The notes under the pieces are model-generated. The model made no database searches. It had not been told where the DNA came from and saw nothing but the letters and a program-made list of their open reading frames with translations. Source: Desulfobaccales bacterium (lineage in GTDB: Bacteria; Desulfobacterota; Desulfobaccia; Desulfobaccales; 0-14-0-80-60-11). From it: a DNA stretch of 64,000 bases. Position numbers and translations under genes: made by a program. Location: positions 471 to 64,470 of the forward strand of contig JBKQLU010000005.1 in NCBI GenBank assembly GCA_052326585.1. Direction: 5' to 3'. This document shows, in pieces, positions 1 through 64,000 of the stretch; positions within the stretch are counted from its first letter, which is position 1; the number at the start of each line of letters is the position of its first letter.

Positions 1-124
1 TAGGAGAAGAAAGGATTTCAGGAGCCCGGAAGATAAGATCGCATCATAAGCTTTGGTTTATCTCAGTGCAGCAGTTCATTAACCCAGAAGGTAGAAAGAC
101 AGAAAAGGCCAACAGGGGTTGACA

Positions 125-751
125 ATGCCCGGTGGATTAATTGGCAAGAAATTAGGGATGACCCAGATCTTCGATTCCGGTGGCCTGGCAGTGCCGGTCA
201 CGGTCATCGAAGCCGGCCCGTGCTTTGTGGTGCAGGAAAAGACCGGCGCCAAAGAGGGCTACCAGGCCTTGCAGTTGGGCTTTGCCCGCCGCCCCCTGGA
301 GAAGCTGAACAAGCCGGAAAAGGGTCATTTGCAAAAGCACGGCGCCAAGAGCGGCTTCAAGTATCTCCGGGAGGTGCGCCTCTCCGAGGCCGGTTCCTTT
401 ACCGAGGGCCAGGAGATCACCGTCGCGCAGTTCGTCATCGGGGACCTGGTGAACATCACCGGCACAAGCAAGGGGCGCGGCTTTGCCGGCACCATAAAGC
501 GCTGGAAATTCCATCGCGGCCCCATGAGCCATGGCTCTATGAACCATCGGGCGCCCGGCTCTATCGGCGCCAGCGCGTATCCCTCCCGGGTCGTTCCCGG
601 CAAGAAGCTGCCGGGCCAGATGGGCAACGCCCGGGTAACCATGAAGAATCTAGAAGTGATCGACGTGCGCCCGGAATACCATCTGCTGCTGGTGAAAGGC
701 GCGGTGCCCGGCCCCTCCCGGGGCCTCGTATTCATTCGGAAGGTTGGCTGA
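125..751 (+). CDS. rplC: 50S ribosomal protein L3
   Basis: ORF 119..751 has the L3 N-terminus 'GLIGKKLGMTQIF'. First gene of the r-protein cluster. ATG at 125 preferred over TTG at 119; start uncertain. Confidence 0.95.
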   Translation: MPGGLIGKKLGMTQIFDSGGLAVPVTVIEAGPCFVVQEKTGAKEGYQALQLGFARRPLEKLNKPEKGHLQKHGAKSGFKYLREVRLSEAGSFTEGQEITVAQFVIGDLVNITGTSKGRGFAGTIKRWKFHRGPMSHGSMNHRAPGSIGASAYPSRVVPGKKLPGQMGNARVTMKNLEVIDVRPEYHLLLVKGAVPGPSRGLVFIRKVG

Positions 752-755
752 GACC

Positions 756-1379
756 ATGCCCACAGTCGATATCTATAATATTCAGAAGGAAAAGGTCGGG
801 GAGCTGGACCTCAAGGATAGCATCTTTGGGGTGGAGGTGCGGGGCGACGTGCTCCACGAGGTGGTGACCTGGCAGCGGGCTTGCCGCCGCGGCGGCAATG
901 CCTGCACCAAGACCCGGGGGGAAGTGCGCGGCGGTGGCCGTAAGCCCTGGCGCCAGAAAGGCAGCGGCCGGGCCCGGTCCGGCAGCAATCGCTCCCCTAT
1001 CTGGAAGGGGGGCGGCACCACCTTCGGCCCCAGACCCCGGAGCTACGCCTATACCTTGCCCAAGAAGGTGCGGCGGCTGGCCCTGAAGATGGCCTTGAGC
1101 AGCAAGCTTACGAGCGGCCAACTGCTGGTTCTGGATGCTTATCCGCACCAGCAGCCCAAAACCAAGGATTTTATGGCGGTTCTCAAGACCTTCGCGATCG
1201 GCAAGGCCCTGTTCATCTCCCCGGCCGCGAACGAGGCCCTGGAGTTGAGCGCCCGGAACGTGCCCGGGGTCCAGGTGATGCTGCCGTTGGGCCTAAACGT
1301 TTATGACATATTGAAGTACGACCACCTGGTGCTGCTTTCCCCGGCGCTGGCGGCCATCGAGGCGAGGTTGGCCAAATGA
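756..1379 (+). CDS. rplD: 50S ribosomal protein L4
   Basis: ORF 744..1379 has '[16 protein letters not shown]' and follows rplC. ATG at 756 preferred because the TTG at 744 has no spacing to GGAAGG. Confidence 0.95.
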
Positions 1380-1666
1380 AGGCTTATTATCAGCTCATCA
1401 AGGGGCCCATCATTACGGAAAAGTCCCATTCCCTGAAGGAGGCGGCCAACAAGCTGACCCTGAAGGTGGATGTCAAGGCCAACAAGATCGAGATCCGCAA
1501 GGCCATCGAAGCCATCTTCAAGGTGAAGGTCTTGGGGGTGAACACCATCCAGATGCAGGGCAAAAAGAAACAGGTGGGAAAGAAAGAAGGGGTGCGTTCC
1601 CGTTGGAAGAAGGCCATCGTCACCCTGGCCCCCGGGGAAAAGATTCCCGGTTACGAAGGGCTGTAA
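1376..1666 (+). CDS. rplW: 50S ribosomal protein L23
   Basis: 96 aa with 'IKGPIITEKS'. ATGA overlap with the rplD stop; conserved order. Confidence 0.95.
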   Translation: MKAYYQLIKGPIITEKSHSLKEAANKLTLKVDVKANKIEIRKAIEAIFKVKVLGVNTIQMQGKKKQVGKKEGVRSRWKKAIVTLAPGEKIPGYEGL

Positions 1667-1731
1667 GGGATAGTGGTCAGCGGCCAGTAGGATCAAAGAA
1701 GAGTTATCGAATTTAAAAAGGATTAATAGCA

Positions 1732-2562
1732 ATGGCCTTGATAACCCGGAAGCCAACCTCCGCCGGGCGGCGGCATCAGACGGCCCTCGATTTTGCCGAG
1801 ATCAGCCGCGGCGCCCCGGAGAAGAGCCTGGTAAGGACCTTGAAAAAGTCCGGGGGCCGCAACAGCTACGGCCGGGTCACCTGCCGCCACCGGGGCGGCG
1901 GGCATAAACGGCGCTATCGGCTCATCGACTTTAAACGCAACAAGCTGGGGGTGGAGGCGCGGGTGGCGGCCATCGAATACGATCCCAACCGCACCAGCCA
2001 CATTGCCCTGCTCCATTATCTCGACGGGGAGAAGCGTTATATTCTGGCTCCCCAGGATTTGCAGGTGGGCGCCATGGTGGTGGCCGGGCCCGAGGTTGAC
2101 ATCAAGCCGGGCAATTCCATGACCCTGGCCAATATTCCCACCGGCACCCTGGTGCACAACGTGGAGCTGAAGCCAGGCAAGGGCGGGCAGCTAGCCCGGG
2201 CCGCGGGCGTTTACGCCCAGTTGATGGCCAGGGAAGGGAAGAACGCGCATCTGAAGCTGCCTTCCGGGGAAGTGCGTATGGTCTCGGTGGATTGCCGGGC
2301 CACCATCGGCCAGTTGAGCAATGCGGAACAGGAAAATGTCAACCTGGGCAAGGCCGGGCGCAAGCGCTGGTTGGGGAAGCGGCCCCACGTGCGGGGCGTC
2401 GCCATGAACCCGGTGGACCATCCCATGGGCGGCGGCGAAGGCAAGTCCTCCGGGGGACGGCATCCGGTGACCCCCTGGGGGGTGCCCACCAAGGGCTTCA
2501 AGACCCGCAAAAAGCCCAAAGACAGCGACCGCAACATCATCAAACACCGGTCTAAGAAGTAG
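1732..2562 (+). CDS. rplB: 50S ribosomal protein L2
   Basis: 276 aa with '[18 protein letters not shown]' and '[16 protein letters not shown]'. Confidence 0.97.
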
Positions 2563-2573
2563 AGGGGAGAGAT

Positions 2574-2858
2574 GTGGCCCGTTCACTGAAAAAGGGACCC
2601 TACGTGCAGGATAGCCTGGAGGCCAAGGTACATACGGCCCGGGAGACCCAGGACCGCCGGGTGATCAAGACCTGGTCCCGGCGTTCCACCATCACCCCGG
2701 ACTTTATCGGCCTGACCCTGGCGGTGCATAACGGCAAGAAGTTCATCCCGGTGTACGTCACGGAGAACATGGTGGGGCACAAGCTGGGGGAGTTCGCCCC
2801 CACCCGCCACTTTGGCGGCCACGCCGGGGATCGCAAATCGAAAGTGGGTAAGAAATAG
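2574..2858 (+). CDS. rpsS: 30S ribosomal protein S19
   Basis: 94 aa with '[10 protein letters not shown]...[29 protein letters not shown]'. GTG start after a purine-rich RBS. Confidence 0.96.
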
Positions 2859-2860
2859 TT

Positions 2861-3202
2861 ATGGATATCACAGCCCGCGCCAAATACTTGCGCATCTCGC
2901 CGCGCAAACTGCGCCTGGTAGCCGAGTTGCTGTCGGGCAAAAAGGTAGGGGACGCCCTCTCCATGCTGCAGTTTCTGCCGCAGCGGGGCGCCAAGCTCGT
3001 GCGCAAGGTGATGGTGGCCGCGGTGGCCAACGCCGAACAACGCTCCCAGGTGGATGTGGACACCCTGGTGGTCAAAGGGGTCCAGGTGGACGGCGGCCCC
3101 AGCCTGAAGCGCTTTCAGGCCAGGGCCATGGGGCGGGTCAACCGCATCCTCAAGAGAAGCAGTCACATTACCGTGGTCCTCAAGGAAGGGCCCAGGAAAT
3201 GA
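2861..3202 (+). CDS. rplV: 50S ribosomal protein L22
   Basis: 113 aa with 'ARAKYLRISPRKLRLVA'; conserved position. Confidence 0.95.
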   Translation: MDITARAKYLRISPRKLRLVAELLSGKKVGDALSMLQFLPQRGAKLVRKVMVAAVANAEQRSQVDVDTLVVKGVQVDGGPSLKRFQARAMGRVNRILKRSSHITVVLKEGPRK

Positions 3203-3301
3203 TGAAAGAGTTGCCAGTTGCCAGTATCTAGGCTGGGGTACCCACTTTAACTACTGAGAACTGGGAACTAATGACTGGGAACTGAAACAAGGAGGCAGGG
3301 A

Positions 3302-3955
3302 TTGGGCCAAAAAGTTCACCCCATCGGATTCCGCCTGGGGAGCTACCGTAAATGGGATTCCGTGTGGTTTGCCCGGAAGGATTTCGCTGCCCTGGTGCTG
3401 GAGGACCGCCGGATTCGGCTGTTCATCAAGGAAGATCGGGAGCTCAAGGGGTCGGGGATCGCCCTGGTTGATATTAAAAGGGCAGCCAACAAGCTGACCA
3501 TCAAAATTCATACCTCGCGGCCGGGGATGGTCATCGGCCAAAAGGGCAAAAAGATCGAAGAGCTGCGGCGCCGCCTGGAGAAGTTGGTGGGCCGGGAAAT
3601 GGTGATCGACGTCCAAGAGGTGCGGAAACCGGAGATCAATGCCCAGTTGGTGGCGGAAAACATCGCCCAGCAATTGGAGCGCCGGGTCTCCTTTCGGCGG
3701 GCCATGAAAAAGTCGGTGGGCCAGGCCTTGAAGTTCGGGGCCAAGGGCATCAAGATCCGCTGCAAAGGCCGCCTGGCCGGGGCGGAAATCGCCCGGCAGG
3801 AATGGTACCGGGAAGGGCGGGTGCCGCTGCACACCTTGCGGGCCTACCTCGATTACGGTTTCGCCGAGGCCAAGACCACTTACGGCATCATCGGGGTGAA
3901 GACCTGGATCTTCCACGGCGAGATCATAGGCGCGGAAGAAGGCATGAGCTATTAA
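3302..3955 (+). CDS. rpsC: 30S ribosomal protein S3
   Basis: 217 aa with '[13 protein letters not shown]' and a KH domain '[15 protein letters not shown]'. TTG start after AAGGAGG. Confidence 0.96.
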
Positions 3956-4020
3956 GAGAGGCGGGCAGCCTGGTTAAAGCTGAATGACTTGCGGGTGAAT
4001 CAGAGAGACGGGATAGAAAA

Positions 4021-4482
4021 ATGCTGGCTCCGAAACGAGTAAAACATCGCAAGGTGATGAAGGGGCGCCGGCGGGGCCAGGCCACCCGGGGCAACTTTAT
4101 CGCCTTCGGGGATTACGGCCTGACGGCCCTGGAATGCGGCTGGATCACCGCCCAACAGATCGAGGCGGCCCGGATCGCCATCACGCGCCACGTGAAACGG
4201 GGCGGTCAGGTATGGATCCGGGTATTTCCCGACAAACCCTTCACCAAGAAGCCGGCGGAGACCAGGATGGGCAAAGGCAAAGGCTCACCCGAGGGTTGGG
4301 TGGCGGTCATCCGCCCGGGCCTGGTCCTCTACGAGATGGCGGGGGTGGAGCGGGATGTAGCCGTGGAGGCAATGCGCCTGGCCTCCCACAAGTTGCCGCT
4401 GCGCACCAAATTTGTGGAGCGGGTTGTAAGCGGCGCCCTGTTGGCTCCCGCGGCGGCCGCCAAGACGGAGGCGGAGTCATGA
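4021..4482 (+). CDS. rplP: 50S ribosomal protein L16
   Basis: 153 aa with '[19 protein letters not shown]...[17 protein letters not shown]'. Confidence 0.96.
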
Positions 4483-4676
4483 AGGCCGCCGACCTGAGGG
4501 ACCTGACTACCGAGGAGTTGGAGGCCAAGCTGAAAGAGGTCTCGGATGAACTATTCAACCTGGGTTTCCAGCACAGCCGGCAGCAGTTGGATAATACCGC
4601 CCGGTTGGGCCAGGCCCGGAAAGACCTGGCCCGGATCAAGACGGAGCTCAGGGTCAAAACTGGAATAAAGCAATAG
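4479..4676 (+). CDS. rpmC: 50S ribosomal protein L29
   Basis: 65-aa internal ATG of ORF 4134..4676 ('[20 protein letters not shown]'). ATGA overlap with the rplP stop. Confidence 0.92.
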
Positions 4677-4696
4677 CCGGGAAGGTATAGGTAGAT

Positions 4697-4957
4697 ATGG
4701 AAACAGCGCGGGGTATCCGTAAGACCCAGGTAGGTTTGGTGGTCAGCGACAAGATGGACAAGACCGTGGTGGTCGAGGTGAAGCGCCTGGTGGCCCATCC
4801 CCTCTATCACAAGATCATCCGGCGCAGGGTGAAGATCAAGGCCCATGACCCCCAGAACAACTGCCAGGTGGGAGACAAAGTGCTGCTGGAAGAGACCCGG
4901 CCCATCAGCCGGGACAAACGCTGGCGCATCAAGCAGATCTTGGAGAAGGCCCAATAA
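4697..4957 (+). CDS. rpsQ: 30S ribosomal protein S17
   Basis: 86 aa with '[17 protein letters not shown]...[10 protein letters not shown]'. Confidence 0.95.
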
Positions 4958-4986
4958 GCGGCAGCCGCCTTTATGGATAAACGACC

Positions 4987-5355
4987 ATGATTCAGGTACA
5001 CACACAGATGACGGTGGCGGATAACTCCGGGGCCAAGAAGGTCTTCTGCATCCGCGTCCTGGGCGGTACTCGCAGAAGGTACGCCCGGGTGGGGGATATT
5101 GTCGTGGTGTCGGTAAAGGAAGCCCTGCCGCATTCCAAGGTCAAGAAGGGCGACGTGATGCGGGCGGTGGTGGTGCGCACCGTCAAGGAAATGCGGCGCC
5201 CCGACGGCTCTTACATCAAATTTGACGACAACTCCGCGGTGCTCATCAACCCGGCGGGCGACCCCATCGGGACCCGCATCTTCGGACCGGTGGCCCGGGA
5301 GCTGCGGGCGAAAAGGTTCATGAAGATCATCTCTCTGGCCCCGGAGGTGCTGTGA
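4987..5355 (+). CDS. rplN: 50S ribosomal protein L14
   Basis: 122 aa with '[19 protein letters not shown]'. Confidence 0.97.
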
Positions 5356-5708
5356 TGGCCCGGTCTCGGAAACTCAGGCAACCAGCGCTCAGGACCCGCC
5401 TCAAGAAGAACGATCTGGTGGAGGTGATCGCCGGTAAGGAACAGGGCAAGACTGGTAAGATCCTCAAGGTCATTCGCGAAAAAAACCAGGTACTCCTGGA
5501 AAAGATCAACATGATCAAGCGCCACACCCGGGCCAGCCCCACCACCGGGCAGGGGGGCATCGTCGAAAAAGAGGGGCCGATCCACGTCTCCAAGGTGAAG
5601 CTGGTTTGCCCTAAATGCGCCACAGCTACCCGCTTCGGCCTGGGCCGGACCGGCGAAGGGAAAAAGGCGCGGGTCTGCGGGAAATGCAAGGAATTTATTG
5701 ATGGCTGA
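5355..5708 (+). CDS. rplX: 50S ribosomal protein L24
   Basis: KOW motif '[24 protein letters not shown]'. TGATG overlap with the rplN stop. Carries C-x2-C...C-x2-C ('CPKC...CGKC'). Confidence 0.94.
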
Positions 5709-6576
5709 AAAAGAGAAGACCGCGAAGGCCAAGGCGGCGCCGGCCGCCAAGGGCGACAGCAAGGCCGCCGCCAAGGGCGAGGCCAAGGCCACCGCCAAGG
5801 TCGACAGCAAGGCCACCGCCAAGGGCGACACCAAGCCCGTGGTGCCGGGCGAGACCAAGGCGGCGGTGCCGGGCGAGACCAAGGCCGCGGCCAAGGCCCA
5901 AGGCAAGGCTGAGGCCAAGGGCAAGCCTGAGGGCAAAGGCAAGCCTGAGGGCAAAGGCAAGGCTGAGGGCAAAGGCAAGGCCGAGGCCAAGGCGACGCCG
6001 GCGGCGGTTGCCGAGGCCCCCCCGGCCGAAAAATTCGCGGCCCGGCTGTGGGATTATTACCGGACCGAGTGTGTGCCCCGCATGATGCAGGAGTTTCACT
6101 ACACCAGCCCCATGCAGGCGCCCCGGGTTAAGAAGATCGTCATCAATCTGGGGTTGGGCGAGGCGATCCAAAACATCAAGCTCCTGGAGTCGGCCAGCGC
6201 TGAACTGACCGCCATCGCCGGACAGAAACCGGTGGTGACCCGGGCCAAGAAGTCCATCGCGGCCTTCAAGCTGCGGGAGGGGATGCCCATCGGCTGCATG
6301 GTTACCCTGCGCCGGGAGCGGATGTATTTCTTCCTGGATAAACTGGTGAATGTGGTGCTTCCCAGGGTGCGGGACTTCCGAGGCGTATCGGACAAGGCCT
6401 TCGACGGGCGGGGCAACTATACCCTGGGTATCCGGGAGCAGATCATCTTCCCGGAGATTGATTACGACAAGATCGACAAGATCAAGGGCATGAACATCAC
6501 CATCGTCACCTCTGCCCGCAGCGACGAGGAAGGCAGGTTTCTCTTGCATCTATTGGGCTTGCCCTTTAAGAAATAG
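5701..6576 (+). CDS. rplE: 50S ribosomal protein L5 with ~110-aa Ala/Lys/Gly/Glu-repeat N-terminal extension
   Basis: C-terminal 180 aa is canonical L5 ('[31 protein letters not shown]'). ATG at 5701 is coupled to the rplX stop (ATGGCTGA). The open frame is continuous through the repeats. Confidence 0.9.
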
Positions 6577-6617
6577 AGGCGGGGGCAGATGTCAAGCCCG
6601 CTCCCGCGGAGACCCGA

Positions 6618-6803
6618 ATGGCCAAGAAATCATTGATAGCCAAGGCAAAACGGACCCCCAAGTTTGCAGTGCAAAAATACCATCGCTGTCCATTGTGCGG
6701 CCGCCCCCGGGCCTTTCTGCGCCGGTTCGGCATTTGCCGCATCTGTTTCCGTAATCTGGCCCTCCGGGGAGAGATCCCCGGGGTGACGAAATCGAGTTGG
6801 TAA
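6618..6803 (+). CDS. rpsN: 30S ribosomal protein S14, type Z (zinc-binding)
   Basis: 61 aa with 'CPLCGRP...CRIC' zinc ribbon; conserved position. Confidence 0.95.
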
Positions 6804-6809
6804 CCAAAG

Positions 6810-7208
6810 ATGAGCATGACCGACCCCATCGCCGACATGTTGACCCGGATACGCAACGCCGGGGTGGCCCGTTTCGACAAGGTGGATATCCCGGCGTCCC
6901 GCATGAAGATCAGCCTGGCCCGCATCCTCAAGGAGGAGGGCTTCATCAAGAACTACAAGGTGATCAAGGACAACCGCCAGGGGCTGCTGCGGGTCTATCT
7001 CAAATATTTTGAACACCAGAGGCCGCTGATTCAGGGCTTGCGGCGGGTAAGCAAACCCGGGTGCCGGGTTTACTGCAACCATCTAGAGCTGCCGAAGGTC
7101 CAGGCGGGCCTGGGGATGGCGATCGTCTCCACCTCCCAGGGCGTCGTGACCGACCGGCAGGCCCGGAAACTGCAAGTGGGCGGAGAAATTCTCTGCGAGA
7201 TCTGGTAA
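6810..7208 (+). CDS. rpsH: 30S ribosomal protein S8
   Basis: 132 aa with 'MTDPIADMLTRIRNA'. Confidence 0.96.
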   Translation: MSMTDPIADMLTRIRNAGVARFDKVDIPASRMKISLARILKEEGFIKNYKVIKDNRQGLLRVYLKYFEHQRPLIQGLRRVSKPGCRVYCNHLELPKVQAGLGMAIVSTSQGVVTDRQARKLQVGGEILCEIW

Positions 7209-7217
7209 GGGTGAATC

Positions 7218-7757
7218 ATGAGCCGCATCGGTAAGAAACCTGTGCCTTTGTCCCCGGGGGTGAAGGCGGCGCTTAAAGACGGGAGTTTAACGGTCACGGG
7301 CCCCCTGGGGACCTTGAGCCAACTGATGCCGCCCCGGATCAACGTCGACATCGGGGCCAAGGAGATCACCTTGATTCCCCAGGACGACTCCCGCCTGAGC
7401 CGCTCCTATTGGGGGCTGGCCCGGACCCTGGCGGCCAACATGGTCACCGGGGTCAGCGAGGGTTTTACCCGGGTGCTGGAGCTGGTGGGCACCGGCTACA
7501 AGGTGGAGAGCAAGGCCGACGCCCTGATCTTCAGCCTGGGTTATTCCAACCCGGTGAATTTTCCCCTGCCCAAAGGGATCAGCGCCAAGGTGGAAAAGGC
7601 CACCCGCATCGAATTGAAGGGCTACGACAAGGAGATGCTGGGCAAGACCTGCGCGGTGCTCCGGGCCTTGCGGCCACCGGACCCCTATAAGGGCAAGGGG
7701 ATTAAATATGCAGGCGAAGTATTGCGGCGCAAAGTGGGCAAGGCCGGCGGCCGCTAA
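7218..7757 (+). CDS. rplF: 50S ribosomal protein L6
   Basis: 179 aa with 'MSRIGKKPV...PDPYKGKGIKYAGE'. Confidence 0.96.
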   Translation: MSRIGKKPVPLSPGVKAALKDGSLTVTGPLGTLSQLMPPRINVDIGAKEITLIPQDDSRLSRSYWGLARTLAANMVTGVSEGFTRVLELVGTGYKVESKADALIFSLGYSNPVNFPLPKGISAKVEKATRIELKGYDKEMLGKTCAVLRALRPPDPYKGKGIKYAGEVLRRKVGKAGGR

Positions 7758-7777
7758 GGGAATGAGGTAAGAAGAAG

Positions 7778-8137
7778 ATGAACTCCAAACTGGCGGCAAG
7801 GCTGAAACGGCGGCAGCGCATCCGGCGGAAGATCAGCGGCAGCGAGGCCAGGCCGCGGCTTTCGGTGTTTCGCAGTTCCCGGCATATCTATACCCAGATT
7901 ATCGACGACGGCCAGGGCCGGACCCTGGTGGCGGCTTCCAGCCTGAGCGCCGACCTCAAAGATAGACTGGCCGGGATGAAAAAGTCCGAGGCCGCCAAGG
8001 AAGTGGGCAAGCTCCTGGCCGCCAGGGCCAAAGAGAAGGGCATCTCTCTGGTGGTCTTCGACCGCAGCGGTTTTCTCTACCATGGGCGGATAAAGGCCGT
8101 GGCCGAGAGCTGCCGGGAACACGGGTTGGTGTTTTAG
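7778..8137 (+). CDS. rplR: 50S ribosomal protein L18
   Basis: 119 aa with '[20 protein letters not shown]...[14 protein letters not shown]'. Confidence 0.95.
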
Positions 8138-8233
8138 CAGGCGGCTGCCGGTTGGCGGCAAGGCCCAGGAAAAGAATTTTAAAAAACTGAAGAATGAAAG
8201 CTGAGAGCTGACAGCTTCTCCCCGGAGGTAAGC

Positions 8234-8734
8234 TTGTTTGATTCAGAGGCAGCGGAACAGCAATTAACCGACAAAGTAGTGAACATCGCCCGGGTCGCCA
8301 AGGTGGTGAAGGGGGGGCGCCGCTTCCGCTTCAGCGCCATCGTGGTGGTTGGTGACGGCCAGGGCAAGGTGGGCGCCGGTTTGGGAAAGGCGCACGAAGT
8401 GCCGGAGGCCATCCGCAAGGCGGTGGAACAGGCCAAAAAGTCCATGATCCAGATCCCCATCCAGAACAGCACCATCCCTTATGCGGTGCTGGGGAAATAC
8501 GGCGCGGGCCAGGTGTTGCTGAAACCGGCCTCGGAGGGCACCGGGGTCATTGCCGGAGGTCCGGTGCGGGCCGTGGTGGAAGTGGCGGGCATCAAGAACG
8601 TCCTCACCAAATGCCTGGGGTCCAACAACCCACACAACGCCGTGAAGGCCACCATGATAGCCCTGAAGCAATTGACCGCTCCGGAGGAGGTGGCCAGCCG
8701 CCGCAACCGGACCCTGGCGGAAATAAGGGGATAG
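8234..8734 (+). CDS. rpsE: 30S ribosomal protein S5
   Basis: 166 aa with '[30 protein letters not shown]'. TTG start after GGAGGT. Confidence 0.94.
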
Positions 8735-8852
8735 AGGTATTGCAGCCGGCCCCTTGGGGCGCCTGCTGAAAAATGCCAGCAGTAATTCATGAGCCTTTGG
8801 CTCGCCCGAAACGATGAAAAATCTGCAACTTTTTGAAATAGAGAGCCACGCC

Positions 8853-9041
8853 ATGTTTCTGGAAATAACCCTGAAAAAGAGTCCCATCGGCAGGCCGCCG
8901 CAGCACCGCAAGACCTTGCAGACCCTGGGACTGACCCGGATAGAGAAGACGGTGCGCCACCGCGAGACGCCAGCCATTGCCGGCATGGTGCGGCAGGTGA
9001 GCCATCTGGTGGCAGTGCGCCAGATCCCGGAAGGAGAGTAG
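8853..9041 (+). CDS. rpmD: 50S ribosomal protein L30
   Basis: Internal ATG of ORF 8814..9041 gives 62 aa ('[27 protein letters not shown]'), matching L30 length. Start uncertain; 8814 is possible. Confidence 0.88.
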
Positions 9042-9044
9042 CCG

Positions 9045-9485
9045 ATGCGACTGTCAGAACTGCAGCCCAGTCCGGGGTCCAAGCATAAGAAGAAGCGGGT
9101 CGGCCGCGGCCCGGGTTCCGGTTGGGGCAAGACTGCGGGCCGGGGCCACAAAGGTCAGAACTCCCGGGCCGGCGCAGGCAAAGGCCCTGGTTTTGAGGGT
9201 GGCCAGATGCCGTTGACCCGGCGGATCCCCAAGCGGGGCTTCACCAACATCTTTCGGCAGCCCTGGGCCATTGTCAACCTGCGGGATTTGAACCGCTTCG
9301 CCCCGGACAGCGTGGTGGATGAGGCGATCCTGAAAGAGGCCGGCCTGGTGGGCGCCAAGACCAGGCGGGTAAAACTTTTGGCCCAGGGGGAAGTGACCAT
9401 GCCCCTGACCGTCAGGGTGCAGGCAGCCAGCGCCCAGGCCCGGGCGCGCATCGAAGCAGCCGGAGGCCGGGTGGAGGTCCCCTAA
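9045..9485 (+). CDS. rplO: 50S ribosomal protein L15
   Basis: 146 aa with '[24 protein letters not shown]'. Confidence 0.95.
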
Positions 9486-10793
9486 TTGTCAGCTTTTTCC
9501 AGCATCGCCAAGATTCCCGAGTTGAAGCGGCGCATCCTCTTTACCATGATGATGCTGGCCGTCTATCGGCTGGGCTGCCATATACCGACCCCGGGGATCG
9601 ACCCGCAGGCTCTGATGGCCTTCTTCGCGGCGCAGCGGGGCACCATCTTCGGGCTGTTCGACATGTTCTCCGGCGGCGCCCTGCAGAAGTTCGCGGTCTT
9701 CGCCCTGGGGATCATGCCTTACATCAGCGCCTCCATCATCATGGAACTTCTCAAGATAGTGCTGCCGTCGATAGAGAAGCTCTATAAAGAAGGGGAGGCG
9801 GGCCAGAAGAAGATCAAGCAGTACACCCGGTATGGGACGGTGGTAATCTGCGCCGTCCAGGGCCTGGGGATCGCCTGGGGCCTGGAGCAGATGACGGGCG
9901 GGGCCAGCCATCTGCCGGTGGTGCTGCATCCGGGTTGGGGCTTCCGGCTGCTGACGGTGCTGACCCTCACGGCGGGCACCACCTTCATCATGTGGTTGGG
10001 GGAAATGATCACCGAACGGGGTATCGGCAACGGCATCTCCCTGATTATCTTCGCCGGCATCGTGGCGCGGCTGCCCTCCGCCATTATCAGCACCTTCCAA
10101 CTGATCAGCGCCGGCGAGATTTACCCGATTTTCATGGTGCTGCTGGTGGTCGCCATGGTCGCGGTGGTGGGCTTCATCGTCTTTGTGGAGCGGGCCCAAC
10201 GGCGCATCCAGGTGCAGTACGCCCGGCGGGTGGTCGGCCGCCGCATGATGGGCGGCACCACCACCCACCTGCCTCTGAAGGTGAACACCTCCGGGGTCAT
10301 CCCGCCGATTTTCGCCTCGTCGCTCCTGATGTTTCCGGCCACCATCAAGAGTTTTGTTCACGTTGATTGGGTCCAACGCGCCATGGATACCGTGAGTCCC
10401 GGCGGGATGTTACACGACCTGGTCTATGTGGTGCTCATCGTCTTCTTCTGCTATTTCTACACCGCGGTGACCTTCAACCCGGTGGACGTGGCGGACAATT
10501 TGAAGAAATGGGGCGGTTATGTGCCGGGGTTGCGGCCCGGGAAACCCACCGCGGAATATATCGACCGGATTCTCACCCGCATTACCTTGGGGGGCGCGGC
10601 GTACGTCTCGGCGGTCTGCGTCTTGCCCAGTATCCTGATTCGCAAATTCAATGTGCCTTTTTATTTCGGCGGCACGGCCCTGTTGATCGTGGTGGGGGTG
10701 GCCATGGATACCATGAGCCAGATCGAATCGCATCTCCTCACCCGCCATTACGAGGGTTTCATGAAGAAACGCATGGGCCGGGTGCGGCGTTGA
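9486..10793 (+). CDS. secY: preprotein translocase subunit SecY
   Basis: 435 aa, about 10 hydrophobic helices, 'ALGIMPYISASIIMELL'. TTG start directly after rplO. Confidence 0.96.
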   Translation: MSAFSSIAKIPELKRRILFTMMMLAVYRLGCHIPTPGIDPQALMAFFAAQRGTIFGLFDMFSGGALQKFAVFALGIMPYISASIIMELLKIVLPSIEKLYKEGEAGQKKIKQYTRYGTVVICAVQGLGIAWGLEQMTGGASHLPVVLHPGWGFRLLTVLTLTAGTTFIMWLGEMITERGIGNGISLIIFAGIVARLPSAIISTFQLISAGEIYPIFMVLLVVAMVAVVGFIVFVERAQRRIQVQYARRVVGRRMMGGTTTHLPLKVNTSGVIPPIFASSLLMFPATIKSFVHVDWVQRAMDTVSPGGMLHDLVYVVLIVFFCYFYTAVTFNPVDVADNLKKWGGYVPGLRPGKPTAEYIDRILTRITLGGAAYVSAVCVLPSILIRKFNVPFYFGGTALLIVVGVAMDTMSQIESHLLTRHYEGFMKKRMGRVRR

Positions 10794-10813
10794 CCTGAGA
10801 GAAGGAGAAATCT

Positions 10814-11500
10814 ATGAATCTGATTCTATTAGGCGGTCCAGGGGCCGGAAAAGGCACCCAGGCGAAGAAACTCATCGACAGATACGGGATTCCCCAGATC
10901 TCCACCGGTGACATCCTGCGCGCCGCGGTCAAAGAAGGCACGGAAATGGGGCGGAAGGCCAAGGAATACATGGATGCCGGCAAACTGGTGCCGGATGCCG
11001 TGGTCATCGGCATCATCAAGGACCGCCTGGCCCAGCCGGACTGCAAGAAAGGCTTTATCCTGGACGGCTTCCCCCGCACCGTACCCCAGGCCGAGGCCCT
11101 GGACAAGGTGCTGGCGGGACTGGGCGCCAAGATCGACCACGTCGTCTCCATCGACGTGGACGAAGAGGCCCTGGTAACCCGGCTCACCGGCCGGCGCACC
11201 TGCAAAAACGCGGCTTGCGGCCAGATGTTCCATATCAAGTTCACTCCGCCCAAGCAGGATATGGTGTGCGACAAGTGCGGCGGTGAACTCTACCAGCGGG
11301 ATGATGACAACGAGACCACGGTGCGCTCCCGCCTGGCCACTTATAATCAGGCCACCAAGCCCCTGATCGATTACTACACCAAGGAGGGGCTGGTGCGGCC
11401 CATCAGCGGGGTGGGGAGCATCGAGGATATCTTTAACAAGATTGTCACTATTCTCGGACACCCCCGGAGCGCCGCCTTGAGCAGCTGCAAGTGCTGCTGA
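10814..11500 (+). CDS. adk: adenylate kinase (zinc-lid type)
   Basis: P-loop 'GGPGAGKGTQA' and lid 'CKNAACGQ...CDKCGGELYQRDDD'. Confidence 0.95.
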   Translation: MNLILLGGPGAGKGTQAKKLIDRYGIPQISTGDILRAAVKEGTEMGRKAKEYMDAGKLVPDAVVIGIIKDRLAQPDCKKGFILDGFPRTVPQAEALDKVLAGLGAKIDHVVSIDVDEEALVTRLTGRRTCKNAACGQMFHIKFTPPKQDMVCDKCGGELYQRDDDNETTVRSRLATYNQATKPLIDYYTKEGLVRPISGVGSIEDIFNKIVTILGHPRSAALSSCKCC

Positions 11501-11540
11501 GGGGCGCTGAAGTAACGCTTTCAGGTCTCGCCGCGGATTT

Positions 11541-12287
11541 ATGATTCTGCTGAAATCTCCCCGGGAGCTGGTCACGATGGAGGTGGCCAACCGCATCGTG
11601 GCGGAGATCCTGGCGGGGGTTCAAGAGCGGGTGCGGCCCGGGGTGGAAACCCGGGAACTGGACGAACTGGCGGAGGAGATGTGCCGCAGCCGTCAGGTGG
11701 AGCCGGCCTTCAAGGGCTACCGGGGTTATCCCAGCTCCATCTGTATCTCGATCAATGAAGAGATCGTCCATGGGATTCCGGGGGCCAGGCGCATTCAGGC
11801 AGGGGATTTGGTGAGCCTGGACTTCGGGGTGAAATACCAGGGCTATTATGGTGATGCGGCCGTGACCCTGGCCGTGGGGGAAGTGGAGCCCCGGTGCCGG
11901 GCCTTGATGGCGGCCACCGAAGAGGCCCTATACGCCGGGATCAGCCAAGCCCAGGTGGGGCAGCACCTCACGGACATCTCCCAGGCGGTGCAGGCCGTGG
12001 TGGAGGGCGCCGGCTTCGGGGTGATCCGGGAGTTCGTGGGCCACGGCATCGGCCGGGCGCTCCATGAAGACCCCCAGATCCCCAATTTTGGGCCGCCGGG
12101 ACGGGGGCCCAAGCTGCAGGCGGGTATGACCCTGGCCATCGAACCCATGACCTCGCTGGGAGGCTGGCAGGTACGCATCCTGCAAGACGGCTGGACGGCG
12201 GTGACCCAGGACGGATCTTGTGCCGCCCATTTTGAGCACACCGTGGCGGTAACCGCGGCGGGGCCCCTGATCTTGAGCCGCCTGTAG
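11541..12287 (+). CDS. map: type I methionine aminopeptidase
   Basis: 248 aa with 'INEEIVHGIP...VSLDFG...GHGIGRALHEDP...LAIEPM...FEHTV' metal ligands. Confidence 0.95.
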   Translation: MILLKSPRELVTMEVANRIVAEILAGVQERVRPGVETRELDELAEEMCRSRQVEPAFKGYRGYPSSICISINEEIVHGIPGARRIQAGDLVSLDFGVKYQGYYGDAAVTLAVGEVEPRCRALMAATEEALYAGISQAQVGQHLTDISQAVQAVVEGAGFGVIREFVGHGIGRALHEDPQIPNFGPPGRGPKLQAGMTLAIEPMTSLGGWQVRILQDGWTAVTQDGSCAAHFEHTVAVTAAGPLILSRL

Positions 12288-12369
12288 GGGCGGGGGCGAG
12301 ACCTTGATTTAGCAGGGATAATAGATTATCCTAGAGTAACTTCTTGAAATAACTATAAAGATGAGATAG

Positions 12370-12588
12370 ATGCCTAAGGAAGACGCCATCGAAGTCGAAG
12401 GGACGGTAGTCGAGCCCTTGCCCAATGCCATGTTTCGGGTGGAACTGCCCAACGGGCACAAGGTGCTGGCTCACATTTCCGGAAAGATGCGGATGCATTA
12501 CATCAAGATTCTCCCGGGGGATAAAGTCATTATGGAATTGTCGCCCTACGACTTGAGTAGGGGGCGCATCGTTTACCGGGTCAGATAG
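12370..12588 (+). CDS. infA: translation initiation factor IF-1
   Basis: 72 aa with '[24 protein letters not shown]...[16 protein letters not shown]'. Confidence 0.97.
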
Positions 12589-12598
12589 GGGGCCAAAG

Positions 12599-12715
12599 AT
12601 GAAAGTCAGGTCGTCAGTTAAACGCATGTGCGTCAAATGCAAGATTATCCGCCGGAGAGGCGTGGTGCGGGTGATTTGCAAGGATAATCCCAAACACAAG
12701 CAGCGCCAGGGTTAA
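12599..12715 (+). CDS. rpmJ: 50S ribosomal protein L36
   Basis: Not in the ORF track (38 aa). Read from sequence as [38 protein letters not shown], between infA and rpsM. Confidence 0.93.
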
Positions 12716-12729
12716 CAGGAGGAGAACAA

Positions 12730-13104
12730 TTGGCCAGGATCGCAGGGATCGACCTGCCCCGGAACAAGCGGATCGAGATCGCCCTTACCTATATTTTCGG
12801 CATTGGCCGCAGTTCTGCCATCCGGGTGCTCAAAGAGGCCAAGGTGGACGGGGGCACCAAGACGGGCGATCTGACTGACGCCGAGATCAACAGCATTCGC
12901 CAGTCGATCGAGCATTCCTGTAAAGTGGAGGGCGACCTGCGCCGGGAAGTCTCGATGGACATCAAACGCCTGATGGACCTGGGATGTTACCGGGGTTTGC
13001 GGCACCGCCGCGGATTGCCGGTCCGGGGCCAGCGCACCCACACCAACGCCCGCACCCGCAAAGGCCCGCGGCGCAGTGTGGTGGGCAAACGGAAGAAGGC
13101 CTAA
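12730..13104 (+). CDS. rpsM: 30S ribosomal protein S13
   Basis: 124 aa with '[25 protein letters not shown]'. TTG start after AGGAGGAG. Confidence 0.96.
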
Positions 13105-13113
13105 GGAGGCAGG

Positions 13114-13506
13114 ATGGCCAAAGCGCAGGTTCGAACCAAGAAAAAGAAAGAGCGGAAGAATATTCCCGTGGGGGTCGCCCACATCAAGGCCACCTTCAAC
13201 AACACCCTGGTGACCATTACCGATCCCGCGGGCAATGTGATCTCCTGGTCGTCTTCCGGAGTCCAGGGTTTCAAGGGCTCCCGCAAGGGCACTCCTTTTG
13301 CCGCCCAATTGGCGGCCCAGGACGCGGCCAAGAAGGCTATGGAACATGGCATGCGCAACGTGGACGTCTATGTCAAAGGACCCGGGGCAGGCCGGGAGGC
13401 GGCTCTCCGGGCCTTGCAGGGCACTGGTCTGTCCATCAACCTGATCAGGGACGTCAGCCCCATTCCCCACAACGGCTGTCGTCCGCCGAAACGCCGCCGG
13501 GTATAA
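13114..13506 (+). CDS. rpsK: 30S ribosomal protein S11
   Basis: 130 aa with '[22 protein letters not shown]'. Confidence 0.96.
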
Positions 13507-13523
13507 CGAAGAGGTGACCGAAA

Positions 13524-14150
13524 TTGGCTAGATATCTGGGACCGGTTTGCCGGCGTTGCCGCCGGGAAGGCATGCAGCTCTACCTGAAAGGAGACCGCTG
13601 TTACACGGATAAATGCGCCATCGAGCGGCGCCACTATCCGCCGGGACAGCACGGCCAGCGGCGGAGCAAGGTAACCGATTATGGCACCCAGCTCCGGGAA
13701 AAGCAAAAGGTGAGACGTATCTATGGGTTGCTGGAGAAACAATTCAGCGGTTATTTCAAGAAGGCCGAACGGCAGAAAGGGGTGACAGGGACAAACCTGT
13801 TGGTCTTTTTGGAGCGGCGCCTGGACAACGTGGTCTATCGGTTGGGTTTCGCCAACTCCCGCTCCCAAGCCCGGCAATTGGTGCGGCACAACCTGGTGCT
13901 GGTCAACGGCGCCAAGGTGAATCTGCCTTCATATCTGGTGCGCAAAGGCGATCTGGTCCAGGCCACGGAGAAGGGCCGCAACCTGCCGCTGATCCGCGAT
14001 GCCATGGAAGCGGTGGCCCGGCGCGGCTGCCCCTCCTGGCTGGAGTTCAACAAAGAAGAGGCCCAGGGCCGGGTAATCTTGTTTCCCAGCCGGGAAGATA
14101 TCACCATGCCCATTCAAGAACATCTCATTGTGGAGCTTTATTCCAAATAG
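13524..14150 (+). CDS. rpsD: 30S ribosomal protein S4
   Basis: 208 aa with '[25 protein letters not shown]' and an S4 RNA-binding domain. Confidence 0.96.
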
Positions 14151-14278
14151 AGACAGGATCCCTTATGGCTCGGAGATCGACTCCCGCGTCTGAGAAGTAA
14201 GGATGGGGCTGTCAGCGGTATTTGCCGCGGCAGCCGGCGTCAGGAGTCAGGGAATCCGGGTAATCCGAACGAGGCACC

Positions 14279-15292
14279 ATGATCCACAAAAACTGGAGCG
14301 ACATCATCAAGCCCAAACGCCTGGAAGTGGATGGCGAGAGCCATCGGCGTGACTACGGCAAATTCACGGCCGAGCCCTTGGAACGCGGCTTCGGCACCAC
14401 CCTGGGAAACGCCCTGAGGCGGGTCTTGCTGTCATCCCTCAGGGGGGCGGCCATAACCGCGGTGCGCATCAAGGATGTCCATCACGAGTTTTCCGCCCTC
14501 CCCGGGGTGCGGGAGGATGTCACTGAAATCCTCCTGAATCTGAAACAGGTGCGCCTGAAGATGCTGAGCAACGGTGTCCGGATGTTGCACCTGGATGCCG
14601 CGGGTGAACGAGAGGTCAAAGCCGGCGATATTAAAACGGATGGGATGGTGGAAATTCTCAACCCCGAGCATCATATCGCCTCCCTGGCCGGGGACGGCCA
14701 ACTCAGCCTGGAAATGACGGTCAAGACCGGCAAGGGTTTTGTACCGGCGGAAGCCAATAAGGAAGAAGATCAGCCCATCGGCTACATCCCGCTGGACTCC
14801 AGCTTCTCCCCCATCCGCAAGGTGAATTACGTGGTCACCCAGGCCCGGGTAGGTCAGCGCACCGACTATGACAAGCTGACCCTGGAGGTCAACACCGACG
14901 GGAGCCTCACCCCGGAGAACGCGGTGGCCTATGCCGCTAAAATTCTCAAAGAACATCTCATCCTGTTCATTAACTTCGAGGAAGAACCCAGCGGCCTGGA
15001 GGAGAAGACCGCGGAGGAGCCTCCCGTCCTGAATGAAAACCTCTACCGCAGCGTCAATGAACTGGAGTTGTCGGTGCGAGCCGCCAATTGCCTGCGCAAC
15101 GCCAACATCCGCTTCATCGGCGAACTGGTCCAAAAGACCGAGCAGGAGATGCTCAAGACCAAGAACTTTGGCCGCAAGTCCTTGAATGAGATCAAAGAGA
15201 TCCTCCAGGAGATGGGGTTGCACCTGGGGATGAAGTTAGAAACCTTCGCGCCTCCGGATCAGATGCCGGAAAGGAAGGAAGAAGTCGCATGA
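14279..15292 (+). CDS. rpoA: DNA-directed RNA polymerase subunit alpha
   Basis: 337 aa with '[28 protein letters not shown]' and a C-terminal domain '[17 protein letters not shown]'. Confidence 0.97.
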
Positions 15293-15696
15293 GGCACTTA
15301 AAAGCCGGCCGGCGCCTCGCCCGCACCACGGAGCATCGCCAGGCCATGCTGCGGAATCTGATCACCGCCCTGCTGGAGCAGGAGCGGGTAGAGACCACCC
15401 GGGCCAAGGCCAAAGAGACGCGGCAGTGGGCCGAGAAGGTCATTACCCTGGCCAAAAGGGGTGACCTGCACGCCCGGCGCCTGACCCAGGCGGTGGTGCG
15501 TTCCAAAAAGGTGGTGGCCAAGCTCTTCGGAGAACTGAGGGAGCGTTACCAGGACCGCCCCGGCGGCTATACCCGCATCATTTCCGTGGGGGTGCGGCTG
15601 GGCGACGCCGCCCCCATGTCCATCCTGGAGTTGGTGGACCGGCCGGAGAAGCTGCTCAAGGCCAAAACCAAGGCCAAAAAGGCCGCAACCAGCTAA
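15289..15696 (+). CDS. rplQ: 50S ribosomal protein L17
   Basis: 135 aa with '[24 protein letters not shown]'. ATGA overlap with rpoA. Confidence 0.96.
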
Positions 15697-15711
15697 ACTG
15701 CGTTCACCTCG

Positions 15712-15732
15712 GGGGCCAGGAGACTTGGCCCC
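15712..15732 (+). terminator. hairpin after rplQ (weak terminator candidate)
   Basis: GGGGCCA-ggagact-TGGCCCC lies 16 nt after the rplQ stop. Only a 'TT' follows, so function is uncertain. Confidence 0.3.
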
Positions 15733-15865
15733 TTATCCCTGCCGCGCCCTCCGCCCTGCCCATTTGGCGTCTTCCGCCCCGGCCGGGGCCGGAAAAAAAT
15801 GCCCCGGTATCTCCTTAATAATACAGGCTAACCCGGTTGCGGCGCCCAACCACGGGAAAAACCAT

Positions 15866-15894
15866 TTGACATCCAGGTTTGTCTATATTAAAGT
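15866..15894 (+). promoter_or_regulatory. sigma70-like promoter candidate for the NlpC/P60 gene
   Basis: TTGACA (15866-71), 17-nt spacer, TAAAGT (15889-94). Followed by the palindrome TAGGTAA-gt-TTACCTA at 15909-15924. Confidence 0.35.
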
Positions 15895-16041
15895 CGACCT
15901 AAATTAAATAGGTAAGTTTACCTAATCATGCGTGGGTAATTTTGCCTAGTAGTCAAAGGCTCTTTTAAAAGATGCCCGTATTCCGGGGCTGAAGATCCAG
16001 CTAGCCCCCTCCGGATGGTCCCATCACCAAGGAGGTTCTGG

Positions 16042-16863
16042 ATGGCAAAACGGATAATCGTCAGCACGGCAATCACCCTGGCACTAACTTTCTCTTCCAG
16101 CCTGGCCTATTCGCTACCTACGAAAACCGTCAAGAAAAAGCCGTCCTCTTGCAATACCCAGAAAGGGGATAGCGCCAAAAGCAGAACAGTCAAAAAGTCG
16201 AGTTACAGCAGGCATTCCCGGTCGGAAAGCCGCGAGGTCATGGAATCTTCCATGGTGCCGCAATCTTCCGGCGGCCGGGTCTACGAGACCCCCCCCTTGA
16301 TGAAGGTCACCCCCCAACGGGATGGCGGCTTTCTTCTCGAACCCTTAGAGCCCAAGAAAAACGGGGCTGCCCTGAGCAAGCCTTCCTCCACCCGGGAAGT
16401 GGACCGGGATCAAAGCTCCCTCCCGAAGGGGGAGCACCAATACAACCGGTTTGAGCCCTGGGATTTCTCGGATCTGATCCTGGCCCAGGCCAGGTATTAT
16501 CGGGACACCCCCTACGCCCGCGGCGGCTCACTGCAGACTGGCAATGCCACTGATTGCTCCGGGTTTGTGCAATACATTTACAAAGGTTTTAAGATCAATC
16601 TGCCCCGGTCCAGCGCCGAACAGGCCCAGGTGGGCAAGGTCGTGACCCAGGATATGGATTTCTCCAAGCTGCTTCCCGGGGATCTGCTCTTCTTCCGGCG
16701 GGGCGGCCAGGTGGGACACGCCGGTATTTACCTGGGGGGCGGCAAGATGATCCACGCCTCCAACCCTCGCAACGGGGTGACGGTCACGGATTTGCGGCAA
16801 CCGTACTATGAAGGCACCTTCGTGGTGGCCAAACGCGTCTTCGAGGTGCATTACCCCAACTAG
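16042..16863 (+). CDS. NlpC/P60 family (C40) cell-wall peptidase, secreted/lipoprotein-like
   Basis: C-terminal 'DCSGFVQYIYKG...GDLLFFRRGGQVGHAGIYLGGGKMIHAS' gives the Cys/His catalytic blocks. Signal-like N-terminus from the ATG at 16042, preceded by AAGGAGG. Confidence 0.88.
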   Translation: MAKRIIVSTAITLALTFSSSLAYSLPTKTVKKKPSSCNTQKGDSAKSRTVKKSSYSRHSRSESREVMESSMVPQSSGGRVYETPPLMKVTPQRDGGFLLEPLEPKKNGAALSKPSSTREVDRDQSSLPKGEHQYNRFEPWDFSDLILAQARYYRDTPYARGGSLQTGNATDCSGFVQYIYKGFKINLPRSSAEQAQVGKVVTQDMDFSKLLPGDLLFFRRGGQVGHAGIYLGGGKMIHASNPRNGVTVTDLRQPYYEGTFVVAKRVFEVHYPN

Positions 16864-17164
16864 TAATCCCCTCTGAGGGCCGGCTCTTCCCTGCCGGCGA
16901 CCATTGACTAGTCCAGCCCTGGATTTTCTGTCAGGAAATGGGGAGACGTGCCCTGCTGCCAGAGAGGGTACGCCAGGAGGGGCCTGGTCCCTGCACGGGA
17001 CTGGGCTTTAGCCCGGCTCCCAGGAATTATATTGCCCCGACCCAACGTTTGCGTTATTTTGTCTAGGAATAACTTTGACTAAAGGATTTGCTGGCGCTGG
17101 CGAGAGGCGCGGCCCCAGTGGTGAGAGCGCTTCCGCTCACCGGGATTATGGACCCAGGGAGGAA

Positions 17165-18136
17165 ATGGCCAAGGTGGGGGGCCCTGATTTGTGGGAGACC
17201 CGGCTCAAAGAGAAGCACCCCATGCTGCAGTACTTTACCGACCGGCCCTTCGGGGTCGAGATCGAGATTTTTGGGCTGAAATATTCCATCTCCACCGGCG
17301 ATCGCCTGGTGATTCCACCGTACCAGATCATGAACCGCTCCCAGGATGGCAGGCGGCTGCCGCAAGTTTTTCAAGACCAGGGACTGGTCCTGAACGGCTA
17401 CTCCCCCGAGGCACCGGCTTACCAGGCCTGGTCTTTCGTCCTGGACGACACCATTAAAGGGGCCGGCGCCAGCGAACTGGTGAGTCCAGTCCTTTCCGGC
17501 CTCCAGGGCCTGACCCAGGTTTACCGGGTGCTGCTTTTAATCCAGAAGTTTCCCGAGATCCTGGCCAACGAAACTTGCGGTTTCCATGTACATCACGGAG
17601 TGGAGCGGACCGTTTACGGCAATCGGGAACTCTTTCATTTGCTGCGGATCATTTCCATCTTTGAGGACTATATCTACCAGCTATTGCCGGAGGAGCGGCG
17701 GCAGGCCGAGACCTGCCGGCCCCTGGAGGTGGATCTCTGCGATTGGTACCGCCGGGAGGGCTGTGACCAGCCGATCCCCCGGGTGCGCGGCCTCTGGTAT
17801 TCACCGGAGAACCGGGATGACCTCAAGACCCCGCGGCGCCGCAAGCTCCATCCCACCCGCTACCACGGCCTCAACCTGCACTCCTACTGGTACCGGGGCA
17901 CCATCGAGTTTCGCTACTATCCTTCCGCCATCCAGGAGCCGGAAGAATTGATGCAGTGGATCATCTTCAGCCAGTTCCTGGTGGAGTGGGGCCAAGGGCG
18001 GCGGCCAGTCCTGGAGTACGTCCGGCAGCCCAATAAATGGCTCAACACCCTGTATAAGATCTATCTAGTCGCCGGGATGCTCTCCCATATCCGCTTCCCG
18101 CTGCCGGGCGGGGAGGAAGGAGAGAAGCCAGCATGA
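17165..18136 (+). CDS. Amidoligase_2-type (GS/GCS-fold) COOH-NH2 ligase
   Basis: Blocks 'FGVEIEIFG', 'ASELVSPVLSG...CGFHVHHG' and 'RYHGLNLHSYWYRGTIEFRYYPS...LMQWIIF'. Start uncertain among 17075, 17165 and 17222. Confidence 0.7.
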   Translation: MAKVGGPDLWETRLKEKHPMLQYFTDRPFGVEIEIFGLKYSISTGDRLVIPPYQIMNRSQDGRRLPQVFQDQGLVLNGYSPEAPAYQAWSFVLDDTIKGAGASELVSPVLSGLQGLTQVYRVLLLIQKFPEILANETCGFHVHHGVERTVYGNRELFHLLRIISIFEDYIYQLLPEERRQAETCRPLEVDLCDWYRREGCDQPIPRVRGLWYSPENRDDLKTPRRRKLHPTRYHGLNLHSYWYRGTIEFRYYPSAIQEPEELMQWIIFSQFLVEWGQGRRPVLEYVRQPNKWLNTLYKIYLVAGMLSHIRFPLPGGEEGEKPA

Positions 18137-18492
18137 CCAGCGGCGGCATCCAGACCCATGATTTTATCAGGCGCCTCAAGCAGGTGGAAGAAGGCAGCCT
18201 GGCACCTCTGCTCCTGGAACTGGCCCGGGAGATGGAGGCCATGATCCTGGAGATCGACAGCCCGCAACTGGAAGATATCAGGGGACTCCAGGAGAGGATG
18301 CGGCGCTTGATCGGGGACGCAAGCAGACTGCGGGCCGTTTGTGGCACCTCCGGGGAGCTTTGCGGCCAGTGCCCCTTCGGGGCCTACCTCCCTGCCGGGT
18401 TTCCTTACGCTTCGGAAAAACAGGCCTTGTGTATTCCCTGGATTGCGCTGGTGCATCCGATCCCGGAGGAAGCCCCGGCCGCGGAGGGTTAA
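18133..18492 (+). CDS. hypothetical protein, helical N-half plus C-x6-C-x2-C...C motif
   Basis: 119-aa ORF whose ATG overlaps the amidoligase stop (ATGA). No family recognised. Confidence 0.55.
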   Translation: MTSGGIQTHDFIRRLKQVEEGSLAPLLLELAREMEAMILEIDSPQLEDIRGLQERMRRLIGDASRLRAVCGTSGELCGQCPFGAYLPAGFPYASEKQALCIPWIALVHPIPEEAPAAEG

Positions 18493-18741
18493 GCGGCTTT
18501 ATGGGATCCATCTCAGCCTGATTCGGCGTCCGGCTTGGCTCAGCGGCAAGTCTGCCAGTCAGCGCCTGGTGGCAGGCCCCCTGACCATTTTTTTTGCCGG
18601 GCCGTCAGGGCTTAATTTCAATAGATTTTCTAAGAAATGCGCTAGCAATTTCGCCGGCTCATGTCCGAGGCCAGTTGCGCTCTCGATGGTTCCAGGCGCC
18701 CGGCGAGCGGCCACTAGGACGGTGGCCGGGGAGAAGGGCTG

Positions 18742-21267
18742 ATGGCTAACGCCCTGGTCATTTTAGTCTATCTGGCGGCTGCATCGATCCAACTCATCGC
18801 GGCGTATTCCGCCCTGAGGCTCATCCGGGTCACCGGCAGAAGCCCGGCCTGGCTCTTGATCTCCGCGGCCTTCTGCCTCATGGCGATGCGCCGCCTCATC
18901 CTGCTCGGTTACCACCTGACCGGCTTCCAGCCCATCCCCTTTTCCCTCTGGCAGGACGGCCTGACCCTGGCGATTTCGGCGGCGCTGCTGGCCGGTATCC
19001 TCAGCATCTCTCCCCTGGTGTTGGTCATCAAGCGCGCCGCGGCCCTGGAGTTCTCCAAAAAAGAGTTGGAGGCGGAAAGGCAGCGGCTCTATGGCGTGTT
19101 AGACGGGTTGCCGGCCATGGTGCACGTGGCGGGGCCCGATTTTTTCCTTCGTTTCGGCAACCGCTTCTTCCGCGAGAACTATGGGGACTGGGAAGGGAAA
19201 CGCTGTTTTGAGCTGTTGGCGGGGAGGACGGAGCCTTGCGCCGCCTGCCCGGCCCTCAAGGTCTTCGCCACCCAGGCTGTCGCGGAAGTGGAATGGACCG
19301 ACGCGCCGCACCAGCGAACCTACCAGATGTACTATTATCCCTTGAGGGACCCGGACGGCACTCCCCTGGCCCTCACCCTGGGCATCGACATCAGCGGACG
19401 CAAGCTGGCCGAGGGGAACCTGAAGGAGCAGGAGCGGGAATACCGTCGGCTGGTGCGCGCCATCCCGGCGGTGGTCTTTAAGGGTTATGAGGATTGGTCC
19501 ATCGACTTCTTCGATAACGAGATTGAAACACTTACCGGATATAAGAAGGAGGACTTCGCCTCCCGCCGCCTGAAATGGTCCGATCTCGTCCTGGAGGAGG
19601 ATCGGGGCGGCGAATACAAACAGGCATTTATCAATGCCTTGAAGGAAGACGGCCGATTTATCCGGGAATACCGCATCCGCACCAAGGATGGCCGCATCCT
19701 GTGGATCGAGGGCCGGGGCCAGATAGTCTTTCGGCCGGACGGCCAGATCGACCATGTCACCGGGGTGTTATACGACGTCAGCGAGCGCCGGGCCAACCGG
19801 GAGGCCTTGCTCCAAAGTGAGTCCCGGCTGGCCAAGGCGCAGCAGCTCGCTGAACTGGGGCACTGGGAATTGAACCTCCGGTCCGGCGAGATGATCTGGT
19901 CCCCTGAATTATACCGCATCTGCGGGGTGGATCAGGGGAGCTTCGTTCCATCGCTGGCAGCGAGTTTGAGTTTGGTGCACCCGGAGGATAAGGCGCGGGT
20001 GAGAGATAGCTTGAAGCGGGCCCTGGCTGGAGAAGGGCCGTTTTCTCAAATTGGCCGCCTGGTGCGGCCGGACGGGGCCATCCGGTATTTTCATACCCAG
20101 GCGGAAGCCGTCCGGGACGAACATGGGAAACTGTGGCGCATGGTGGGGACGGTCCAGGATATCACCGAACGCCGGATTGCCGTAATGCGGCTCACGGAAA
20201 GCGAAGCGCGCTTCCGGGCCGTCTTCGAGCGGGCCCCCCTGGGCATCGGCCTGTTTGACCTGCAAGGGCGCTTCCTGAGCGCCAATAAGGTCTTTCAGGA
20301 GATGCTGGGATACGCTGAGGATGAATTGAGGGGCAAGCCCATTGCGGAAATTTCCCATGCCGATGATCGGCAGAGGACCATGGAAGTTTTCCAGGAAATG
20401 GCCTCCGGGCGGCAGGAGGGCTACCAGATGGAAAAGCGCTACCGCCGGAAAACCGGCCAATATTTATGGGCCCGGGTGACCGCTTCCCTGGTGCATGACT
20501 CCGAGGGACAACCCTTATATGCGGTGGGGATGGTGGAGGACATCACCCAGAGAAGACAGGCGGAGACGCGGCTGCAAGAGTCGCAGGAGACATTGCGCCA
20601 CCTGGCCTCTCAGTTGATGTCGGCGCAGGAGGACGAACGCAAGCGGATCTCCGGGGAATTGCACGATGAACTGGGGCAGGCCTTGCTGGTCTTGAAACTC
20701 CAGACCAGGGAGATCGAGAAGGGGTTGGCGCCGGAGGAGCAGCGGCTCCGGGAAGAATGCCAGGGGATGCTGGCCAATCTGGACCAGGTGGTGGACAAGG
20801 TCCGGCGTCTCTCCCATGACCTGAGCCCCATGATCCTGGAGGATCTGGGCCTGTCCGCGGCCTTGAAGCATATGCTTCGAGAATTCAGCAAACATAATCA
20901 CCTGGAGTGCGAATTCCAGGAAATCGACATTGATGAGCTGTTTCCCCAGGAGGCGCAAGTCGCCATCTACCGCATCTTTCAGGAATGCCTGACCAATATC
21001 GGCAAGCATTCCCAGGCCACCAGGCTGGAGGTGGCCATCGCCAAGGGGCCGGACCGGGTCTCCTTCCTCATCCGGGACAACGGCAAGGGGTACCGGGTAG
21101 AGGCGCGACGCCGGGGCCAGGGTCTGGGACTGGTGGCCATGGAGGAACGGGCCCGGATGGTGGGTGGGGACCTGTCCGTACAAAGCCGGGAGGGCCAGGG
21201 CGCCAGTATTTCCTTCGAGATTCCTTATGCTTCCCAGAAGCGTCAGAGATCATTGCAGAAGCAGTAG
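18742..21267 (+). CDS. membrane-anchored multi-PAS sensor histidine kinase (HisKA_3/NarL-type)
   Basis: 841 aa with N-terminal TM helices and a Cys-bearing PAS-like module ('CFELLAGRTEPCAACP'). Repeated PAS/PAC modules ('DITERR', 'DITQRRQAE'), H-box 'ELHDELGQAL', and ATPase 'DNGKG...GQGLGLVAMEERA'. Confidence 0.9.
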   Translation: MANALVILVYLAAASIQLIAAYSALRLIRVTGRSPAWLLISAAFCLMAMRRLILLGYHLTGFQPIPFSLWQDGLTLAISAALLAGILSISPLVLVIKRAAALEFSKKELEAERQRLYGVLDGLPAMVHVAGPDFFLRFGNRFFRENYGDWEGKRCFELLAGRTEPCAACPALKVFATQAVAEVEWTDAPHQRTYQMYYYPLRDPDGTPLALTLGIDISGRKLAEGNLKEQEREYRRLVRAIPAVVFKGYEDWSIDFFDNEIETLTGYKKEDFASRRLKWSDLVLEEDRGGEYKQAFINALKEDGRFIREYRIRTKDGRILWIEGRGQIVFRPDGQIDHVTGVLYDVSERRANREALLQSESRLAKAQQLAELGHWELNLRSGEMIWSPELYRICGVDQGSFVPSLAASLSLVHPEDKARVRDSLKRALAGEGPFSQIGRLVRPDGAIRYFHTQAEAVRDEHGKLWRMVGTVQDITERRIAVMRLTESEARFRAVFERAPLGIGLFDLQGRFLSANKVFQEMLGYAEDELRGKPIAEISHADDRQRTMEVFQEMASGRQEGYQMEKRYRRKTGQYLWARVTASLVHDSEGQPLYAVGMVEDITQRRQAETRLQESQETLRHLASQLMSAQEDERKRISGELHDELGQALLVLKLQTREIEKGLAPEEQRLREECQGMLANLDQVVDKVRRLSHDLSPMILEDLGLSAALKHMLREFSKHNHLECEFQEIDIDELFPQEAQVAIYRIFQECLTNIGKHSQATRLEVAIAKGPDRVSFLIRDNGKGYRVEARRRGQGLGLVAMEERARMVGGDLSVQSREGQGASISFEIPYASQKRQRSLQKQ

Positions 21268-21326
21268 AAGTTATTTCCACACCTCGCTCTATCCCCTAAA
21301 TAGCCAGCTTAAGTCCACCAAAATGC

Positions 21327-21504
21327 GAGATTCTGCGGGGCGCGCCGTATGACTTTCTTCCCTCTCGTTCCCAAGCTCCAGCTTGGGAACGCCCCCATGG
21401 CGCCAAGCTCCGCTTGGCGAGGGCCTGCTTGCCTCAGGGCGGGCCTGTATGAGCAAAACAAGAGCTTTGCGTTAAAATGGGTTCCCAAGCCGGAGCTTGG
21501 GAAC
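21327..21504. repeat. cluster of intergenic palindromic repeats
   Basis: 'gagattctgcggggcgcgccgtatgac' (21327-53) recurs at 23493-23519. Three hairpins share a CCAAGC-loop-GCTTGG core at 21367-90, 21401-19 and 21481-504. Confidence 0.8.
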
Positions 21505-21568
21505 CAGAATCCCCCCGGCGGGCCGGCTAAAGCCTGCGGCTACCGGAATATCTAAATGAAAGATGAAA

Positions 21569-21934
21569 CTAAAAGGGCAGGGCGCTTCCCAGGAAGGCGT
21601 GCAGGTTCCGGAGCAGGAGGGCGGCGTTGGGGGCCGGCAGGTCCCAGAGGACCAGGAGCATGGCCCCCATGACCCCCTGGCCCCAGGAGCAGCTGCACTT
21701 GACGGTGGCCGGCAGCTTTGGGGCGCCCAGGATGGCGGTGAGGTCGGCGACCATTTCCCGGCCCAGGGTGGAGGCGGCGACGTTCAGGGAGATCTGGTCG
21801 GAATAGAGGGTCAGGGAGAACTCCACTTCCTCGGGGGCGCCGGCGGCCCCGGCGCCCCGGGCCCGCCCTTCCAGGAAGGCCACCTTGCGGCGCCGTTCCT
21901 GACGGTCAAGGATTATCTGCCATTTGGGGGACAT
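21569..21934 (-). CDS. hypothetical protein (paralog of 23575..23952)
   Basis: 121 aa. By eye it aligns over its full length with the second ORF ('WQIILDRQERRRKVAFLEG' versus 'WQFTILRQEARSRRLILEG'; both end '..LG.ALP.'). Confidence 0.6.
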   Translation of the reverse strand: MSPKWQIILDRQERRRKVAFLEGRARGAGAAGAPEEVEFSLTLYSDQISLNVAASTLGREMVADLTAILGAPKLPATVKCSCSWGQGVMGAMLLVLWDLPAPNAALLLRNLHAFLGSALPF

Positions 21935-22136
21935 GGGATAAAGTCTGCTTTCAGCTTTCAGCTATCAGCCAGTGTTAAGGCCCGGTTGCCAATGAAAGCC
22001 GCGCCTTATGAATCACGAAGCAAATTATAACGCCTTTAACCCAATGGTGTCCGGCAGAAGATTTTCCATAAGGGCTGGCGAATGAAAATCGAAAAATGTA
22101 GCCCCAAACCCTTAGACAAACCCGCAAACGCCAAAA

Positions 22137-22166
22137 CCCCCTCTCCCCCGTTGGGGGAGAGGGGGG
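22137..22166. repeat. GC-rich hairpin repeat (CCCTCTCCCC / GGGGAGAGGG family)
   Basis: ccccctctccccc-gtt-gggggagagggggg. Same arm sequence at 29932-29958, with a related variant (CCCTCCCCC) at 49644-49666. Confidence 0.8.
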
Positions 22167-22351
22167 AAAAGCAAGATAGATCCAATAATTAATAAATGGG
22201 GATTTGGCAGCCCATATTACATGGCAGGTCAGCAATTACCTTGTCGGACGGTAATGCCCCAAACCAGGTAAGCCTTTTGCCGCAAAAAAAAAAGCGAAGT
22301 TTGGCTTTTTTGCCTTAGGTGACAACTGATAGCTGCTATCTGACGGTTTTT

Positions 22352-23344
22352 TTACATCAACTTTTTCAGGCGGGCGGCAAAGCCTGGAAGCTTAAGGGCC
22401 TCCGCCGTCCTGCCCAGGCCCAGGAGGGCGAAGCCTTTGCCGGTCAGGGCCTCGTCCAGGTCGGGGGCGTGTTTGAGAATCTTGTCGAAGCAGGCCAGGG
22501 CCTCGTCGTAGTGCTGCAATTCGGTGAGGGTGGTGCCTTTATAGACCAGGGCTTCAACATTGCCCGGGTCCAGCAGCAGGGCGACATTGTAACATTCCAG
22601 GGCCCTTTCCGGGCGGCCGGCATCGGCCAGCATCCGGGCCGCGTCCAGATAGGGGCGGCGCTGGTCTTCCTCTATCGACTTGCGGGTTTCCAGATAGGCG
22701 TTGAGCACGTGGGCCTCGCCGTCGGAGAAGGCGGGCTGGCCGTGGCCCGGCAGCAGGAAGTCGATCTGGTAAGGCACCAGGCGGCCCAGGGAGGCGATGA
22801 GTTGGTCCATGCTGCCCAGACTCTTATCGGCGTCAGACAAGACATTTTCCATGGGAGAGCTGGGAAAGACCGTATCCCCGGAGAAGAGAAGGCGCCGTTC
22901 TCGTTCGTAGATGCAGATGTCGCCCCGGGTGTGTCCCGGGGTGTGGATCACCTCGAGGAGATGGCTTCCCGCCTGGAGGCGCTCGCCGCCCCGGAGAATC
23001 ACCACCTGGTCGGCCCGGCCGGCCTTCTCCATGATCTGCATGAAGGGCACGTTGCGAAAATTGATGTGGGGCAGGGTGTCCATGTGCCCATAGACCTTGG
23101 GGTTGCACCAGTCGAAGAGCTCGCCCATGCCGCCGACGTGGTCGAAGTGGCAGTGGGTGATGAAGATCTGTTCCAGGAGGGAGAGATCGAAGACGTCGCT
23201 AAGTTCATGGAGGATACCGTAGAAGTTGCCGGCGTCTATAAGGGTGCGGCCTTCATTGAGGACGTAAACATTGCTGCTCATGCCCGCTTCTTCAACCCAC
23301 CAGATGCCCGCAAGCAAGGGGTCATATTCGCCCAGATGGATCAT
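22352..23344 (-). CDS. MBL-fold metallo-hydrolase with C-terminal TPR repeats
   Basis: 'THCHFDHVGG' HxHxDH motif and 'HTPGHTRGD'. The C-terminal ~90 aa is TPR-like. GGAGGAG RBS. Confidence 0.85.
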   Translation of the reverse strand: MIHLGEYDPLLAGIWWVEEAGMSSNVYVLNEGRTLIDAGNFYGILHELSDVFDLSLLEQIFITHCHFDHVGGMGELFDWCNPKVYGHMDTLPHINFRNVPFMQIMEKAGRADQVVILRGGERLQAGSHLLEVIHTPGHTRGDICIYERERRLLFSGDTVFPSSPMENVLSDADKSLGSMDQLIASLGRLVPYQIDFLLPGHGQPAFSDGEAHVLNAYLETRKSIEEDQRRPYLDAARMLADAGRPERALECYNVALLLDPGNVEALVYKGTTLTELQHYDEALACFDKILKHAPDLDEALTGKGFALLGLGRTAEALKLPGFAARLKKLM

Positions 23345-23492
23345 GGCTCCTCCTGAAAGGCCGGTAAAATCTCTGCTTCTATTTTACCTGGACGCCGGCG
23401 ATAAGCAATCTCCGCACCGCGCTGGTCCGGGGTGACATTAGGGCTTGACGGAGCTGGAAGCCCTGGCAAAACTCGTTTTCACTGCCAGATAT

Positions 23493-23556
23493 GAGATTCT
23501 GCGCGGCGCGCCGAATGACAATTTTGGGCAGAGCGAGGGTTGGCAATAGCTTCCAG
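23493..23556. repeat. partial copy of the ~170-nt repeat family
   Basis: 'gagattctgcgcggcgcgccgaatgac' plus 'gggttggcaatagcttccag'. The latter matches 'ggggttggcaatagcttctag' in the copy at 59954-60122. Confidence 0.6.
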
Positions 23557-23574
23557 GTAGATAACCATCAACTT

Positions 23575-23952
23575 TTATTCTCTTATGGCGCCTGCAGGCA
23601 AGGCCCGCCCCAGAATCTTCCCCAGCCGCTTGATCATCTCCCCACGCCCGGTTGGGGTAAAATGCCACTCCACCAGAAGCAGGGCGCCTTCCTCGTCGAG
23701 CTGGCTGCCGCCCACCTGTACCCGGGGCGGGGCCGCCGGTGGCCCCAGAAGTCCGGCCAGATATTGCCAAAGCCGCTCGCCATCAAAGTCCCGGCTCACC
23801 TCCAGGGAGAGGTAATCGGGACCGGCCACCGCGAAGAACAAGAGCGGATCGGGATAAGGGCGCGCGTACGGGGGATGAGCCTGGCCTTCCAGGATGAGGC
23901 GCCGGGAGCGGGCCTCCTGGCGCAGGATGGTGAACTGCCAATTTTCCGGCAA
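23575..23952 (-). CDS. hypothetical protein (paralog of 21569..21934)
   Basis: ORF 23575..24102. A TTG at 23952 preceded by AAGGAAG gives 125 aa, colinear with the 121-aa paralog. Start is inferred. Confidence 0.6.
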   Translation of the reverse strand: MPENWQFTILRQEARSRRLILEGQAHPPYARPYPDPLLFFAVAGPDYLSLEVSRDFDGERLWQYLAGLLGPPAAPPRVQVGGSQLDEEGALLLVEWHFTPTGRGEMIKRLGKILGRALPAGAIRE

Positions 23953-24173
23953 CGCGGCTTCCTTTGCGGTACTAGCTTCGATTTTAACCGGTTTCCCGGG
24001 AGGTGTCAAATGGCAGGCCCGGGGGCGGCGGCTGGCCAAGGTCGTCGTGCCTTTTTTCACTAGGGCGGCGGCAGAACCCTTGACAGGGATTGGCAGAGAC
24101 AATAAAATTTAACATTCTGCTTGATCTCCCGAGATTTGCTGAAAAAATCAACGATTAAAATAAGGTGATAGCA

Positions 24174-25313
24174 ATGAAAATGTATCTCATGACTCCGGGC
24201 CCCACCCCGGTGGCCCCGGAAACCCAGTTAGCCATGGCCCAGCCCATCATCCACCATCGGGCCCCACAATTCATGGAGATCCTGGCCCGGGTGCGGGAAG
24301 ATCTGAAATACCTGTTCCAGACGGAACAGGAGGTCCTGATCTTTTGCGCCACCGGTACCGGGGCCATGGAGGGTGCAGTGGCCAATACCCTGAGCGCCGG
24401 GGACACTGCCCTGGTGGTGGACGGCGGCAAGTTCGGGGAACGCTGGACCGAACTGTGCACGGTTTATGGAGTCAAAGTAGAGCGCCTGGCGGTGGAGTGG
24501 GGCCACGCGGTGGACCCGCAGACGGTGGCCCGGATGCTGGACGCCAACTCGGCCATCAAGGCGGTCCTGGTCCAGGCGAACGAGACCTCAACCGCGGTGG
24601 CCCACCCGGTTCAGGAACTGGCGGCAGTAACCAGGACCCGGCCGGGAACCATCCTGGTGGTGGGCGCCATTTCGGCCCTGGGTGGCTATCCCTTGCCCAT
24701 GGACGCCTGGGGCATCGACCTGATGGTGGCAGGCTCGCAAAAGGCCATGATGCTGCCGCCGGGGTTGGCCTTTGCCGCGCTCGGCCCCAAGGCCTGGGAG
24801 TTTACCAAGACCTCTAATCTGCCCAAATACTACTTCGATTTTGCCAAGCACCTCAAATCCCAGGCCAAAAACCAGACCCCCTATACCTCGGCGGTCTCTT
24901 TGATCATGGGTCTTCAGGAAGTCCTCGGCAAGATTCGCGGGCTCGGGCTGGAGCGCATCTACGCGCACAACCTGCGGCTGTCCCTGGCCACCAAGGCGGC
25001 TATGCGGGCCATGGGGCTTAAGCTCTATTCCAAGGATAACCCCTCGGATGTCGTCACCGCGGTGGAGTCTCCGGTGGACGGCCAGAAGGTGGTGGCCGAA
25101 CTGCGGAAAAAGGGAATCTGGATTGCTGGCGGGCAGGCCCAGGCCAAAGGCAAGATCTTCCGCATCGCCCACATGGGCTTCATAGACGCGGTGGACCTGC
25201 TGGGCACCATCGGCGGCCTGGAGGAGGTTCTCAACCAGTTGGGCCACCGGGTGGAGCCGGGCGCCGGGCTCAAGGCGGCCCAGGAGATTTTGAGCAAGGA
25301 GGCAGCGGTATGA
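24174..25313 (+). CDS. class-V (AGXT/SerC-like) pyridoxal-phosphate aminotransferase
   Basis: 'MTPGPTPV...' N-terminus and 'AGSQKAMMLPPGLAF' PLP-lysine block. ATG at 24174 follows AAGGTGA. Stop overlaps the serA start. Confidence 0.85.
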   Translation: MKMYLMTPGPTPVAPETQLAMAQPIIHHRAPQFMEILARVREDLKYLFQTEQEVLIFCATGTGAMEGAVANTLSAGDTALVVDGGKFGERWTELCTVYGVKVERLAVEWGHAVDPQTVARMLDANSAIKAVLVQANETSTAVAHPVQELAAVTRTRPGTILVVGAISALGGYPLPMDAWGIDLMVAGSQKAMMLPPGLAFAALGPKAWEFTKTSNLPKYYFDFAKHLKSQAKNQTPYTSAVSLIMGLQEVLGKIRGLGLERIYAHNLRLSLATKAAMRAMGLKLYSKDNPSDVVTAVESPVDGQKVVAELRKKGIWIAGGQAQAKGKIFRIAHMGFIDAVDLLGTIGGLEEVLNQLGHRVEPGAGLKAAQEILSKEAAV

Positions 25314-26893
25314 AGGTCCTGATCAGCGACAACTTGCATGCCGCCGGCATTGCGGTCCTTACGGCTCAGCCCAGCATCGAGGTGGTGAACCGGCCGGGCC
25401 TGGCGCCCGGGGACCTTAAGGAGGCCATCAAGGACGCCGACGCCCTGGTGATCCGCAGCGGCACCAAGGTGACTGCGGAACTCATGGCCGCCGCCCCCCG
25501 GCTGAAGGTGGTGGGCCGGGCCGGCACCGGCCTGGACAACGTCGATATCCCCGCGGCCAGCAAAAGAGGCGTCGTGGTGATGAACACCCCCGGGGGCAAC
25601 ACCATCACCACCGCGGAGCATGCCCTGTCGCTGATGATGGCCCTGGCCCGCAACATCCCCCAGGCGGCCGAATCGATGCGGGATGGCAAATGGGAGAAGA
25701 AGAAGTTTCAGGGCACCGAGCTCTACAACAAGACCCTGGGGATTATCGGCATGGGACGCATCGGCTCCGTGGTGGCGGAACGCTCCCTGGGGCTGAAGAT
25801 GCGGGTTCTGGCTTATGACCCCTTCATTACCAAGGAGGTGGCCGCCAATATGGGGGTGGAACTGGTGGCCCTGGATGAGCTGATGGCCCGGGCCGACTTC
25901 ATCACCCTGCACACCCCCAAGACCAAGGACACCGCCAAACTTTTGAACCGGCAGGCCTTCAAAAAGATGAAGCCCGGGGTGCGCATCATTAACTGCGCCC
26001 GGGGCGGCCTCATTGACGAAGAGGCCCTGCTCCAGGCCTTGAAGGAAGGCAAGGTGGCCGGGGCCGCATTGGACGTCTTTGAAACGGAACCGCCGCCGGC
26101 GGCCTTTCCGCTGCGGGAGCTGCCCCAGGTCATCTGCACCCCCCACCTGGGGGCCTCCACTGAAGAGGCCCAGGCCAACGTGGCGGTGGCCGTCTGCGAG
26201 CAGATCGTGGAACTGCTCCTCTATGGCACCATCAAGAACGCGGCGAATGCCCCCTCCGTGACCCAGGAGACTATGGCCAAATTGAAACCCTACCTGACTC
26301 TGGCCGAGGCCCTGGGGGCCTTCCAGGCGCAGATCAGCGAGGGGGCCATCTCCGCGGTAACCATCGCCTATGTCGGCGAGGTGGCCAAACTGGACACCAA
26401 GCCCCTGACCCATTCCCTGCTCAAGGGGTTGCTCTCCCCGGCGATGCGTGACGAAGTGAATTACGTCAACGCGCCGGCTATGGCCGAGGCCCGGGGAATT
26501 CGCATCAGCGAGGAGAAGGCGGCCTCCGCCGAAGACTTCTCCACCCTGATCCGGTTGACGGTGGTGGCCAATAACGAAGAGAACACCGTAGCCGGCACTA
26601 TATTCGGAAAATATGAACCCCGCTTGGTCCGGATCAACAGGTTTCGCCTGGAGGCCACCCCCGAGGGCCACATGCTGTTCATTTACAACACCGACCGCCC
26701 GGGGGTCATCGGCGCCATCGGCAGCACCATCGGCAAACACCGGCTCAATATCGCCCGGATGACCGTGGGTCAAGAGCGGGAGCGGGGCCAGAATATCATC
26801 CTGCTCACCACCGATACCCCGGTCACTCCGGAATGTCTTGAAGACTTGCGGGCCCTGGAGCACGTGGCCCAAGCAATCCAGTTGGAGTTGTAG
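25310..26893 (+). CDS. serA: D-3-phosphoglycerate dehydrogenase (long form with ASB/ACT domains)
   Basis: 527 aa with 'GIIGMGRIGSVVA' NAD fold, 'INCARGGLIDEEAL' and 'TPHLGAST', plus a C-terminal regulatory domain. Confidence 0.93.
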   Translation: MKVLISDNLHAAGIAVLTAQPSIEVVNRPGLAPGDLKEAIKDADALVIRSGTKVTAELMAAAPRLKVVGRAGTGLDNVDIPAASKRGVVVMNTPGGNTITTAEHALSLMMALARNIPQAAESMRDGKWEKKKFQGTELYNKTLGIIGMGRIGSVVAERSLGLKMRVLAYDPFITKEVAANMGVELVALDELMARADFITLHTPKTKDTAKLLNRQAFKKMKPGVRIINCARGGLIDEEALLQALKEGKVAGAALDVFETEPPPAAFPLRELPQVICTPHLGASTEEAQANVAVAVCEQIVELLLYGTIKNAANAPSVTQETMAKLKPYLTLAEALGAFQAQISEGAISAVTIAYVGEVAKLDTKPLTHSLLKGLLSPAMRDEVNYVNAPAMAEARGIRISEEKAASAEDFSTLIRLTVVANNEENTVAGTIFGKYEPRLVRINRFRLEATPEGHMLFIYNTDRPGVIGAIGSTIGKHRLNIARMTVGQERERGQNIILLTTDTPVTPECLEDLRALEHVAQAIQLEL

Positions 26894-26928
26894 CCGATCT
26901 GGGACAGGACCTCAGGGTGGAGGTAGGC

Positions 26929-27336
26929 ATGCCGGATTCCGAAGATAAGTCCGAAGATAAGGGTTATACCGTCAAGGATCGGCGTTTTCACCAGATGAGC
27001 GAGGAAGAGAAGGCCGGTGAACAGGAGGCCAGGAGCTCCCAGACGCGGGCCTTTCAAGAGGCGGCCCAAAAGGCCGCCGGCGGGGCCGCCGGCCCGGATA
27101 TTACCTTTTCTTCCCTGATCTTCTCCCTCAGTTCCACGGCTTTCATGCATCTGGGAGCCATCCCCGACCCCAATACCGGGAAGCAGGAAAAGAACCTGCC
27201 CCTGGCCAAACAGGCCATCGACCTCCTGGGAGTGCTCCGGGAAAAGACCCGGAACAATTTGGACCAGGAGGAGGAGAGCCTGTTTGAACATCTTCTCTAT
27301 GACTTGCGCCTGGCATATATCAAGGAGGTGGGCTGA
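26929..27336 (+). CDS. DUF1844 domain-containing protein
   Basis: 'FSSLIFSLSSTAFMHLG..PDPNTGK...LPLAKQAIDLLGVLREKTRNNL...LLYDLRLAY'. ATG after GGAGGT. Confidence 0.75.
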   Translation: MPDSEDKSEDKGYTVKDRRFHQMSEEEKAGEQEARSSQTRAFQEAAQKAAGGAAGPDITFSSLIFSLSSTAFMHLGAIPDPNTGKQEKNLPLAKQAIDLLGVLREKTRNNLDQEEESLFEHLLYDLRLAYIKEVG

Positions 27337-27356
27337 TTAGGGAACCGGGGCGAGAA

Positions 27357-28226
27357 GTGCGGTTTCACTGCCCGGCCAAGGTCAACCTCTATCTGCGGGT
27401 TTTGGGGCGGCGGGCCGATGGTTATCACGAGTTGGTGACCGTCATGCAGCCGTTGAGCCTGGGAGACCGACTGACGGTCACCCCCGGGGGCGAGAGTCTG
27501 CGCTTCATATGCGAGCACCCGGAGGCCCCCCAGGGGCCGGAGAACCTGGTGTGGCGGGCGGCGCAGGTTTTTCAGGAGGAGACCGGGATACGGGTGGCGG
27601 CGCGCCTTACGTTGCAAAAAAAGATTCCGGTGGCCGCGGGTCTCGGGGGGGGCTCCAGTGACGCGGCCGGCGCCTTGCAAGCCTTGAACCTGCTGTACGG
27701 CTTCCCACTGGAGGGGCCGCGGCTGCACTCTCTGGCCTGCCGCCTGGGGGCCGATGTGCCGTTTTTCCTGGGGCGGGGGCCGGCGGTGGGCCGGGGCATC
27801 GGCGCCGACCTCAGCCCCATGAGCCTGCCGCCGTACAATTATCTGCTGCTCAATCCCGGTGTGGCCCTTTCCACCCGCTGGGTTTATGAAAACCTGGACC
27901 TGGCCCGGCTTGAGGGGGCGCCGCCGCCCGACTCCTGGGACCCGGTCCATCCGGAGCGCTGGGTCCATAATGATCTGAGCGGGGTGGCCGTCCGCCGCTT
28001 CCCGGAGCTGGCCGAACTTAAGGACCGCCTCAGGCAAGCGGGAGCGGTGACCCAGTCCGTCTCCGGCAGCGGCCCCACGGTCTTTGGACTCTTCGCCACC
28101 TGGGAGGCGGCCCGGGAAGCCGCCCGGGTCCTGCGCCGATCGTTTCCGGGTTGGCTGGCCGCCGCCCAGGGTCTCACCGGCCGGGAAACCGACAACGACT
28201 GGGAGCGCCATCTATGGATGACCTGA
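27357..28226 (+). CDS. ispE: 4-(cytidine 5'-diphospho)-2-C-methyl-D-erythritol kinase
   Basis: '[21 protein letters not shown]' and GHMP motif '[14 protein letters not shown]'. Confidence 0.92.
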
Positions 28227-29149
28227 AAATCTTCACCGGCAACGCCAATCGGCCTCTGGCGGAAAAGATCTGCAATCACCTGGGAATACCCCTGGGGCAG
28301 GCCACGGTGGGACGCTTCTCCGACGGGGAGATCATGGCGGAGTTCCAGGAGAACGTCCGCGGCAAAGATGTTTACATCATGCAGCCCACCGCCATGCCCT
28401 GCAATGAGAACCTCATGGAATTGCTGGTCATGCTGGACGCCTTAAAGAGGGCCTCGAGCCGGTGCGTCACCGCAGTCGTGCCCTATTTCGCTTACGCCCG
28501 CCAGGACCGCAAGACCGCGCCGCGGACCCCCATTTCCGCCAAGCTGGTAGCTGATCTCATCACCACTGCCGGGGCCAACCGGATGCTCACCATGGACCTG
28601 CATTCGGGGCAGATCCAGGGATTTTTCGATATTCCCGTGGATCATCTCTACGCGGCGCCGGTGACCCTGGAGTATATCCGGAAGAATTTCAGCCCGGACG
28701 TGGTGGTGGTCTCGCCGGACTCCGGCGGAGTGGAGCGGGCCCGGGCCTTCGCCAAACGCCTCAACACCTCTCTGGCCATCATCGATAAACGCCGGGAAGC
28801 CACCGCCATCAAGGCCATGACCCTCATCGGCAACGTTTGGGGCAAGGAGGCCATCATCCTGGACGACATGATCACCAGCGGGGCCACCCTGACCATGGCC
28901 GCGGAACTGCTGATACACCACGGGGTGCGCGCCGTCCACGCCTGCGTCACCCACCCGGTCATGTCCCACCCGGCGGTGAGCAACATCCAGGGCTCATTGG
29001 TCCAGTCCCTGGCCGTGACCGACACCATTCCCCTGAGCCCGGAGGCCGCCGCCCTGGAAAAGATCCGGGTTTTGTCGGTGGCCCCGCTCCTGGGGGAAGC
29101 CATCAAGCGCATCCACAACTGTGATTCAGTCAGTTCTCTCTTTGTGTAA
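28214..29149 (+). CDS. prs: ribose-phosphate pyrophosphokinase
   Basis: Internal ATG of ORF 28151..29149 ('[19 protein letters not shown]'). Has '[13 protein letters not shown]' and '[10 protein letters not shown]'. Confidence 0.94.
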
Positions 29150-29230
29150 AGGGCGGCTGGCCATTGAGGTTTAGTTTGTCACTGTCCACTGCTCACTATA
29201 AAAAGCTGACCGCGGCTGGCTAAATCTGAT

Positions 29231-29812
29231 ATGCGCCTCATCGTGGGTTTGGGGAATCCCGGCCGGGAGTATGCCTGGACCAGGCACAACCTGGGCTGGC
29301 AGGTGGTGGCCTACCTGGCGGAATACTGGCAGATTCCCCTGAATAAGAAGACCCTGGAGTCGGTTTGGGGCCAGGGCAGGGTAGGGGAGGAGAGGGTGGT
29401 CCTGGCCCAACCCGCCACCTACATGAACTTGAGCGGCCAGGCGGTTTCCCTCCTGCTCTCCTACTTTAAGCTCACCCCGGACCGCCTGCTGGTGATTCAC
29501 GATGACCTGGACCTGCCGCTCTGGCGCCTCAAGATTGTCGAGCGGGGCGGCGCCGGCGGTCATCGGGGGGTCCTCTCCATTAGCGACCGCCTGCATAGGG
29601 AGGAATTCCTGCGGGTGAAGATGGGCATTGGCCGGCCGCCGGCGGCGATGACCGGGGAGGGCTATGTATTGTCCCATTTCCCCGCGGCAGAGGCGGAAAA
29701 CGTGGCCCGTTTCATCGAGCGGGCCGCCCGGGCGGTGGACACCCTGGTCCGGGAGGGGCTGGCCGCGGCCCAAAATCTCTTCCACGGCGAGCCGGATGAG
29801 TTGCTTGAGTAG
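29231..29812 (+). CDS. pth: peptidyl-tRNA hydrolase
   Basis: 'LIVGLGNPGREYAWTRHNLG' and 'GGHRGVLSI'. Confidence 0.94.
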   Translation: MRLIVGLGNPGREYAWTRHNLGWQVVAYLAEYWQIPLNKKTLESVWGQGRVGEERVVLAQPATYMNLSGQAVSLLLSYFKLTPDRLLVIHDDLDLPLWRLKIVERGGAGGHRGVLSISDRLHREEFLRVKMGIGRPPAAMTGEGYVLSHFPAAEAENVARFIERAARAVDTLVREGLAAAQNLFHGEPDELLE

Positions 29813-29931
29813 ATTTACTGATGGCAGGTGGGGGGTAAAGGGCGCAGCCGGACGGTTAAATGACCTGATTACGCGGTGCTTGAATTCTTGAATATGGTAA
29901 CGTTTCTTGTTTTATCCCCCCCTCACCCCAG

Positions 29932-30104
29932 CCCTCTCCCCCCGCCGGGGGGAGAGGGAGAAAAAAGGCAAGTTCCCCAAGTTTACTTAGAGCGACAATG
30001 GCATTGTATCTTTATCCCCTCTCCCCCGATGGGGAAACGCCTTGGCGATCGTCTTTTGTAGGGGCGGGGTTTCCCCGCCCAGGGCGGCGAGACGCCGCCC
30101 CTAC
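29932..30104. repeat. cluster of GC-rich hairpin repeats
   Basis: 12-bp-stem hairpin ccctctcccccc/ggggggagaggg (29932-58). Hairpins gggcgggg/ccccgccc (30062-80) and gggcggcg/cgccgccc (30082-100) are nested in gtaggggcgg...ccgcccctac (30058-104). Confidence 0.85.
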
Positions 30105-30212
30105 GGCAATGATGGAATCGGAAATCAAGTATATAATTCCCCAGTAAATGCCTTATCGGATTTATGAAATCGCGTACGTCTCCGTTGGCCTGAGGAATCA
30201 TTAAAGGATTGA

Positions 30213-30235
30213 GGCACCGGCGGGACGCCGGTGCC
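30213..30235. repeat. hairpin ggcaccggcg-gga-cgccggtgcc
   Basis: Perfect 10-bp stem immediately upstream of the radical SAM start. It covers the first in-frame ATG (30231). Confidence 0.8.
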
Positions 30236-30251
30236 GCCAAGATTTTGCATA

Positions 30252-31544
30252 ATGCGCCTCCTGTTCATCTCCAGCAACCGCTGCCGCCTCGTCTTCCCGC
30301 CTTTGCCCCTGGGCCTGGCTGCGGTGGTGGCCGCAGTAGGCTCAGGGCATGAGATTAGGGTCCTCGATTTTATGTTTGCCGATGACCCCCTGGCCCTGGT
30401 AGACGGGGCCATGGCGGAGTGTCGCCCGGAAGTCATCGGCATCTCGGTCAGAAACATTGACAATCAGGACAGCCGCCGCCCGGAAATCTATTTTCCCCAG
30501 GTCAAAGACCTGGTGCAGCACCTGCAAGGAACCAGCCCGGCCCCGGTAGCCCTGGGAGGGCCGGGCTTTTCGGTGGCGCCCCTGGAATTCATGGAGTTTA
30601 CCGGGGCCGATTTTGGCATGGTGGGCGAAGGGGAATCTTTTGTAAATTTTTTGCAGGCCTATCCTGAAAAGAGATGGGACCGGGTTCCAGGCTTGATCTG
30701 GCGCCAGGACGGCGGCCTCAAGCTGAATCGCCGCCGGCCCATTGGGCGGCTCGATTTGCTGCCGGGTCCGGCCCTGGAATATTTTACCCCGCGTCAGTAT
30801 CAGGAGACCCGGGGAAGCGCCGGGCTGCTGGGCCTGATCCCGGTGCAGAGCCGCCGCGGCTGCCCTATGAGGTGCATCTACTGCAGCACCCCGCTCCTGG
30901 AGGGGACCCGGACCCGGGCCTGGGCTCCGGAGCAAGTGGCCTCCTGGCTGGCGGCCTGGCATGAGAAGTGGGGCCTGACTCGCTTCTATTTCGTGGATAA
31001 TATCTTTAATTGTCCGGTGGCTTACGGCCGGCGCCTCTGCCGGGCCATCGCCGCACTGCGGCTCCCCCTGGAATGGGCCTGCTTGATTAATCCAGCCTTT
31101 CCAGACCGGCAACTCTTCGAGCTGATCCAGGCTGCGGGCGGCGCCATGGTGCAGGTGGGTAACGAAAGCGGCTCGGAACTGGTGTTGAGCCGCCTGGGCA
31201 AAGGATTTGGCTTGCGGCAGGTGGAGCGCACCCTGAAATTGCTGCACGCGGCCGACTTGCCTTTCACCTGCTTCCTGCTGCTGGGCGGCCCCGGTGAAAC
31301 CCGGGAGACCGTCCGGGAGAGCGTCGCCTTCCTGGAGACTTACCAGCCTCAGATGGTGAACTTGAAGGTCGGCATTCGTATCCATCCCGGTCTGCCCCTG
31401 CACCGCCTGGCCCTGGCGGAAGGAGCCGTAAAACCAGAGGATAATTTATTGTGGCCCAAGTTTTACCTGGCCCCGGCCATCCGGGAGTGGATCTGGGATT
31501 ACCTTGGGGAAGTGGCAGCCCGGCACCCCAACTGGACCTTATGA
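30252..31544 (+). CDS. B12-binding domain radical SAM protein
   Basis: N-terminal Rossmann-like B12 domain ('MRLLFISSN...VIGISV') and radical SAM 'CPMRCIYCS' (Cx3Cx2C). ATG at 30252 lies downstream of the hairpin. Confidence 0.85.
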   Translation: MRLLFISSNRCRLVFPPLPLGLAAVVAAVGSGHEIRVLDFMFADDPLALVDGAMAECRPEVIGISVRNIDNQDSRRPEIYFPQVKDLVQHLQGTSPAPVALGGPGFSVAPLEFMEFTGADFGMVGEGESFVNFLQAYPEKRWDRVPGLIWRQDGGLKLNRRRPIGRLDLLPGPALEYFTPRQYQETRGSAGLLGLIPVQSRRGCPMRCIYCSTPLLEGTRTRAWAPEQVASWLAAWHEKWGLTRFYFVDNIFNCPVAYGRRLCRAIAALRLPLEWACLINPAFPDRQLFELIQAAGGAMVQVGNESGSELVLSRLGKGFGLRQVERTLKLLHAADLPFTCFLLLGGPGETRETVRESVAFLETYQPQMVNLKVGIRIHPGLPLHRLALAEGAVKPEDNLLWPKFYLAPAIREWIWDYLGEVAARHPNWTL

Positions 31545-31595
31545 GACGGTTTCCGGTTTTCGGAGAATCAGCAATGGCAGAATCGAGGAGCGCCC

Positions 31596-32081
31596 ATGGC
31601 CCCTTCAGGAGATGACGAGAAGGAACGCCCCAGTTGGCGGGAGATAGACCAGCGCCGGGACCGGTCCGGGGGGGCGCGCCCCCCCCGGCAACCCCGGGTT
31701 CCGAAGAAAGAATCGGAGGCGATCCGCCTACAGGCTTTGGCCCAGGCTGAGGCCCTGTTCCAAGGCAAACGGGCCAGGCCGGAATATCAGAAAGACCTGG
31801 TGGAATTGGAGGCCAGTCACGGTACCAAGAAATTTGCCGCTTCTGCCAGGAAATTCCTGGAGGAATACGGCCTGCCGGGGGAATGGGGGGCGCTGACCCG
31901 GCTACTGGACTATCCGGAGCCAACGGTGGTGCAGGAGGTTCTGCAAGCCATGGCGTCCCAGGTGGGGAGCCGCAGCCGGGTAGAGCAGCAGGGCTTCAAG
32001 GGGCGGTTGCAGGTACTGGCCCTCACCAGCCACCAGGAGGAGGTGCGGCGGAATGCTGAGATAATCCTGTCAGAACTATAA
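31596..32081 (+). CDS. hypothetical protein
   Basis: 161 aa with GAGGAG RBS. Basic disordered N-terminus ('SWREIDQRRDRSG') and a helical C-half. No family recognised. Confidence 0.6.
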   Translation: MAPSGDDEKERPSWREIDQRRDRSGGARPPRQPRVPKKESEAIRLQALAQAEALFQGKRARPEYQKDLVELEASHGTKKFAASARKFLEEYGLPGEWGALTRLLDYPEPTVVQEVLQAMASQVGSRSRVEQQGFKGRLQVLALTSHQEEVRRNAEIILSEL

Positions 32082-32230
32082 ATAAAAAGATAATTTATTT
32101 TATGATTATAAATGATATTAGCTTATCAAGGGGGTCAACAGGTTAGCCATGGGGATTGTCGGGATTTAGCCGGCGCGCTCGAGGCCTGACCCAGCAGCCG
32201 GAGCTCTCAGCACAAGGAGGTGCTCATCTC

Positions 32231-33268
32231 GTGACCAGGAAGGATATATCCTCAGTTTCTGGCCCGGCATCAGATCCAGGCTCAGCCCCAGCGGAATTAG
32301 CCGGGATCATCACCCAAGATCCCACTTTCCTGCTGCTCCTGGCCCGCCTGCCGGCCTTGGCCCAGTCCGGTCTCCCCATCATGCTGAACGGCGAACCGGG
32401 GACCGGAAAAGAACTGGTGGCCCGGGCCATCTGCGCCCTGAATCAGCAGCGCCACCCTTATCAGCTAATCAATTGCGCCGCCCTGACGGAATCCCTGGCG
32501 GGCAGTGAACTCTTCGGCCACCTGGCCGGGGCCTTCACCGACGCCCGCAGTTCCCGGCTGGGGAAGTTCCGGTTGGCCCACGGCGGCACCCTGTTTTTCG
32601 ACGAGATCGGGGAGCTGCCCCTGTCGGTGCAAGCCAAGTTGCTGCGGGCGGTGGAGCAGGGGGAGATCGAGCCGGTGGGGGGGGATACGACGGTGAAGGT
32701 GGATGTGCGCCTGGTGGCCGCCACCAATCGAGATTTGCGGGAACGCATCGCCCGGGGCTATTTCCGCCGGGACCTCTATGACCGCCTGGCGGTGCTGCAG
32801 ATCCATTTACCGCCGCTCCGGGAGCGGGGCGAGGATATCGCCCTGCTGGCCCGGCACTTCGTCCAGGAGGTGGCCCGGCGGCATGGCCTCTCAGGGCCGC
32901 TGGAGTTCACCGCGGTCGCCTGGCGCTGCCTGGAGGCACAAAGCTGGCCCGGCAACGTCCGGGAACTGAAGAACGCCGTCACCCGGGCGGTCCTGCTGCA
33001 CCGCGGCCCGCGCATCGGCCTGGAGGATATGCAATTGTTTTCACGCGGCGCTCCGGGGGAGCCGGGCGGCACTGGGGCCTCCGGGATGAGACCGGCTGCC
33101 CGCCCCAACCGGAGACGGCTGGAGGATCTCCTGGGTGAGGCCCGGGGCAATATCTCCGTCCTGTCCCGGCGCCTCGGGGTCTGCACCAAGACCATGTATC
33201 GCTGGCTCAGGTCGGCTGACATCGACCTGATGAATTTCCGCCCCCCCGATCCCTCTACCCAGTCCTGA
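32231..33268 (+). CDS. sigma54-dependent transcriptional activator (AAA+ plus Fis-type HTH) without an N-terminal sensor domain
   Basis: Walker A 'GEPGTGKE', 'GSELFGH', 'GAFTDA' loop, Walker B 'LFFDEIGEL', and C-terminal HTH 'SRRLGVCTKTMYRWL'. GTG at 32231 follows AAGGAGG; the ORF extends to 32156. Confidence 0.88.
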   Translation: MTRKDISSVSGPASDPGSAPAELAGIITQDPTFLLLLARLPALAQSGLPIMLNGEPGTGKELVARAICALNQQRHPYQLINCAALTESLAGSELFGHLAGAFTDARSSRLGKFRLAHGGTLFFDEIGELPLSVQAKLLRAVEQGEIEPVGGDTTVKVDVRLVAATNRDLRERIARGYFRRDLYDRLAVLQIHLPPLRERGEDIALLARHFVQEVARRHGLSGPLEFTAVAWRCLEAQSWPGNVRELKNAVTRAVLLHRGPRIGLEDMQLFSRGAPGEPGGTGASGMRPAARPNRRRLEDLLGEARGNISVLSRRLGVCTKTMYRWLRSADIDLMNFRPPDPSTQS

Positions 33269-33323
33269 GATTAACGGATCTCCCGGCCGGGGGCCGGGGT
33301 TGCCGGTTAAGCCCAAAAAGTGA

Positions 33324-33359
33324 AGCCGCCCTTCCTCCTGGAAAGGCGGCTATTTTATT
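33324..33359 (+). terminator. rho-independent terminator
   Basis: AGCCGCC-14 nt-GGCGGCT followed by ATTTTATT, 56 nt after the activator stop. Confidence 0.6.
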
Positions 33360-33381
33360 GAAACTTGAAGCTAAAGAAAGT

Positions 33382-33437
33382 GGTGGGCAGTGCCCACCCT
33401 ACAACTCGAAGCACAGGGCGGACACATGGGCCCGCCC
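33382..33437. repeat. GC-rich hairpin repeats
   Basis: ggtgggc-agt-gcccacc (33382-98) and gggcgg-10 nt-ccgccc (33416-37), in the convergent gap between the activator gene and nuoN. Confidence 0.7.
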
Positions 33438-33490
33438 CTAGCTTAATAAAATGGACCTTGAGAGTAGGAAGGGGCGTTGCACCGCCATTT

Positions 33491-33521
33491 ACTCGAAACT
33501 CAAAACTCGAAACTCGAAACT
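33491..33521. repeat. heptanucleotide tandem repeat (ACTCGAA x4.4)
   Basis: actcgaa actcaaa actcgaa actcgaa act, just beyond the nuoN stop. Confidence 0.85.
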
Positions 33522-33529
33522 TAAGGAAC

Positions 33530-34951
33530 TCAGAGGACCGACTTCACCGCGACCTTGGCCAGTTCCACGATGCGGTCCGGGAAGATCCCGAAGCCGATGA
33601 TCACCGCGGCCAGGGCATAGTTCAGCAAGCGGGTGGGCAGGTTCAGGATTATCGGTCCCAGTCCGGGATCGTCCTTGAAATAGGCGGCGTAGAGCACCCG
33701 CAGATAGTAATAGAGGGACACGGTGCCGTTCACCGCCCCGATCAACACCAGCCAAAAGTAGCCGGAGTTCATGGCGGAGGTGAAGAGGAGCAGCTTCCCG
33801 GTGAAGCCGATGGAGGGGGGCACCCCCGCCAGGGCGAAGATCCCCAGGATCAGGTTCATGCTGAGCAGGGGGCTGCGGCGGTAGAGGCCGCCCAGCTCGA
33901 CAATCTTCAAGTCGCGGCCGTCCCCGGCCACTTCCGAAAGCACCATGAAGACCGTGAAGTTCATCACCAGGTAAGCCAGGGCATAATAGACCGCGGCAAT
34001 GTAACCGGCCTCTTTCAGGGTCAAAATCCCTATGAGGAAGTAACCGGCGTGGGCGATGGAGGAGTAGGCCAGCATGCGCTTGAAGTCTTTTTGGATGATG
34101 GCCACCAGGTTGCCCAGGGTCATGGAGGCGATGGAGAGAATCATCAGGGCCTGGGTGAAGCCGTAGCCGTAGCCGGCCCCCAGGGCGGCAAAACGCAGCA
34201 GCAGGGCCACCGCCGCGGCCTTGGAGGCAGTGGCGATGAAGGCGGTAACCTGATTGGCGGCGCCCTGGTAAACGTCCGGGGCCCAGAAGTGGAAGGGAAA
34301 GACCGACAGCTTAAAGAAGAAGCCGGCCATGGCCAGGAGCAGGCCGATAAGACCGATGGGGCTCTGGGTCAGTTGGGCCAGGCGGGGCGCCAGATCGGCC
34401 AGGTAAGTGGTGCCGGTGGCCCCAAAGATGTAGCTCAGCCCGAAGAGCATGAAGCCGGAGGAGACCGCGCCGATGAAGAGGTACTTGATGCCCGCCTCCA
34501 CGTCGATGCCGTCACCCCGGCGCAGGGGCACCAGGATGTAGAGGGAATAAGAGGAGAGCTCCAGGGCCACGTAAATGGTGAGGAGTTCCACTGCCGAGAC
34601 CAGCAGCATCATGCCGATAATAGTGGTGGCGAGAAACAGGTAGAATTCGGCCTGCTGGCGCGCCTCGATGCCGGCCAGGTTATGGGAGATGGTCAGGACC
34701 AGGAAGAGGCCCAGGGCCAGGGCGAACTTGAAGATCTGGCTGAAAAGGTCAACTCGGTAGGCCTTAAAGAACAGATATCCCTGCTGCCAGAGGCAGCAGG
34801 CGGTGAGCAGCACCCCCAGTGCGGCCAGCCCCAGGGCGATCCGGTAGTCGGTCTTGACCCGGGGCGCGCCCCGGAGGCTGAGGCAGAAAAAGACCAGGGC
34901 CAGGCCCAGATAATAGAGTTCCGGTCCGAACAGCAGCAGATTCATGGTCAC
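33530..34951 (-). CDS. nuoN: NADH-quinone oxidoreductase subunit N
   Basis: 473 aa, polytopic, antiporter-like. Last gene of the nuo operon; GTG start overlaps the nuoM stop. Confidence 0.9.
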   Translation of the reverse strand: MTMNLLLFGPELYYLGLALVFFCLSLRGAPRVKTDYRIALGLAALGVLLTACCLWQQGYLFFKAYRVDLFSQIFKFALALGLFLVLTISHNLAGIEARQQAEFYLFLATTIIGMMLLVSAVELLTIYVALELSSYSLYILVPLRRGDGIDVEAGIKYLFIGAVSSGFMLFGLSYIFGATGTTYLADLAPRLAQLTQSPIGLIGLLLAMAGFFFKLSVFPFHFWAPDVYQGAANQVTAFIATASKAAAVALLLRFAALGAGYGYGFTQALMILSIASMTLGNLVAIIQKDFKRMLAYSSIAHAGYFLIGILTLKEAGYIAAVYYALAYLVMNFTVFMVLSEVAGDGRDLKIVELGGLYRRSPLLSMNLILGIFALAGVPPSIGFTGKLLLFTSAMNSGYFWLVLIGAVNGTVSLYYYLRVLYAAYFKDDPGLGPIILNLPTRLLNYALAAVIIGFGIFPDRIVELAKVAVKSVL

Positions 34952-36420
34952 ATTCCCTGGAGAAAGGGGATTACCGCGGTTTTAATCGTGCCCACCATCA
35001 GTTGCGGGAAGAACCCGAAGAGGATCAGGACGCTGATGAGGATCATGCGCGGCAAGCCCAGGAAGGGGCTGACATCCTCGAAATGGATGAATTTGGGATT
35101 AGGTTCGTTGAAGAAGGTATTCTGCACCACGCGCAGGGCGAAGAGGGCGCCCACCACCAGGGCGGCGATGGCCAGCAGCCCCTGCACCGGGTAGACCTTG
35201 ACCGCGGAGATAAAGACCAGCAGTTCGGCCCAGAAACTGGCCATGCCCGGAACCCCGGCGCCGCATAAGGCCGCGGTGATGAAGAAGGCGGAGGCCACCG
35301 GCATGATCTTGGAGAAGCCCCCCAACTCGTGAATGTCCCGGGTATGGGTGCGGTCATAGATATAGCCCACCGAAGAGAAGAAGAGGGCGGTCATGATGCC
35401 GTGGGCGAACATCTGGAAGACGCTGCCGTTGAGGCCGTCCACTGTGCCGGTGGCCAGCCCCAGGCAGACGATGCCCATGTGGGACACCGAGGAATAGCCG
35501 ATAACGTATTTCAAGTCCGTCTGGGCCAGGCCCACGAAGACGCCGTAGACAATGCCCACGGTGGCCAGCAGGGCCATGAGCTGGGCCCAGTATTGAAAGC
35601 CCGCCGGGCAGAGAAACATGGCCACCCGCAGGATGGCGAAAGAGCCCAGCTTCATGAGCACCCCGGCGTGGAGCATACTCACCGCGGTGGGAGCGGCCAC
35701 GTGGCCCACCGGCGACCAGGTGTGGAACGGCCAGACCGCGGCCAGGACCCCGAAGCCGAAAAAGAGCATCACAAAGGCAACCTTCTGGATCCAGGGGGTG
35801 AAGTGGGCGCCGTGCAGCCGGATCATGTCGAAGGTCTGGAGGCCCGAAGAGGAATAGAGCAGCAGGATGCCGGGGATGATGAGGCCGCTGCCGGCCATCA
35901 GATACAGGGTGAGCTTCATGGCGGCGTATTCTTTGCGGGTGGAGCCCCAGACCAGGATGAGGATGTACATGGGCACCACCGCGATCTCATAGAACAGAAA
36001 GAACATAAAGAGATCGTAGGACATGAAGACGCCGAAGACCCCGGTCACCAGGGCCAGCATCCAGATGAAGTACTCCTTGGTGCGCACCTCCAGTTCCCAC
36101 ATAGTGAGGACGCCGGTGAAGATGACGATGCCGGTGAGCAGCAGTAGGGGGGCGTTCAGGCCTTCGACTCCCACGTGGTAAGTGATGCCGAAGGTCCGCA
36201 CCCACTGGTACTGTTCCACGAACTGCAAACCCCCCAGGGTCCGGTCATAGGCCACGAAGGTGTAAATGGCCAGGGCCAGGGAGACGCCCGCAGCCAGCAG
36301 GGATACGGCCTTGATGAGAAACTTTTGATCCTCCCGCAGGCAGAGGAGGATAAACAGTCCCGCCGGCGGGGCCAGCAGCATGCAGGACAGAATGGGGAAG
36401 GCAGCCAGGTGTTCGGTCAT
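34948..36420 (-). CDS. nuoM: NADH-quinone oxidoreductase subunit M
   Basis: 490 aa antiporter-like subunit at the conserved position. Confidence 0.9.
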   Translation of the reverse strand: MTEHLAAFPILSCMLLAPPAGLFILLCLREDQKFLIKAVSLLAAGVSLALAIYTFVAYDRTLGGLQFVEQYQWVRTFGITYHVGVEGLNAPLLLLTGIVIFTGVLTMWELEVRTKEYFIWMLALVTGVFGVFMSYDLFMFFLFYEIAVVPMYILILVWGSTRKEYAAMKLTLYLMAGSGLIIPGILLLYSSSGLQTFDMIRLHGAHFTPWIQKVAFVMLFFGFGVLAAVWPFHTWSPVGHVAAPTAVSMLHAGVLMKLGSFAILRVAMFLCPAGFQYWAQLMALLATVGIVYGVFVGLAQTDLKYVIGYSSVSHMGIVCLGLATGTVDGLNGSVFQMFAHGIMTALFFSSVGYIYDRTHTRDIHELGGFSKIMPVASAFFITAALCGAGVPGMASFWAELLVFISAVKVYPVQGLLAIAALVVGALFALRVVQNTFFNEPNPKFIHFEDVSPFLGLPRMILISVLILFGFFPQLMVGTIKTAVIPFLQGM

Positions 36421-36421
36421 A

Positions 36422-38350
36422 TCAGCGACCCATCAGGAGGTAGATCCCGACCCCGGCCAGGACCACAACCATGAAGAAGAGATTGTATTGCAAAAAGGCG
36501 GTCTGGACCAAGGAGAGAAGCCTGCCGCCGCCGACGGTGGAGAAGGCCACCGTGTCTACCCCGCCGTCCACCACCCGGCGGTCATTGTAGGTGAACAACC
36601 GGGAAAAGGTGCCGTAAATCACCGTGTTGAGGAACCAGCGCCAGAAGTGATCCATGTACCATTTCTGAATAAAAAATTCTTGCAGCCACGGCACTCTCTG
36701 GATAAATCCCTGGCACCTGGCGCCTGGGGCGCCCCAGTCGAACCAGGCCACCGCGATGCCGCCCACCCCGCAGCATAAGGCGCCGGCCATCAGGAAATAA
36801 TTGAGCGCCTCGGGATGGGCTTCCCCCAACAAGAACTTCTGCAGGTAGCCCTCGCAGAAACCCAGGCTCAGGGTGAAGAGGGCCAGGACGATGAGGGGAA
36901 GAGACATGACCCAGGGCACCCCGTGGTGTTCATCGGCCGCATCGCCGTGCCCGTGCCCGTGGCCGGGATGAGCCTCCACGTGGCCGGGAACCTTGCCGTA
37001 GGCGCCGGGTTTGGGAAAGAGCATGACAAAGATGACCCGGAAGGAGTAGTAGGCGGTCAGGAAGGCGCCCAAAAGCCCCATGGCCAGCCAGAGCTTGTTA
37101 GGCAGTTGGGACAGGGCGCCCATCACCAGTTCCTTGCTGAAGAAGCCGGACAGGGGAGGGATGCCCGACAGGGCCAGGGCGGCAATGGTGATACAGGTCA
37201 TGGGAATCAGCAGCTTGCGCCCGCCGTTGCTGGCCATGGTAAAAAAGTCATTGGTGCCGAAATGATGAATGAAGACCCCGGAACAGAGGAAGAGCAGGGC
37301 CTTGAAGGCGGCGTGGGTGGTGAGATGGTAATAGCCGGGAAAGAGAGTGCCGGAGGCCAGTCCGGCGGCGGCCAGCCCCATGGACATGAAGCCCAGTTGG
37401 CTGATGGTGGAATAGGCCCAGACCTGTTTGATGTCGGTGGCCACCATACCGATGGTGGAGGAGATCAACAGGGTCAGGGTGGAAATGGCCAGAATCACGG
37501 TCATGGCGGTGGCCGAAGCCGCAAAGAATGGGAAGATGCGGGTCATGAGGTAGATGCCGGCGGCCACCATGGTGGCGGAGTGGAGCAGGGCCGAGACCGG
37601 GGTGGGGCCTTCCATGGCGTCGGGCAGCCAGACGTGCAACGGAAACTGGGCGCTCTTGCCCATGACCCCGCAAAAGATCAAGAGCGCCGCGGGGGTGAGC
37701 AGCCAGGGCGGCATGGTCTTGGCCACCGCCGCGGCGTTAACCGTGGCGATATCCAGGTTGCCGTAGAATATGGTCAGGAACACCAGGCCCATGAAGAAGC
37801 CGATGTCGCCGAAGCGAGTGACCACAAAGGCCTTTTTCCCGGCCTCCGAGGCGGAGAATTTCTCATACCAGAAGCCGATCAGCAGGTAGGAGGCCAGGCC
37901 CACCAGTTCCCAGGCGATGTAAAGCTGCAAGAGGCCGCTGGAGATCACCAGGGTGAGCATGGCCAGGGCAAAGAGGGAGAGGTCGGCATAGTAGCGGCCG
38001 AAACCCGGGTCGCCGCCCATGTAACCGATGGAGTAAACCTGCACCAGCCAACTGATGGTGGCCACGATACAGAACATCACCAGGCTGGTGGGGTCCAGGA
38101 GGAAACCGAAGGGCACCTTGACCAGATCCGAGACCAGCCAGTTAAAGTTGTAGATGATGGGTTTTTCCAGGCCGCCCAGCTTAAAGAAGAAGCTCCAGGC
38201 TATAATCAGGGGGATAGTGGAGGCCGTGAGGGAGATGGCCAACGAGAGGTGGGGCCGGTTCCTGGTGAAGATCATTATCAGAGCAAAGGCCGTCAGCGGC
38301 AAAAATACCGTCAGGAGACAGCCCCAAAGGATCGGATCGCACGAGCCCAT
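36422..38350 (-). CDS. nuoL: NADH-quinone oxidoreductase subunit L
   Basis: 642 aa antiporter-like subunit with a long C-terminal lateral-helix region. Has a His-rich insert 'HPGHGHGHGDAADEHHG'. Confidence 0.9.
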   Translation of the reverse strand: MGSCDPILWGCLLTVFLPLTAFALIMIFTRNRPHLSLAISLTASTIPLIIAWSFFFKLGGLEKPIIYNFNWLVSDLVKVPFGFLLDPTSLVMFCIVATISWLVQVYSIGYMGGDPGFGRYYADLSLFALAMLTLVISSGLLQLYIAWELVGLASYLLIGFWYEKFSASEAGKKAFVVTRFGDIGFFMGLVFLTIFYGNLDIATVNAAAVAKTMPPWLLTPAALLIFCGVMGKSAQFPLHVWLPDAMEGPTPVSALLHSATMVAAGIYLMTRIFPFFAASATAMTVILAISTLTLLISSTIGMVATDIKQVWAYSTISQLGFMSMGLAAAGLASGTLFPGYYHLTTHAAFKALLFLCSGVFIHHFGTNDFFTMASNGGRKLLIPMTCITIAALALSGIPPLSGFFSKELVMGALSQLPNKLWLAMGLLGAFLTAYYSFRVIFVMLFPKPGAYGKVPGHVEAHPGHGHGHGDAADEHHGVPWVMSLPLIVLALFTLSLGFCEGYLQKFLLGEAHPEALNYFLMAGALCCGVGGIAVAWFDWGAPGARCQGFIQRVPWLQEFFIQKWYMDHFWRWFLNTVIYGTFSRLFTYNDRRVVDGGVDTVAFSTVGGGRLLSLVQTAFLQYNLFFMVVVLAGVGIYLLMGR

Positions 38351-38351
38351 G

Positions 38352-38669
38352 TCAGCCCCTCAGTTCCGTGGCTTGATCGATATTCACGGTCTGCAGCTTA
38401 CGGTAGACCGCGATAATGATACTCAGGGCGATGGCGGCTTCCGCGGCGGCCACCGCCATGATGAACAGGGTGATGATCTGGCCCACCGCCGGATGCGGAG
38501 CTAAAAAGCGGTTGAAGGCCATAAAGTTGATGCTGGCGGCGTTGAGAATGAGTTCCACCGAAATGAGCACCGCGATCAGATTACGCCGCGCCAGCACTCC
38601 ATAGAGGCCGATGGCGAAGAGTACCAGGGCCAGATAGAGATAAGTCTGCAACTGGTTAAAGAGGAGCAT
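38352..38669 (-). CDS. nuoK: NADH-quinone oxidoreductase subunit K
   Basis: 105 aa, 3 TM helices, 'VELILNAASINF'. Confidence 0.92.
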   Translation of the reverse strand: MLLFNQLQTYLYLALVLFAIGLYGVLARRNLIAVLISVELILNAASINFMAFNRFLAPHPAVGQIITLFIMAVAAAEAAIALSIIIAVYRKLQTVNIDQATELRG

Positions 38670-38672
38670 CGG

Positions 38673-39209
38673 TCACCTCTCGGGGGCCCCGCGGCCGCGG
38701 CCGCCCCGGGCCGTGACCAAGGCCCCCCGCATGGCCCCCAACAGGAGCCGGGAGATCACTTCAAAGATCAGGGAATAAGTGGTCAGGAGGTAATGGCCCA
38801 GGGTGGTGATCGACCAATCGGAGCTGCGCTCCGGGGCCGGGACCCAGGTGGTCTTTTTCAACAGTATTCCCAGGAAGATGAAGACCGCCAGGGCGCCAGT
38901 CAGGGCTGCCGTGATCTTCCAGGGATTCCGGGGAGGCCGGGGCAGGTATTGGGGTTCGGAGAGCATCACGGCAAAACAGATGGCAATGCAGATGGCCCCC
39001 ACGTAGATGAGAATCTCCATCAGGGCCACAAAGGGGCTGTTGAGAAAGACGAAGAGGCCGGAGACGCCGAAGAGCGCCAGGGCCAGTCCCAAAACATTAT
39101 GAAAGATCTTCCGGGCCGCCACCGCAATCACGGCGCCCAGGATGGTCAGGGCCACTACCAGCACAAAGGCGGCGGAGGCCAGGTTCTGCGGGCTAAAGAG
39201 GGCGCTCAT
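38673..39209 (-). CDS. nuoJ: NADH-quinone oxidoreductase subunit J
   Basis: Internal ATG (aa 141) of ORF 38673..39629 gives 178 aa of TM protein. ATGA overlap with the nuoI stop. Confidence 0.88.
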   Translation of the reverse strand: MSALFSPQNLASAAFVLVVALTILGAVIAVAARKIFHNVLGLALALFGVSGLFVFLNSPFVALMEILIYVGAICIAICFAVMLSEPQYLPRPPRNPWKITAALTGALAVFIFLGILLKKTTWVPAPERSSDWSITTLGHYLLTTYSLIFEVISRLLLGAMRGALVTARGGRGRGAPER

Positions 39210-39832
39210 TCCTTGACCTCGTCTGGCGGCGCCTTTGGAGGCTTGGCCTCCTGCGGGGGCTGGGCGGGTTTGCCCTCCGCGGCCTTGGCCGCAGTCTCTT
39301 TTTCCCGGGCTTCCCGGGCGGCCGCCTCGGCGGCTGCGGCCGCGGCTATCTCGGCCGCGGTGGGAATGGGGGTCGGGGGTAAACCGGCGGCCCGCTGGCG
39401 CTCTTGCAAAAGGGTCAGATGATCTATGACTGCCTCCTCCCGGTGAAAAACCGCCAGGCGGTATTCCCGGGAATATTCCAGGGCCGTGGTGGGGCAGACC
39501 TCGACGCAGAGGCCGCAGAGACTGCAGTAATAGTGCTCGTGGACGTAAGTATAGGGCACCTTCTGCTTGGCCCCCGGCAGCTTGGTCCCTGCCACCGTGA
39601 TGAGCTGGGAGGGGCAGATGCGGGCGCACATCTCGCAGGCGATGCAGCGATGCGTCCGGGTCTCGGGGTCGAGGAGCAATTGGGGATGGCCCCGGTAGGC
39701 CGGGCTCATCTCGATCTTCTGCCGGGGGTATTGGACGGTGACTACGGGTTTGACGAAATAGCGGATAGTCACCGCCATGCCCGCCAGCAGGCTCCAGAAT
39801 CCCGAGGCGATCTCTCTGACATAGGTTATCAT
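39206..39832 (-). CDS. nuoI: NADH-quinone oxidoreductase subunit I (2x[4Fe-4S]) with Ala/Lys/Pro/Glu-rich C-terminal tail
   Basis: 'CIACEMCARICP' and 'CSLCGLCVEVCP' ferredoxin motifs. About 65 aa of low-complexity tail. Confidence 0.92.
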   Translation of the reverse strand: MITYVREIASGFWSLLAGMAVTIRYFVKPVVTVQYPRQKIEMSPAYRGHPQLLLDPETRTHRCIACEMCARICPSQLITVAGTKLPGAKQKVPYTYVHEHYYCSLCGLCVEVCPTTALEYSREYRLAVFHREEAVIDHLTLLQERQRAAGLPPTPIPTAAEIAAAAAAEAAAREAREKETAAKAAEGKPAQPPQEAKPPKAPPDEVKE

Positions 39833-39857
39833 GGCTCAGTCAACCGTAAGCGGCCCC

Positions 39858-40832
39858 TCATCTCAGTTTCAATACCAGGGCGGTGATCAGCAGATTGGCG
39901 AAGGCTAGCGGAATCAAGACCTTCCAGGCCAGAGTGATCAACTGGTCGAAGCGTACCCGCGGGAAGGTCCAGCGGAACCACATCATCAGAAAGATGAGGG
40001 CGTAGACCTTCAGAAGCAGCCAGACCACCCCGGGCAGGATGGGGCCCTGCCAGCCCCCCAGAAACAGGACCGCGCCCACCGCCGAGGTGATGAACATGTT
40101 GGTGTATTCCGCCAAAAAAAAGAGGGCAAAACGCATGCCGGTATATTCGGTGTGGAACCCGGCCACCAGCTCCGACTCCGCTTCCGGCAGGTCGAAGGGG
40201 GCCCGGTTGGTTTCGGCAGTGGCGCAGGTAATAAAGAGGATAAAGGCCAGGGGCTGCACCAGGACGAACCAGTAGGAGCCCTGGGCCGCCACGATGTCCG
40301 AGAGCCTGAAGGAGCCCACCATCAGGATGATGCTCATCACCGTGATGAGCAGCGGGATTTCGTAGGCAATATTTTGGGCCACCGAACGGATGGCCCCGAA
40401 GACCGCGTATTTATTGTTGGAAGACCAGCCGGCCATGAGGATGGCCAGGACCGCCAGGGTGGAAAAGGCCAGGATCAGCACGATCCCCACGTTCAGGTCC
40501 CGGATGATCAGGGACCGGGAAAAGGGGATCACCAGAAAGGAGAGCAACACCGGCAGGAAGATGACTATGGGGGCCAGCCGGTAAACGGGCCGGTCCGCCT
40601 CTTCCGGGGTGATGAGTTCCTTGCCCATGAGCTTCAGGGCGTCGGCCACGGTTTGCACGGCGCCGTGGGGTCCCACTTCCATGGGCCCCAGGCGGAGCTG
40701 CATGTGGGCCGAGACCTTGCGCTCCATCCAGATGAGAAACAGGGCGTTCACCGAAACCAGGGCGATGACCCCGATGAGGCCGATGATCATCCGGCCTGCT
40801 TCCGATGCCCAATATTGCGCCAACAGTTCCAT
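39858..40832 (-). CDS. nuoH: NADH-quinone oxidoreductase subunit H
   Basis: 324 aa with '[14 protein letters not shown]' and '[22 protein letters not shown]'. Confidence 0.94.
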
Positions 40833-40851
40833 AATTTCGTTCTCAAAACGC

Positions 40852-41982
40852 CTAGCGGTCGATTTCCGGGATCACCAGGTCCATTGAACCGAGGATGGCC
40901 ACCAGGTCGGCCACCAGGGTGTCCACCGCCACCTCGGGCAGGATGCTGAGATTGCCGAAGGACGGCACCCGGAGTTTGATGCGGTAGGGTTTGATATCGC
41001 CCTGGCTGACGATATAGCAGCCGAATTCGCCGCGGGCGCTTTCCACCGCCTGATAGACCTCACCGGGCGCGGGTTTCAGGCGTTTGGGCACCTTGTCGGC
41101 CATGATGGGGCCGCTGGGGAGCTTGTCCAAGGCCTGTTCGACGATCCTGAGGCTCTGCTCCATCTCCAGGACGCGGACGAGATAGCGGTCGAAGACGTCG
41201 CCCTTAGCGCCGATGGGAATCTGGAAGTCGAAGGCCGGGTAGGCGGAATAGGGCTCGCTCTTGCGGATATCGTAAGCGATGCCGCTGCCCCGGAGCGTAG
41301 GGCCGGTAAGGCCGTATTGCACCGCCTGGTCGCGGTTGATCAGGCCGACGTTTTGGGTGCGGTTGATGAAGATGACGTTCTTGGTCACCAGCGACTCGTA
41401 ATCCCGAAAGCGGCCGCGCAGGCGCTTGATAAAGGCCCGGGCGCCGGTGACGAACTCCTCGTCGAGGTCCCGGGGCACCCCGCCGAAGCGGAAGAAGCAG
41501 TAGGTGAGGCGGGAGCCGGTAATCCGGTCCAGCAGGTCCAGGATATGTTCCCGGTCGTCGAAGCAATAGAGGATGGGGGTGAAGGCCCCCAGGTCCAGGA
41601 GATAGGCGCCGATCCAGAGCAGGTGGGAGGAGATGCGGTTCAGCTCGCTTAAAATCACCCGGATGAATTCCGCCCGTTCCGGCACCGTCAGGCCGATGAG
41701 TCTCTCCACCGCCATGCAGTAGCCCTGATTGTAGGCCAGGGCGTGCAGGTAATCCACCCGGCCCAGGTTGGGCAGGAACTGCTGGTAGTTGCGATTCTCG
41801 GCCATGTGCTCGTGGCCCCGGTGGCCATAGCCAATGACCGGTTCGGCCTTGGTGATGTACTCCCCGTCCATCTCCAGGAGCACCCGCAAGACCCCATGGG
41901 TGCTGGGATGTTGCGGACCCAGGTTGAGGGTATAAGTCTTTTCTTCTATGCCTAACTCAATCATGGCCCGCGTCGGCTCCAA
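40852..41982 (-). CDS. nuoD: NADH-quinone oxidoreductase subunit D
   Basis: 376 aa with '[15 protein letters not shown]' and a C-terminal 'IPEIDR'. Only 19 nt separate it from nuoH. Confidence 0.94.
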
Positions 41983-42421
41983 AGTCTTTCCGCAAGGGAT
42001 GAAAATCCGCGTCTTCCGGCAGCAGCAAGCGTTTCAGGTTGGGGTGCCCGGCGAACTTGATGCCGAAAAGATCGTAGACCTCCCGTTCGTACCAATCCGC
42101 CCCGGCATAGACCCCGGAGATGGTGGGCGCCTGGACTCCCTGGGCCTCTTGCCCTTCTTTGGTCAGAGAGGCGTGCACCACGGTGCGGCACAGCTCGGTA
42201 AAGCTGGCGAAGTGATAGACCAGGGAGAAGGATTCGGGCCAGTCCAGGGCGGTGAGCGATTCGAGAAAGCAGCCCGCCTCCAGCATGGCCTGGGCCACGG
42301 CCGGCATCTGGACCGGCGCCGCGGCCACCTCCAGGTGACAGCCGGTCTTGACGTAATCGCCGTCGCTTACCTGCGCCAGCTTCAAGGGGGCCAAGGCCGC
42401 TTTGAGCTTATCCATTAACAT
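41957..42421 (-). CDS. nuoC: NADH-quinone oxidoreductase subunit C
   Basis: 154 aa with '[20 protein letters not shown]'. Confidence 0.92.
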
Positions 42422-42908
42422 TTCTGAACTTCCTGAGACGGCCCCGTTTGGTGATCTTCTCTTCCAGCTTAAGGATCGCTTCGATGATGGCCTCAGGCCG
42501 GGGCGGGCAGCCGGGAATATAGACGTCCACCGGGATGATCAGATCGGCGCCGGGGACGATGGCATACTGGTTCGGGTAGTAGAAAGGGCCGCCGGAGATG
42601 GCGCAGTTGCCCATGGCGATCACCCACTTGGGGGCCGGCATCTGCTCATAGAGGCGCACCACGGCGGGGGCCATCTTCTTGGAGATGGTGCCGGCCACGA
42701 TCATCAGGTCCGATTGCCGGGGAGAAGGGCGAAAGACCCCGGCCCCGAAGCGGTCCAGGTCGAAACGGGCCATACCCGCGGCCATCATTTCGATGGCGCA
42801 GCAGGCCAGGCCGAAGGTCAGGGGCCACAGGGAGTTGGCCCTGGCCAGGTTCAGGGCTTCTTCCAGGAGGCCCAAGCGGATTAAGGGCTCACCTGTCTTC
42901 GTTTCCAA
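42408..42908 (-). CDS. nuoB: NADH-quinone oxidoreductase subunit B
   Basis: 166 aa with '[17 protein letters not shown]' and 'GCPPRPE'. Confidence 0.94.
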
Positions 42909-43273
42909 TTGAAAACTCCTCTGCGCCAGGCATAGACCAGGACCAGGGACAGAATAGCGATGAAGATGGTAACCTCCACGAAGTCGAGCCAGGCGTAGCC
43001 CTTGCCGTAGGCCAGCAAGACCGGGAAGAGGAAGAGCACGTCCACGTCAAAGGCCAGGAAGAGCAGGGCGAACAGATAATAGATGACCGCTACCTGAATC
43101 CAGGCGCTGCCGATGACCGGCATACCGCACTCATAGATCTCGTCACGGGCGGCGCCGTAACTCCGGGGGGCGATCAGGTGGGCCAGGACGATGGGGCCCA
43201 GGGCGAAGAGGGCGGCCCCCGCCAGGAAGACCAGGACGAAGGAGAAATCGCTCAAGGCCGGCGGTATTTCCAA
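42881..43273 (-). CDS. nuoA: NADH-quinone oxidoreductase subunit A
   Basis: 3-TM protein with 'YECGMP..' and '[10 protein letters not shown]'. TTG at 43273 lies 6 nt after AAGGAG. The ORF-track start (43339) lacks an RBS and coincides with a -35 box. Confidence 0.88.
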
Positions 43274-43309
43274 GGCCAACTCCTTGTAATTTTTGGTACA
43301 ACCCTGACA

Positions 43310-43339
43310 TTTATATCCCAGATGAAAAATCGTAGTCAA
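43310..43339 (-). promoter_or_regulatory. sigma70-like promoter of the nuo operon
   Basis: Minus strand reads TTGACT (43339-34), 18-nt spacer, TATAAA (43315-10), about 35 nt upstream of the proposed nuoA start. Confidence 0.5.
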
Positions 43340-43460
43340 GGAGTTTGTGAGCGCACCGGCCGATTTATTCTTGGGGCGGACTCTGGTGATAAATTTCAGG
43401 CCACGGTAGGGATTGGCAGTTAAGCGCGGGGGTTCTGGCGGTGGCGCTCATGGGGGGTGA

Positions 43461-43483
43461 AGAAGAAAAGCCTTCCTGAAGGC
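43461..43483 (-). terminator. weak terminator candidate after kup
   Basis: Minus strand reads GCCTTC-ag-GAAGGC followed by TTTTCTTCTTC. Short stem. Confidence 0.35.
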
Positions 43484-43567
43484 CTATCAAATACCAACCT
43501 ATGAACCCTTTTTTTATCTCAGCGATGACTTAACCAAAAGGTAATGGACCCATTTGCAATCTTGCCC

Positions 43568-45436
43568 TCAAAACTCCATCTGCACGCCAATTTCCAAGAC
43601 CTTGGCTGGAGGGATATTTAAATAGGTTGACCGGCTCACCGCATTACGGAGCATAAAGGTGAAAAGAAACCTTTGCCACTTGGTCATGCTTTTTTTGCGG
43701 GCCGGGACGAGGTTGATGCGGCCCAGGTAATAAGTCACATTGTCCAGGTCGATATTGAGGCCCTGTCTGCGGGCTTTTATCAGTATTTCAGGGACATCCG
43801 GCGTTTCCATAAAGCCGCTATGGCTGGTAACCCGGTAGACACCGTGCCCCAGCGCGTGGGTTTCCACCCGTTTATTTTCCTCAACTTCAGGGACATCAGC
43901 GGTGAGGACGGATAAGATTAACAGGGTTTCGGGCAAGGCGCTGGTCTGGGTAAGATAGCGCATCAACATGGGAGGCACTTCTTTGTGGAAGGTGGAGAGA
44001 AAAACCCCGGTCCCGGGCAGGCGCACCGGTTTTTCCGCCGCGATTTTTTCAATAAACTTGTCCCTGGTGATGGTCATGGTCATCACCTTCAAGGCCAGGG
44101 TTTTCCAGCCGTCCCACCAGGTGACCATGAGAAACATGATGATCAGGGCCATGCCCATGGGGAACCAGCCCCCCGAGAAAAATTTACCCAGGCAGGCGCT
44201 GAAATAGGTCAGGTCCATAGTCCAAAACAAGAGGCAGAGGGGCAGGGCCTTAACCAGGCGCCACCGCCAAATCCGCGTAGTGATGAAATAAAACACCACC
44301 GAGGTTATGAACATGGTGCCCGTCACCGCTATGCCGTAAGCCGCGGCCAAATTTTCGGACTCCTTAAAGTAAAGAGCCAACAGAATGGCGGCCAGCATCA
44401 TCAGCACGTTCACATCCGGGGCATACACCTGGCCGGCGGCCATTTTGGAAGTGTGCAGGACCCGCATTCCTGGGAGGAAACCCAACTGCATGGCCTGCCG
44501 GGTTAAGGAAAAAACGCCGGAAATAATCGCCTGAGAGGCAATAATGGTGGCCAGTGTAGCCAGGGCTACCATGGGATAAACGAGAACCTGGGGAACCAAA
44601 TGATAAAAAGAGTCGGCGGCGCTTTGAGGATCGGCCAGAATGAGGGCTCCCTGCCCGAAATAATTGCAGAGCAGGGCCGGCAGCGCCAAGAAATACCAGG
44701 AAATGCGGATGGCTTTGATTCCGAAATGCCCCAGATCCGCATAGAGGGCTTCGCATCCGGTAATGCAAAGCACCACGAGGCCGAGGATGAAAAATCCATG
44801 CAGGCCATTATGGAGAAAAAATTGGAGCGCCTTCAGGGGACTGACCGCGGCTAAGATGCCAGGTTGGGTCGCAATGGCCCTGAGGCCCAGCCAGGCGAGG
44901 ACCACAAACCAGAGAATCATCACGGGCCCGAACCATTTGCCGATGCGGCCGGTTCCATGGCTTTGGGCCCAGAAAAGGAGCACCAAGACCACACAGGTTA
45001 AGGGCAGGACCAGGGGTTTGGCCTGGGTGGCAGCCACTTCCAGGCCCTCCAGGGCGGATAAGACGGAAATGACCGGGGTGATAAGTCCATCGCCATAGAG
45101 CAGGGCCGCACCGAAGAGCCCGCCCAGGACCAATCCCCGGCTAAGGTTAGGCCCCAAGTTCTTGTGGAGCAGGGCCAGCATGGCAAAGACGCCGCCTTCC
45201 CCGTCATCGTCGGCGCGCATGATGAACCAGAAATACTTGATGCTCACCACTAGCATGAGCGACCAAAAAATCAGGGACACGAGCCCCAGGACATTTTGAG
45301 GCGTGGGGGCCAGGGCGGACTGGCCGGTAAAACAGACCTTAACCGCGTAAAGGGGGCTGGTGCCGATGTCGCCAAAGACGACCCCCAAGGCGCCGATGAC
45401 CAGGATATGCGTCTTTTCTGTGAGCTTATGGCCCAT
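43568..45436 (-). CDS. kup: KUP/HAK/KT family potassium transporter
   Basis: Internal ATG (aa 67) of ORF 43568..45634 gives 622 aa. Begins 'GALGVVFGDIGTSPLYA' and is polytopic. Confidence 0.92.
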   Translation of the reverse strand: MGHKLTEKTHILVIGALGVVFGDIGTSPLYAVKVCFTGQSALAPTPQNVLGLVSLIFWSLMLVVSIKYFWFIMRADDDGEGGVFAMLALLHKNLGPNLSRGLVLGGLFGAALLYGDGLITPVISVLSALEGLEVAATQAKPLVLPLTCVVLVLLFWAQSHGTGRIGKWFGPVMILWFVVLAWLGLRAIATQPGILAAVSPLKALQFFLHNGLHGFFILGLVVLCITGCEALYADLGHFGIKAIRISWYFLALPALLCNYFGQGALILADPQSAADSFYHLVPQVLVYPMVALATLATIIASQAIISGVFSLTRQAMQLGFLPGMRVLHTSKMAAGQVYAPDVNVLMMLAAILLALYFKESENLAAAYGIAVTGTMFITSVVFYFITTRIWRWRLVKALPLCLLFWTMDLTYFSACLGKFFSGGWFPMGMALIIMFLMVTWWDGWKTLALKVMTMTITRDKFIEKIAAEKPVRLPGTGVFLSTFHKEVPPMLMRYLTQTSALPETLLILSVLTADVPEVEENKRVETHALGHGVYRVTSHSGFMETPDVPEILIKARRQGLNIDLDNVTYYLGRINLVPARKKSMTKWQRFLFTFMLRNAVSRSTYLNIPPAKVLEIGVQMEF

Positions 45437-45485
45437 ATTGCCCCGAATTTTTGCGTTGCGCCGCCAGGGCCTCGATCTGCGGCCG

Positions 45486-46148
45486 TTATTGCTTTTGCTC
45501 AGTCCCCTCCCACCACACCGGGGCCGCTTCCAGACGGGCCGCCTCCACCAAGCTATTGATGGCCTCCTGGGATTCTGGCGTAGTTTGAAAACCCGGCAAT
45601 TGCACCACCTGGCAGAGGAAATTGACCGCTTCATCCACCGTGATGGCCTTCAGATGGATGACCAGGTCATAAAGGGTGGCGTCCCACCAATCGGCGCCGT
45701 ATAAATGGAGGGCCCATTTGCGCCTCTCCTCGTCATCCTTCATGATGATCTCCCGGGCTTTGGCGGCGGAAATGCCCTCCCGCTTCACCTCATCCGCCAC
45801 CCGAGTTTCCATGTCGGCCACGATGCGTACCTTGAGAACGTGAGGTATATCCTGCAGGAAGAAATGCCCAAATAAGCCATGGTACACCACGTTGTCTTTT
45901 TGCACGTGTTTCAATAGTGCGGCGCGGATATAGGCCACGTATTTTTCTTTTTGCCGCGTGAGCCGGTTCAGGATCGAGGGAGAGTCCTGAATGGCCCGGA
46001 TCAGCTTAATCTCCGGGATATTGAATTCTGCGGAGGCCTCCAGAAGAACCTCCCGGGAAATGCACTCATACCCTAAGTTTTTAGCCAATATCTCGGCTAC
46101 TTCTTTGCCACGGAAGTAGGAGCCCCTGGAAATAGTGATGATGGACAT
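45486..46148 (-). CDS. cytidylate kinase-like family protein (Cytidylate_kin2-like)
   Basis: 220 aa with 'IITISRGSYFRGKEVAEILAKNLGYECISREVL' and no canonical P-loop. Lies 49 nt upstream of kup. Confidence 0.55.
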   Translation of the reverse strand: MSIITISRGSYFRGKEVAEILAKNLGYECISREVLLEASAEFNIPEIKLIRAIQDSPSILNRLTRQKEKYVAYIRAALLKHVQKDNVVYHGLFGHFFLQDIPHVLKVRIVADMETRVADEVKREGISAAKAREIIMKDDEERRKWALHLYGADWWDATLYDLVIHLKAITVDEAVNFLCQVVQLPGFQTTPESQEAINSLVEAARLEAAPVWWEGTEQKQ

Positions 46149-46564
46149 CTTCTCTTCCTTTCTGTCCGTTCGCGGGTGCTTTGCTCCGGGTCCAGGAACG
46201 GCTGGAATAATGGTCGAAGGTTATGGAAGTCACGCCGTAGACAAAAAAACTGAGGCTAACCAGTGCCCCAGGTTATCATAGTCGTTAAACTTTTCAAGAA
46301 TTCCTTTGTCCCTTTTTCCAGTTGCGGAAGAGCATTTGGCCCATCGCCATCTTCGTGCTCTATTGAACCAGGTTCCGGGAACCGGGGAAACGGGGGGGGG
46401 GCATCGGGGCTGGGGTTGGGGCACTTGGGTAAGGGCGCGGCCTAGCGGCACAGGCCTCCGGCCGGCGGGGTGGCCCAGGGGCGGGGAACCCCGCCCCCGG
46501 AATCTTTGCCGGACACTGCTGCCATCGAGCGCCTTTCCGGGTTCTCTAGTCTCCGAGGGAAATC

Positions 46565-47071
46565 TTATAATTTCTTAGAGCAGGCCCGTATGAAAGCCGG
46601 GAGATCGGCGGGGCTGCGGCTGGAAATCAGATTGCCGTCCTCCACGACTTCCTGGTCAATAAATTCCGCCCCGGCATTTTTGATATCCTGGATCAGGGAT
46701 TTCCAACCGGTAATCTTGCGGCCTTTGAGCACCCGGGCGGTGATGAGAAGTTGCGGGGCGTGGCAGATCAGGCAAACCGGTTTGCCGCTTTCTACGAACT
46801 CTTTGACAAACCGCACCACGTGGTCATCGACCCGCAATTGATCCGGCGAATAACCGCCCGGAATCAAGAGGGCGTCGAAGTCGCCAACCTTGACCTCCTG
46901 GGCGGTTTTATCGACCTTAACCGGCGTGCCTTCCTTCTTGCCCTTTACGGTGACCCCACTCTTTAAACCGACATGAATCAGTTCGTGGCCGGCCTTCTTA
47001 AAGGCTGCTGCCGGCTGGGAATATTCCGAATCTTCGAACATGTCGGTGATCACGACCGCTACTTTACTCAT
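46565..47071 (-). CDS. DJ-1/PfpI family protein (type-1 glutamine amidotransferase fold)
   Basis: 'DALLIPGGYSPD' and nucleophile elbow 'VCLICHAPQLL'. ATG at 47071 follows AAGGAG. Confidence 0.88.
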   Translation of the reverse strand: MSKVAVVITDMFEDSEYSQPAAAFKKAGHELIHVGLKSGVTVKGKKEGTPVKVDKTAQEVKVGDFDALLIPGGYSPDQLRVDDHVVRFVKEFVESGKPVCLICHAPQLLITARVLKGRKITGWKSLIQDIKNAGAEFIDQEVVEDGNLISSRSPADLPAFIRACSKKL

Positions 47072-47119
47072 GGCGTCTCGCTCCTTTGAGGTGGAGTGCA
47101 TCCCCGGCTGGCGCGGCGC

Positions 47120-48127
47120 TTAACCCAGCCATTGGGGGTTGTGAGCCGTACTGTCGAAATGATCCGAGGTCTTGTAGAGTTCAAACTTGCCCCGCGCCGC
47201 GGCCTTGGCAGTCTTGGCCAACAGGGCCGCGACCTCTTGGGCGCTTAGGGGCCGGAAGGTGCGGGCCGCAGTCAGGGCCTGCTGCAAAATGGGCATGGAG
47301 TCACAGCCGGTAATCACCACGGCAACCGGCAGATTCATGTCATAGTGCAGGCATTCCATGGGGGTCACGGTGTTGCTCTCGAGCAGGAAGTGGTCACCCA
47401 TGGATTTTATCGCCAGGGGCCCGATGCCGTTCTGGAGGAGCACGGGCAGAACCTGTTTTTGGAAGCTGTCATAGTGTGCGTCCATGAGATTCAAGGGCAT
47501 TTGCACGGTGGCCGGGGTGAAGTTGTGAGCGAAGCAGAGTTCCAGCATCTTCAGGTGGATGGCCGGGCTCTTGTGCCCGGTGAAGCCGATATAGCGGATT
47601 TTTCCGGCTTTTTGCGCCGCGACCATGGCCCCGTACGCCCCATGGGGGCCAAAGATGCGCTCCGGGTCGGACATGCGAATCAATTCATGGAACTGCAGCA
47701 GGTCGATGGTATCGGTTTGCAGGCGCTTAAGGGACTCATCGAGCTGTTTGGCGGCTTCCGCCGCGGTGCGCCCATCGATTTTGGTCATGAGGAAAACCTT
47801 TTGGCGGTAGCCGTCCCGCAGGGCCTTGCCCATGCGGATTTCGCTTCGGCCGCCATTATAATCCCAGGAATTGTCCATGAAGTTGATGCCCTTGTCGATG
47901 GCGGCGCGGACGATGCGGATGCTCTCCGGCTCATCCGGCCGGCCGAGGTGAAAACCGCCCAGACCAACAATGGAGACCTTCTCACCCGTGCTGCCCAACG
48001 AGCGATAGGGGATCTGGCCGCCTCCCTGGTCTGCCCGGGCCTGGGATACCATCCCGGGAAACCGGGTCACCGCGGTTATGGTCGCGCCCAGGGTCGCCAA
48101 TCTATTGATAAACTGCCGCCGGTCCAT
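47120..48127 (-). CDS. aldo/keto reductase with twin-arginine signal peptide
   Basis: 'MDRRQFINRLATLGATI' Tat motif, then AKR blocks 'GINFMDNSWDYNGGRSE' and 'IRYIGFTGH'. Internal ATG of ORF 47120..48238. Confidence 0.85.
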   Translation of the reverse strand: MDRRQFINRLATLGATITAVTRFPGMVSQARADQGGGQIPYRSLGSTGEKVSIVGLGGFHLGRPDEPESIRIVRAAIDKGINFMDNSWDYNGGRSEIRMGKALRDGYRQKVFLMTKIDGRTAAEAAKQLDESLKRLQTDTIDLLQFHELIRMSDPERIFGPHGAYGAMVAAQKAGKIRYIGFTGHKSPAIHLKMLELCFAHNFTPATVQMPLNLMDAHYDSFQKQVLPVLLQNGIGPLAIKSMGDHFLLESNTVTPMECLHYDMNLPVAVVITGCDSMPILQQALTAARTFRPLSAQEVAALLAKTAKAAARGKFELYKTSDHFDSTAHNPQWLG

Positions 48128-48536
48128 TTCTCCGTCCTTTCCAAAGGGGATTTGGGGCAGTCGCGCCGCAGGCGAGGAGAACGAAAAACCAATAGGAGAG
48201 CGCGCCGGAAATACGCCTTTCTTTATAAAATTATACATTTTTCTCCTTTGTCAAGGAGAGGATGGCTAATGGGCCGGCTCTTTAACAGATCGCCTCGAAA
48301 ATAAGAAACCTGCGGCAACGGTACCCAAGAGCAAAACTACCTAGTAAAATAGTATATATATAATGATGGGAAAGCTGATCAGCGGTGGGTGCGCAGTAGA
48401 CAGCCGGCGCCTGGGGTGGTCCAGGGGAGAATTAAGGGCGGTGACTGCGACGGCCTGGCGCTGGTGATCAAGGGCGGTGCGTTTGGCGAAGGCGACACTC
48501 TAATGCGGCTATATGCCGCCTTGACTGGGAAGGTGT

Positions 48537-49592
48537 TTGTCCATGAGCGCTCCTCTTAAGAAGCCCCTCCTGGGAATCTCCATGGGAGACCCGGGCGGCA
48601 TCGGTCCGGAAATCTGTGCCAAGGCGCTGAACGATCCCGCCATCTACCGCATCTGCCGCCCCCTGGTGGTGGGCGACGGCGGCGTCATGGCCGATGCGAT
48701 CCGGTTCTGCCGTTTGCCGGTCTCGATCCACCCCTGTGAGCAACCGGAGGCGGGCCGATACAGCTTCGGCAGCATCGATGTGCTGGACCTAAAAAACCTG
48801 GCCGCGGGCCACCTGCGCCATAAGCAGGTGACCGCGGCGCAGGGCCGGGCCGCCTTTGCATACGTGGCCAAGGTGATCGAACTGGCCATGGCCGGCCGGA
48901 TCGATGCCACGGTTACCGCCCCGATCAACAAGGCAGCCATCAACGCCGCCGGGTATCACTATGCCGGGCACACCGAGATCTACGCCCGGTTCACCGGCGC
49001 CCGCGATTATGCCATGATGCTGGTAGAGGGGAAATTCCGCGTGGCACACGTCTCCACCCACGTGGCGCTGCGGCAGGCCTGCGATCTGGTCAGGAAGGCC
49101 CGCATCGGCAATGTAATCGAGCTGGCCCAGGGCATCCTGGTGCAAATGGGGATGGCCTCCCCGCGCCTTGCCGTTGCCGGTCTGAACCCGCACTGCGGCG
49201 AGGGCGGCCTCTTCGGTACGGAGGACGACCAGGAAATCGCCCCGGCGGTGGCCGCGGCCAGGGCAGCCGGAATCGACGCCGAAGGTCCGCTGCCGGCGGA
49301 TACGGTCTTCTCCAAGATGCTGGGTGGCGGGTACGATTTGGTGGTGGTGATGTACCACGATCAGGGGCACATCCCGGGAAAGCTCCTGGGGTTCAAATAC
49401 GACGGCAAAACCGATACCTGGGTGAGTATGGCCGGAGTCAACGTGACCCTGGGACTGCCCATAGTCCGCACCTCGGTGGACCATGGCACGGCCTTTGATA
49501 AAGCGGGTGAAGGACGCGCCAATCCCCAATCCATGCTCGAGGCCATTCGCCTGGCAGCCCGGCTGGCCGCGGGCGGCGGCGCCGGTTCCTGA
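48537..49592 (+). CDS. pdxA: 4-hydroxythreonine-4-phosphate dehydrogenase family (PdxA)
   Basis: 'MGDPGGIGPEI', 'TAPINKAAINAAGYHYAGHTE' and 'VRTSVDHGTAFD'. Confidence 0.88.
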   Translation: MSMSAPLKKPLLGISMGDPGGIGPEICAKALNDPAIYRICRPLVVGDGGVMADAIRFCRLPVSIHPCEQPEAGRYSFGSIDVLDLKNLAAGHLRHKQVTAAQGRAAFAYVAKVIELAMAGRIDATVTAPINKAAINAAGYHYAGHTEIYARFTGARDYAMMLVEGKFRVAHVSTHVALRQACDLVRKARIGNVIELAQGILVQMGMASPRLAVAGLNPHCGEGGLFGTEDDQEIAPAVAAARAAGIDAEGPLPADTVFSKMLGGGYDLVVVMYHDQGHIPGKLLGFKYDGKTDTWVSMAGVNVTLGLPIVRTSVDHGTAFDKAGEGRANPQSMLEAIRLAARLAAGGGAGS

Positions 49593-49629
49593 GCGGCGCT
49601 CAGAATGGCAAAGTCTCGCCCATTTTTGC

Positions 49630-49717
49630 CACCCCCACCCTAACCCTCCCCCATCCAGGGGGAGGGAAAAAGGTACACCCCCACTCCCCTGGTGGGAGGG
49701 GGTTAGGGGGCGGGGGT
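49630..49717. repeat. nested GC-rich palindromic repeats
   Basis: ccctccccc-5 nt-gggggaggg (49644-66), plus flanking 'ccaccctaaccc' and 'gggttaggggg' arms. Confidence 0.75.
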
Positions 49718-49858
49718 AAAGAAACGCTTTGGCTTTCTAGGAGTCAGGCGGCCACAGGCCGCCCTATAAAATCCAAAAATATTAGATTCTTCCTTAGCGT
49801 CCCGGAGGCAACTGCGCCGGCAGGCAGGGAAGAGATATCCCCGCGGGGTGCGAGCTTC

Positions 49859-50935
49859 CTACAACGCCGCGGCAATTGCGGCGCCGACCTCGGAGGTGCT
49901 GGCCTTGCCTCCCATATCCCGGGTATGCGGTCCGGCCAGGATGATGGCCTCAATGGCATGGATGATGGCATCGTGGGCCGCACTGAATTGCTCCCTGCCC
50001 TTGGCCAAAAATCCGAGCATCATCGCGCCGGCCCAGATGGCGCCTATGGGATTGGCAATATTGCGCCCGTAAATATCCGGAGCCGAGCCGTGCACCGGCT
50101 CGAACATCGAGGGGAAGAGGCGTTCCGGGTTGAGGTTGGCGGACGGGGCAATGCCGATGGTGCCCGTGCAGGCTGGCCCGAGATCGGAGAGAATGTCTCC
50201 GAACAGGTTGGAACCTACCACTACATCGAATCGTTCCGGAGAAAGAACGAATTGTGCCGCCAGGATATCGATGTGGTACTTATCCCAGCGGACGTCGGGG
50301 AACTGGCCGGCCATGAGCTTAAGGCGCTCGTCCCAGTATGGCATGCTGATGGCGATGCCGTTGGACTTGGTGGCCGAGGTCAGGTGCTTTTTCGGACGGC
50401 TCCGGGCCAATTCGAAGGCGTATTTCAGGATGCGGTCGACCCCCCTCCTGCTAAAGACGGATTGCTGCAGGACCACCTCCTGCTCAGTGTTTGCGAAGAT
50501 CTTGCCGCCGATATCCGAATATTCCCCTTCGGTGTTCTCACGGACCACATAGAAATCGATATCGCCGGGGCGGCGCCCGGCCAGGGGGCACGGCACCCCC
50601 GCCATCAGCCGCACCGGGCGCAAGTTCACGTACTGGTCGAACTCCCGGCGGAATTTCAGCAGAGAACCCCAAAGGGAAACGTGGTCCGGTACTACCTCCG
50701 GCCAGCCCACCGCGCCGAGAAAGATGGCGTCATAGATTTTGAGTTGGTCGAACCAGCCGGTTGGCAGCATCCGGCCATGCTTGAGGTAGTATTCGGCGCA
50801 GGCCCAGTCGAAGTGCTTAAACTCGATGGCGATGCCGTATTTGCCGGCCGCGGCTTCCAGCACCCGGAGCCCTTCCGGGATCACTTCCTTGCCAATGCCG
50901 TCTCCGGGAATAACTGCAATTTGCTGGCGCTCCAT
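49859..50935 (-). CDS. isocitrate/isopropylmalate dehydrogenase family protein, tartrate dehydrogenase/decarboxylase-like
   Basis: 'IAVIPGDGIGKEV', 'VRENTEGEYS' and 'FEPVHGSAPDI'. Internal ATG follows GGAGG. Confidence 0.8.
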   Translation of the reverse strand: MERQQIAVIPGDGIGKEVIPEGLRVLEAAAGKYGIAIEFKHFDWACAEYYLKHGRMLPTGWFDQLKIYDAIFLGAVGWPEVVPDHVSLWGSLLKFRREFDQYVNLRPVRLMAGVPCPLAGRRPGDIDFYVVRENTEGEYSDIGGKIFANTEQEVVLQQSVFSRRGVDRILKYAFELARSRPKKHLTSATKSNGIAISMPYWDERLKLMAGQFPDVRWDKYHIDILAAQFVLSPERFDVVVGSNLFGDILSDLGPACTGTIGIAPSANLNPERLFPSMFEPVHGSAPDIYGRNIANPIGAIWAGAMMLGFLAKGREQFSAAHDAIIHAIEAIILAGPHTRDMGGKASTSEVGAAIAAAL

Positions 50936-50986
50936 TTTCCCTCGCCTCCGGTGGTCGGCTCCTGAGACAGGAGGTCTCACCAACTT

Positions 50987-51691
50987 TTATATTCCCAGGT
51001 AGGCCTGGCGCACCAGGTCGCTTTGCAAGAGCTCGCGGCCCGAGCCCTCCATGACGATGCGGCCGGTCTGCAACACGTAGGCCCGCTGGCAGACCTGCAA
51101 GGCCTCGAAGACGTTCTGTTCGACCAGGAACACGGTGACGCCCTCGCCTGCGATAGATTCCACGGTACGGAAGATCTCAGTGACCAGCTTGGGCATGATG
51201 CCCATGGAGGGCTCGTCGAGCATGAGAAGATCGGGCCGGGACATGAGCCCCCGGGCAATCGCCACCTGCTGCTGCTCGCCGCCCGAAAGCGTTCCGGCCC
51301 GCTGGCCGGCGCGCTCTTTGAGCAAGGGGAACAACCGCAGGACGTTCTCAAAGCTTTCGTCAATCTGTTCCTGGGAGTTTATGGTGTAGGCCCCGAGCAG
51401 CAGGTTGTCCCGGACCGACAGGCGCGGAAAGAGCCGCCGCCCCTCCGGCACCAGGGAGATCTTCTTCTTGACGATCTCATGGGCAGGATGGCCGGAGATC
51501 ACCTGGTCATGCAGGCGGATCTCCCCCTGCATCGGCTTCAAGAGGCCCATGATCGTCTTGAGCAGGGTGGTCTTGCCGGCCCCGTTCGAACCGATCAGTG
51601 AGACGACCTCGCCGCGCTTGACCTCGAACGAGACCTCCTGGAGGGCCAATAGCCCCTTATAGCCCACGGACAAGTTATCGACCGACAGCAT
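50987..51691 (-). CDS. livF: Liv-type ABC transporter ATP-binding protein (LivF-like)
   Basis: Walker A 'GSNGAGKTT', signature 'LSGGEQQ', Walker B 'LLMLDEPS'. Confidence 0.85.
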   Translation of the reverse strand: MLSVDNLSVGYKGLLALQEVSFEVKRGEVVSLIGSNGAGKTTLLKTIMGLLKPMQGEIRLHDQVISGHPAHEIVKKKISLVPEGRRLFPRLSVRDNLLLGAYTINSQEQIDESFENVLRLFPLLKERAGQRAGTLSGGEQQQVAIARGLMSRPDLLMLDEPSMGIMPKLVTEIFRTVESIAGEGVTVFLVEQNVFEALQVCQRAYVLQTGRIVMEGSGRELLQSDLVRQAYLGI

Positions 51692-52415
51692 CGTATCGAT
51701 CTCCCAGGTAGGCTCGGATTACCTCGTGGTCGGCCACCACCTCTTTGGGGGGACCCTCGGCGATCTTGCGGCCGGAGTTGAGCACTATCACGTGGTCGGA
51801 AAGCTGCATGACCGCCTCCATGACATGCTCCACCACGACTATGGTAATCCCCCGGGCCCGCACTTGGCGGATCAGCTCGATCATCTCTCTCAGTTCCACC
51901 AACGTCAGCCCCGCCATAGACTCGTCGAGCATCAGCAACTCGGGCTCCATCACCAGGGCCATGGAGACTTCGAGCCGTTTCTTGTCGGAAACGCTCAACG
52001 CCTGGGCATTGTAGTTGCGCTTGGCCGCCAGGCCCGTGAAGGCCAGCACCTCCTCCGCCTTCAGACGCACGTCTTTCACGCGCAGGCGGCGCAGGAAGCC
52101 GCCGGTCATGACGTTTTCCAGCACGGTCATGTCGCTGATCACCTGGGCGATCTGGAAGGTGCGCACCGCGCCTAGCTTGGCAACGGCGTGCGGTTTCTTG
52201 TTGGTGATATCGAGGCCCTTCAAGAGCACCCGGCCCTTGTCCAGGCGGTGAAACCCCGTGATGCCGTTGAATAGCGTACTCTTCCCGGCGCCGTTGGGAC
52301 CGATGATGCTTAAGATCTGTCCCCGGCTCACCTGGAAAGAGATATCGTCATTGGCCCGAAGCCCGCCAAAATATTTGCTGACGCCCTGTACGTCCAGCAA
52401 TAGCGCCGCGTTCAT
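51675..52415 (-). CDS. livG: Liv-type ABC transporter ATP-binding protein (LivG-like)
   Basis: 'GPNGAGKST' and 'LLMLDE'. Has the typical LivG C-terminal extension. Confidence 0.85.
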   Translation of the reverse strand: MNAALLLDVQGVSKYFGGLRANDDISFQVSRGQILSIIGPNGAGKSTLFNGITGFHRLDKGRVLLKGLDITNKKPHAVAKLGAVRTFQIAQVISDMTVLENVMTGGFLRRLRVKDVRLKAEEVLAFTGLAAKRNYNAQALSVSDKKRLEVSMALVMEPELLMLDESMAGLTLVELREMIELIRQVRARGITIVVVEHVMEAVMQLSDHVIVLNSGRKIAEGPPKEVVADHEVIRAYLGDRYDAVGR

Positions 52416-53383
52416 TCTTCCCTCTGCTCCGGCGCGGCCATAGCTCCCCAGACGCCGTTGGGCCGATACATCGAGATGACGGTAATCAGGACGCCGTAAA
52501 TGATCATGTCAAAGCCGGTGCCTTTGTAGCCCAGCCAGGACCGGGAATACTCGGAGAACGGGATCAGGATCGCGGCCCCGACCACCGGCCCCAGCACCGT
52601 GTTCGCCCCGCCCAGCATAGCCACCAGCACTATCTGGACTGAAACCGTCAGGGGCATGACGCTGGCCGGGTCGATGTAGAGAATATACTGGGCATAGAAG
52701 GTCCCGGCCATCGAGGTGAGGAAGGCGCTGATCATGATGGCATAGAGGCGGTAGCGCACTACGTCAACGCCCAGCACCTGCGCGACTTCATGGCTCTCTT
52801 TGATCGCCCGGAAATAGTAACCCATCTTGGAAGTGGAGACCAGGCGGGCCACGACCAGGGAAAGCAGCAGGAAGGCCATGATGATGTAGCAGTAGGGCAG
52901 CTTGGTGGAATTGAACATGAAGTGGGCCATGGACCCTTTCATCATGGGAATGGTAAGTCCCTCCGCCGCGCCCACCATTTCCCAGTTGTTGAAAAAAATC
53001 CGGACGATCTCCGCGAAGGCGATGCTGGCAATGGCGAAGTAATGGCCGCGCAGGTTGGAGCACGGGTAACCGATGGCCGCGCCGACAAGCGAGGAGATAA
53101 CCCCGCCGGCCACCAGACCGATCCACGGGCTTACCTGGAAGGTCATGAGCAAAAATGAGGAGGTGTAGGCCCCGATCCCGAAAAAGGCCGCCTGCCCGAA
53201 GGAGAACATGCCGGCATAACCGCCCATGATGTTCCACGCCACGCCGCACATGGCGAAGATGCAGGTGAGGATCATGACATGTTGGCCAAAGGGGACGAGC
53301 AACGGCGGCAGGACGAGAAACAGCGCCAGCACCGCGGCGCCCACGGCTAATTGTTTGGCGCTTATACCCGGCATCCCTACCAC
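52412..53383 (-). CDS. livM: Liv-type ABC transporter permease (LivM-like)
   Basis: 323 aa polytopic protein. Overlaps livG and livH as in liv operons. Confidence 0.83.
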   Translation of the reverse strand: MVGMPGISAKQLAVGAAVLALFLVLPPLLVPFGQHVMILTCIFAMCGVAWNIMGGYAGMFSFGQAAFFGIGAYTSSFLLMTFQVSPWIGLVAGGVISSLVGAAIGYPCSNLRGHYFAIASIAFAEIVRIFFNNWEMVGAAEGLTIPMMKGSMAHFMFNSTKLPYCYIIMAFLLLSLVVARLVSTSKMGYYFRAIKESHEVAQVLGVDVVRYRLYAIMISAFLTSMAGTFYAQYILYIDPASVMPLTVSVQIVLVAMLGGANTVLGPVVGAAILIPFSEYSRSWLGYKGTGFDMIIYGVLITVISMYRPNGVWGAMAAPEQREE

Positions 53384-54234
53384 CCCATGAGTCCTTGCGG
53401 CCTGATCCAGACCGTGATCAGGTAAATGAGGAAGACGATTGCCAGCTTGTAGGCCGGGTTAAAGATATAGCCGCCCACCGTCTGGGCGACCCCGACAATG
53501 ATCGCGGCTACGAAGGCCCCTTCGATGCTGCCGAACCCCCCCAGCGCCACGATGCAAAAGCAGATCAAACCGAAGGTCCCGCCTACGAAAGGAAAGATGT
53601 AGTAATGGGTGGCGAGCAGCGCCCCGGCCACCCCGACCAAAGCGGAGCCGATGCCGAAGGAGAGCGAGTTGATGCGCTCGATGTTGATGCCCATAATCGA
53701 CGCGGCTTCCCGGTCCATTTCCACGGCCAGGATGGCCTTGCCGGTGCGGGTATGGCGCAGGAACCAGAAGACCAGGAAGGAGGTAATGATGCTGCCGATG
53801 GAGCTGACCACCTTGGGGACGCTGAGAATGATGCCGGAGATGTTCCAGGTGCCGGACAACAGCGTATGCCCGATGGAGCGGTAATTCGGGGTCCAGATAA
53901 GGGCGGCGAAGTTGGCCAGAAAGATGCTGACGCCAAAGGTGACCACCAGTTGCGCCAGCAGCGGGCCGGTCATCACCTTGCTGATGACGAAGCGGTAGAT
54001 TAACATGCCCAGCAGGAAGAGGGCCACGGCGTTGAGCGGTATCGAAAACAACGGGTCGAGGCCCGCCAGCGCGTAGAGCCAGTAGGAGATGAACATGCCG
54101 ATCATGAGGAACTCGCCGTGTGCGAAGTTGATCACGTTCATCACCCCCCAGATCAGGGTCAGACCGATGGCCAACAGGGCGTAAACCAGGCCGATGAGCA
54201 CGCCGTCGATCAGTTGCTGCAATAACATTTCCAT
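53377..54234 (-). CDS. livH: Liv-type ABC transporter permease (LivH-like)
   Basis: 285 aa with 'LIWGVMNVINFAHGEFLMIG'. Confidence 0.85.
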   Translation of the reverse strand: MEMLLQQLIDGVLIGLVYALLAIGLTLIWGVMNVINFAHGEFLMIGMFISYWLYALAGLDPLFSIPLNAVALFLLGMLIYRFVISKVMTGPLLAQLVVTFGVSIFLANFAALIWTPNYRSIGHTLLSGTWNISGIILSVPKVVSSIGSIITSFLVFWFLRHTRTGKAILAVEMDREAASIMGINIERINSLSFGIGSALVGVAGALLATHYYIFPFVGGTFGLICFCIVALGGFGSIEGAFVAAIIVGVAQTVGGYIFNPAYKLAIVFLIYLITVWIRPQGLMGW

Positions 54235-54357
54235 GTGGCAACTCCAAGGCTGGTAGGAGAACCGGGCCCAGCGGACGGAAGCCAGGGGCCCCGGGCTAAT
54301 TGCCGAAGATGGAGGACGGAGGTTCAGCCTGCCGTCCTCCGTCCTCCGCCAGACGCT

Positions 54358-55626
54358 TTACTTGCGGCCCTGCCAGGCCGGGAAAGGCCATACTACTTCG
54401 CGGCTGGCGGCGTCCCAGGGCCAGACCGTATAATAGTGCTGGTCCAGGATCTGCACCAGCATGGCCTTGGCGTAGATGTTCTGGTGGGTCTTGGGATCGA
54501 ACTTTATGCCCTCCCAAGGGTAGATGAACTGGTCGCCGGGAATGTTGGTCTGCTCGAGAGCCCCCACCAGCGCTTCAGGTTCCGTGGACTTGGCCCGGTT
54601 GATGGCGTCGGCCAGCACGAAGGGCGCCCCGAAGCTGCGGGCGGCGTTCTCACCCATCTCGATCCCGTATTTCTTCTTGTAGAGATCGGCCACCTGTCCG
54701 ACCAGCGGTTTTTTCTTGGCCAGGTCCAGGGCGAAGGTCGAGCGCACCAGCATAAAGTCGCCGTCGCCCTTGACCGAAGGCAGGTAGTCGGACTCGATGT
54801 AACCGGACATGTTGATGAAGCCCTTGGGTACCACGTTCATTTCCTTGAAGGTCTTGGTAAAGAGGATGGCGTCGGTGATGTAGGCGGCGTGCATAATCAC
54901 GTCCGGCTTGGCTGCGACGATCTTGCCCACCTCGCTGGTCACGTCGCTCGAGTTCGCCGGGTAGGCAATGTCTGCCACGACTTTATAGCCGAACTCTTCG
55001 GCGTATTGGCGTTCCTGTTTGCCCACATTGGCCCCGAACTCGGTGTTTTCGTAAAGCAGGCCAATGGTCGCGACCTTCTGGCCCGTCTTCTTTTCCAGGT
55101 CCTTGAGGAACTCGAACTCGTTGCGCGCCATGGTGCCATCATGGGGCGAGACGCGGAAAAAGTATTTGAAGCCGCGCTCGGTCAAGGTGGGCGAGGAGGA
55201 GTCCGAACAGACGAAGGGGATCTTCAAGCGCTCGGCGGCCTGACTTCCGGTTTTGGTCACCGCGCTCTGGTAAGCGCCGATCACCGCCACCACCTTCTCC
55301 TGGGTGATCAGGCGCTCCGCCTCCGCCAAGCCGTTTTTGGGGTCGCCTTGCGTATCCGCGTAAATTATTTGGATCTTGGCGCCTCCCAGGCTGGGGATGC
55401 CTTCGGTTTTCGCGAAGGGCATGTTTAGGTCGTACTTGCCGTTGATGATCTCCACCGCCAGGTCGACGCCCCGTTTGCACTCCGCTCCCGTCGCGGCCAG
55501 GTTTCCGGTCAGGGGGTAAATCGCGCCGATCTTGATTACCTTCTCCTGGGCCTGGGCCAGTCCGGCGCCCAGCGCCAGGGTCATGGCAAAAACTGCTAAG
55601 ACCACTAAAACCCGCCGCATTTTCAT
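54358..55626 (-). CDS. ABC transporter substrate-binding protein (Peripla_BP_6 / LivJ-like)
   Basis: 422 aa with signal peptide 'MKMRRVLVVLAVFAMTLALGAGLAQA' and 'IKIGAIYPLTGNLAATG'. Confidence 0.85.
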   Translation of the reverse strand: MKMRRVLVVLAVFAMTLALGAGLAQAQEKVIKIGAIYPLTGNLAATGAECKRGVDLAVEIINGKYDLNMPFAKTEGIPSLGGAKIQIIYADTQGDPKNGLAEAERLITQEKVVAVIGAYQSAVTKTGSQAAERLKIPFVCSDSSSPTLTERGFKYFFRVSPHDGTMARNEFEFLKDLEKKTGQKVATIGLLYENTEFGANVGKQERQYAEEFGYKVVADIAYPANSSDVTSEVGKIVAAKPDVIMHAAYITDAILFTKTFKEMNVVPKGFINMSGYIESDYLPSVKGDGDFMLVRSTFALDLAKKKPLVGQVADLYKKKYGIEMGENAARSFGAPFVLADAINRAKSTEPEALVGALEQTNIPGDQFIYPWEGIKFDPKTHQNIYAKAMLVQILDQHYYTVWPWDAASREVVWPFPAWQGRK

Positions 55627-55925
55627 CTTCTTTCCTCCCGTTACGGAACCGCGGCTTTAAGCCCGGCCGCTATTGGATTGAAAGGTTGACCACACTCAGC
55701 GCCTGGAAACCCTCCCGGCGCGGAGTAACACCATTGGGGGCGCCAATGAAAACAGGCTGCGTTGGCGTTCAAGCTAAAATGTTTATGGCTGATGTGACTA
55801 AACCAACCTACTAGATCAGGCGCGCTTTTTCTACAAAAATTCCACTCTTTTCTTCATTGCCGCCCGGGGCTGACCCAGGAAGGATGCAAATCTTGCGATT
55901 CCTGATGCCGGCCCCGGCGCCGCGC

Positions 55926-56813
55926 TTACCGTTTCACTTCGATGTGGGCTCCCTTTTCATAGTATTGAATCAACCCGCCATGGTCATTATCTCCTTTGCC
56001 ATCGACCTTCAGCGCCTGCATGATTTCCATCACTGCGGCCGTAAGCGGCAAGGGGACCCCCAGTTCATGCGAGGTGTCCAGGACATTCTGCAGGTCCTTG
56101 ATATGGAGATTGATTCTAAATCCCGGATTGAACTTTCGGTCCAGCACCAGCGGCGCCTTCGCATCCAGAACGGTGCTCCCGGCCAGACCGCCGCGGATTG
56201 CCTGATAGACGAGCTCCGGACTTACGCCGGCCTTGGTCGCCAGGACCAGTGCTTCGGACATGGCAGCTATGTTCAAGGCGACGATTACCTGATTGGCGAG
56301 TTTCGTGACATTCCCGGCGCCGATTTCTCCGGTTAACACGACCGAGCCTGCCATAGCCTGCATGACCGGGAAGCATTTCTCAAAGACCTCTTTCTTCCCG
56401 CCCACCATGACCGAAAGCGTCCCATCTATGGCCTTGGGCTCTCCACCGCTGACCGGTGCATCCAACATCTCTATAGACTTTGCGGCGAGCTGGCAGGCCA
56501 CCTCCCGGCTGACCAACGGCGCAATAGACGACATGTCAACCACCACCGATCCGGCCTTGGCCCCCTCAATGATGCCGTCTTTTCCCAAGACAACCTGCTG
56601 AACCTGCGGAGAGTTGGGAAGCATGGTGATGATGATCTCGGTTTGCGCCGCGACTTCCTTAGGGGTTGCCGCCGTTTGCGCTCCTGCTGCCGCCACCTCA
56701 GCGACCGCGGCCTTCACCAGGTCGCACACGACCAACTGATAGCCTTCCTTGAGAAGGTTTTTGCTCATGGGCTTGCCCATGATTCCGAGCCCGATGAAGC
56801 CGATTTTTGCCAT
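55926..56813 (-). CDS. garR: 2-hydroxy-3-oxopropionate (tartronate semialdehyde) reductase
   Basis: By recollection, near full-length similarity to E. coli GarR/GlxR ('IGFIGLGIMGKPMSKNLLK', 'LDAPVSGGEPKAIDGTLSVMVGG', 'GAGNVTKLANQVIVALNIAAMSEAL'). Confidence 0.85.
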   Translation of the reverse strand: MAKIGFIGLGIMGKPMSKNLLKEGYQLVVCDLVKAAVAEVAAAGAQTAATPKEVAAQTEIIITMLPNSPQVQQVVLGKDGIIEGAKAGSVVVDMSSIAPLVSREVACQLAAKSIEMLDAPVSGGEPKAIDGTLSVMVGGKKEVFEKCFPVMQAMAGSVVLTGEIGAGNVTKLANQVIVALNIAAMSEALVLATKAGVSPELVYQAIRGGLAGSTVLDAKAPLVLDRKFNPGFRINLHIKDLQNVLDTSHELGVPLPLTAAVMEIMQALKVDGKGDNDHGGLIQYYEKGAHIEVKR

Positions 56814-57155
56814 GGTGATTTCTCCTTGGTTTATGAAAAGTTATAGCTGCTAACCGAAAAGCTTGACCCAGGCCGGCGACGTTATGGCGTCTGGCTCGGG
56901 CGCATATTCGAGTCCGATGAACCTCCCATAGCCACCGAAGTGTGAAAAAGGCCTTGGTGACCTCCCGTGCCGGTTTAAGCCAAAAGATGAGCTAGCCTCG
57001 CCAGAGACTTTTGTTAAGCATAATTTTTGGCAAAAATCAATACGCGGCGCGCATTGCACAGATTTAGACCGCCGGCAGCCGGAGGATATCTGGAATTTTT
57101 ACCGCCGCCGCGATAATTAGCGATATTGGCAGGTAACTCGCGATAGACTGGCAAC

Positions 57156-57184
57156 AAAAAAGGCAGGGCCATGATGACCCTGCC
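57156..57184 (-). terminator. rho-independent terminator of the PEP-CTERM operon
   Basis: Minus strand reads GGCAGGG-9 nt-CCCTGCC followed by TTTTTTG, 30 nt after the stop at 57214. Confidence 0.7.
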
Positions 57185-57213
57185 TGGGATTGTCCCCGAG
57201 ATAAAAGGGCCGC

Positions 57214-57825
57214 TTAACTTTTCCTTAACTTCCTCCAGCCCAGCAGGCCAAGCAGTCCGGAGCCGAAAAGAAGCACGCTGGCCGGCAGCGGCACTGCCGA
57301 CACTGCCGATACTGTGACGGTTCCGGTGTAAGCGGACCACCGCACCTCGCCGCTCGAGGACGTCCCGTATAGCAACTCCGCCATGGATGGGGCGGTAGTG
57401 AAACCGTAAATTAGTAAATAAAAGTCGTTCGTCCCCGGCACGTCCTCGATATTCCCGGCAGTCACGCCACCGACCGTCAAAAACCCCCCGGGTTGCGCCG
57501 TCGGACTGTAATCGAACCCCATCGGCGTAGCCTGGGTGAGATTCAAACTATTCAGAGTGATTCCGGTGGTCGTGACCGAATAAGTCTGCGTGGGATCGAA
57601 AGTAATAGTGAATGAGCCCGTCACGGGGTCCACCGGCGCTGGGACCGAGCCACCAAGGAATTCGGTAAACCCACTGGCCTCAAACGTCACAAGGTCGGTC
57701 ACAGTGGCGGCGCTCGCTTGAGATATCATGGAGAGCACCAACAACAGCACGGGCACCATGAGCATGAGATGTTGGTAGGCGCTGGGTTTGGTTCCGGCGC
57801 AACCGCGGTCTTTTGGCTTTCTCAT
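57214..57825 (-). CDS. PEP-CTERM sorting-domain secreted protein
   Basis: Signal peptide. C-terminus is 'VPLPASVLLFGSGLLGLLGWRKLRKS' (PEP motif, TM helix, basic tail). Confidence 0.85.
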   Translation of the reverse strand: MRKPKDRGCAGTKPSAYQHLMLMVPVLLLVLSMISQASAATVTDLVTFEASGFTEFLGGSVPAPVDPVTGSFTITFDPTQTYSVTTTGITLNSLNLTQATPMGFDYSPTAQPGGFLTVGGVTAGNIEDVPGTNDFYLLIYGFTTAPSMAELLYGTSSSGEVRWSAYTGTVTVSAVSAVPLPASVLLFGSGLLGLLGWRKLRKS

Positions 57826-57860
57826 AACTACCTCTCTCCTAATGAGAATGTAATTTCAGA

Positions 57861-58550
57861 CTAACTTTTCCTTAACTTCCTCCAGCCCAGCAGGCCAAGC
57901 AGTCCGGAACCCAGCAGCCAGGCAGGGGCGGGCAGGGGAGCCGAGGGTGTGCCATCCATGGTGAGGGTGACATCGTCAAAATCACCCTGTGAATCAGTAG
58001 CAAAGTCTGTGGTGAGGAGAGAAATATCCAGGTCCTCTCCGATCATTACACCGCTGGCAGGGGAAGTGTAGCTAAGGGTTTCCAGTTCCCAATCCCCCGG
58101 GGCCGGCGGAGCGGGAGAAAGGTTGGCCAGCGGCAAAAAGCCGCCGTCGTAGCCGATTTGAATCGAATATTGCGGGTCAGCGGTAAAAAGATCATTGCGC
58201 AGCCCCAGGTAGACGGACAGGGTATAGGTGGTATTGGCGGCAATCGTGGTGGTCAACTGCTGGTATATCGTACCACCATTTTTATAAGCTACCTGGTTCC
58301 CATCCGGGGGGGGTGTGTTAAAGAAAGTCGTCCCCGTCCCCGTGTAGTTCCAGACGCCGCCATACGTACTTACGGTCTGATTCCAATCGTCAATACTTCC
58401 ATTAAAGGTGTCAGAAGCTAGCGCGGGCGACTCGAAGGAATAGTTGAGAACGGGTATGGCCGTTCCCCAGGCCACTCCCTGGGCAAAGAAAAAGATGCTT
58501 ACTATCCCGATTAGGCACCATATCCGAGGCCCGGGTCTCATCTTTTTCAT
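57861..58550 (-). CDS. PEP-CTERM sorting-domain secreted protein (N-terminal 'NYSFE' beta-sandwich-like domain)
   Basis: Signal peptide. C-terminus is 'APLPAPAWLLGSGLLGLLGWRKLRKS'. The last 46 nt match the neighbouring gene exactly. Confidence 0.85.
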   Translation of the reverse strand: MKKMRPGPRIWCLIGIVSIFFFAQGVAWGTAIPVLNYSFESPALASDTFNGSIDDWNQTVSTYGGVWNYTGTGTTFFNTPPPDGNQVAYKNGGTIYQQLTTTIAANTTYTLSVYLGLRNDLFTADPQYSIQIGYDGGFLPLANLSPAPPAPGDWELETLSYTSPASGVMIGEDLDISLLTTDFATDSQGDFDDVTLTMDGTPSAPLPAPAWLLGSGLLGLLGWRKLRKS

Positions 58551-58590
58551 CCTTCGACCTCCTTGCCCTGCCCAAATAGGTAGGATTGTT

Positions 58591-58632
58591 AAAATAAAAA
58601 AGCCGGATGGCCTCCCTCAAGGCAACCCGGCT
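58591..58632 (-). terminator. intrinsic terminator / riboswitch expression platform
   Basis: Minus strand reads AGCCGG-20 nt-CCGGCT followed by TTTTTTATTTT, about 40 nt upstream of the ATG at 58550. The 5' arm overlaps the aptamer 3' end. Confidence 0.6.
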
Positions 58633-58698
58633 GTCTCAATCGGACTAAAAGACCCGTGGCTTTCCGTCCCCGCCTCGCGACGGGTTTGGCTTTTTCGC
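58621..58698 (-). promoter_or_regulatory. c-di-GMP-I (GEMM-I)-like riboswitch aptamer
   Basis: Minus strand reads GCCAAACC-CGUC-GCGA-GGCG-GGGACGGAAAGCC-ACGGGUC...GACAGCCGGGUUGCC. This matches my memory of the GEMM-I core (GCAAACC, GNRA-capped hairpin, GGGACGCAAAGCC, second hairpin). Confidence 0.65.
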
Positions 58699-58901
58699 TA
58701 TCATACAATTAGCCATTAGTTTAACTATGTCAAGCCATTTTGAGGAATTGCCAAAAAAATGGAGTCTCATTATAAAAGATCTGCCACAGGCTCCGCGTCC
58801 CCGCTCGCGGCGGATTTCGCTTTATCAGCAATTTTTCCCGCCCCACCGCCAGGTGCCGATCCTGGCAGGTCAGTCTGCAATATGCCACAATGGAAAAATG
58901 G

Positions 58902-58935
58902 CAGAAAAGAAGAAGGCGGCCCGGAGGCCGCCTTC
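58902..58935 (-). terminator. rho-independent terminator after the OMP gene
   Basis: Minus strand reads GAAGGCGGCC-tccg-GGCCGCCTTC followed by TTCTTTTCTG, 23 nt after the stop. Confidence 0.75.
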
Positions 58936-58957
58936 TGGGACTAACCCGAGTCTCGAC

Positions 58958-59791
58958 TCAGAAGTGGTAAGCCACCCCCAGTTGGCCGCTGAACAACTGG
59001 TAGACCGGCTCAAGCTTGAAGCTGGTCGGGATGCCAAAGTCAATCCCGTTAAAGGTATAACTGGGCTGAGCATAACGATACTTGAAGGAGAGATCCACGG
59101 AGACATTCTTCAGGACCATGATCCGCAGGCCGGCATCCACCGCCAGGGCGATGTTGGTCGCCCCCTGGCTGCCACCGCTGCTGGTCAAATCTGTAGCACC
59201 GCCATTCACGTAGGTAGTGCTGAACTTCGGGCTCATGGAGGAGAACATAACGGCCGGGCCCACCGCCACATAGGGTTGGAGGCGGCCGAAGGGCACTTGC
59301 GCATCCGGATAGAAGCCGTAGCGGGCGGCGAACATGAAGGCCCAGGTGGCTATTGAGCCTTGACTGGTAAATTGCCCGGCATTGCTCAAAGCAAGACCGG
59401 CGAAAGGGGGGAGGCGGAAGCTGGTGCCGCTGATGGGGCCGTTCACCTCCAACCGCTGGAAGCTGAAATCGGTATAGAACCCGAAATACTTCATCCAGTC
59501 GGGATAGCCGCTATACCCGGCGAAGCCCCCCTTGACGAACCAGGTGCCGAGTTTTAGGCCGCCCAAGACGGTCGCCTCGGGTGTCCCAGAAAAATGCAGG
59601 TGGCTGTCTTCGGGGGCTATCCCGTTAATCGGCACAGCTTCATGGGTGCTAAAGGCTTGACCCAGATTAGATGCCGCCGTTCCACCCAGGTAGCCTTCCA
59701 CGTACATCTCGGCGCTGGCTGGAGCGGCCAGGGCGACCAGGGCCACGGCCAGGAAAAGCCCAAAAACCACAGAGACTGTCCGGCTTATCAT
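58958..59791 (-). CDS. outer-membrane beta-barrel protein (OmpW/OmpA-barrel-like)
   Basis: Signal peptide 'VALAAPASA', alternating beta-strand pattern, C-terminal 'GVAYHF' with terminal Phe. ATG at 59791 follows a G-rich RBS. Confidence 0.78.
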   Translation of the reverse strand: MISRTVSVVFGLFLAVALVALAAPASAEMYVEGYLGGTAASNLGQAFSTHEAVPINGIAPEDSHLHFSGTPEATVLGGLKLGTWFVKGGFAGYSGYPDWMKYFGFYTDFSFQRLEVNGPISGTSFRLPPFAGLALSNAGQFTSQGSIATWAFMFAARYGFYPDAQVPFGRLQPYVAVGPAVMFSSMSPKFSTTYVNGGATDLTSSGGSQGATNIALAVDAGLRIMVLKNVSVDLSFKYRYAQPSYTFNGIDFGIPTSFKLEPVYQLFSGQLGVAYHF

Positions 59792-59847
59792 GCTCTTTCC
59801 CCCCTTAATGGTTTCCAGTTTTTCCAAAAGCTCACTCTGCCCGGATT

Positions 59848-59877
59848 AACTTAGCGATCAACCTTGGGTTCTGTCAA
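59848..59877 (-). promoter_or_regulatory. sigma70-like promoter candidate for the OMP gene
   Basis: Minus strand reads TTGACA (59877-72), 18-nt spacer, TAAGTT (59853-48). Confidence 0.4.
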
Positions 59878-59953
59878 GAATTATCCGCATAAAATGAGGA
59901 ATGTTATCTCCCGGCAGACGTTGCTTTGTCAGGTTGCTCAAGGAAGGTTCAAA

Positions 59954-60122
59954 AATGTCATTCTGAGCGCAGCGAAGAATCTAGTGCGGCGCATTCTAGA
60001 CCCTTCGCTGCACTCAGGCTGACAAGGAAATCGGGGTTGGCAATAGCTTCTAGAGATTTGGCGCCGCGGGAAAAGATATTGGCCGGCCCGGTGGCCCAGG
60101 CAGTCACCGCCACCTCTTTTTG
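59954..60122 (+). repeat. ~170-nt repeat, copy A (long hairpin plus T-run)
   Basis: Starts 'aatgtcattctgagcgcagcgaagaatctag'. The arm pairs with 'ctagacccttcgctgcactcag'. Ends 'cacctcttttt'. Roughly three-quarters identical by eye to copy B. Confidence 0.85.
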
Positions 60123-60299
60123 ATCCCAAATGGACCGGCCCCGGATCCAAACTGAGGCCTGATTCTTAATACGAAGCCTGCGCCTCCCGAGGGGAGTAAG
60201 ATTTTTGCAACTATGATATCCTTTCCGACAAGTGCCTGGCATCGGGTTGCAGCCTGCGGGGAATAACAGAAGCCATTGCAAAACCCCAGCCTGCCCAGG

Positions 60300-60468
60300 A
60301 ATGTCATTCTGAGCGCAGCGAAGAATCTAGTCTCTGCGCCCTCTAGACCCTTCGCGTCGCTCCGACTGACAAGGCAATCAGGGTCGGCAACAACCCCTAG
60401 AGTTTTGCTCAGCGGAGAAAGATATTGGCCGCCCCAGTGGCCCAGTCAGTCACAGCAACCTATTTTTT
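60300..60468 (+). repeat. ~170-nt repeat, copy B
   Basis: First 32 nt identical to copy A. Shares 'ctagacccttcgc', 'ctgacaagg', 'gaaagatattggcc', 'gtggcccag' and 'cagtcac'. Ends 'acctatttttt'. Confidence 0.85.
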
Positions 60469-60494
60469 AAATAATATGAGATAGTAATCCCAAA

Positions 60495-61439
60495 TTGATG
60501 CCCAGAATGAAAAATATCGTGCTGTTGCTGGTAGTCTTCAGCAGCATGGTGGCAGGGGTGGTCTGGCCCGCTGAGACCCGTTTTTTGGGGGCCTACCTGT
60601 CGTGGCTGCTGATGGGTTTACTCTTCTTGGCCTTCCTGAAGGTGTTTCCGCCGGCCATTTGGGAGACCCTGCGGCGCGCTCCCCTGAAGCTGGCTTTATT
60701 AATCCTGGCCAAGTTGATCATGCTGCCCTGCATCCTGTACCTGGCGGCGGCAAAACTGATCCCGGCCTACGCCCTGAGTGTGCTCTTGCTGGCCGGGGCC
60801 TCCACCGGGTTATCCGCCGCCTTTATGGCGGGTTTAGCCGGGGCCAGCATTCCGCTGGCGCTGGCCATGACCGTGGTGACCACGTTGTTGCTGCCGGTAA
60901 GCCTGCCGCTGGTCGTCAAAATCATGCTTGGCCGGGAACTCCATTTCAACCTGGCGGGTCTGGCCGGATTATTGGCGGCCATGGTCTTCGTGCCTTTTTT
61001 CAGCGCGACGCTCTTCCGGCGAGTCTGCCCGAAGCTGTCGGACTGGCTGGAGGGGCAATCCTACCCCATCTCTCTGGTCCTGTTCGCGGCCGTTAACCTG
61101 GGGGCCTTTGGTCTCTATGCGCCGTTCTTGGTAGCACATCGGGCTCAGGTGGCCTTTGCCGTGTTGGTGGGCTTCTGTGTGGCGGCGTTTCTGGCGGGCA
61201 CCGGCATGGTCCTGTTCCGGTCCAGCCCGCCGTCCGAAAGGATGGCAGCGGCCGGGGCCCTGGGCTGGATCAATAATGTCATAGTCATTGTGATAGGCAG
61301 TTATTTCAATGACCCCCTCACCTCGGTGATGTCCGCCCTCTATTTGATTCCCTATTATGCCCTGATCATTCCCTTGAGCCATCTGGTCCAGACCTTGCGG
61401 CCGCGGCGGGATACCGGCAATCTCAAGAAACCTTATTAA
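60495..61439 (+). CDS. polytopic membrane transporter (bile acid:Na+ symporter / SBF-like fold suspected)
   Basis: 314 aa with about 9-10 hydrophobic helices. Family assignment is by general resemblance only. Start may be ATG 60498 or 60507. Confidence 0.45.
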   Translation: MMPRMKNIVLLLVVFSSMVAGVVWPAETRFLGAYLSWLLMGLLFLAFLKVFPPAIWETLRRAPLKLALLILAKLIMLPCILYLAAAKLIPAYALSVLLLAGASTGLSAAFMAGLAGASIPLALAMTVVTTLLLPVSLPLVVKIMLGRELHFNLAGLAGLLAAMVFVPFFSATLFRRVCPKLSDWLEGQSYPISLVLFAAVNLGAFGLYAPFLVAHRAQVAFAVLVGFCVAAFLAGTGMVLFRSSPPSERMAAAGALGWINNVIVIVIGSYFNDPLTSVMSALYLIPYYALIIPLSHLVQTLRPRRDTGNLKKPY

Positions 61440-61461
61440 TCCGGGCGCGCAACCGGCCCCA

Positions 61462-61491
61462 CCCCGCAACACGGCTGCGGGGCGGGTTTTT
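61462..61491 (+). terminator. terminator candidate after the transporter gene
   Basis: CCCCGCA-7 nt-TGCGGGG, then cggg, then TTTTT. Confidence 0.45.
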
Positions 61492-61540
61492 CGGCCCGCT
61501 CCGGCGACCCTGCCTGCTGGCCTGAGGAGATTAGCGGGGG

Positions 61541-62554
61541 CTAGATCAGTATGGCCCGGGGCGCCGCTTTGACATCCGCGGTTCCGGTTAAGAGCATGGC
61601 CTGAATAAGCTCGCTTTTCAGTTTATTGAGCAGAAAGGCAACCCCCTGGCGGCCGCCGCCCATAACCCCGATAATCAGGGGTCGGCCCACGAGAACCGCA
61701 TCGGCCCCCAGGGCCAGGAGCTTGAGAACATCGCCGCCGCAACGCACCCCACCGTCGGCAAAGATCAGCAGCCGGCCTTTGACCCGGGCGACAATGGCGG
61801 GAAGGACCTCGGCCGCCCCCGGGGTGTGATCGAGGGCCCGGCCCCCATGGTTGGAAACCACGATGGCCCCGGCGCCGGCGGCCACGGCGATCTCGGCTTC
61901 CTCGGGGGTCATGATGCCCTTGAGGATAAAGGGGAGCCGCGTCGCGCCGATCAATTCTTTGATTTCCGCGAAACTTTTGGGGCCGACGGGTTGGCCCTTG
62001 AGGGCCATGGGTAGCAAACCGGCCCCGTCAATATCCATGCCCACTGCCAGGGCGCCCGCGGCTGCGGCTGCCTGGAGATATTTGAGGGCCTCCTTCTGGG
62101 CCCGGGGTTTGGCAATGGGAATGCCCTTGCCGCCATGGCCGGCGATGGCCTTGAGGCCGCCTTCGTACATGAGGGGATCGGGGCCGTCGCCGCTCATGCC
62201 CAGGGTGCCGGCCAACAGGGAGCCGGCGATAATCTCCTGGAGAAAATCCTCTTCGGAAATTTTGCCGCCCATATTGGTGGAGACGCCGGTCATGGGCGCG
62301 GCCAGGATGGGCATAGAGAGGGTTTCCCCCCAGAGCTCGCAGGAAGTATCCGGCGCCCGGACATCGTGCAAGGTGCGCATATTGAAGCGATACCGGGCCA
62401 AGGCCTCCAGGTTGGCTGCAAAGGCGCGGCCGGTGCCAGCGCCGCCCATACCCGGCACTTCGCCGGCGCAAACCCGCCCGTCGCAAACCGGGCAGACCCG
62501 GCAATAGCCCTTTAATTTTTCTTTGGCACGATCCCGCAATTCAGATAGGTCCAT
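61541..62554 (-). CDS. FMN-dependent alpha-hydroxy-acid dehydrogenase/oxidase family protein with N-terminal Cys cluster
   Basis: 'IVVSNHGGRALD' and 'IFADGGVRCGGDVLKLLALGADAVLVGRP' TIM-barrel FMN blocks. N-terminus has 'CRVCPVCDGRVC'. ATG at 62554 follows AAGGAA. Confidence 0.82.
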   Translation of the reverse strand: MDLSELRDRAKEKLKGYCRVCPVCDGRVCAGEVPGMGGAGTGRAFAANLEALARYRFNMRTLHDVRAPDTSCELWGETLSMPILAAPMTGVSTNMGGKISEEDFLQEIIAGSLLAGTLGMSGDGPDPLMYEGGLKAIAGHGGKGIPIAKPRAQKEALKYLQAAAAAGALAVGMDIDGAGLLPMALKGQPVGPKSFAEIKELIGATRLPFILKGIMTPEEAEIAVAAGAGAIVVSNHGGRALDHTPGAAEVLPAIVARVKGRLLIFADGGVRCGGDVLKLLALGADAVLVGRPLIIGVMGGGRQGVAFLLNKLKSELIQAMLLTGTADVKAAPRAILI

Positions 62555-62890
62555 CCTACATTCCTTTGGGTGCATTTGGGCTGCGCCACATCCGTGGTTT
62601 GGAAAGGCAGCTGGCTAAAGGTTGGCGTTTTCAGGCCTGGGCGGTCTCCAGTTACACACGCTCATGAAAGCCAAAGCAGGAAACTTATTTCTCTGCCGTC
62701 TAATTTATCACCATTTTCCCTTGGGCGCTCTTGGGAAAAGTAGAGGGCTCAGTCTCTAGCCGCGCCAGCGGCGCGCCTGGGGCTCGCCTCAATCAGGGAG
62801 ACCCCAAGGCGGCTGATTAATGGTAAAATAGCCCGGGGCCTCACCCTGGGGGGCGCAAATAGATAAAGGTTATCGGAGGAGAGGGAAATT

Positions 62891-63625
62891 ATGTCTCACT
62901 GGGAAGAGATGAGCATGTTAGATTTCGAGGCGGCCCGGGATCAGGGCCATCCGGTGCTGCTGCCGGTGGGCTCCCTGGAGGAGCACGGGCCGCACCTGCC
63001 CCTGGGAACCGATACCTGGCACGCCCTGGAGGTGGCCCGGCGGGTGGCGGCCCTGCGGCCGGCGATCGTGGCCCCCCCGGTCTTTTACGGCCTCTGCCGC
63101 TCCACCCGGCAGCACCCGGGAACCGTCACCATCCAGGGAGACACCCTGCGGGCCCTTATCCGGGACCTGGGCCGGGAATTCCACCGCCAGGGGATGCGGC
63201 GCCTGGTTTTGATCAGCGGCCACGCCGGCGGCACCCATATCTCCGCCCTGCTCGAGGCCGGGGAGAGCCTGCTGGCGGAATTGCCCGAGCTGCGGCTGGC
63301 GGTGGTGAATATTTTGGACCTGCTCCGGGAGGTACTGGCCGCTAAGCCGCTCCTGGTGGCCACCCGCGGAGACTCTCATGCCGGAGAGGTGGAGACCGCC
63401 GTGATGCTGGCGGCCTATCCGGCCCTGGTCCAGGGCCGCGCCCCGGCGGAATGGCCCAATTTCCCCAAATATCGGCTGGTGCGGGACAAACGGCGCTACT
63501 GGCCGGGCGGGGTCTGGGGCGATCCCGGGGCCGCGAGCGCCGCCCAGGGCGAAGAGATTCTGGCCGCCGAGGCCCTGCGGCTCTGCCAATTGCTGGACGA
63601 ATTATGCCAGGAAAAAATTTTGTAA
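62891..63625 (+). CDS. creatininase family amidohydrolase
   Basis: 'LLPVGSLEEHGPHLPLGTD' and 'SGHAGG...GDSHAGEVETA'. Strong RBS GGAGGAGAGGG. Confidence 0.85.
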   Translation: MSHWEEMSMLDFEAARDQGHPVLLPVGSLEEHGPHLPLGTDTWHALEVARRVAALRPAIVAPPVFYGLCRSTRQHPGTVTIQGDTLRALIRDLGREFHRQGMRRLVLISGHAGGTHISALLEAGESLLAELPELRLAVVNILDLLREVLAAKPLLVATRGDSHAGEVETAVMLAAYPALVQGRAPAEWPNFPKYRLVRDKRRYWPGGVWGDPGAASAAQGEEILAAEALRLCQLLDELCQEKIL

Positions 63626-63729
63626 AACGGACCGGTATTTTTGACCTTTTCGGCTTGAAATAATTTTCTTGTAATGATACAAGAGAACTCACTGAGACTT
63701 CATCGGACAGGAGACAGGAAAACTTAAAT

Positions 63730-63978
63730 ATGATCGAACAAGCCCTGGAGCGCCTGGCAGACCGGGTATTGGCTTACGAAGAGACTGACCTTACCTCCCT
63801 CCTAAATCATTTTAAGACCCTCATCGAGCAACCTGATCCGACCCCGGAGTGGGAACGGGCGGTGATCGCCTATTTTCTTATTAATGGGGTCCGGGTGAAA
63901 AACGTCCTGAAACAGGGGAAGTCTCATAGAGCGGAGCGGCTTCCAGACAGCCGCCCGGCCCTGAGCCTGGTCAAATAG
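63730..63978 (+). CDS. hypothetical protein
   Basis: 82-aa ORF with an AGGAAAA RBS-like element 7 nt upstream. No family recognised. Confidence 0.4.
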   Translation: MIEQALERLADRVLAYEETDLTSLLNHFKTLIEQPDPTPEWERAVIAYFLINGVRVKNVLKQGKSHRAERLPDSRPALSLVK

Positions 63979-64000
63979 AGACTGCGGCAGCACTCAAAAT

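Follow-up and report, generated by a model that had tools for sequence, protein, structure and literature searches.

The gene of an Amidoligase_2 carboxylate-amine ligase (17165-18136) and that of a four-cysteine protein of 119 aa (18133-18492) make up a bicistronic unit that is conserved in Desulfobaccales, an order of sulfate-reducing bacteria. The translational coupling of an Amidoligase_2 to a small four-cysteine protein is new for the family. The best explanation of this arrangement, held tentatively at a probability of about 0.4, is that the ligase works with the 119-aa protein as a non-catalytic, metal-binding partner, and that both are tied to a convergent unit encoding two paralogous small proteins (X121 and X175) and a fusion of an MBL-fold metallo-hydrolase with TPR (MBL-TPR). 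The window, which is the whole 64-kb stretch of DNA that was analysed, contains the following features:

16042..16863, plus strand: exported NlpC/P60 (C40) peptidase (PF00877, E=3.7e-26)
17047..17063, plus strand: conserved non-coding block TTTGCGTTATTTTGTC, ~100 nt upstream of the ligase ATG
17165..18136, plus strand: Amidoligase_2 / 'new CAL' carboxylate-amine ligase, 323 aa (PF12224)
18110..18136, plus strand: translational-coupling junction, with the Shine-Dalgarno sequence GGGAGGAAGGAGAG inside the 3′-end of the ligase gene, followed by ATGA
18133..18492, plus strand: 119-aa protein of a narrow new family; 124 homologues, all lacking a Pfam domain
21569..21934, minus strand: X121, 121 aa, a paralogue of X175 (cluster 16), last gene of the convergent unit
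22352..23344, minus strand: MBL-fold metallo-hydrolase fused to TPR, with HxHxDH (Lactamase_B, E=2.8e-25, plus TPR families)
23575..24102, minus strand: X175, paralogous to X121, at the start of the minus-strand unit

The ORF at 17075..18136 had been assigned to Amidoligase_2 by the initial annotation, and the assignment is sound. Membership in PF12224 is defined by a score above the Pfam gathering threshold, and the ORF lies above it with 101.9 bits (E=6.7e-29) against a cut-off of 22. The match runs from residue 57 to residue 300 of the 353-aa ORF and takes in positions 3-242 of the 245 in the profile; it is the sole match in a Pfam scan, which does not place the ligase in the PafA family. 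The motifs FGVEIEIFG, ELVSPVLSG, CGFHVHHG and YHGLNLHSYWYRGTIEFRYYPS are all found in this ORF. The proposed start, the TTG at 17075, is only the one that mechanically gives the longest ORF. Translation most likely begins at the ATG at 17165, preceded by GGGAGGAA, because orthologues are 320-323 aa long and the first 30 codons from 17075 are unconserved in the alignment. A sequence search of the PDB returned no match for the ligase. Its AF2 model (pLDDT 84, pTM 0.86) contains six core strands (28-36, 89-93, 103-106, 140-145, 235-237 and 246-251), and Foldseek recovers from it the GS-type fold that had been proposed, here of GS/YbdK type. The best PDB match is 1tt4 (YbdK/GCS2, a gamma-glutamyl:cysteine-type carboxylate-amine ligase; probability 1.00, E=2.7e-5), followed by dozens of glutamine synthetases, with 1-naphthylamine GS among the matches; TM-scores are modest (0.35-0.52 overall). 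Among the viral models of BFVD, 42 match at E<=1e-3, and the named ones are mostly phage amidoligases. The acyl-phosphate ligase active-site signature is shared with YbdK/GCS2 and the glutamine synthetases, but at identities of about 10-14% and TM-scores of 0.35-0.42 their substrates are not transferable to the ligase.

Residues invariant in 73 ligase sequences are G30-x-E32-x-E34, D94, E104, H141-x-H143, R232, R244 and E248-x-R250. The superfamily signature consists of GhExE in strand 1, acidic residues in strands 2 and 3, [HD]x[NH] in strand 4 and two arginines, while strand 6 of the family reads Ex[RK]x2D (PMC2588565). In strand 6 of the ligase, E248-F-R250 is invariant and the trailing aspartate is missing (EFRYYPS; EFRYHSA in the sister clade). 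Judged from its sequence, the ligase thus keeps every predicted catalytic motif except this aspartate. Neither the ligase nor the 119-aa protein has a signal peptide, and the ligase is predicted to be a cytoplasmic, ATP-dependent carboxylate-amine ligase of the GS fold.

Amidoligase_2 enzymes are widespread in bacteria and in many phages, and were predicted computationally in 2008-2009; the family is said to have been treated further by Iyer and colleagues in 2009. A literature search on PF12224 found no experimental paper on any member, and a paper on Klebsiella CfmP that was considered concerns ATP-grasp enzymes and is irrelevant to the amidoligase. Amidoligase_2 corresponds to the 'new CAL' family that Iyer, Burroughs & Aravind defined in 2008 (PMC2588565), with which the window's ligase shares a high HMM score, a GCS2-like size and the GhExE/HxH/ExR/two-Arg pattern. 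The published neighbourhood of this family includes a GATase-like thiol peptidase or an Aig2 gamma-glutamyl cyclotransferase, and the family is explicitly described as lacking accompanying small conserved ORFs (PMC2588565). The GATase-like neighbour, a contextual and not a defining trait of the family, is seen in a sister clade of ligases with 40-49% identity to the window's clade but is missing in the window's clade itself, which, contrary to the published description, has a coupled small ORF.

The ATGA overlap between the ligase stop and the start of the 119-aa ORF (18133..18492) is present as first described, with GGGAGGAAGGAGAG ahead of it. Its conservation was assessed in a close group of 40 loci, made up of the window and 39 Desulfobaccales genomes, which are all the Desulfobaccales genomes found to carry this ligase clade. 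The 119-aa ORF is present in 40/40 of these loci and lies immediately downstream of the ligase in 39/39 genomes, so that the conserved neighbourhood looked for is there. The 4-nt overlap is kept in 32 of the 39 scorable loci (window included), across which ligase identity is 66-88%; the remaining junctions mostly show a gap or overlap of a few bases. A full ligase gene is also found in 35 of the 42 metagenomic 119-aa loci with sufficient upstream DNA. Insertions rearrange the DNA between the 119-aa gene and X121, and the ligase/119-aa junction is unchanged by them. Since the 39 genomes represent one order with fixed synteny, the co-occurrence is partly phylogenetic inertia. Upstream, the TTTGCGTTATTTTGTC block is the sole strongly conserved stretch in the alignment of the intergenic region between the NlpC/P60 and ligase genes of the close group. 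The block may be a promoter or operator, with candidate -35 (TTGCCC, 17032-17037) and -10 (TATTTT, 17055-17060) elements. The promoter scan is silent on this region because just 8/12 consensus positions match. The 3′-end of the 119-aa ORF is followed by a hairpin and a U8 tract whose fold is not significant (z = -1.46). An Rfam scan of 15600-24300 gave no credible RNA element, and PADLOC gave no defence-system match.

The 119-aa ORF is a true gene, as follows from the third-position bias in pairwise differences, which number 24,562, 16,377 and 38,799 at the first, second and third codon positions. Its product belongs to a new, undescribed family restricted essentially to the Desulfobaccales lineage, with 22 clusters among 1.84 billion representatives; a 493-aa repetitive protein among the search matches (P0257) was judged spurious. 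No match was found in Pfam, in NCBIfam or, by fold or sequence, in the PDB. The protein comprises a short, conserved N-terminal motif (G-x-Q-T-x-D/E-F), a three-helix bundle, a Cys4 core (C70-x6-C77-x2-C80-PFGAYLP...C100-LPW) and a variable, proline-rich tail. The cysteine spacing reported earlier, C70-x6-C77-x2-C80-x19-C100, is correct, and all four cysteines are invariant in 116 homologues, whose alignment has 23 invariant columns. Members with an identity of 27-40% still keep the four cysteines and the P-F and W motifs without exception. In the AF2 model (pLDDT 71.5), the helices reach 80-88 and the Cys region 59-65, and the N-terminal motif is poorly ordered. The protein is real and folded, and probably binds metal. 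Its C-terminus varies in sequence and length and has no GGQ/GGE-like end. E95, in YASE, is invariant in the 116 ligase-linked homologues and is replaced by S, Q or N in some divergent, ligase-less members.

The 119-aa gene holds the position that EgtC-like GATase_4 genes occupy in the sister clade. The 119-aa gene is found in 0/41 sister-clade loci, where the ligase is paired with two EgtC-like GATase_4 proteins. These amidohydrolases occur in 35/41 sister-clade loci, compared with 0/40 close-group loci, and a search of the 64-kb window found none. The initial annotation had overlooked the sister-clade GATase_4 genes at this position. Small proteins in Syntrophobacteraceae loci (Y140 and Y156) have no HMM resemblance to the 119-aa protein or to X121. 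Addition and removal of a gamma-glutamyl group on amines is known from PuuA/PuuD, from aniline or 1-naphthylamine GS-like enzymes and from EgtA/EgtC. The sister-clade pairing of ligase and EgtC-like GATase_4 resembles such systems, but the window's clade is without an amidohydrolase, and a simple add/remove cycle is therefore not encoded locally.

The convergent X121/MBL-TPR/X175 unit is the most persistent neighbour of the 119-aa protein, with or without a ligase. MBL-TPR is present in 32/32 close-group genome loci of sufficient reach and in 16/17 metagenome loci; among NCBIfam models it comes closest to glyoxalase II (GloB), with 62.9 bits, far under the cut-off. X121 (cluster 16) is found in 33 close-group loci, as a rule in two copies, and has no match in Pfam, NCBIfam or the PDB. 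The X121 and X175 HMMs match each other, and the start codon of X175 is uncertain, its orthologues being about 120-130 aa long. That this unit travels with the 119-aa protein even where there is no ligase had escaped the earlier reading. In the ligase-less loci L085, L088 and L131, MBL-TPR adjoins divergent homologues of the 119-aa protein, and an X121 homologue adjoins MBL-TPR in L085. The homologue in L084 lies beside TPR proteins, and those in L081-L083 are placed after three U32 peptidase genes. From these ligase-less homologues, a ligase-independent role follows at the level of the 119-aa family, and MBL-TPR is a probable associate of the 119-aa protein.

Under the preferred explanation, the ligase would use ATP/Mg2+ to phosphorylate a carboxylate, probably of gamma-glutamyl type by analogy with its family, and would then link this carboxylate to an amine through an amide bond. 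The ATGA coupling would match synthesis of the 119-aa protein to that of the ligase. The small protein, rather than being a tag of the Pup kind or a precursor peptide, would be a Zn- or Fe-S-binding partner or adaptor, through which the ligase would be linked to X121/MBL-TPR/X175, perhaps by binding to the TPR domain.

The strongest competing explanation, although an unlikely one, is that the two genes are transcribed together but serve separate functions. The 119-aa protein would then serve X121/MBL-TPR/X175, and its operon with the ligase would be a mere packaging arrangement in Desulfobaccales. The persistence of an MBL-TPR or TPR gene in the ligase-less loci L084, L085, L088 and L131, with an X121-family gene in L085, is consistent with such a separation. 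So is a natural loss of the ligase, also overlooked previously, in one peatland lineage, where the ligase is deleted or frameshifted and the 119-aa ORF, X121, MBL-TPR, X175 and NlpC/P60 are intact. The ligase remnant that survives in deletion lineages is the 3′ segment carrying the coupling junction. After ligase loss, the 119-aa ORF accumulated 12 non-synonymous and 2 synonymous changes. This count seemed to indicate relaxed selection when set against background omega (P=0.018), but it does not differ from that of neighbouring genes on the same contigs (96:49; Fisher P=0.20). The losses are too recent to tell if the 119-aa gene remains under selection. Against separate functions stands the retention of ATGA in 32/39 loci at 66-88% ligase identity, despite rearrangement of the flanking DNA. 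MBL-TPR also lies near the ligase in 10/41 sister-clade loci, all apparently of Syntrophobacteraceae type and without the 119-aa gene, which argues for one shared module rather than two.

It is less probable that the 119-aa protein is the substrate or carrier of the ligase, in chemistry resembling that of Pup/PafA or of scaffold peptides. An amine or amino acid would be added to a conserved carboxylate, such as that of E95, in the 119-aa protein, or the 119-aa protein would be joined to something else. The Pup ligase PafA and the window's ligase are members of one superfamily of carboxylate-amine ligases (PMC2588565), and in both systems a superfamily ligase is encoded beside a small protein, on which PafA acts in the Pup system. 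The tight and conserved ATGA coupling, the invariance of E95 in ligase-linked homologues and its variability in some ligase-less ones, and the conservation of the G-x-Q-T-x-D/E-F motif despite its poor order in the model are also compatible with a substrate role. However, the ligase falls outside the PafA family, and the 119-aa protein is modelled as folded and Cys-rich instead of disordered, with an unconserved C-terminus that lacks a GGQ/GGE-like end. The surroundings contain no conserved deamidase, protease, proteasome or transporter, and Dop, Mpa and proteasome genes are absent among conserved neighbours within 7 kb on either side. The family of the 119-aa protein persists beside MBL-TPR genes without a ligase, and the authors who defined the ligase family report no Pup-like small ORFs with it (PMC2588565). 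Slightly more doubtful still is the version in which the ligase has the Cys4 protein as its macromolecular substrate or carrier and the TPR-bearing MBL hydrolase is the reader or eraser. If a substrate or carrier role were true, the ligase would become the first member of Amidoligase_2 with a demonstrated action on a protein, in a bacterial protein-modification or scaffold chemistry unrelated to Pup; either a conserved carboxylate would be modified, or an amide-linked product would be built on a dedicated small metalloprotein.

The gene upstream of the ligase was correctly recognised as an NlpC/P60 peptidase, with its catalytic Cys and His motifs (DCSGF and GHAGIY) visible and PF00877 matching at E=3.7e-26. 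The suggestion that it forms a ligase/hydrolase pair with the ligase, making and breaking a gamma-glutamyl-type bond in an envelope or peptide substrate, found no specific support and is very unlikely. Besides the catalytic motifs, the suggestion could draw on an adjacency found in 39/40 close-group loci and 28/28 metagenome loci. The ligase family is also typically paired with GATase-like thiol peptidases, and in a related family a transglutaminase-like domain is fused to the ligase (PMC2588565). However, the peptidase is missing from all 41 sister-clade loci and remains intact where the ligase is deleted. Its orthologues (~272 aa) begin with MAKRIIVSTAITLALTFSSSLA, a Sec-type signal peptide; as the peptidase alone carries one, it and the ligase/119-aa pair belong to different compartments. 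The genes are separated by ~300 bp of intergenic DNA, which holds the conserved promoter-like block. The best named NCBIfam match of the peptidase is of the housekeeping murein endopeptidase MepS type (80.6 bits; the equivalog cut-off of 186 is not reached), and a homology search returned close Desulfobaccales orthologues only. The peptidase gene sits at the end of the rpoA-rplQ operon in every locus, so its adjacency to the ligase may be inherited, and is indistinguishable from synteny that was passed on with this ribosomal operon at its rplQ end. The peptidase is probably a bystander that is syntenic in Desulfobaccales. The downstream gene does encode a sensor kinase (three PAS domains, HisKA_3 and HATPase), and its orphan status stands, with no receiver domain anywhere in the 64 kb. 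It belongs to no conserved arrangement, being a variable insertion missing from many otherwise syntenic loci. Neither the peptidase nor the kinase has a specific link to the ligase/119-aa pair.

A RiPP-type precursor with a modified, Cys-rich C-terminal core, tailored by the amidoligase, would fit a small Cys-rich ORF with a helical, 'leader-like' N-terminal half beside an amide-forming enzyme, but is extremely improbable: conservation is reversed (the Cys core is most conserved, while the N-terminal half drifts and the tail varies), the neighbourhood has no conserved radical-SAM enzyme, cyclodehydratase, leader peptidase or exporter, and multiple precursor copies are absent.

The comparative data make the NlpC/P60 peptidase and the kinase dispensable for follow-up, and mark MBL-TPR, X121 and X175 as relevant. 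In the window's clade, the amidohydrolase partner has been swapped for a dedicated four-cysteine protein, which offers an unusual handle on Amidoligase_2. If the ligase and the 119-aa protein do form a complex, or modify one another, the locus would provide the first functional foothold on Amidoligase_2, together with a new family of small metalloproteins.

The amidoligase region directly follows a ribosomal gene string (map-infA-rpsM-rpsK-rpsD-rpoA-rplQ), and its source is of the Desulfobaccales type (Thermodesulfobacteriota), as the top matches of every examined gene are MAGs so named. The region comprises the following features:

16015-16863, plus strand: NlpC/P60 ORF; start probably at 16042 (MAKRIIV...), since orthologues are ~272 aa
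17047-17063, plus strand: conserved block TTTGCGTTATTTTGTC, the only well-conserved part of the ~300 bp NlpC/P60-ligase spacer
17075-18136, plus strand: Amidoligase_2 ligase ORF, longest form
18133-18492, plus strand: small ORF encoding a 119-aa four-cysteine protein
18742-21267, plus strand: PAS x3/HisKA_3/HATPase kinase, between the small gene and X121
21569-21934, minus strand: X121, convergent unit with MBL-TPR and X175
22352-23344, minus strand: MBL-TPR, an MBL-fold hydrolase fused to TPR repeats
23575-24102, minus strand: X175, in the same convergent unit, facing the small gene

The ligase ORF of the initial annotation exists and matches Pfam PF12224, but its start has been moved, as TTG 17075 is merely the longest mechanical start. 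Orthologues are 320–323 aa long and conservation is absent over the first 30 codons of the long ORF, which makes ATG 17165, preceded by GGGAGGAA, the most likely start of a 323-aa product. The ATGA junction described earlier is present: the ligase TGA overlaps the ATG of the small ORF, and a strong Shine-Dalgarno sequence for the latter, GGGAGGAAGGAGAG, sits within the ligase 3′-end.

The assignment to Amidoligase_2 and the glutamine synthetase fold holds. The ligase ORF scores 101.9 bits against PF12224 (cut-off 22 bits), while NCBIfam contains no matching model and a sequence-profile search detected no related solved structure. An AlphaFold2 model built from 73 homologues (pLDDT 84.2, pTM 0.86) has six core strands. 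Its best Foldseek match in the PDB is the YbdK/GCS2 carboxylate-amine ligase 1tt4 (probability 1.00, E = 2.7e-5), followed by dozens of glutamine synthetases; TM-scores across the PDB matches are low (0.35–0.42). Comparison with predicted viral structures gave 42 matches at E ≤ 1e-3, the named ones being mostly phage 'amidoligase'. The family was defined as 'new CAL' by Iyer, Burroughs and Aravind (2008; PMC2588565), who gave the catalytic signature of the superfamily as GhExE, acidic residues in strands 2 and 3, [HD]x[NH], Ex[RK]..D and two arginines. In the ligase these correspond to G30-V-E32-I-E34 (strand 1), D94 and E104 (strands 2 and 3), H141-V-H143 (strand 4), E248-F-R250 (strand 6) and R232 and R244, all invariant; the sole missing element is the trailing Asp of the strand-6 motif. 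The protein is a bona fide, apparently active family member, its catalytic motifs intact but for that Asp. Through this retained signature, an ATP-dependent acyl-phosphate mechanism is well supported by homology, a support that covers the mechanism and not the substrates.

Ligase relatives were gathered from 80 genome loci, which form two groups. The close group consists of 39 species-level Desulfobaccales genomes with 66–88% ligase identity. With the window counted, the small ORF lies immediately 3′ of the ligase in all 40 close loci, and the 4-nt ATGA overlap is found in 32 of the 39 that could be scored; the others mostly have a gap or overlap of a few bases. Beyond the small gene the DNA varies, with insertions (the PAS kinase among them) present in some loci and not in others, so the rigid junction is not simply frozen synteny. 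Translational coupling of the pair is conserved across one order.

The sister group comprises 41 loci (ligase 40–49% identical) from Syntrophobacterales, Desulfobacterales and the isolate Desulfoferrobacter suflitae. None carries a small-protein homologue, even in a search at HMM sensitivity. Instead, GATase_4 genes, usually two, come straight after the ligase in 35 of the 41; their nearest named relative, at a score far below cut-off, is the gamma-glutamyl amidohydrolase EgtC. No GATase_4 gene occurs in any of the 40 close loci or anywhere else in the 64-kb window. The published family neighbourhood contains an amidohydrolase, whereas the window's clade has a small conserved ORF and no GATase_4, and therefore departs from it: the usual partner is replaced. 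In D. suflitae and five other sister loci, the amidoligase is preceded at a distance of ~2 kb by a ThiF/E1-like gene (L071, 6502-7788, minus strand; PF00899, E = 1.2e-34) whose product bears an additional Rossmann-like half at its N-terminus.

The 119-aa ORF is a genuine gene and belongs to a new, narrow family. Pairwise differences fall mainly at third codon positions (24,562/16,377/38,799 for positions 1/2/3) and pN/pS is ~0.45, which bears out its coding signature. Its 124 homologue clusters include none with a Pfam domain or an informative name, and when 1.84 billion representative proteins were searched exhaustively with a profile, only 22 small-protein clusters emerged. An alignment of 116 sequences has 23 invariant columns, among them C70, C77, C80, C100, the block C80-P-F-G-A-x-L-P and P102-W103. 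The most divergent members (27–40% identity) retain all four cysteines, with P-F following the third and W following the fourth, as well as the motif G-x-Q-T-x-D/E-F at the N-terminus. AlphaFold2 predicts a three-helix bundle (pLDDT 80–88), after which confidence falls to 59–65 over the Cys-rich region, a pattern that a metal-dependent fold could explain. The tail at the C-terminus varies and is rich in Pro, and neither sequence nor fold comparison with the PDB gave a match for the protein.

A functional pairing of the ligase with the upstream NlpC/P60 peptidase, put forward in the initial annotation, is favoured by constant synteny: the peptidase gene is present in 39 of 40 close-group genome loci and 28 of 28 metagenome loci. 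However, this adjacency is indistinguishable from inheritance with the end of the rplQ operon. NlpC/P60 orthologues begin with a Sec-type signal peptide, MAKRIIVSTAITLALTFSSSLA, lacking in both the ligase and the small protein; the conserved spacer block may include a −10 element (TATTTT, 17055-17060) of a putative promoter with −35 TTGCCC (17032-17037); and the gene is absent from all sister loci. The peptidase also resembles housekeeping murein endopeptidases, and all these points argue against the pairing. A homology search with it returned close orthologues only, and a ~130-residue low-complexity Ser/Lys/Pro-rich linker separates its signal peptide from the catalytic domain. The PAS kinase was rightly called an orphan, as the 64-kb window contains no receiver-domain gene. 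Many syntenic loci lack the kinase, which marks it as an insertion outside the module and irrelevant to the pair. The original observation holds, with a corrected start, and its interpretation is supported in part: the ligase identity and the conserved coupled ORF stand, the kinase falls away, and a specific pairing with the peptidase is unsupported.

An unexpected further neighbour is MBL-TPR, present in all 32 close-group genome loci that extend far enough as well as 16 of 17 metagenome loci. It is flanked by X121 and X175, ~120-aa paralogues of an undescribed family with no relatives of known function in Pfam, NCBIfam or the PDB. At L085, L088 and L131 a divergent small-protein homologue adjoins MBL-TPR with no ligase alongside, and at L085, an unrelated locus, an X121-family gene is also beside MBL-TPR. 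A further ligase-less homologue (L084) lies between TPR proteins. MBL-TPR occurs 3–4 kb from the ligase, in a CoA-transferase operon, in 10 sister loci of apparently a single Syntrophobacteraceae-type lineage. Through these adjacencies three lineages tie MBL-TPR to the ligase, the small protein or both, which is weakly suggestive of one functional module. Two small tandem Zn_ribbon_8 (FmdB-like) genes (1952-2463, plus strand) directly precede the L085 homologue. The weakest small-protein relative, P0259 (E = 7.5e-7; L081-L083, ~2850-3190, plus strand), follows three tandem Peptidase_U32 genes in a redox/oxidative-stress context (FprA-like, rubredoxin and rubrerythrin genes) that includes no amidoligase. 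For the MBL domain, the nearest family is glyoxalase II. Near sister ligases are found an ADP-forming acyl-CoA synthetase (directly upstream in 16 Desulfobacterales loci, e.g., L051, 7998-10025, plus strand), an FlK-type thioesterase (14 Desulfobacterales loci; L060, 1-405, plus strand) and, in the Syntrophobacteraceae MBL-TPR operon, family-III CoA-transferases (L071, 16769-18184, minus strand). Speculatively, these CoA-thioester enzymes and the MBL domain hint at thioester- or thiol-linked chemistry.

Natural ligase losses were found among 71 metagenomic loci located by the small protein. The 42 with sufficient upstream DNA comprise 35 with a full ligase, five with none and two with remnants. 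The deletions (L146, L148, L149/L150, L151 and L108; peatland metagenomes, close relatives of the window's organism) are clean and internal, and remove nearly the whole gene (17165-18136) with two 5′ endpoints and one 3′ endpoint, retaining the last ~75 nt with the Shine-Dalgarno sequence and ATGA. One deletion type keeps the spacer block at 17047-17063 and the other removes it. The independent assemblies L039 and L147 have a common net −4 nt frameshift lesion in the ligase. In every such contig the small ORF is intact, as are the remaining neighbours. From the deletions it follows that some populations can do without the ligase; they are uninformative on the small protein's dependence on it. 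In a test for relaxed selection, small-ORF changes in these contigs are 12 non-synonymous and 2 synonymous (P = 0.018 vs. the family background), but neighbouring genes stand at 96:49 (Fisher P = 0.20), so the signal is not specific to the small ORF.

Largely by inference, we propose that the ligase would form a gamma-glutamyl-type amide through an acyl-phosphate mechanism, with the small protein as a metal-binding partner or adaptor that may join it to the MBL-TPR unit. The ligase next door could suggest a Pup-like tag or a RiPP-like precursor, but the small protein's fold, variable C-terminus and ligase-independent relatives argue against both. The amidoligase family is known and apparently untouched by experiment; what is new is a coupled Cys4 protein in the place of the amidohydrolase.

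Follow-up and report, generated by a model that had tools for sequence, protein, structure and literature searches.

Gene content of the locus

The locus lies on the minus strand of the window, by which is meant the whole 64-kb stretch of DNA that was analyzed, and consists of a leader followed by two genes for proteins with signal peptides (Table 1). The domain of the first protein was assigned by Pfam (PF22825, E 1e-31), and the second gene starts 35 nt past the first. The C-terminal tails of the two proteins are nearly identical. Both had been described in a first-pass annotation of this DNA as PEP-CTERM proteins. Gene 2 exceeds the PF07589 cut-off of 20.7 with 26.2 bits, and gene 1 stays below it at 10.5 bits; the tails read PLPA rather than PEP and are of the VPLPA-CTERM flavor. 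Of the NCBIfam sorting-domain models, VPLPA-CTERM (TIGR03370) came closest for each protein, with scores (18.1 bits for gene 2 and 11.2 bits for gene 1) below the cut-off of 25.35 in both cases. Exact copies of gene 1 were found only on short metagenome contigs.

The gene upstream of the leader encodes an outer membrane protein (OMP) β-barrel and has its own terminator, and a terminator scan listed a further hairpin behind gene 2; the leader therefore heads a separate two-gene operon. Elsewhere, the window carries ribosomal-protein, secY, rpoA, and nuo genes, and its RpoA is 85–89% identical to proteins from metagenome-assembled genomes (MAGs) named Desulfobaccales or Deltaproteobacteria. Ten of the larger ORFs in the window were sampled; these included a PAS histidine kinase and a sigma-54 activator, with no exosortase, GGDEF, or EAL gene among the ten. 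The gap between the OMP gene and a transporter gene holds two copies of an element of ~170 nt that are 79–100% identical. Each copy opens with an imperfect 29-nt palindrome (TGTCATTCTGAGCGCAGCGAAGAATCTAG / CTAGACCCTTCGCTGCACTCAGGCTGACA), and the appearance is that of a small repeat or mobile element.

Table 1. Features of the riboswitch locus and its surroundings (window positions)
Feature	Positions	Strand	Remarks
~170-nt element, two copies	59954-60121 and 60300-60467	+	Between OMP and transporter genes
Terminator of OMP gene	58936-58911		
Decayed copy of aptamer 5' half	58796-58826, extending to ~58751	-	~130 nt upstream of aptamer; 26/31 bases identical
Possible promoter	58733-58703	-	Perfect TTGACA 58733-58728, 17-nt spacer, weak -10 AATTGT 58710-58705; by eye
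Alternative -10, TATGAT	58705-58700	-	Non-standard 22-nt spacing from TTGACA
Aptamer	58699-58617	-	Full model covered; cmscan
GCCAAACC	58690-58683	-	Read from sequence
G, equivalent of Vc2 G20	58690	-	Unpaired, immediately 5' of closing pair; RF03167 and RF01051 consensus alignment
Closing pairs	C58689-G58664, C58688-G58665	-	cmscan alignment and covariation
P1a, 6-bp hairpin CCCGUC/GGCGGG	58684-58669	-	GCGA tetraloop 58678-58675
GGGACGGAAAGCC	58670-58658	-	Read from sequence
A, equivalent of Vc2 A47	58663	-	Mismatch to RF03167 G at model position 37; RF01051 consensus A
P2 (= P1b)	58661-58651 with 58636-58624	-	cmscan and covariation
Second hairpin, ACGGGUC...GAC-AG-CCGGGUU	58657-58624	-	Ends in GACAGCCGGGUU, 58635-58624
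C, equivalent of Vc2 C92	58622	-	Junction base, cmscan alignment; also within terminator 5' arm
Intrinsic terminator	58632-58591	-	Stem 58632-58601, U6AU4 58601-58591; RNAfold MFE
Terminator stem AGCCGGGU.GCCUU/GAGGC.AUCCGGCU	58632-58601	-	8 + 5 bp, 1x1 internal loop, GAGG loop
Shine-Dalgarno AAGGAGG of gene 1	58564-58558	-	Read from sequence
Gene 1, 229 aa	58550-57861	-	Signal peptide, HpiC1-like (CBM-like β-sandwich) domain, PLPAPAWLLGSGLLGLLGWRKLRKS sorting tail
Gene 2, 203 aa	57825-57214	-	Signal peptide, uncharacterized domain, VPLPASVLLFGSGLLGLLGWRKLRKS tail (PEP-CTERM/VPLPA-CTERM type)
Terminator-like hairpin	57185-57161	-	11 bp then T6; terminator scan; closes two-gene unit

Identification and structure of the aptamer

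When the whole window was scanned with cmscan against Rfam 15 at gathering thresholds, a single riboswitch match was returned, which lies in the leader of gene 1. The family reported was RF03167 (c-di-GMP-I-GGC), with 71.7 bits (gathering score 59) and an E value of 5e-15, and the same result was obtained on the sub-region alone; this places the element in the GEMM-I clan (Rfam CL00126). The cmscan output gives only the best family per clan, and a second clan family that also exceeded its own gathering score at the same position, its name and score not displayed, is very probably RF01051, for which the gathering score is 35 bits. A covariance model of our own, R1, gave 86.4 bits for the aptamer, and none of 100 shuffled versions of the window contained the core pattern, so that the match is far above chance. 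The first-pass annotation had named a GEMM-I-like aptamer on the strength of a series of sequence strings in this leader, all of which were found on the minus strand, and the cmscan match and the shuffles bear out its assignment. It had proposed a run with RF01051 as a check; the scan against Rfam gave the expected clan and position, with RF03167 rather than RF01051 as the best family.

To examine conservation of the structure, 44 distinct aptamers with the same C-G closing pair as that of the window (see below) were aligned, and the consensus obtained with RNAalifold consists of the two expected hairpins. Across their 19 pairs, 97% of cells are paired, compared with 30–49% in controls in which the partners were slid, and compensatory changes are seen in 10 of the 19. 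The alignment contains 109 double-change cells, against a shuffled mean of 29, and its covariation score of 0.403 was reached in none of 500 shuffles, with slid controls at 0.06–0.10. Two hairpins, P1a and P2 (P1b), that flank conserved junction strands, as in the c-di-GMP-I class, are thereby supported by covariation. The RNAalifold consensus of these 44 aptamers contains no P1 helix. P1 is very weak in the window as well, where the covariance model alignment contains G58696-C58621 as the sole standard pair and flags the other P1 pairs as non-standard. In the RF01051 model, P1 is not annotated as paired; the short P1 of the window is therefore not unusual.

An inverted closing pair shared by related aptamers

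The pair beside the ligand pocket is C58689-G58664 in the window, as opposed to G21-C46 in Vc2 of Vibrio cholerae and a G-C pair in the consensus. Relatives were sought with a pattern scan of one genome per species (GTDB), in which the 3' G was fixed, whereas the two bases before CAAACC and the position equivalent to G20 were left free. This returned 120 stretches, many of them chance matches within genes, and 52, the aptamer of the window included, had a complementary P1a hairpin. In 51 of these 52 hairpin-validated aptamers CAAACC is preceded by GC, a 3' G always being partnered by a 5' C. The G20 equivalent is G in all 52 and the A47 equivalent is A in 51. As C at position 11 always occurs with G at position 36 (51 of 52), the pairing register is fixed and A58663 is the equivalent of A47. 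A register with G58664 as the intercalating base, as in a GGC-like aptamer, is ruled out by the same co-occurrence. Both Rfam models score the C-G substitution positively (":" in the match lines), and it thus falls within known variation of the family.

Aptamers with the C-G pair were found in ~50 other genomes, the hosts of which are mostly Desulfobacterota, with a minority from the Campylobacterota, Acidobacteriota, Planctomycetota, Ca. Vecturithrix, and Poribacteria and one Photobacterium. Rfam was run on 21 such aptamers, and RF03167 was the best family for 20 of them (59.7–74.9 bits). The lone exception was L027, a close relative, which was assigned to RF01051 with 55.6 bits. L027 and a second aptamer from the Campylobacterota, L025 (RF03167 best, 59.7 bits), carry GGGUUGUA in place of GGGUUGCC after P2; the C92 equivalent appears to be U in these two, which might affect ligand recognition.

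It is conceivable that the C-G-pair aptamers (that of the window and at least 51 others, mostly from Desulfobacterota) are a functionally distinct subclass in which the inverted pair, stacked against the pocket, shifts affinity or specificity, but this is considered distinctly unlikely. Were it true, the inverted pair could, for example, favor another cyclic dinucleotide or a different range of c-di-GMP concentrations, and the PEP-CTERM surface proteins would answer a signal other than plain c-di-GMP.

Ligand pocket and family assignment

A47 of Vc2, which we take to intercalate between the bases of the ligand, occupies the position directly 3' of the closing pair. Vc2 numbering was transferred to the model columns from the Vc2 structure together with PMC6140456, according to which G20 reads the first ligand base and C92 forms a Watson-Crick pair with the second ligand G. 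When the element is aligned with the consensus of RF03167 and with that of RF01051, its pocket triad reads G58690, A58663, and C58622. The combination G/A/C is the canonical c-di-GMP signature, from which c-di-GMP is predicted as the ligand.

The consensus of RF01051 (...AAaGGCAAAcc...ggGACGCAAAgCc) was obtained via L027 and that of RF03167 (...AAAGGCAAACC...GGGACGCGAAgCc) from the cmscan alignment of the window. Within the conserved core they differ only in the base that follows the closing pair, A in RF01051 and G in RF03167 (GACGCAAAgCc and GACGCGAAgCc, respectively). On the basis of these consensus sequences, G at model position 37 would be the feature that defines the GGC family. This G is absent from the aptamer of the window, in which the corresponding base is A58663 and the cmscan match line is blank.

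The rank of RF03167 as top family, both here (71.7 bits against 59) and in 20 of 21 relatives, would suit a true c-di-GMP-I-GGC member that senses a signaling molecule other than c-di-GMP. The paper defining the GGC variants reportedly proposed that these might recognize different signaling molecules; to our knowledge, the ligand of the RF03167 variant is not established. Such a sensor is nevertheless very improbable at this locus, as the base after the closing pair is A, not G, both here and in 51 of the 52 hairpin-validated aptamers, and the G that precedes A58663 is taken up by its pair with C58689, with perfect co-occurrence of the two. The high score is better explained by similarity of P2, the sequence of which we read as shared within the lineage. 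With RF03167 best in 20 of 21 cases, the model systematically captures canonical-pocket aptamers of the Desulfobacterota-type lineage. At 20 loci (L005 to L120) RF03167 was the best family in spite of an A at the diagnostic position, and routine annotation would mislabel them. A scan of viral contigs for true GGC-type cores (GGGACGCGAAGCC) gave no match, and the fetched loci contained no canonical core and no GGC core.

The first-pass annotation had left the identity of the ligand open, with reference to Geobacter-type variants, and had suggested that the position equivalent to G20 be inspected. In GEMM-Ib sensors of 3'3'-cGAMP, A replaces G20 (PMC6140456; PMC9481103). The window has G at 58690 and not the GEMM-Ib A, so that c-di-GMP is predicted, and the question is less open than it was. 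A cGAMP sensor, or a promiscuous c-di-GMP/cGAMP sensor as in Geobacter, could be entertained in a relative of the Desulfobacterota, the phylum in which GEMM-Ib is found (PMC6140456; PMC8835794); it is, however, most improbable given that G58690 is invariant across the C-G subtype and that Vc2, which has G20, binds cGAMP far more weakly than c-di-GMP (wild-type KD of ~10 μM versus picomolar; PMC6140456).

An overlapping terminator and the proposed mechanism of switching

The expression platform is an intrinsic terminator, a GC-rich hairpin followed by a U tract, that has a strand in common with the aptamer. The hairpin has a free energy of -24.4 kcal/mol on its own and is part of the minimum free energy (MFE) structure of the leader in RNAfold. 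Its 5' arm (58632-58619) is made up of the 3' strand of aptamer P2, the junction with the C92 equivalent, and the 3' strand of P1. The arm thus lies wholly inside the 3' part of the aptamer, and the aptamer and the terminator are mutually exclusive. This arrangement, in which the 3' end of the aptamer doubles as the 5' arm of the stem before U6AU4, was as the first-pass annotation had described it. The same compact overlapping terminator was found in 20 of the 52 aptamers, that of the window included. A simple terminator scan did not list the hairpin, presumably because the scan counts uninterrupted stems and this one is broken by a 1x1 internal loop.

The predicted free energy of the leader is -55.4 kcal/mol when the terminator forms (MFE) and -39.1 kcal/mol when the aptamer is enforced. 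As the terminator fold is favored, termination is the predicted default and ligand would be required for read-through, so that the element would act as an ON switch; the competition proposed earlier for this leader is in this respect supported by the modeled energies and by the strand overlap. In the absence of ligand, the nascent leader would fold into the terminator, and RNA polymerase would stop short of gene 1. Bound c-di-GMP would be read by G58690 and C58622 with A58663 intercalated, and the aptamer would retain the 3' strand of P2, the junction, and the short P1, leaving the 5' arm of the terminator unavailable. Transcription would then proceed into the two genes for secreted proteins with a tail of the VPLPA/PEP-CTERM type. 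High c-di-GMP, as in the sessile or biofilm state, would accordingly be expected to yield more of these surface or matrix proteins.

Translational control was considered and dropped, the Shine-Dalgarno sequence being located ~27 nt past the end of the U tract and in no stable structure. A possible promoter was identified by eye upstream of the aptamer, and either option for the -10 element would put the start of the transcript near the aptamer 5' end. A consensus promoter scan of the region reported none. Strings resembling sigma-54 elements were also spotted by eye and discarded owing to wrong spacing.

Taken together, the leader of this two-gene operon is read, with a probability of roughly 0.8, as a c-di-GMP-I (GEMM-I) riboswitch that acts as a transcriptional ON switch in a bacterium probably belonging to the Desulfobaccales.

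A decayed copy upstream of the aptamer

A stretch that resembles the 5' half of the aptamer is found on the same strand upstream of it. Beyond the part with 26 of 31 identical bases, further common strings (UCUUUUA and UGAGAC, then a U7 run) follow. The local alignment score is 37, compared with 14.4 ± 2.2 for shuffles and a maximum of 30 in 2000 of these. No further place in the window matched when it was searched in whole for other aptamer-like stretches by local alignment. R1 gave the copy 14.9 bits (E 0.14), and Rfam returned nothing at this position at E ≤ 10. The stretch is probably non-functional and probably what is left of an earlier tandem riboswitch. Tandem c-di-GMP-I riboswitches have been described (PMC9481103), and the second aptamer-like stretch ~130 nt upstream on the same strand is reminiscent of these; since the upstream copy of the window is decayed and goes unrecognized by Rfam, the locus is at most a former tandem.

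An intact tandem, an arrangement apparently lost from the window, was seen in a Ca. Vecturithrix MAG (L055), in which two aptamers of the same subtype (5371-5449 and 5603-5679) lie 230 nt apart before one PEP-CTERM gene, the first with its own overlapping terminator.

Conservation of the association with PEP-CTERM genes

Five other aptamers of the C-G type precede genes for PEP-CTERM proteins (at L005, L035, and L115 and twice at L055). In the case of L115, from a Desulfobaccales MAG, a homologue of gene 2 with 48–49% identity lies directly behind the aptamer and an overlapping terminator. Association of this kind has also been reported for Methylophaga nitratireducenticrescens GP59, where four c-di-GMP riboswitches precede PEP-CTERM/VPLPA-CTERM genes (PMC12530212). 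The homologues of gene 1 and gene 2 were examined from the opposite direction. Nine loci with homologues of gene 1 (HpiC1-like) had no upstream GEMM element at the Rfam gathering scores, and R1 gave no match at E ≤ 1 at any of 59 metagenome loci that carry gene 2 relatives, many of which have short upstream flanks. As the homologue loci mostly lack the element, the link between riboswitch and genes is specific to the lineage; a c-di-GMP riboswitch before a PEP-CTERM protein is a recurring arrangement, yet one that is not constant in either protein family.

At two of these nine loci a GEMM-like element was noted. The first (L123, 1495-1569) is diverged, precedes an HpiC1-like paralogue (42% identical) from the same metagenome assembly as the window, and scores 49.9 bits with R1, below the Rfam gathering scores; it keeps the C-G closing pair and has mismatches in both hairpins. 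The second (L124, 3349-3448) is a borderline match to RF01051 (36.1 bits, gathering score 35). It likewise has the C-G closing pair, is found downstream of an HpiC1-like gene, between this and a radical-SAM/SPASM gene, and overlaps a called ORF of 105 amino acids that may be a miscall.

The scarcity of the element at homologous loci, the near absence of P1, and the decayed copy 130 nt upstream, which shows that riboswitches do decay at this locus, are what would be expected if the aptamer itself were decaying and no longer regulatory, with the terminator acting as a constitutive attenuator or the operon promoter lying downstream of it. This is considered unlikely. No conserved core nucleotide has been lost, the two hairpins are preserved, the aptamer ranks by score near the top of the compared set, and its overlap with the terminator follows a design found in 19 other genomes; a short P1, as noted above, is not out of keeping with a model that annotates no paired P1. 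A functional ON riboswitch is therefore retained as the preferred reading.

Comparison with known systems and significance

With the c-di-GMP-I riboswitches (RF01051; Vibrio cholerae Vc2) the element has in common the two hairpins, the strings AAAG.CAAACC and GGGACG.AAAGCC, a GNRA tetraloop, and the G/A/C triad. It differs from the RF01051 consensus in its closing pair, which is C-G and not G-C, in the very short P1, and in a P2 without the receptor-like CUAAG/UAUG motif. RF03167 is the model with the highest score, and its P2 (AcGGguCu...aGacAGCCggGcUGCc) is very similar in sequence to that of the window; the two are nonetheless set apart by the A of the window where RF03167 has a conserved G. 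The c-AMP-GMP riboswitches of Geobacter (GEMM-Ib) resemble it in fold, clan, Desulfobacterota host, and use as transcriptional switches before extracellular or surface functions, but have A in place of G at the G20 equivalent. The likeness to Methylophaga GP59 (PMC12530212), a member of the Gammaproteobacteria in which c-di-GMP riboswitches are likewise found directly before PEP-CTERM/VPLPA-CTERM genes, is one of gene association.

Published cases of c-di-GMP riboswitches before PEP-CTERM genes already exist. The aptamer is real but ordinary, and little novelty is left. What there is consists of a possible effect of the C-G pair on affinity or specificity and of the over-capture of canonical aptamers by RF03167. 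Since RF03167 outscores its parent family for a set of aptamers with canonical pockets, a best match to "c-di-GMP-I-GGC" is no evidence of an altered ligand unless the diagnostic nucleotide is checked. The compact unit of aptamer and terminator would lend itself to in vitro work. For the uncultured Desulfobaccales-like bacterium itself, the locus would add one more link between c-di-GMP and surface or matrix proteins of the exosortase type.
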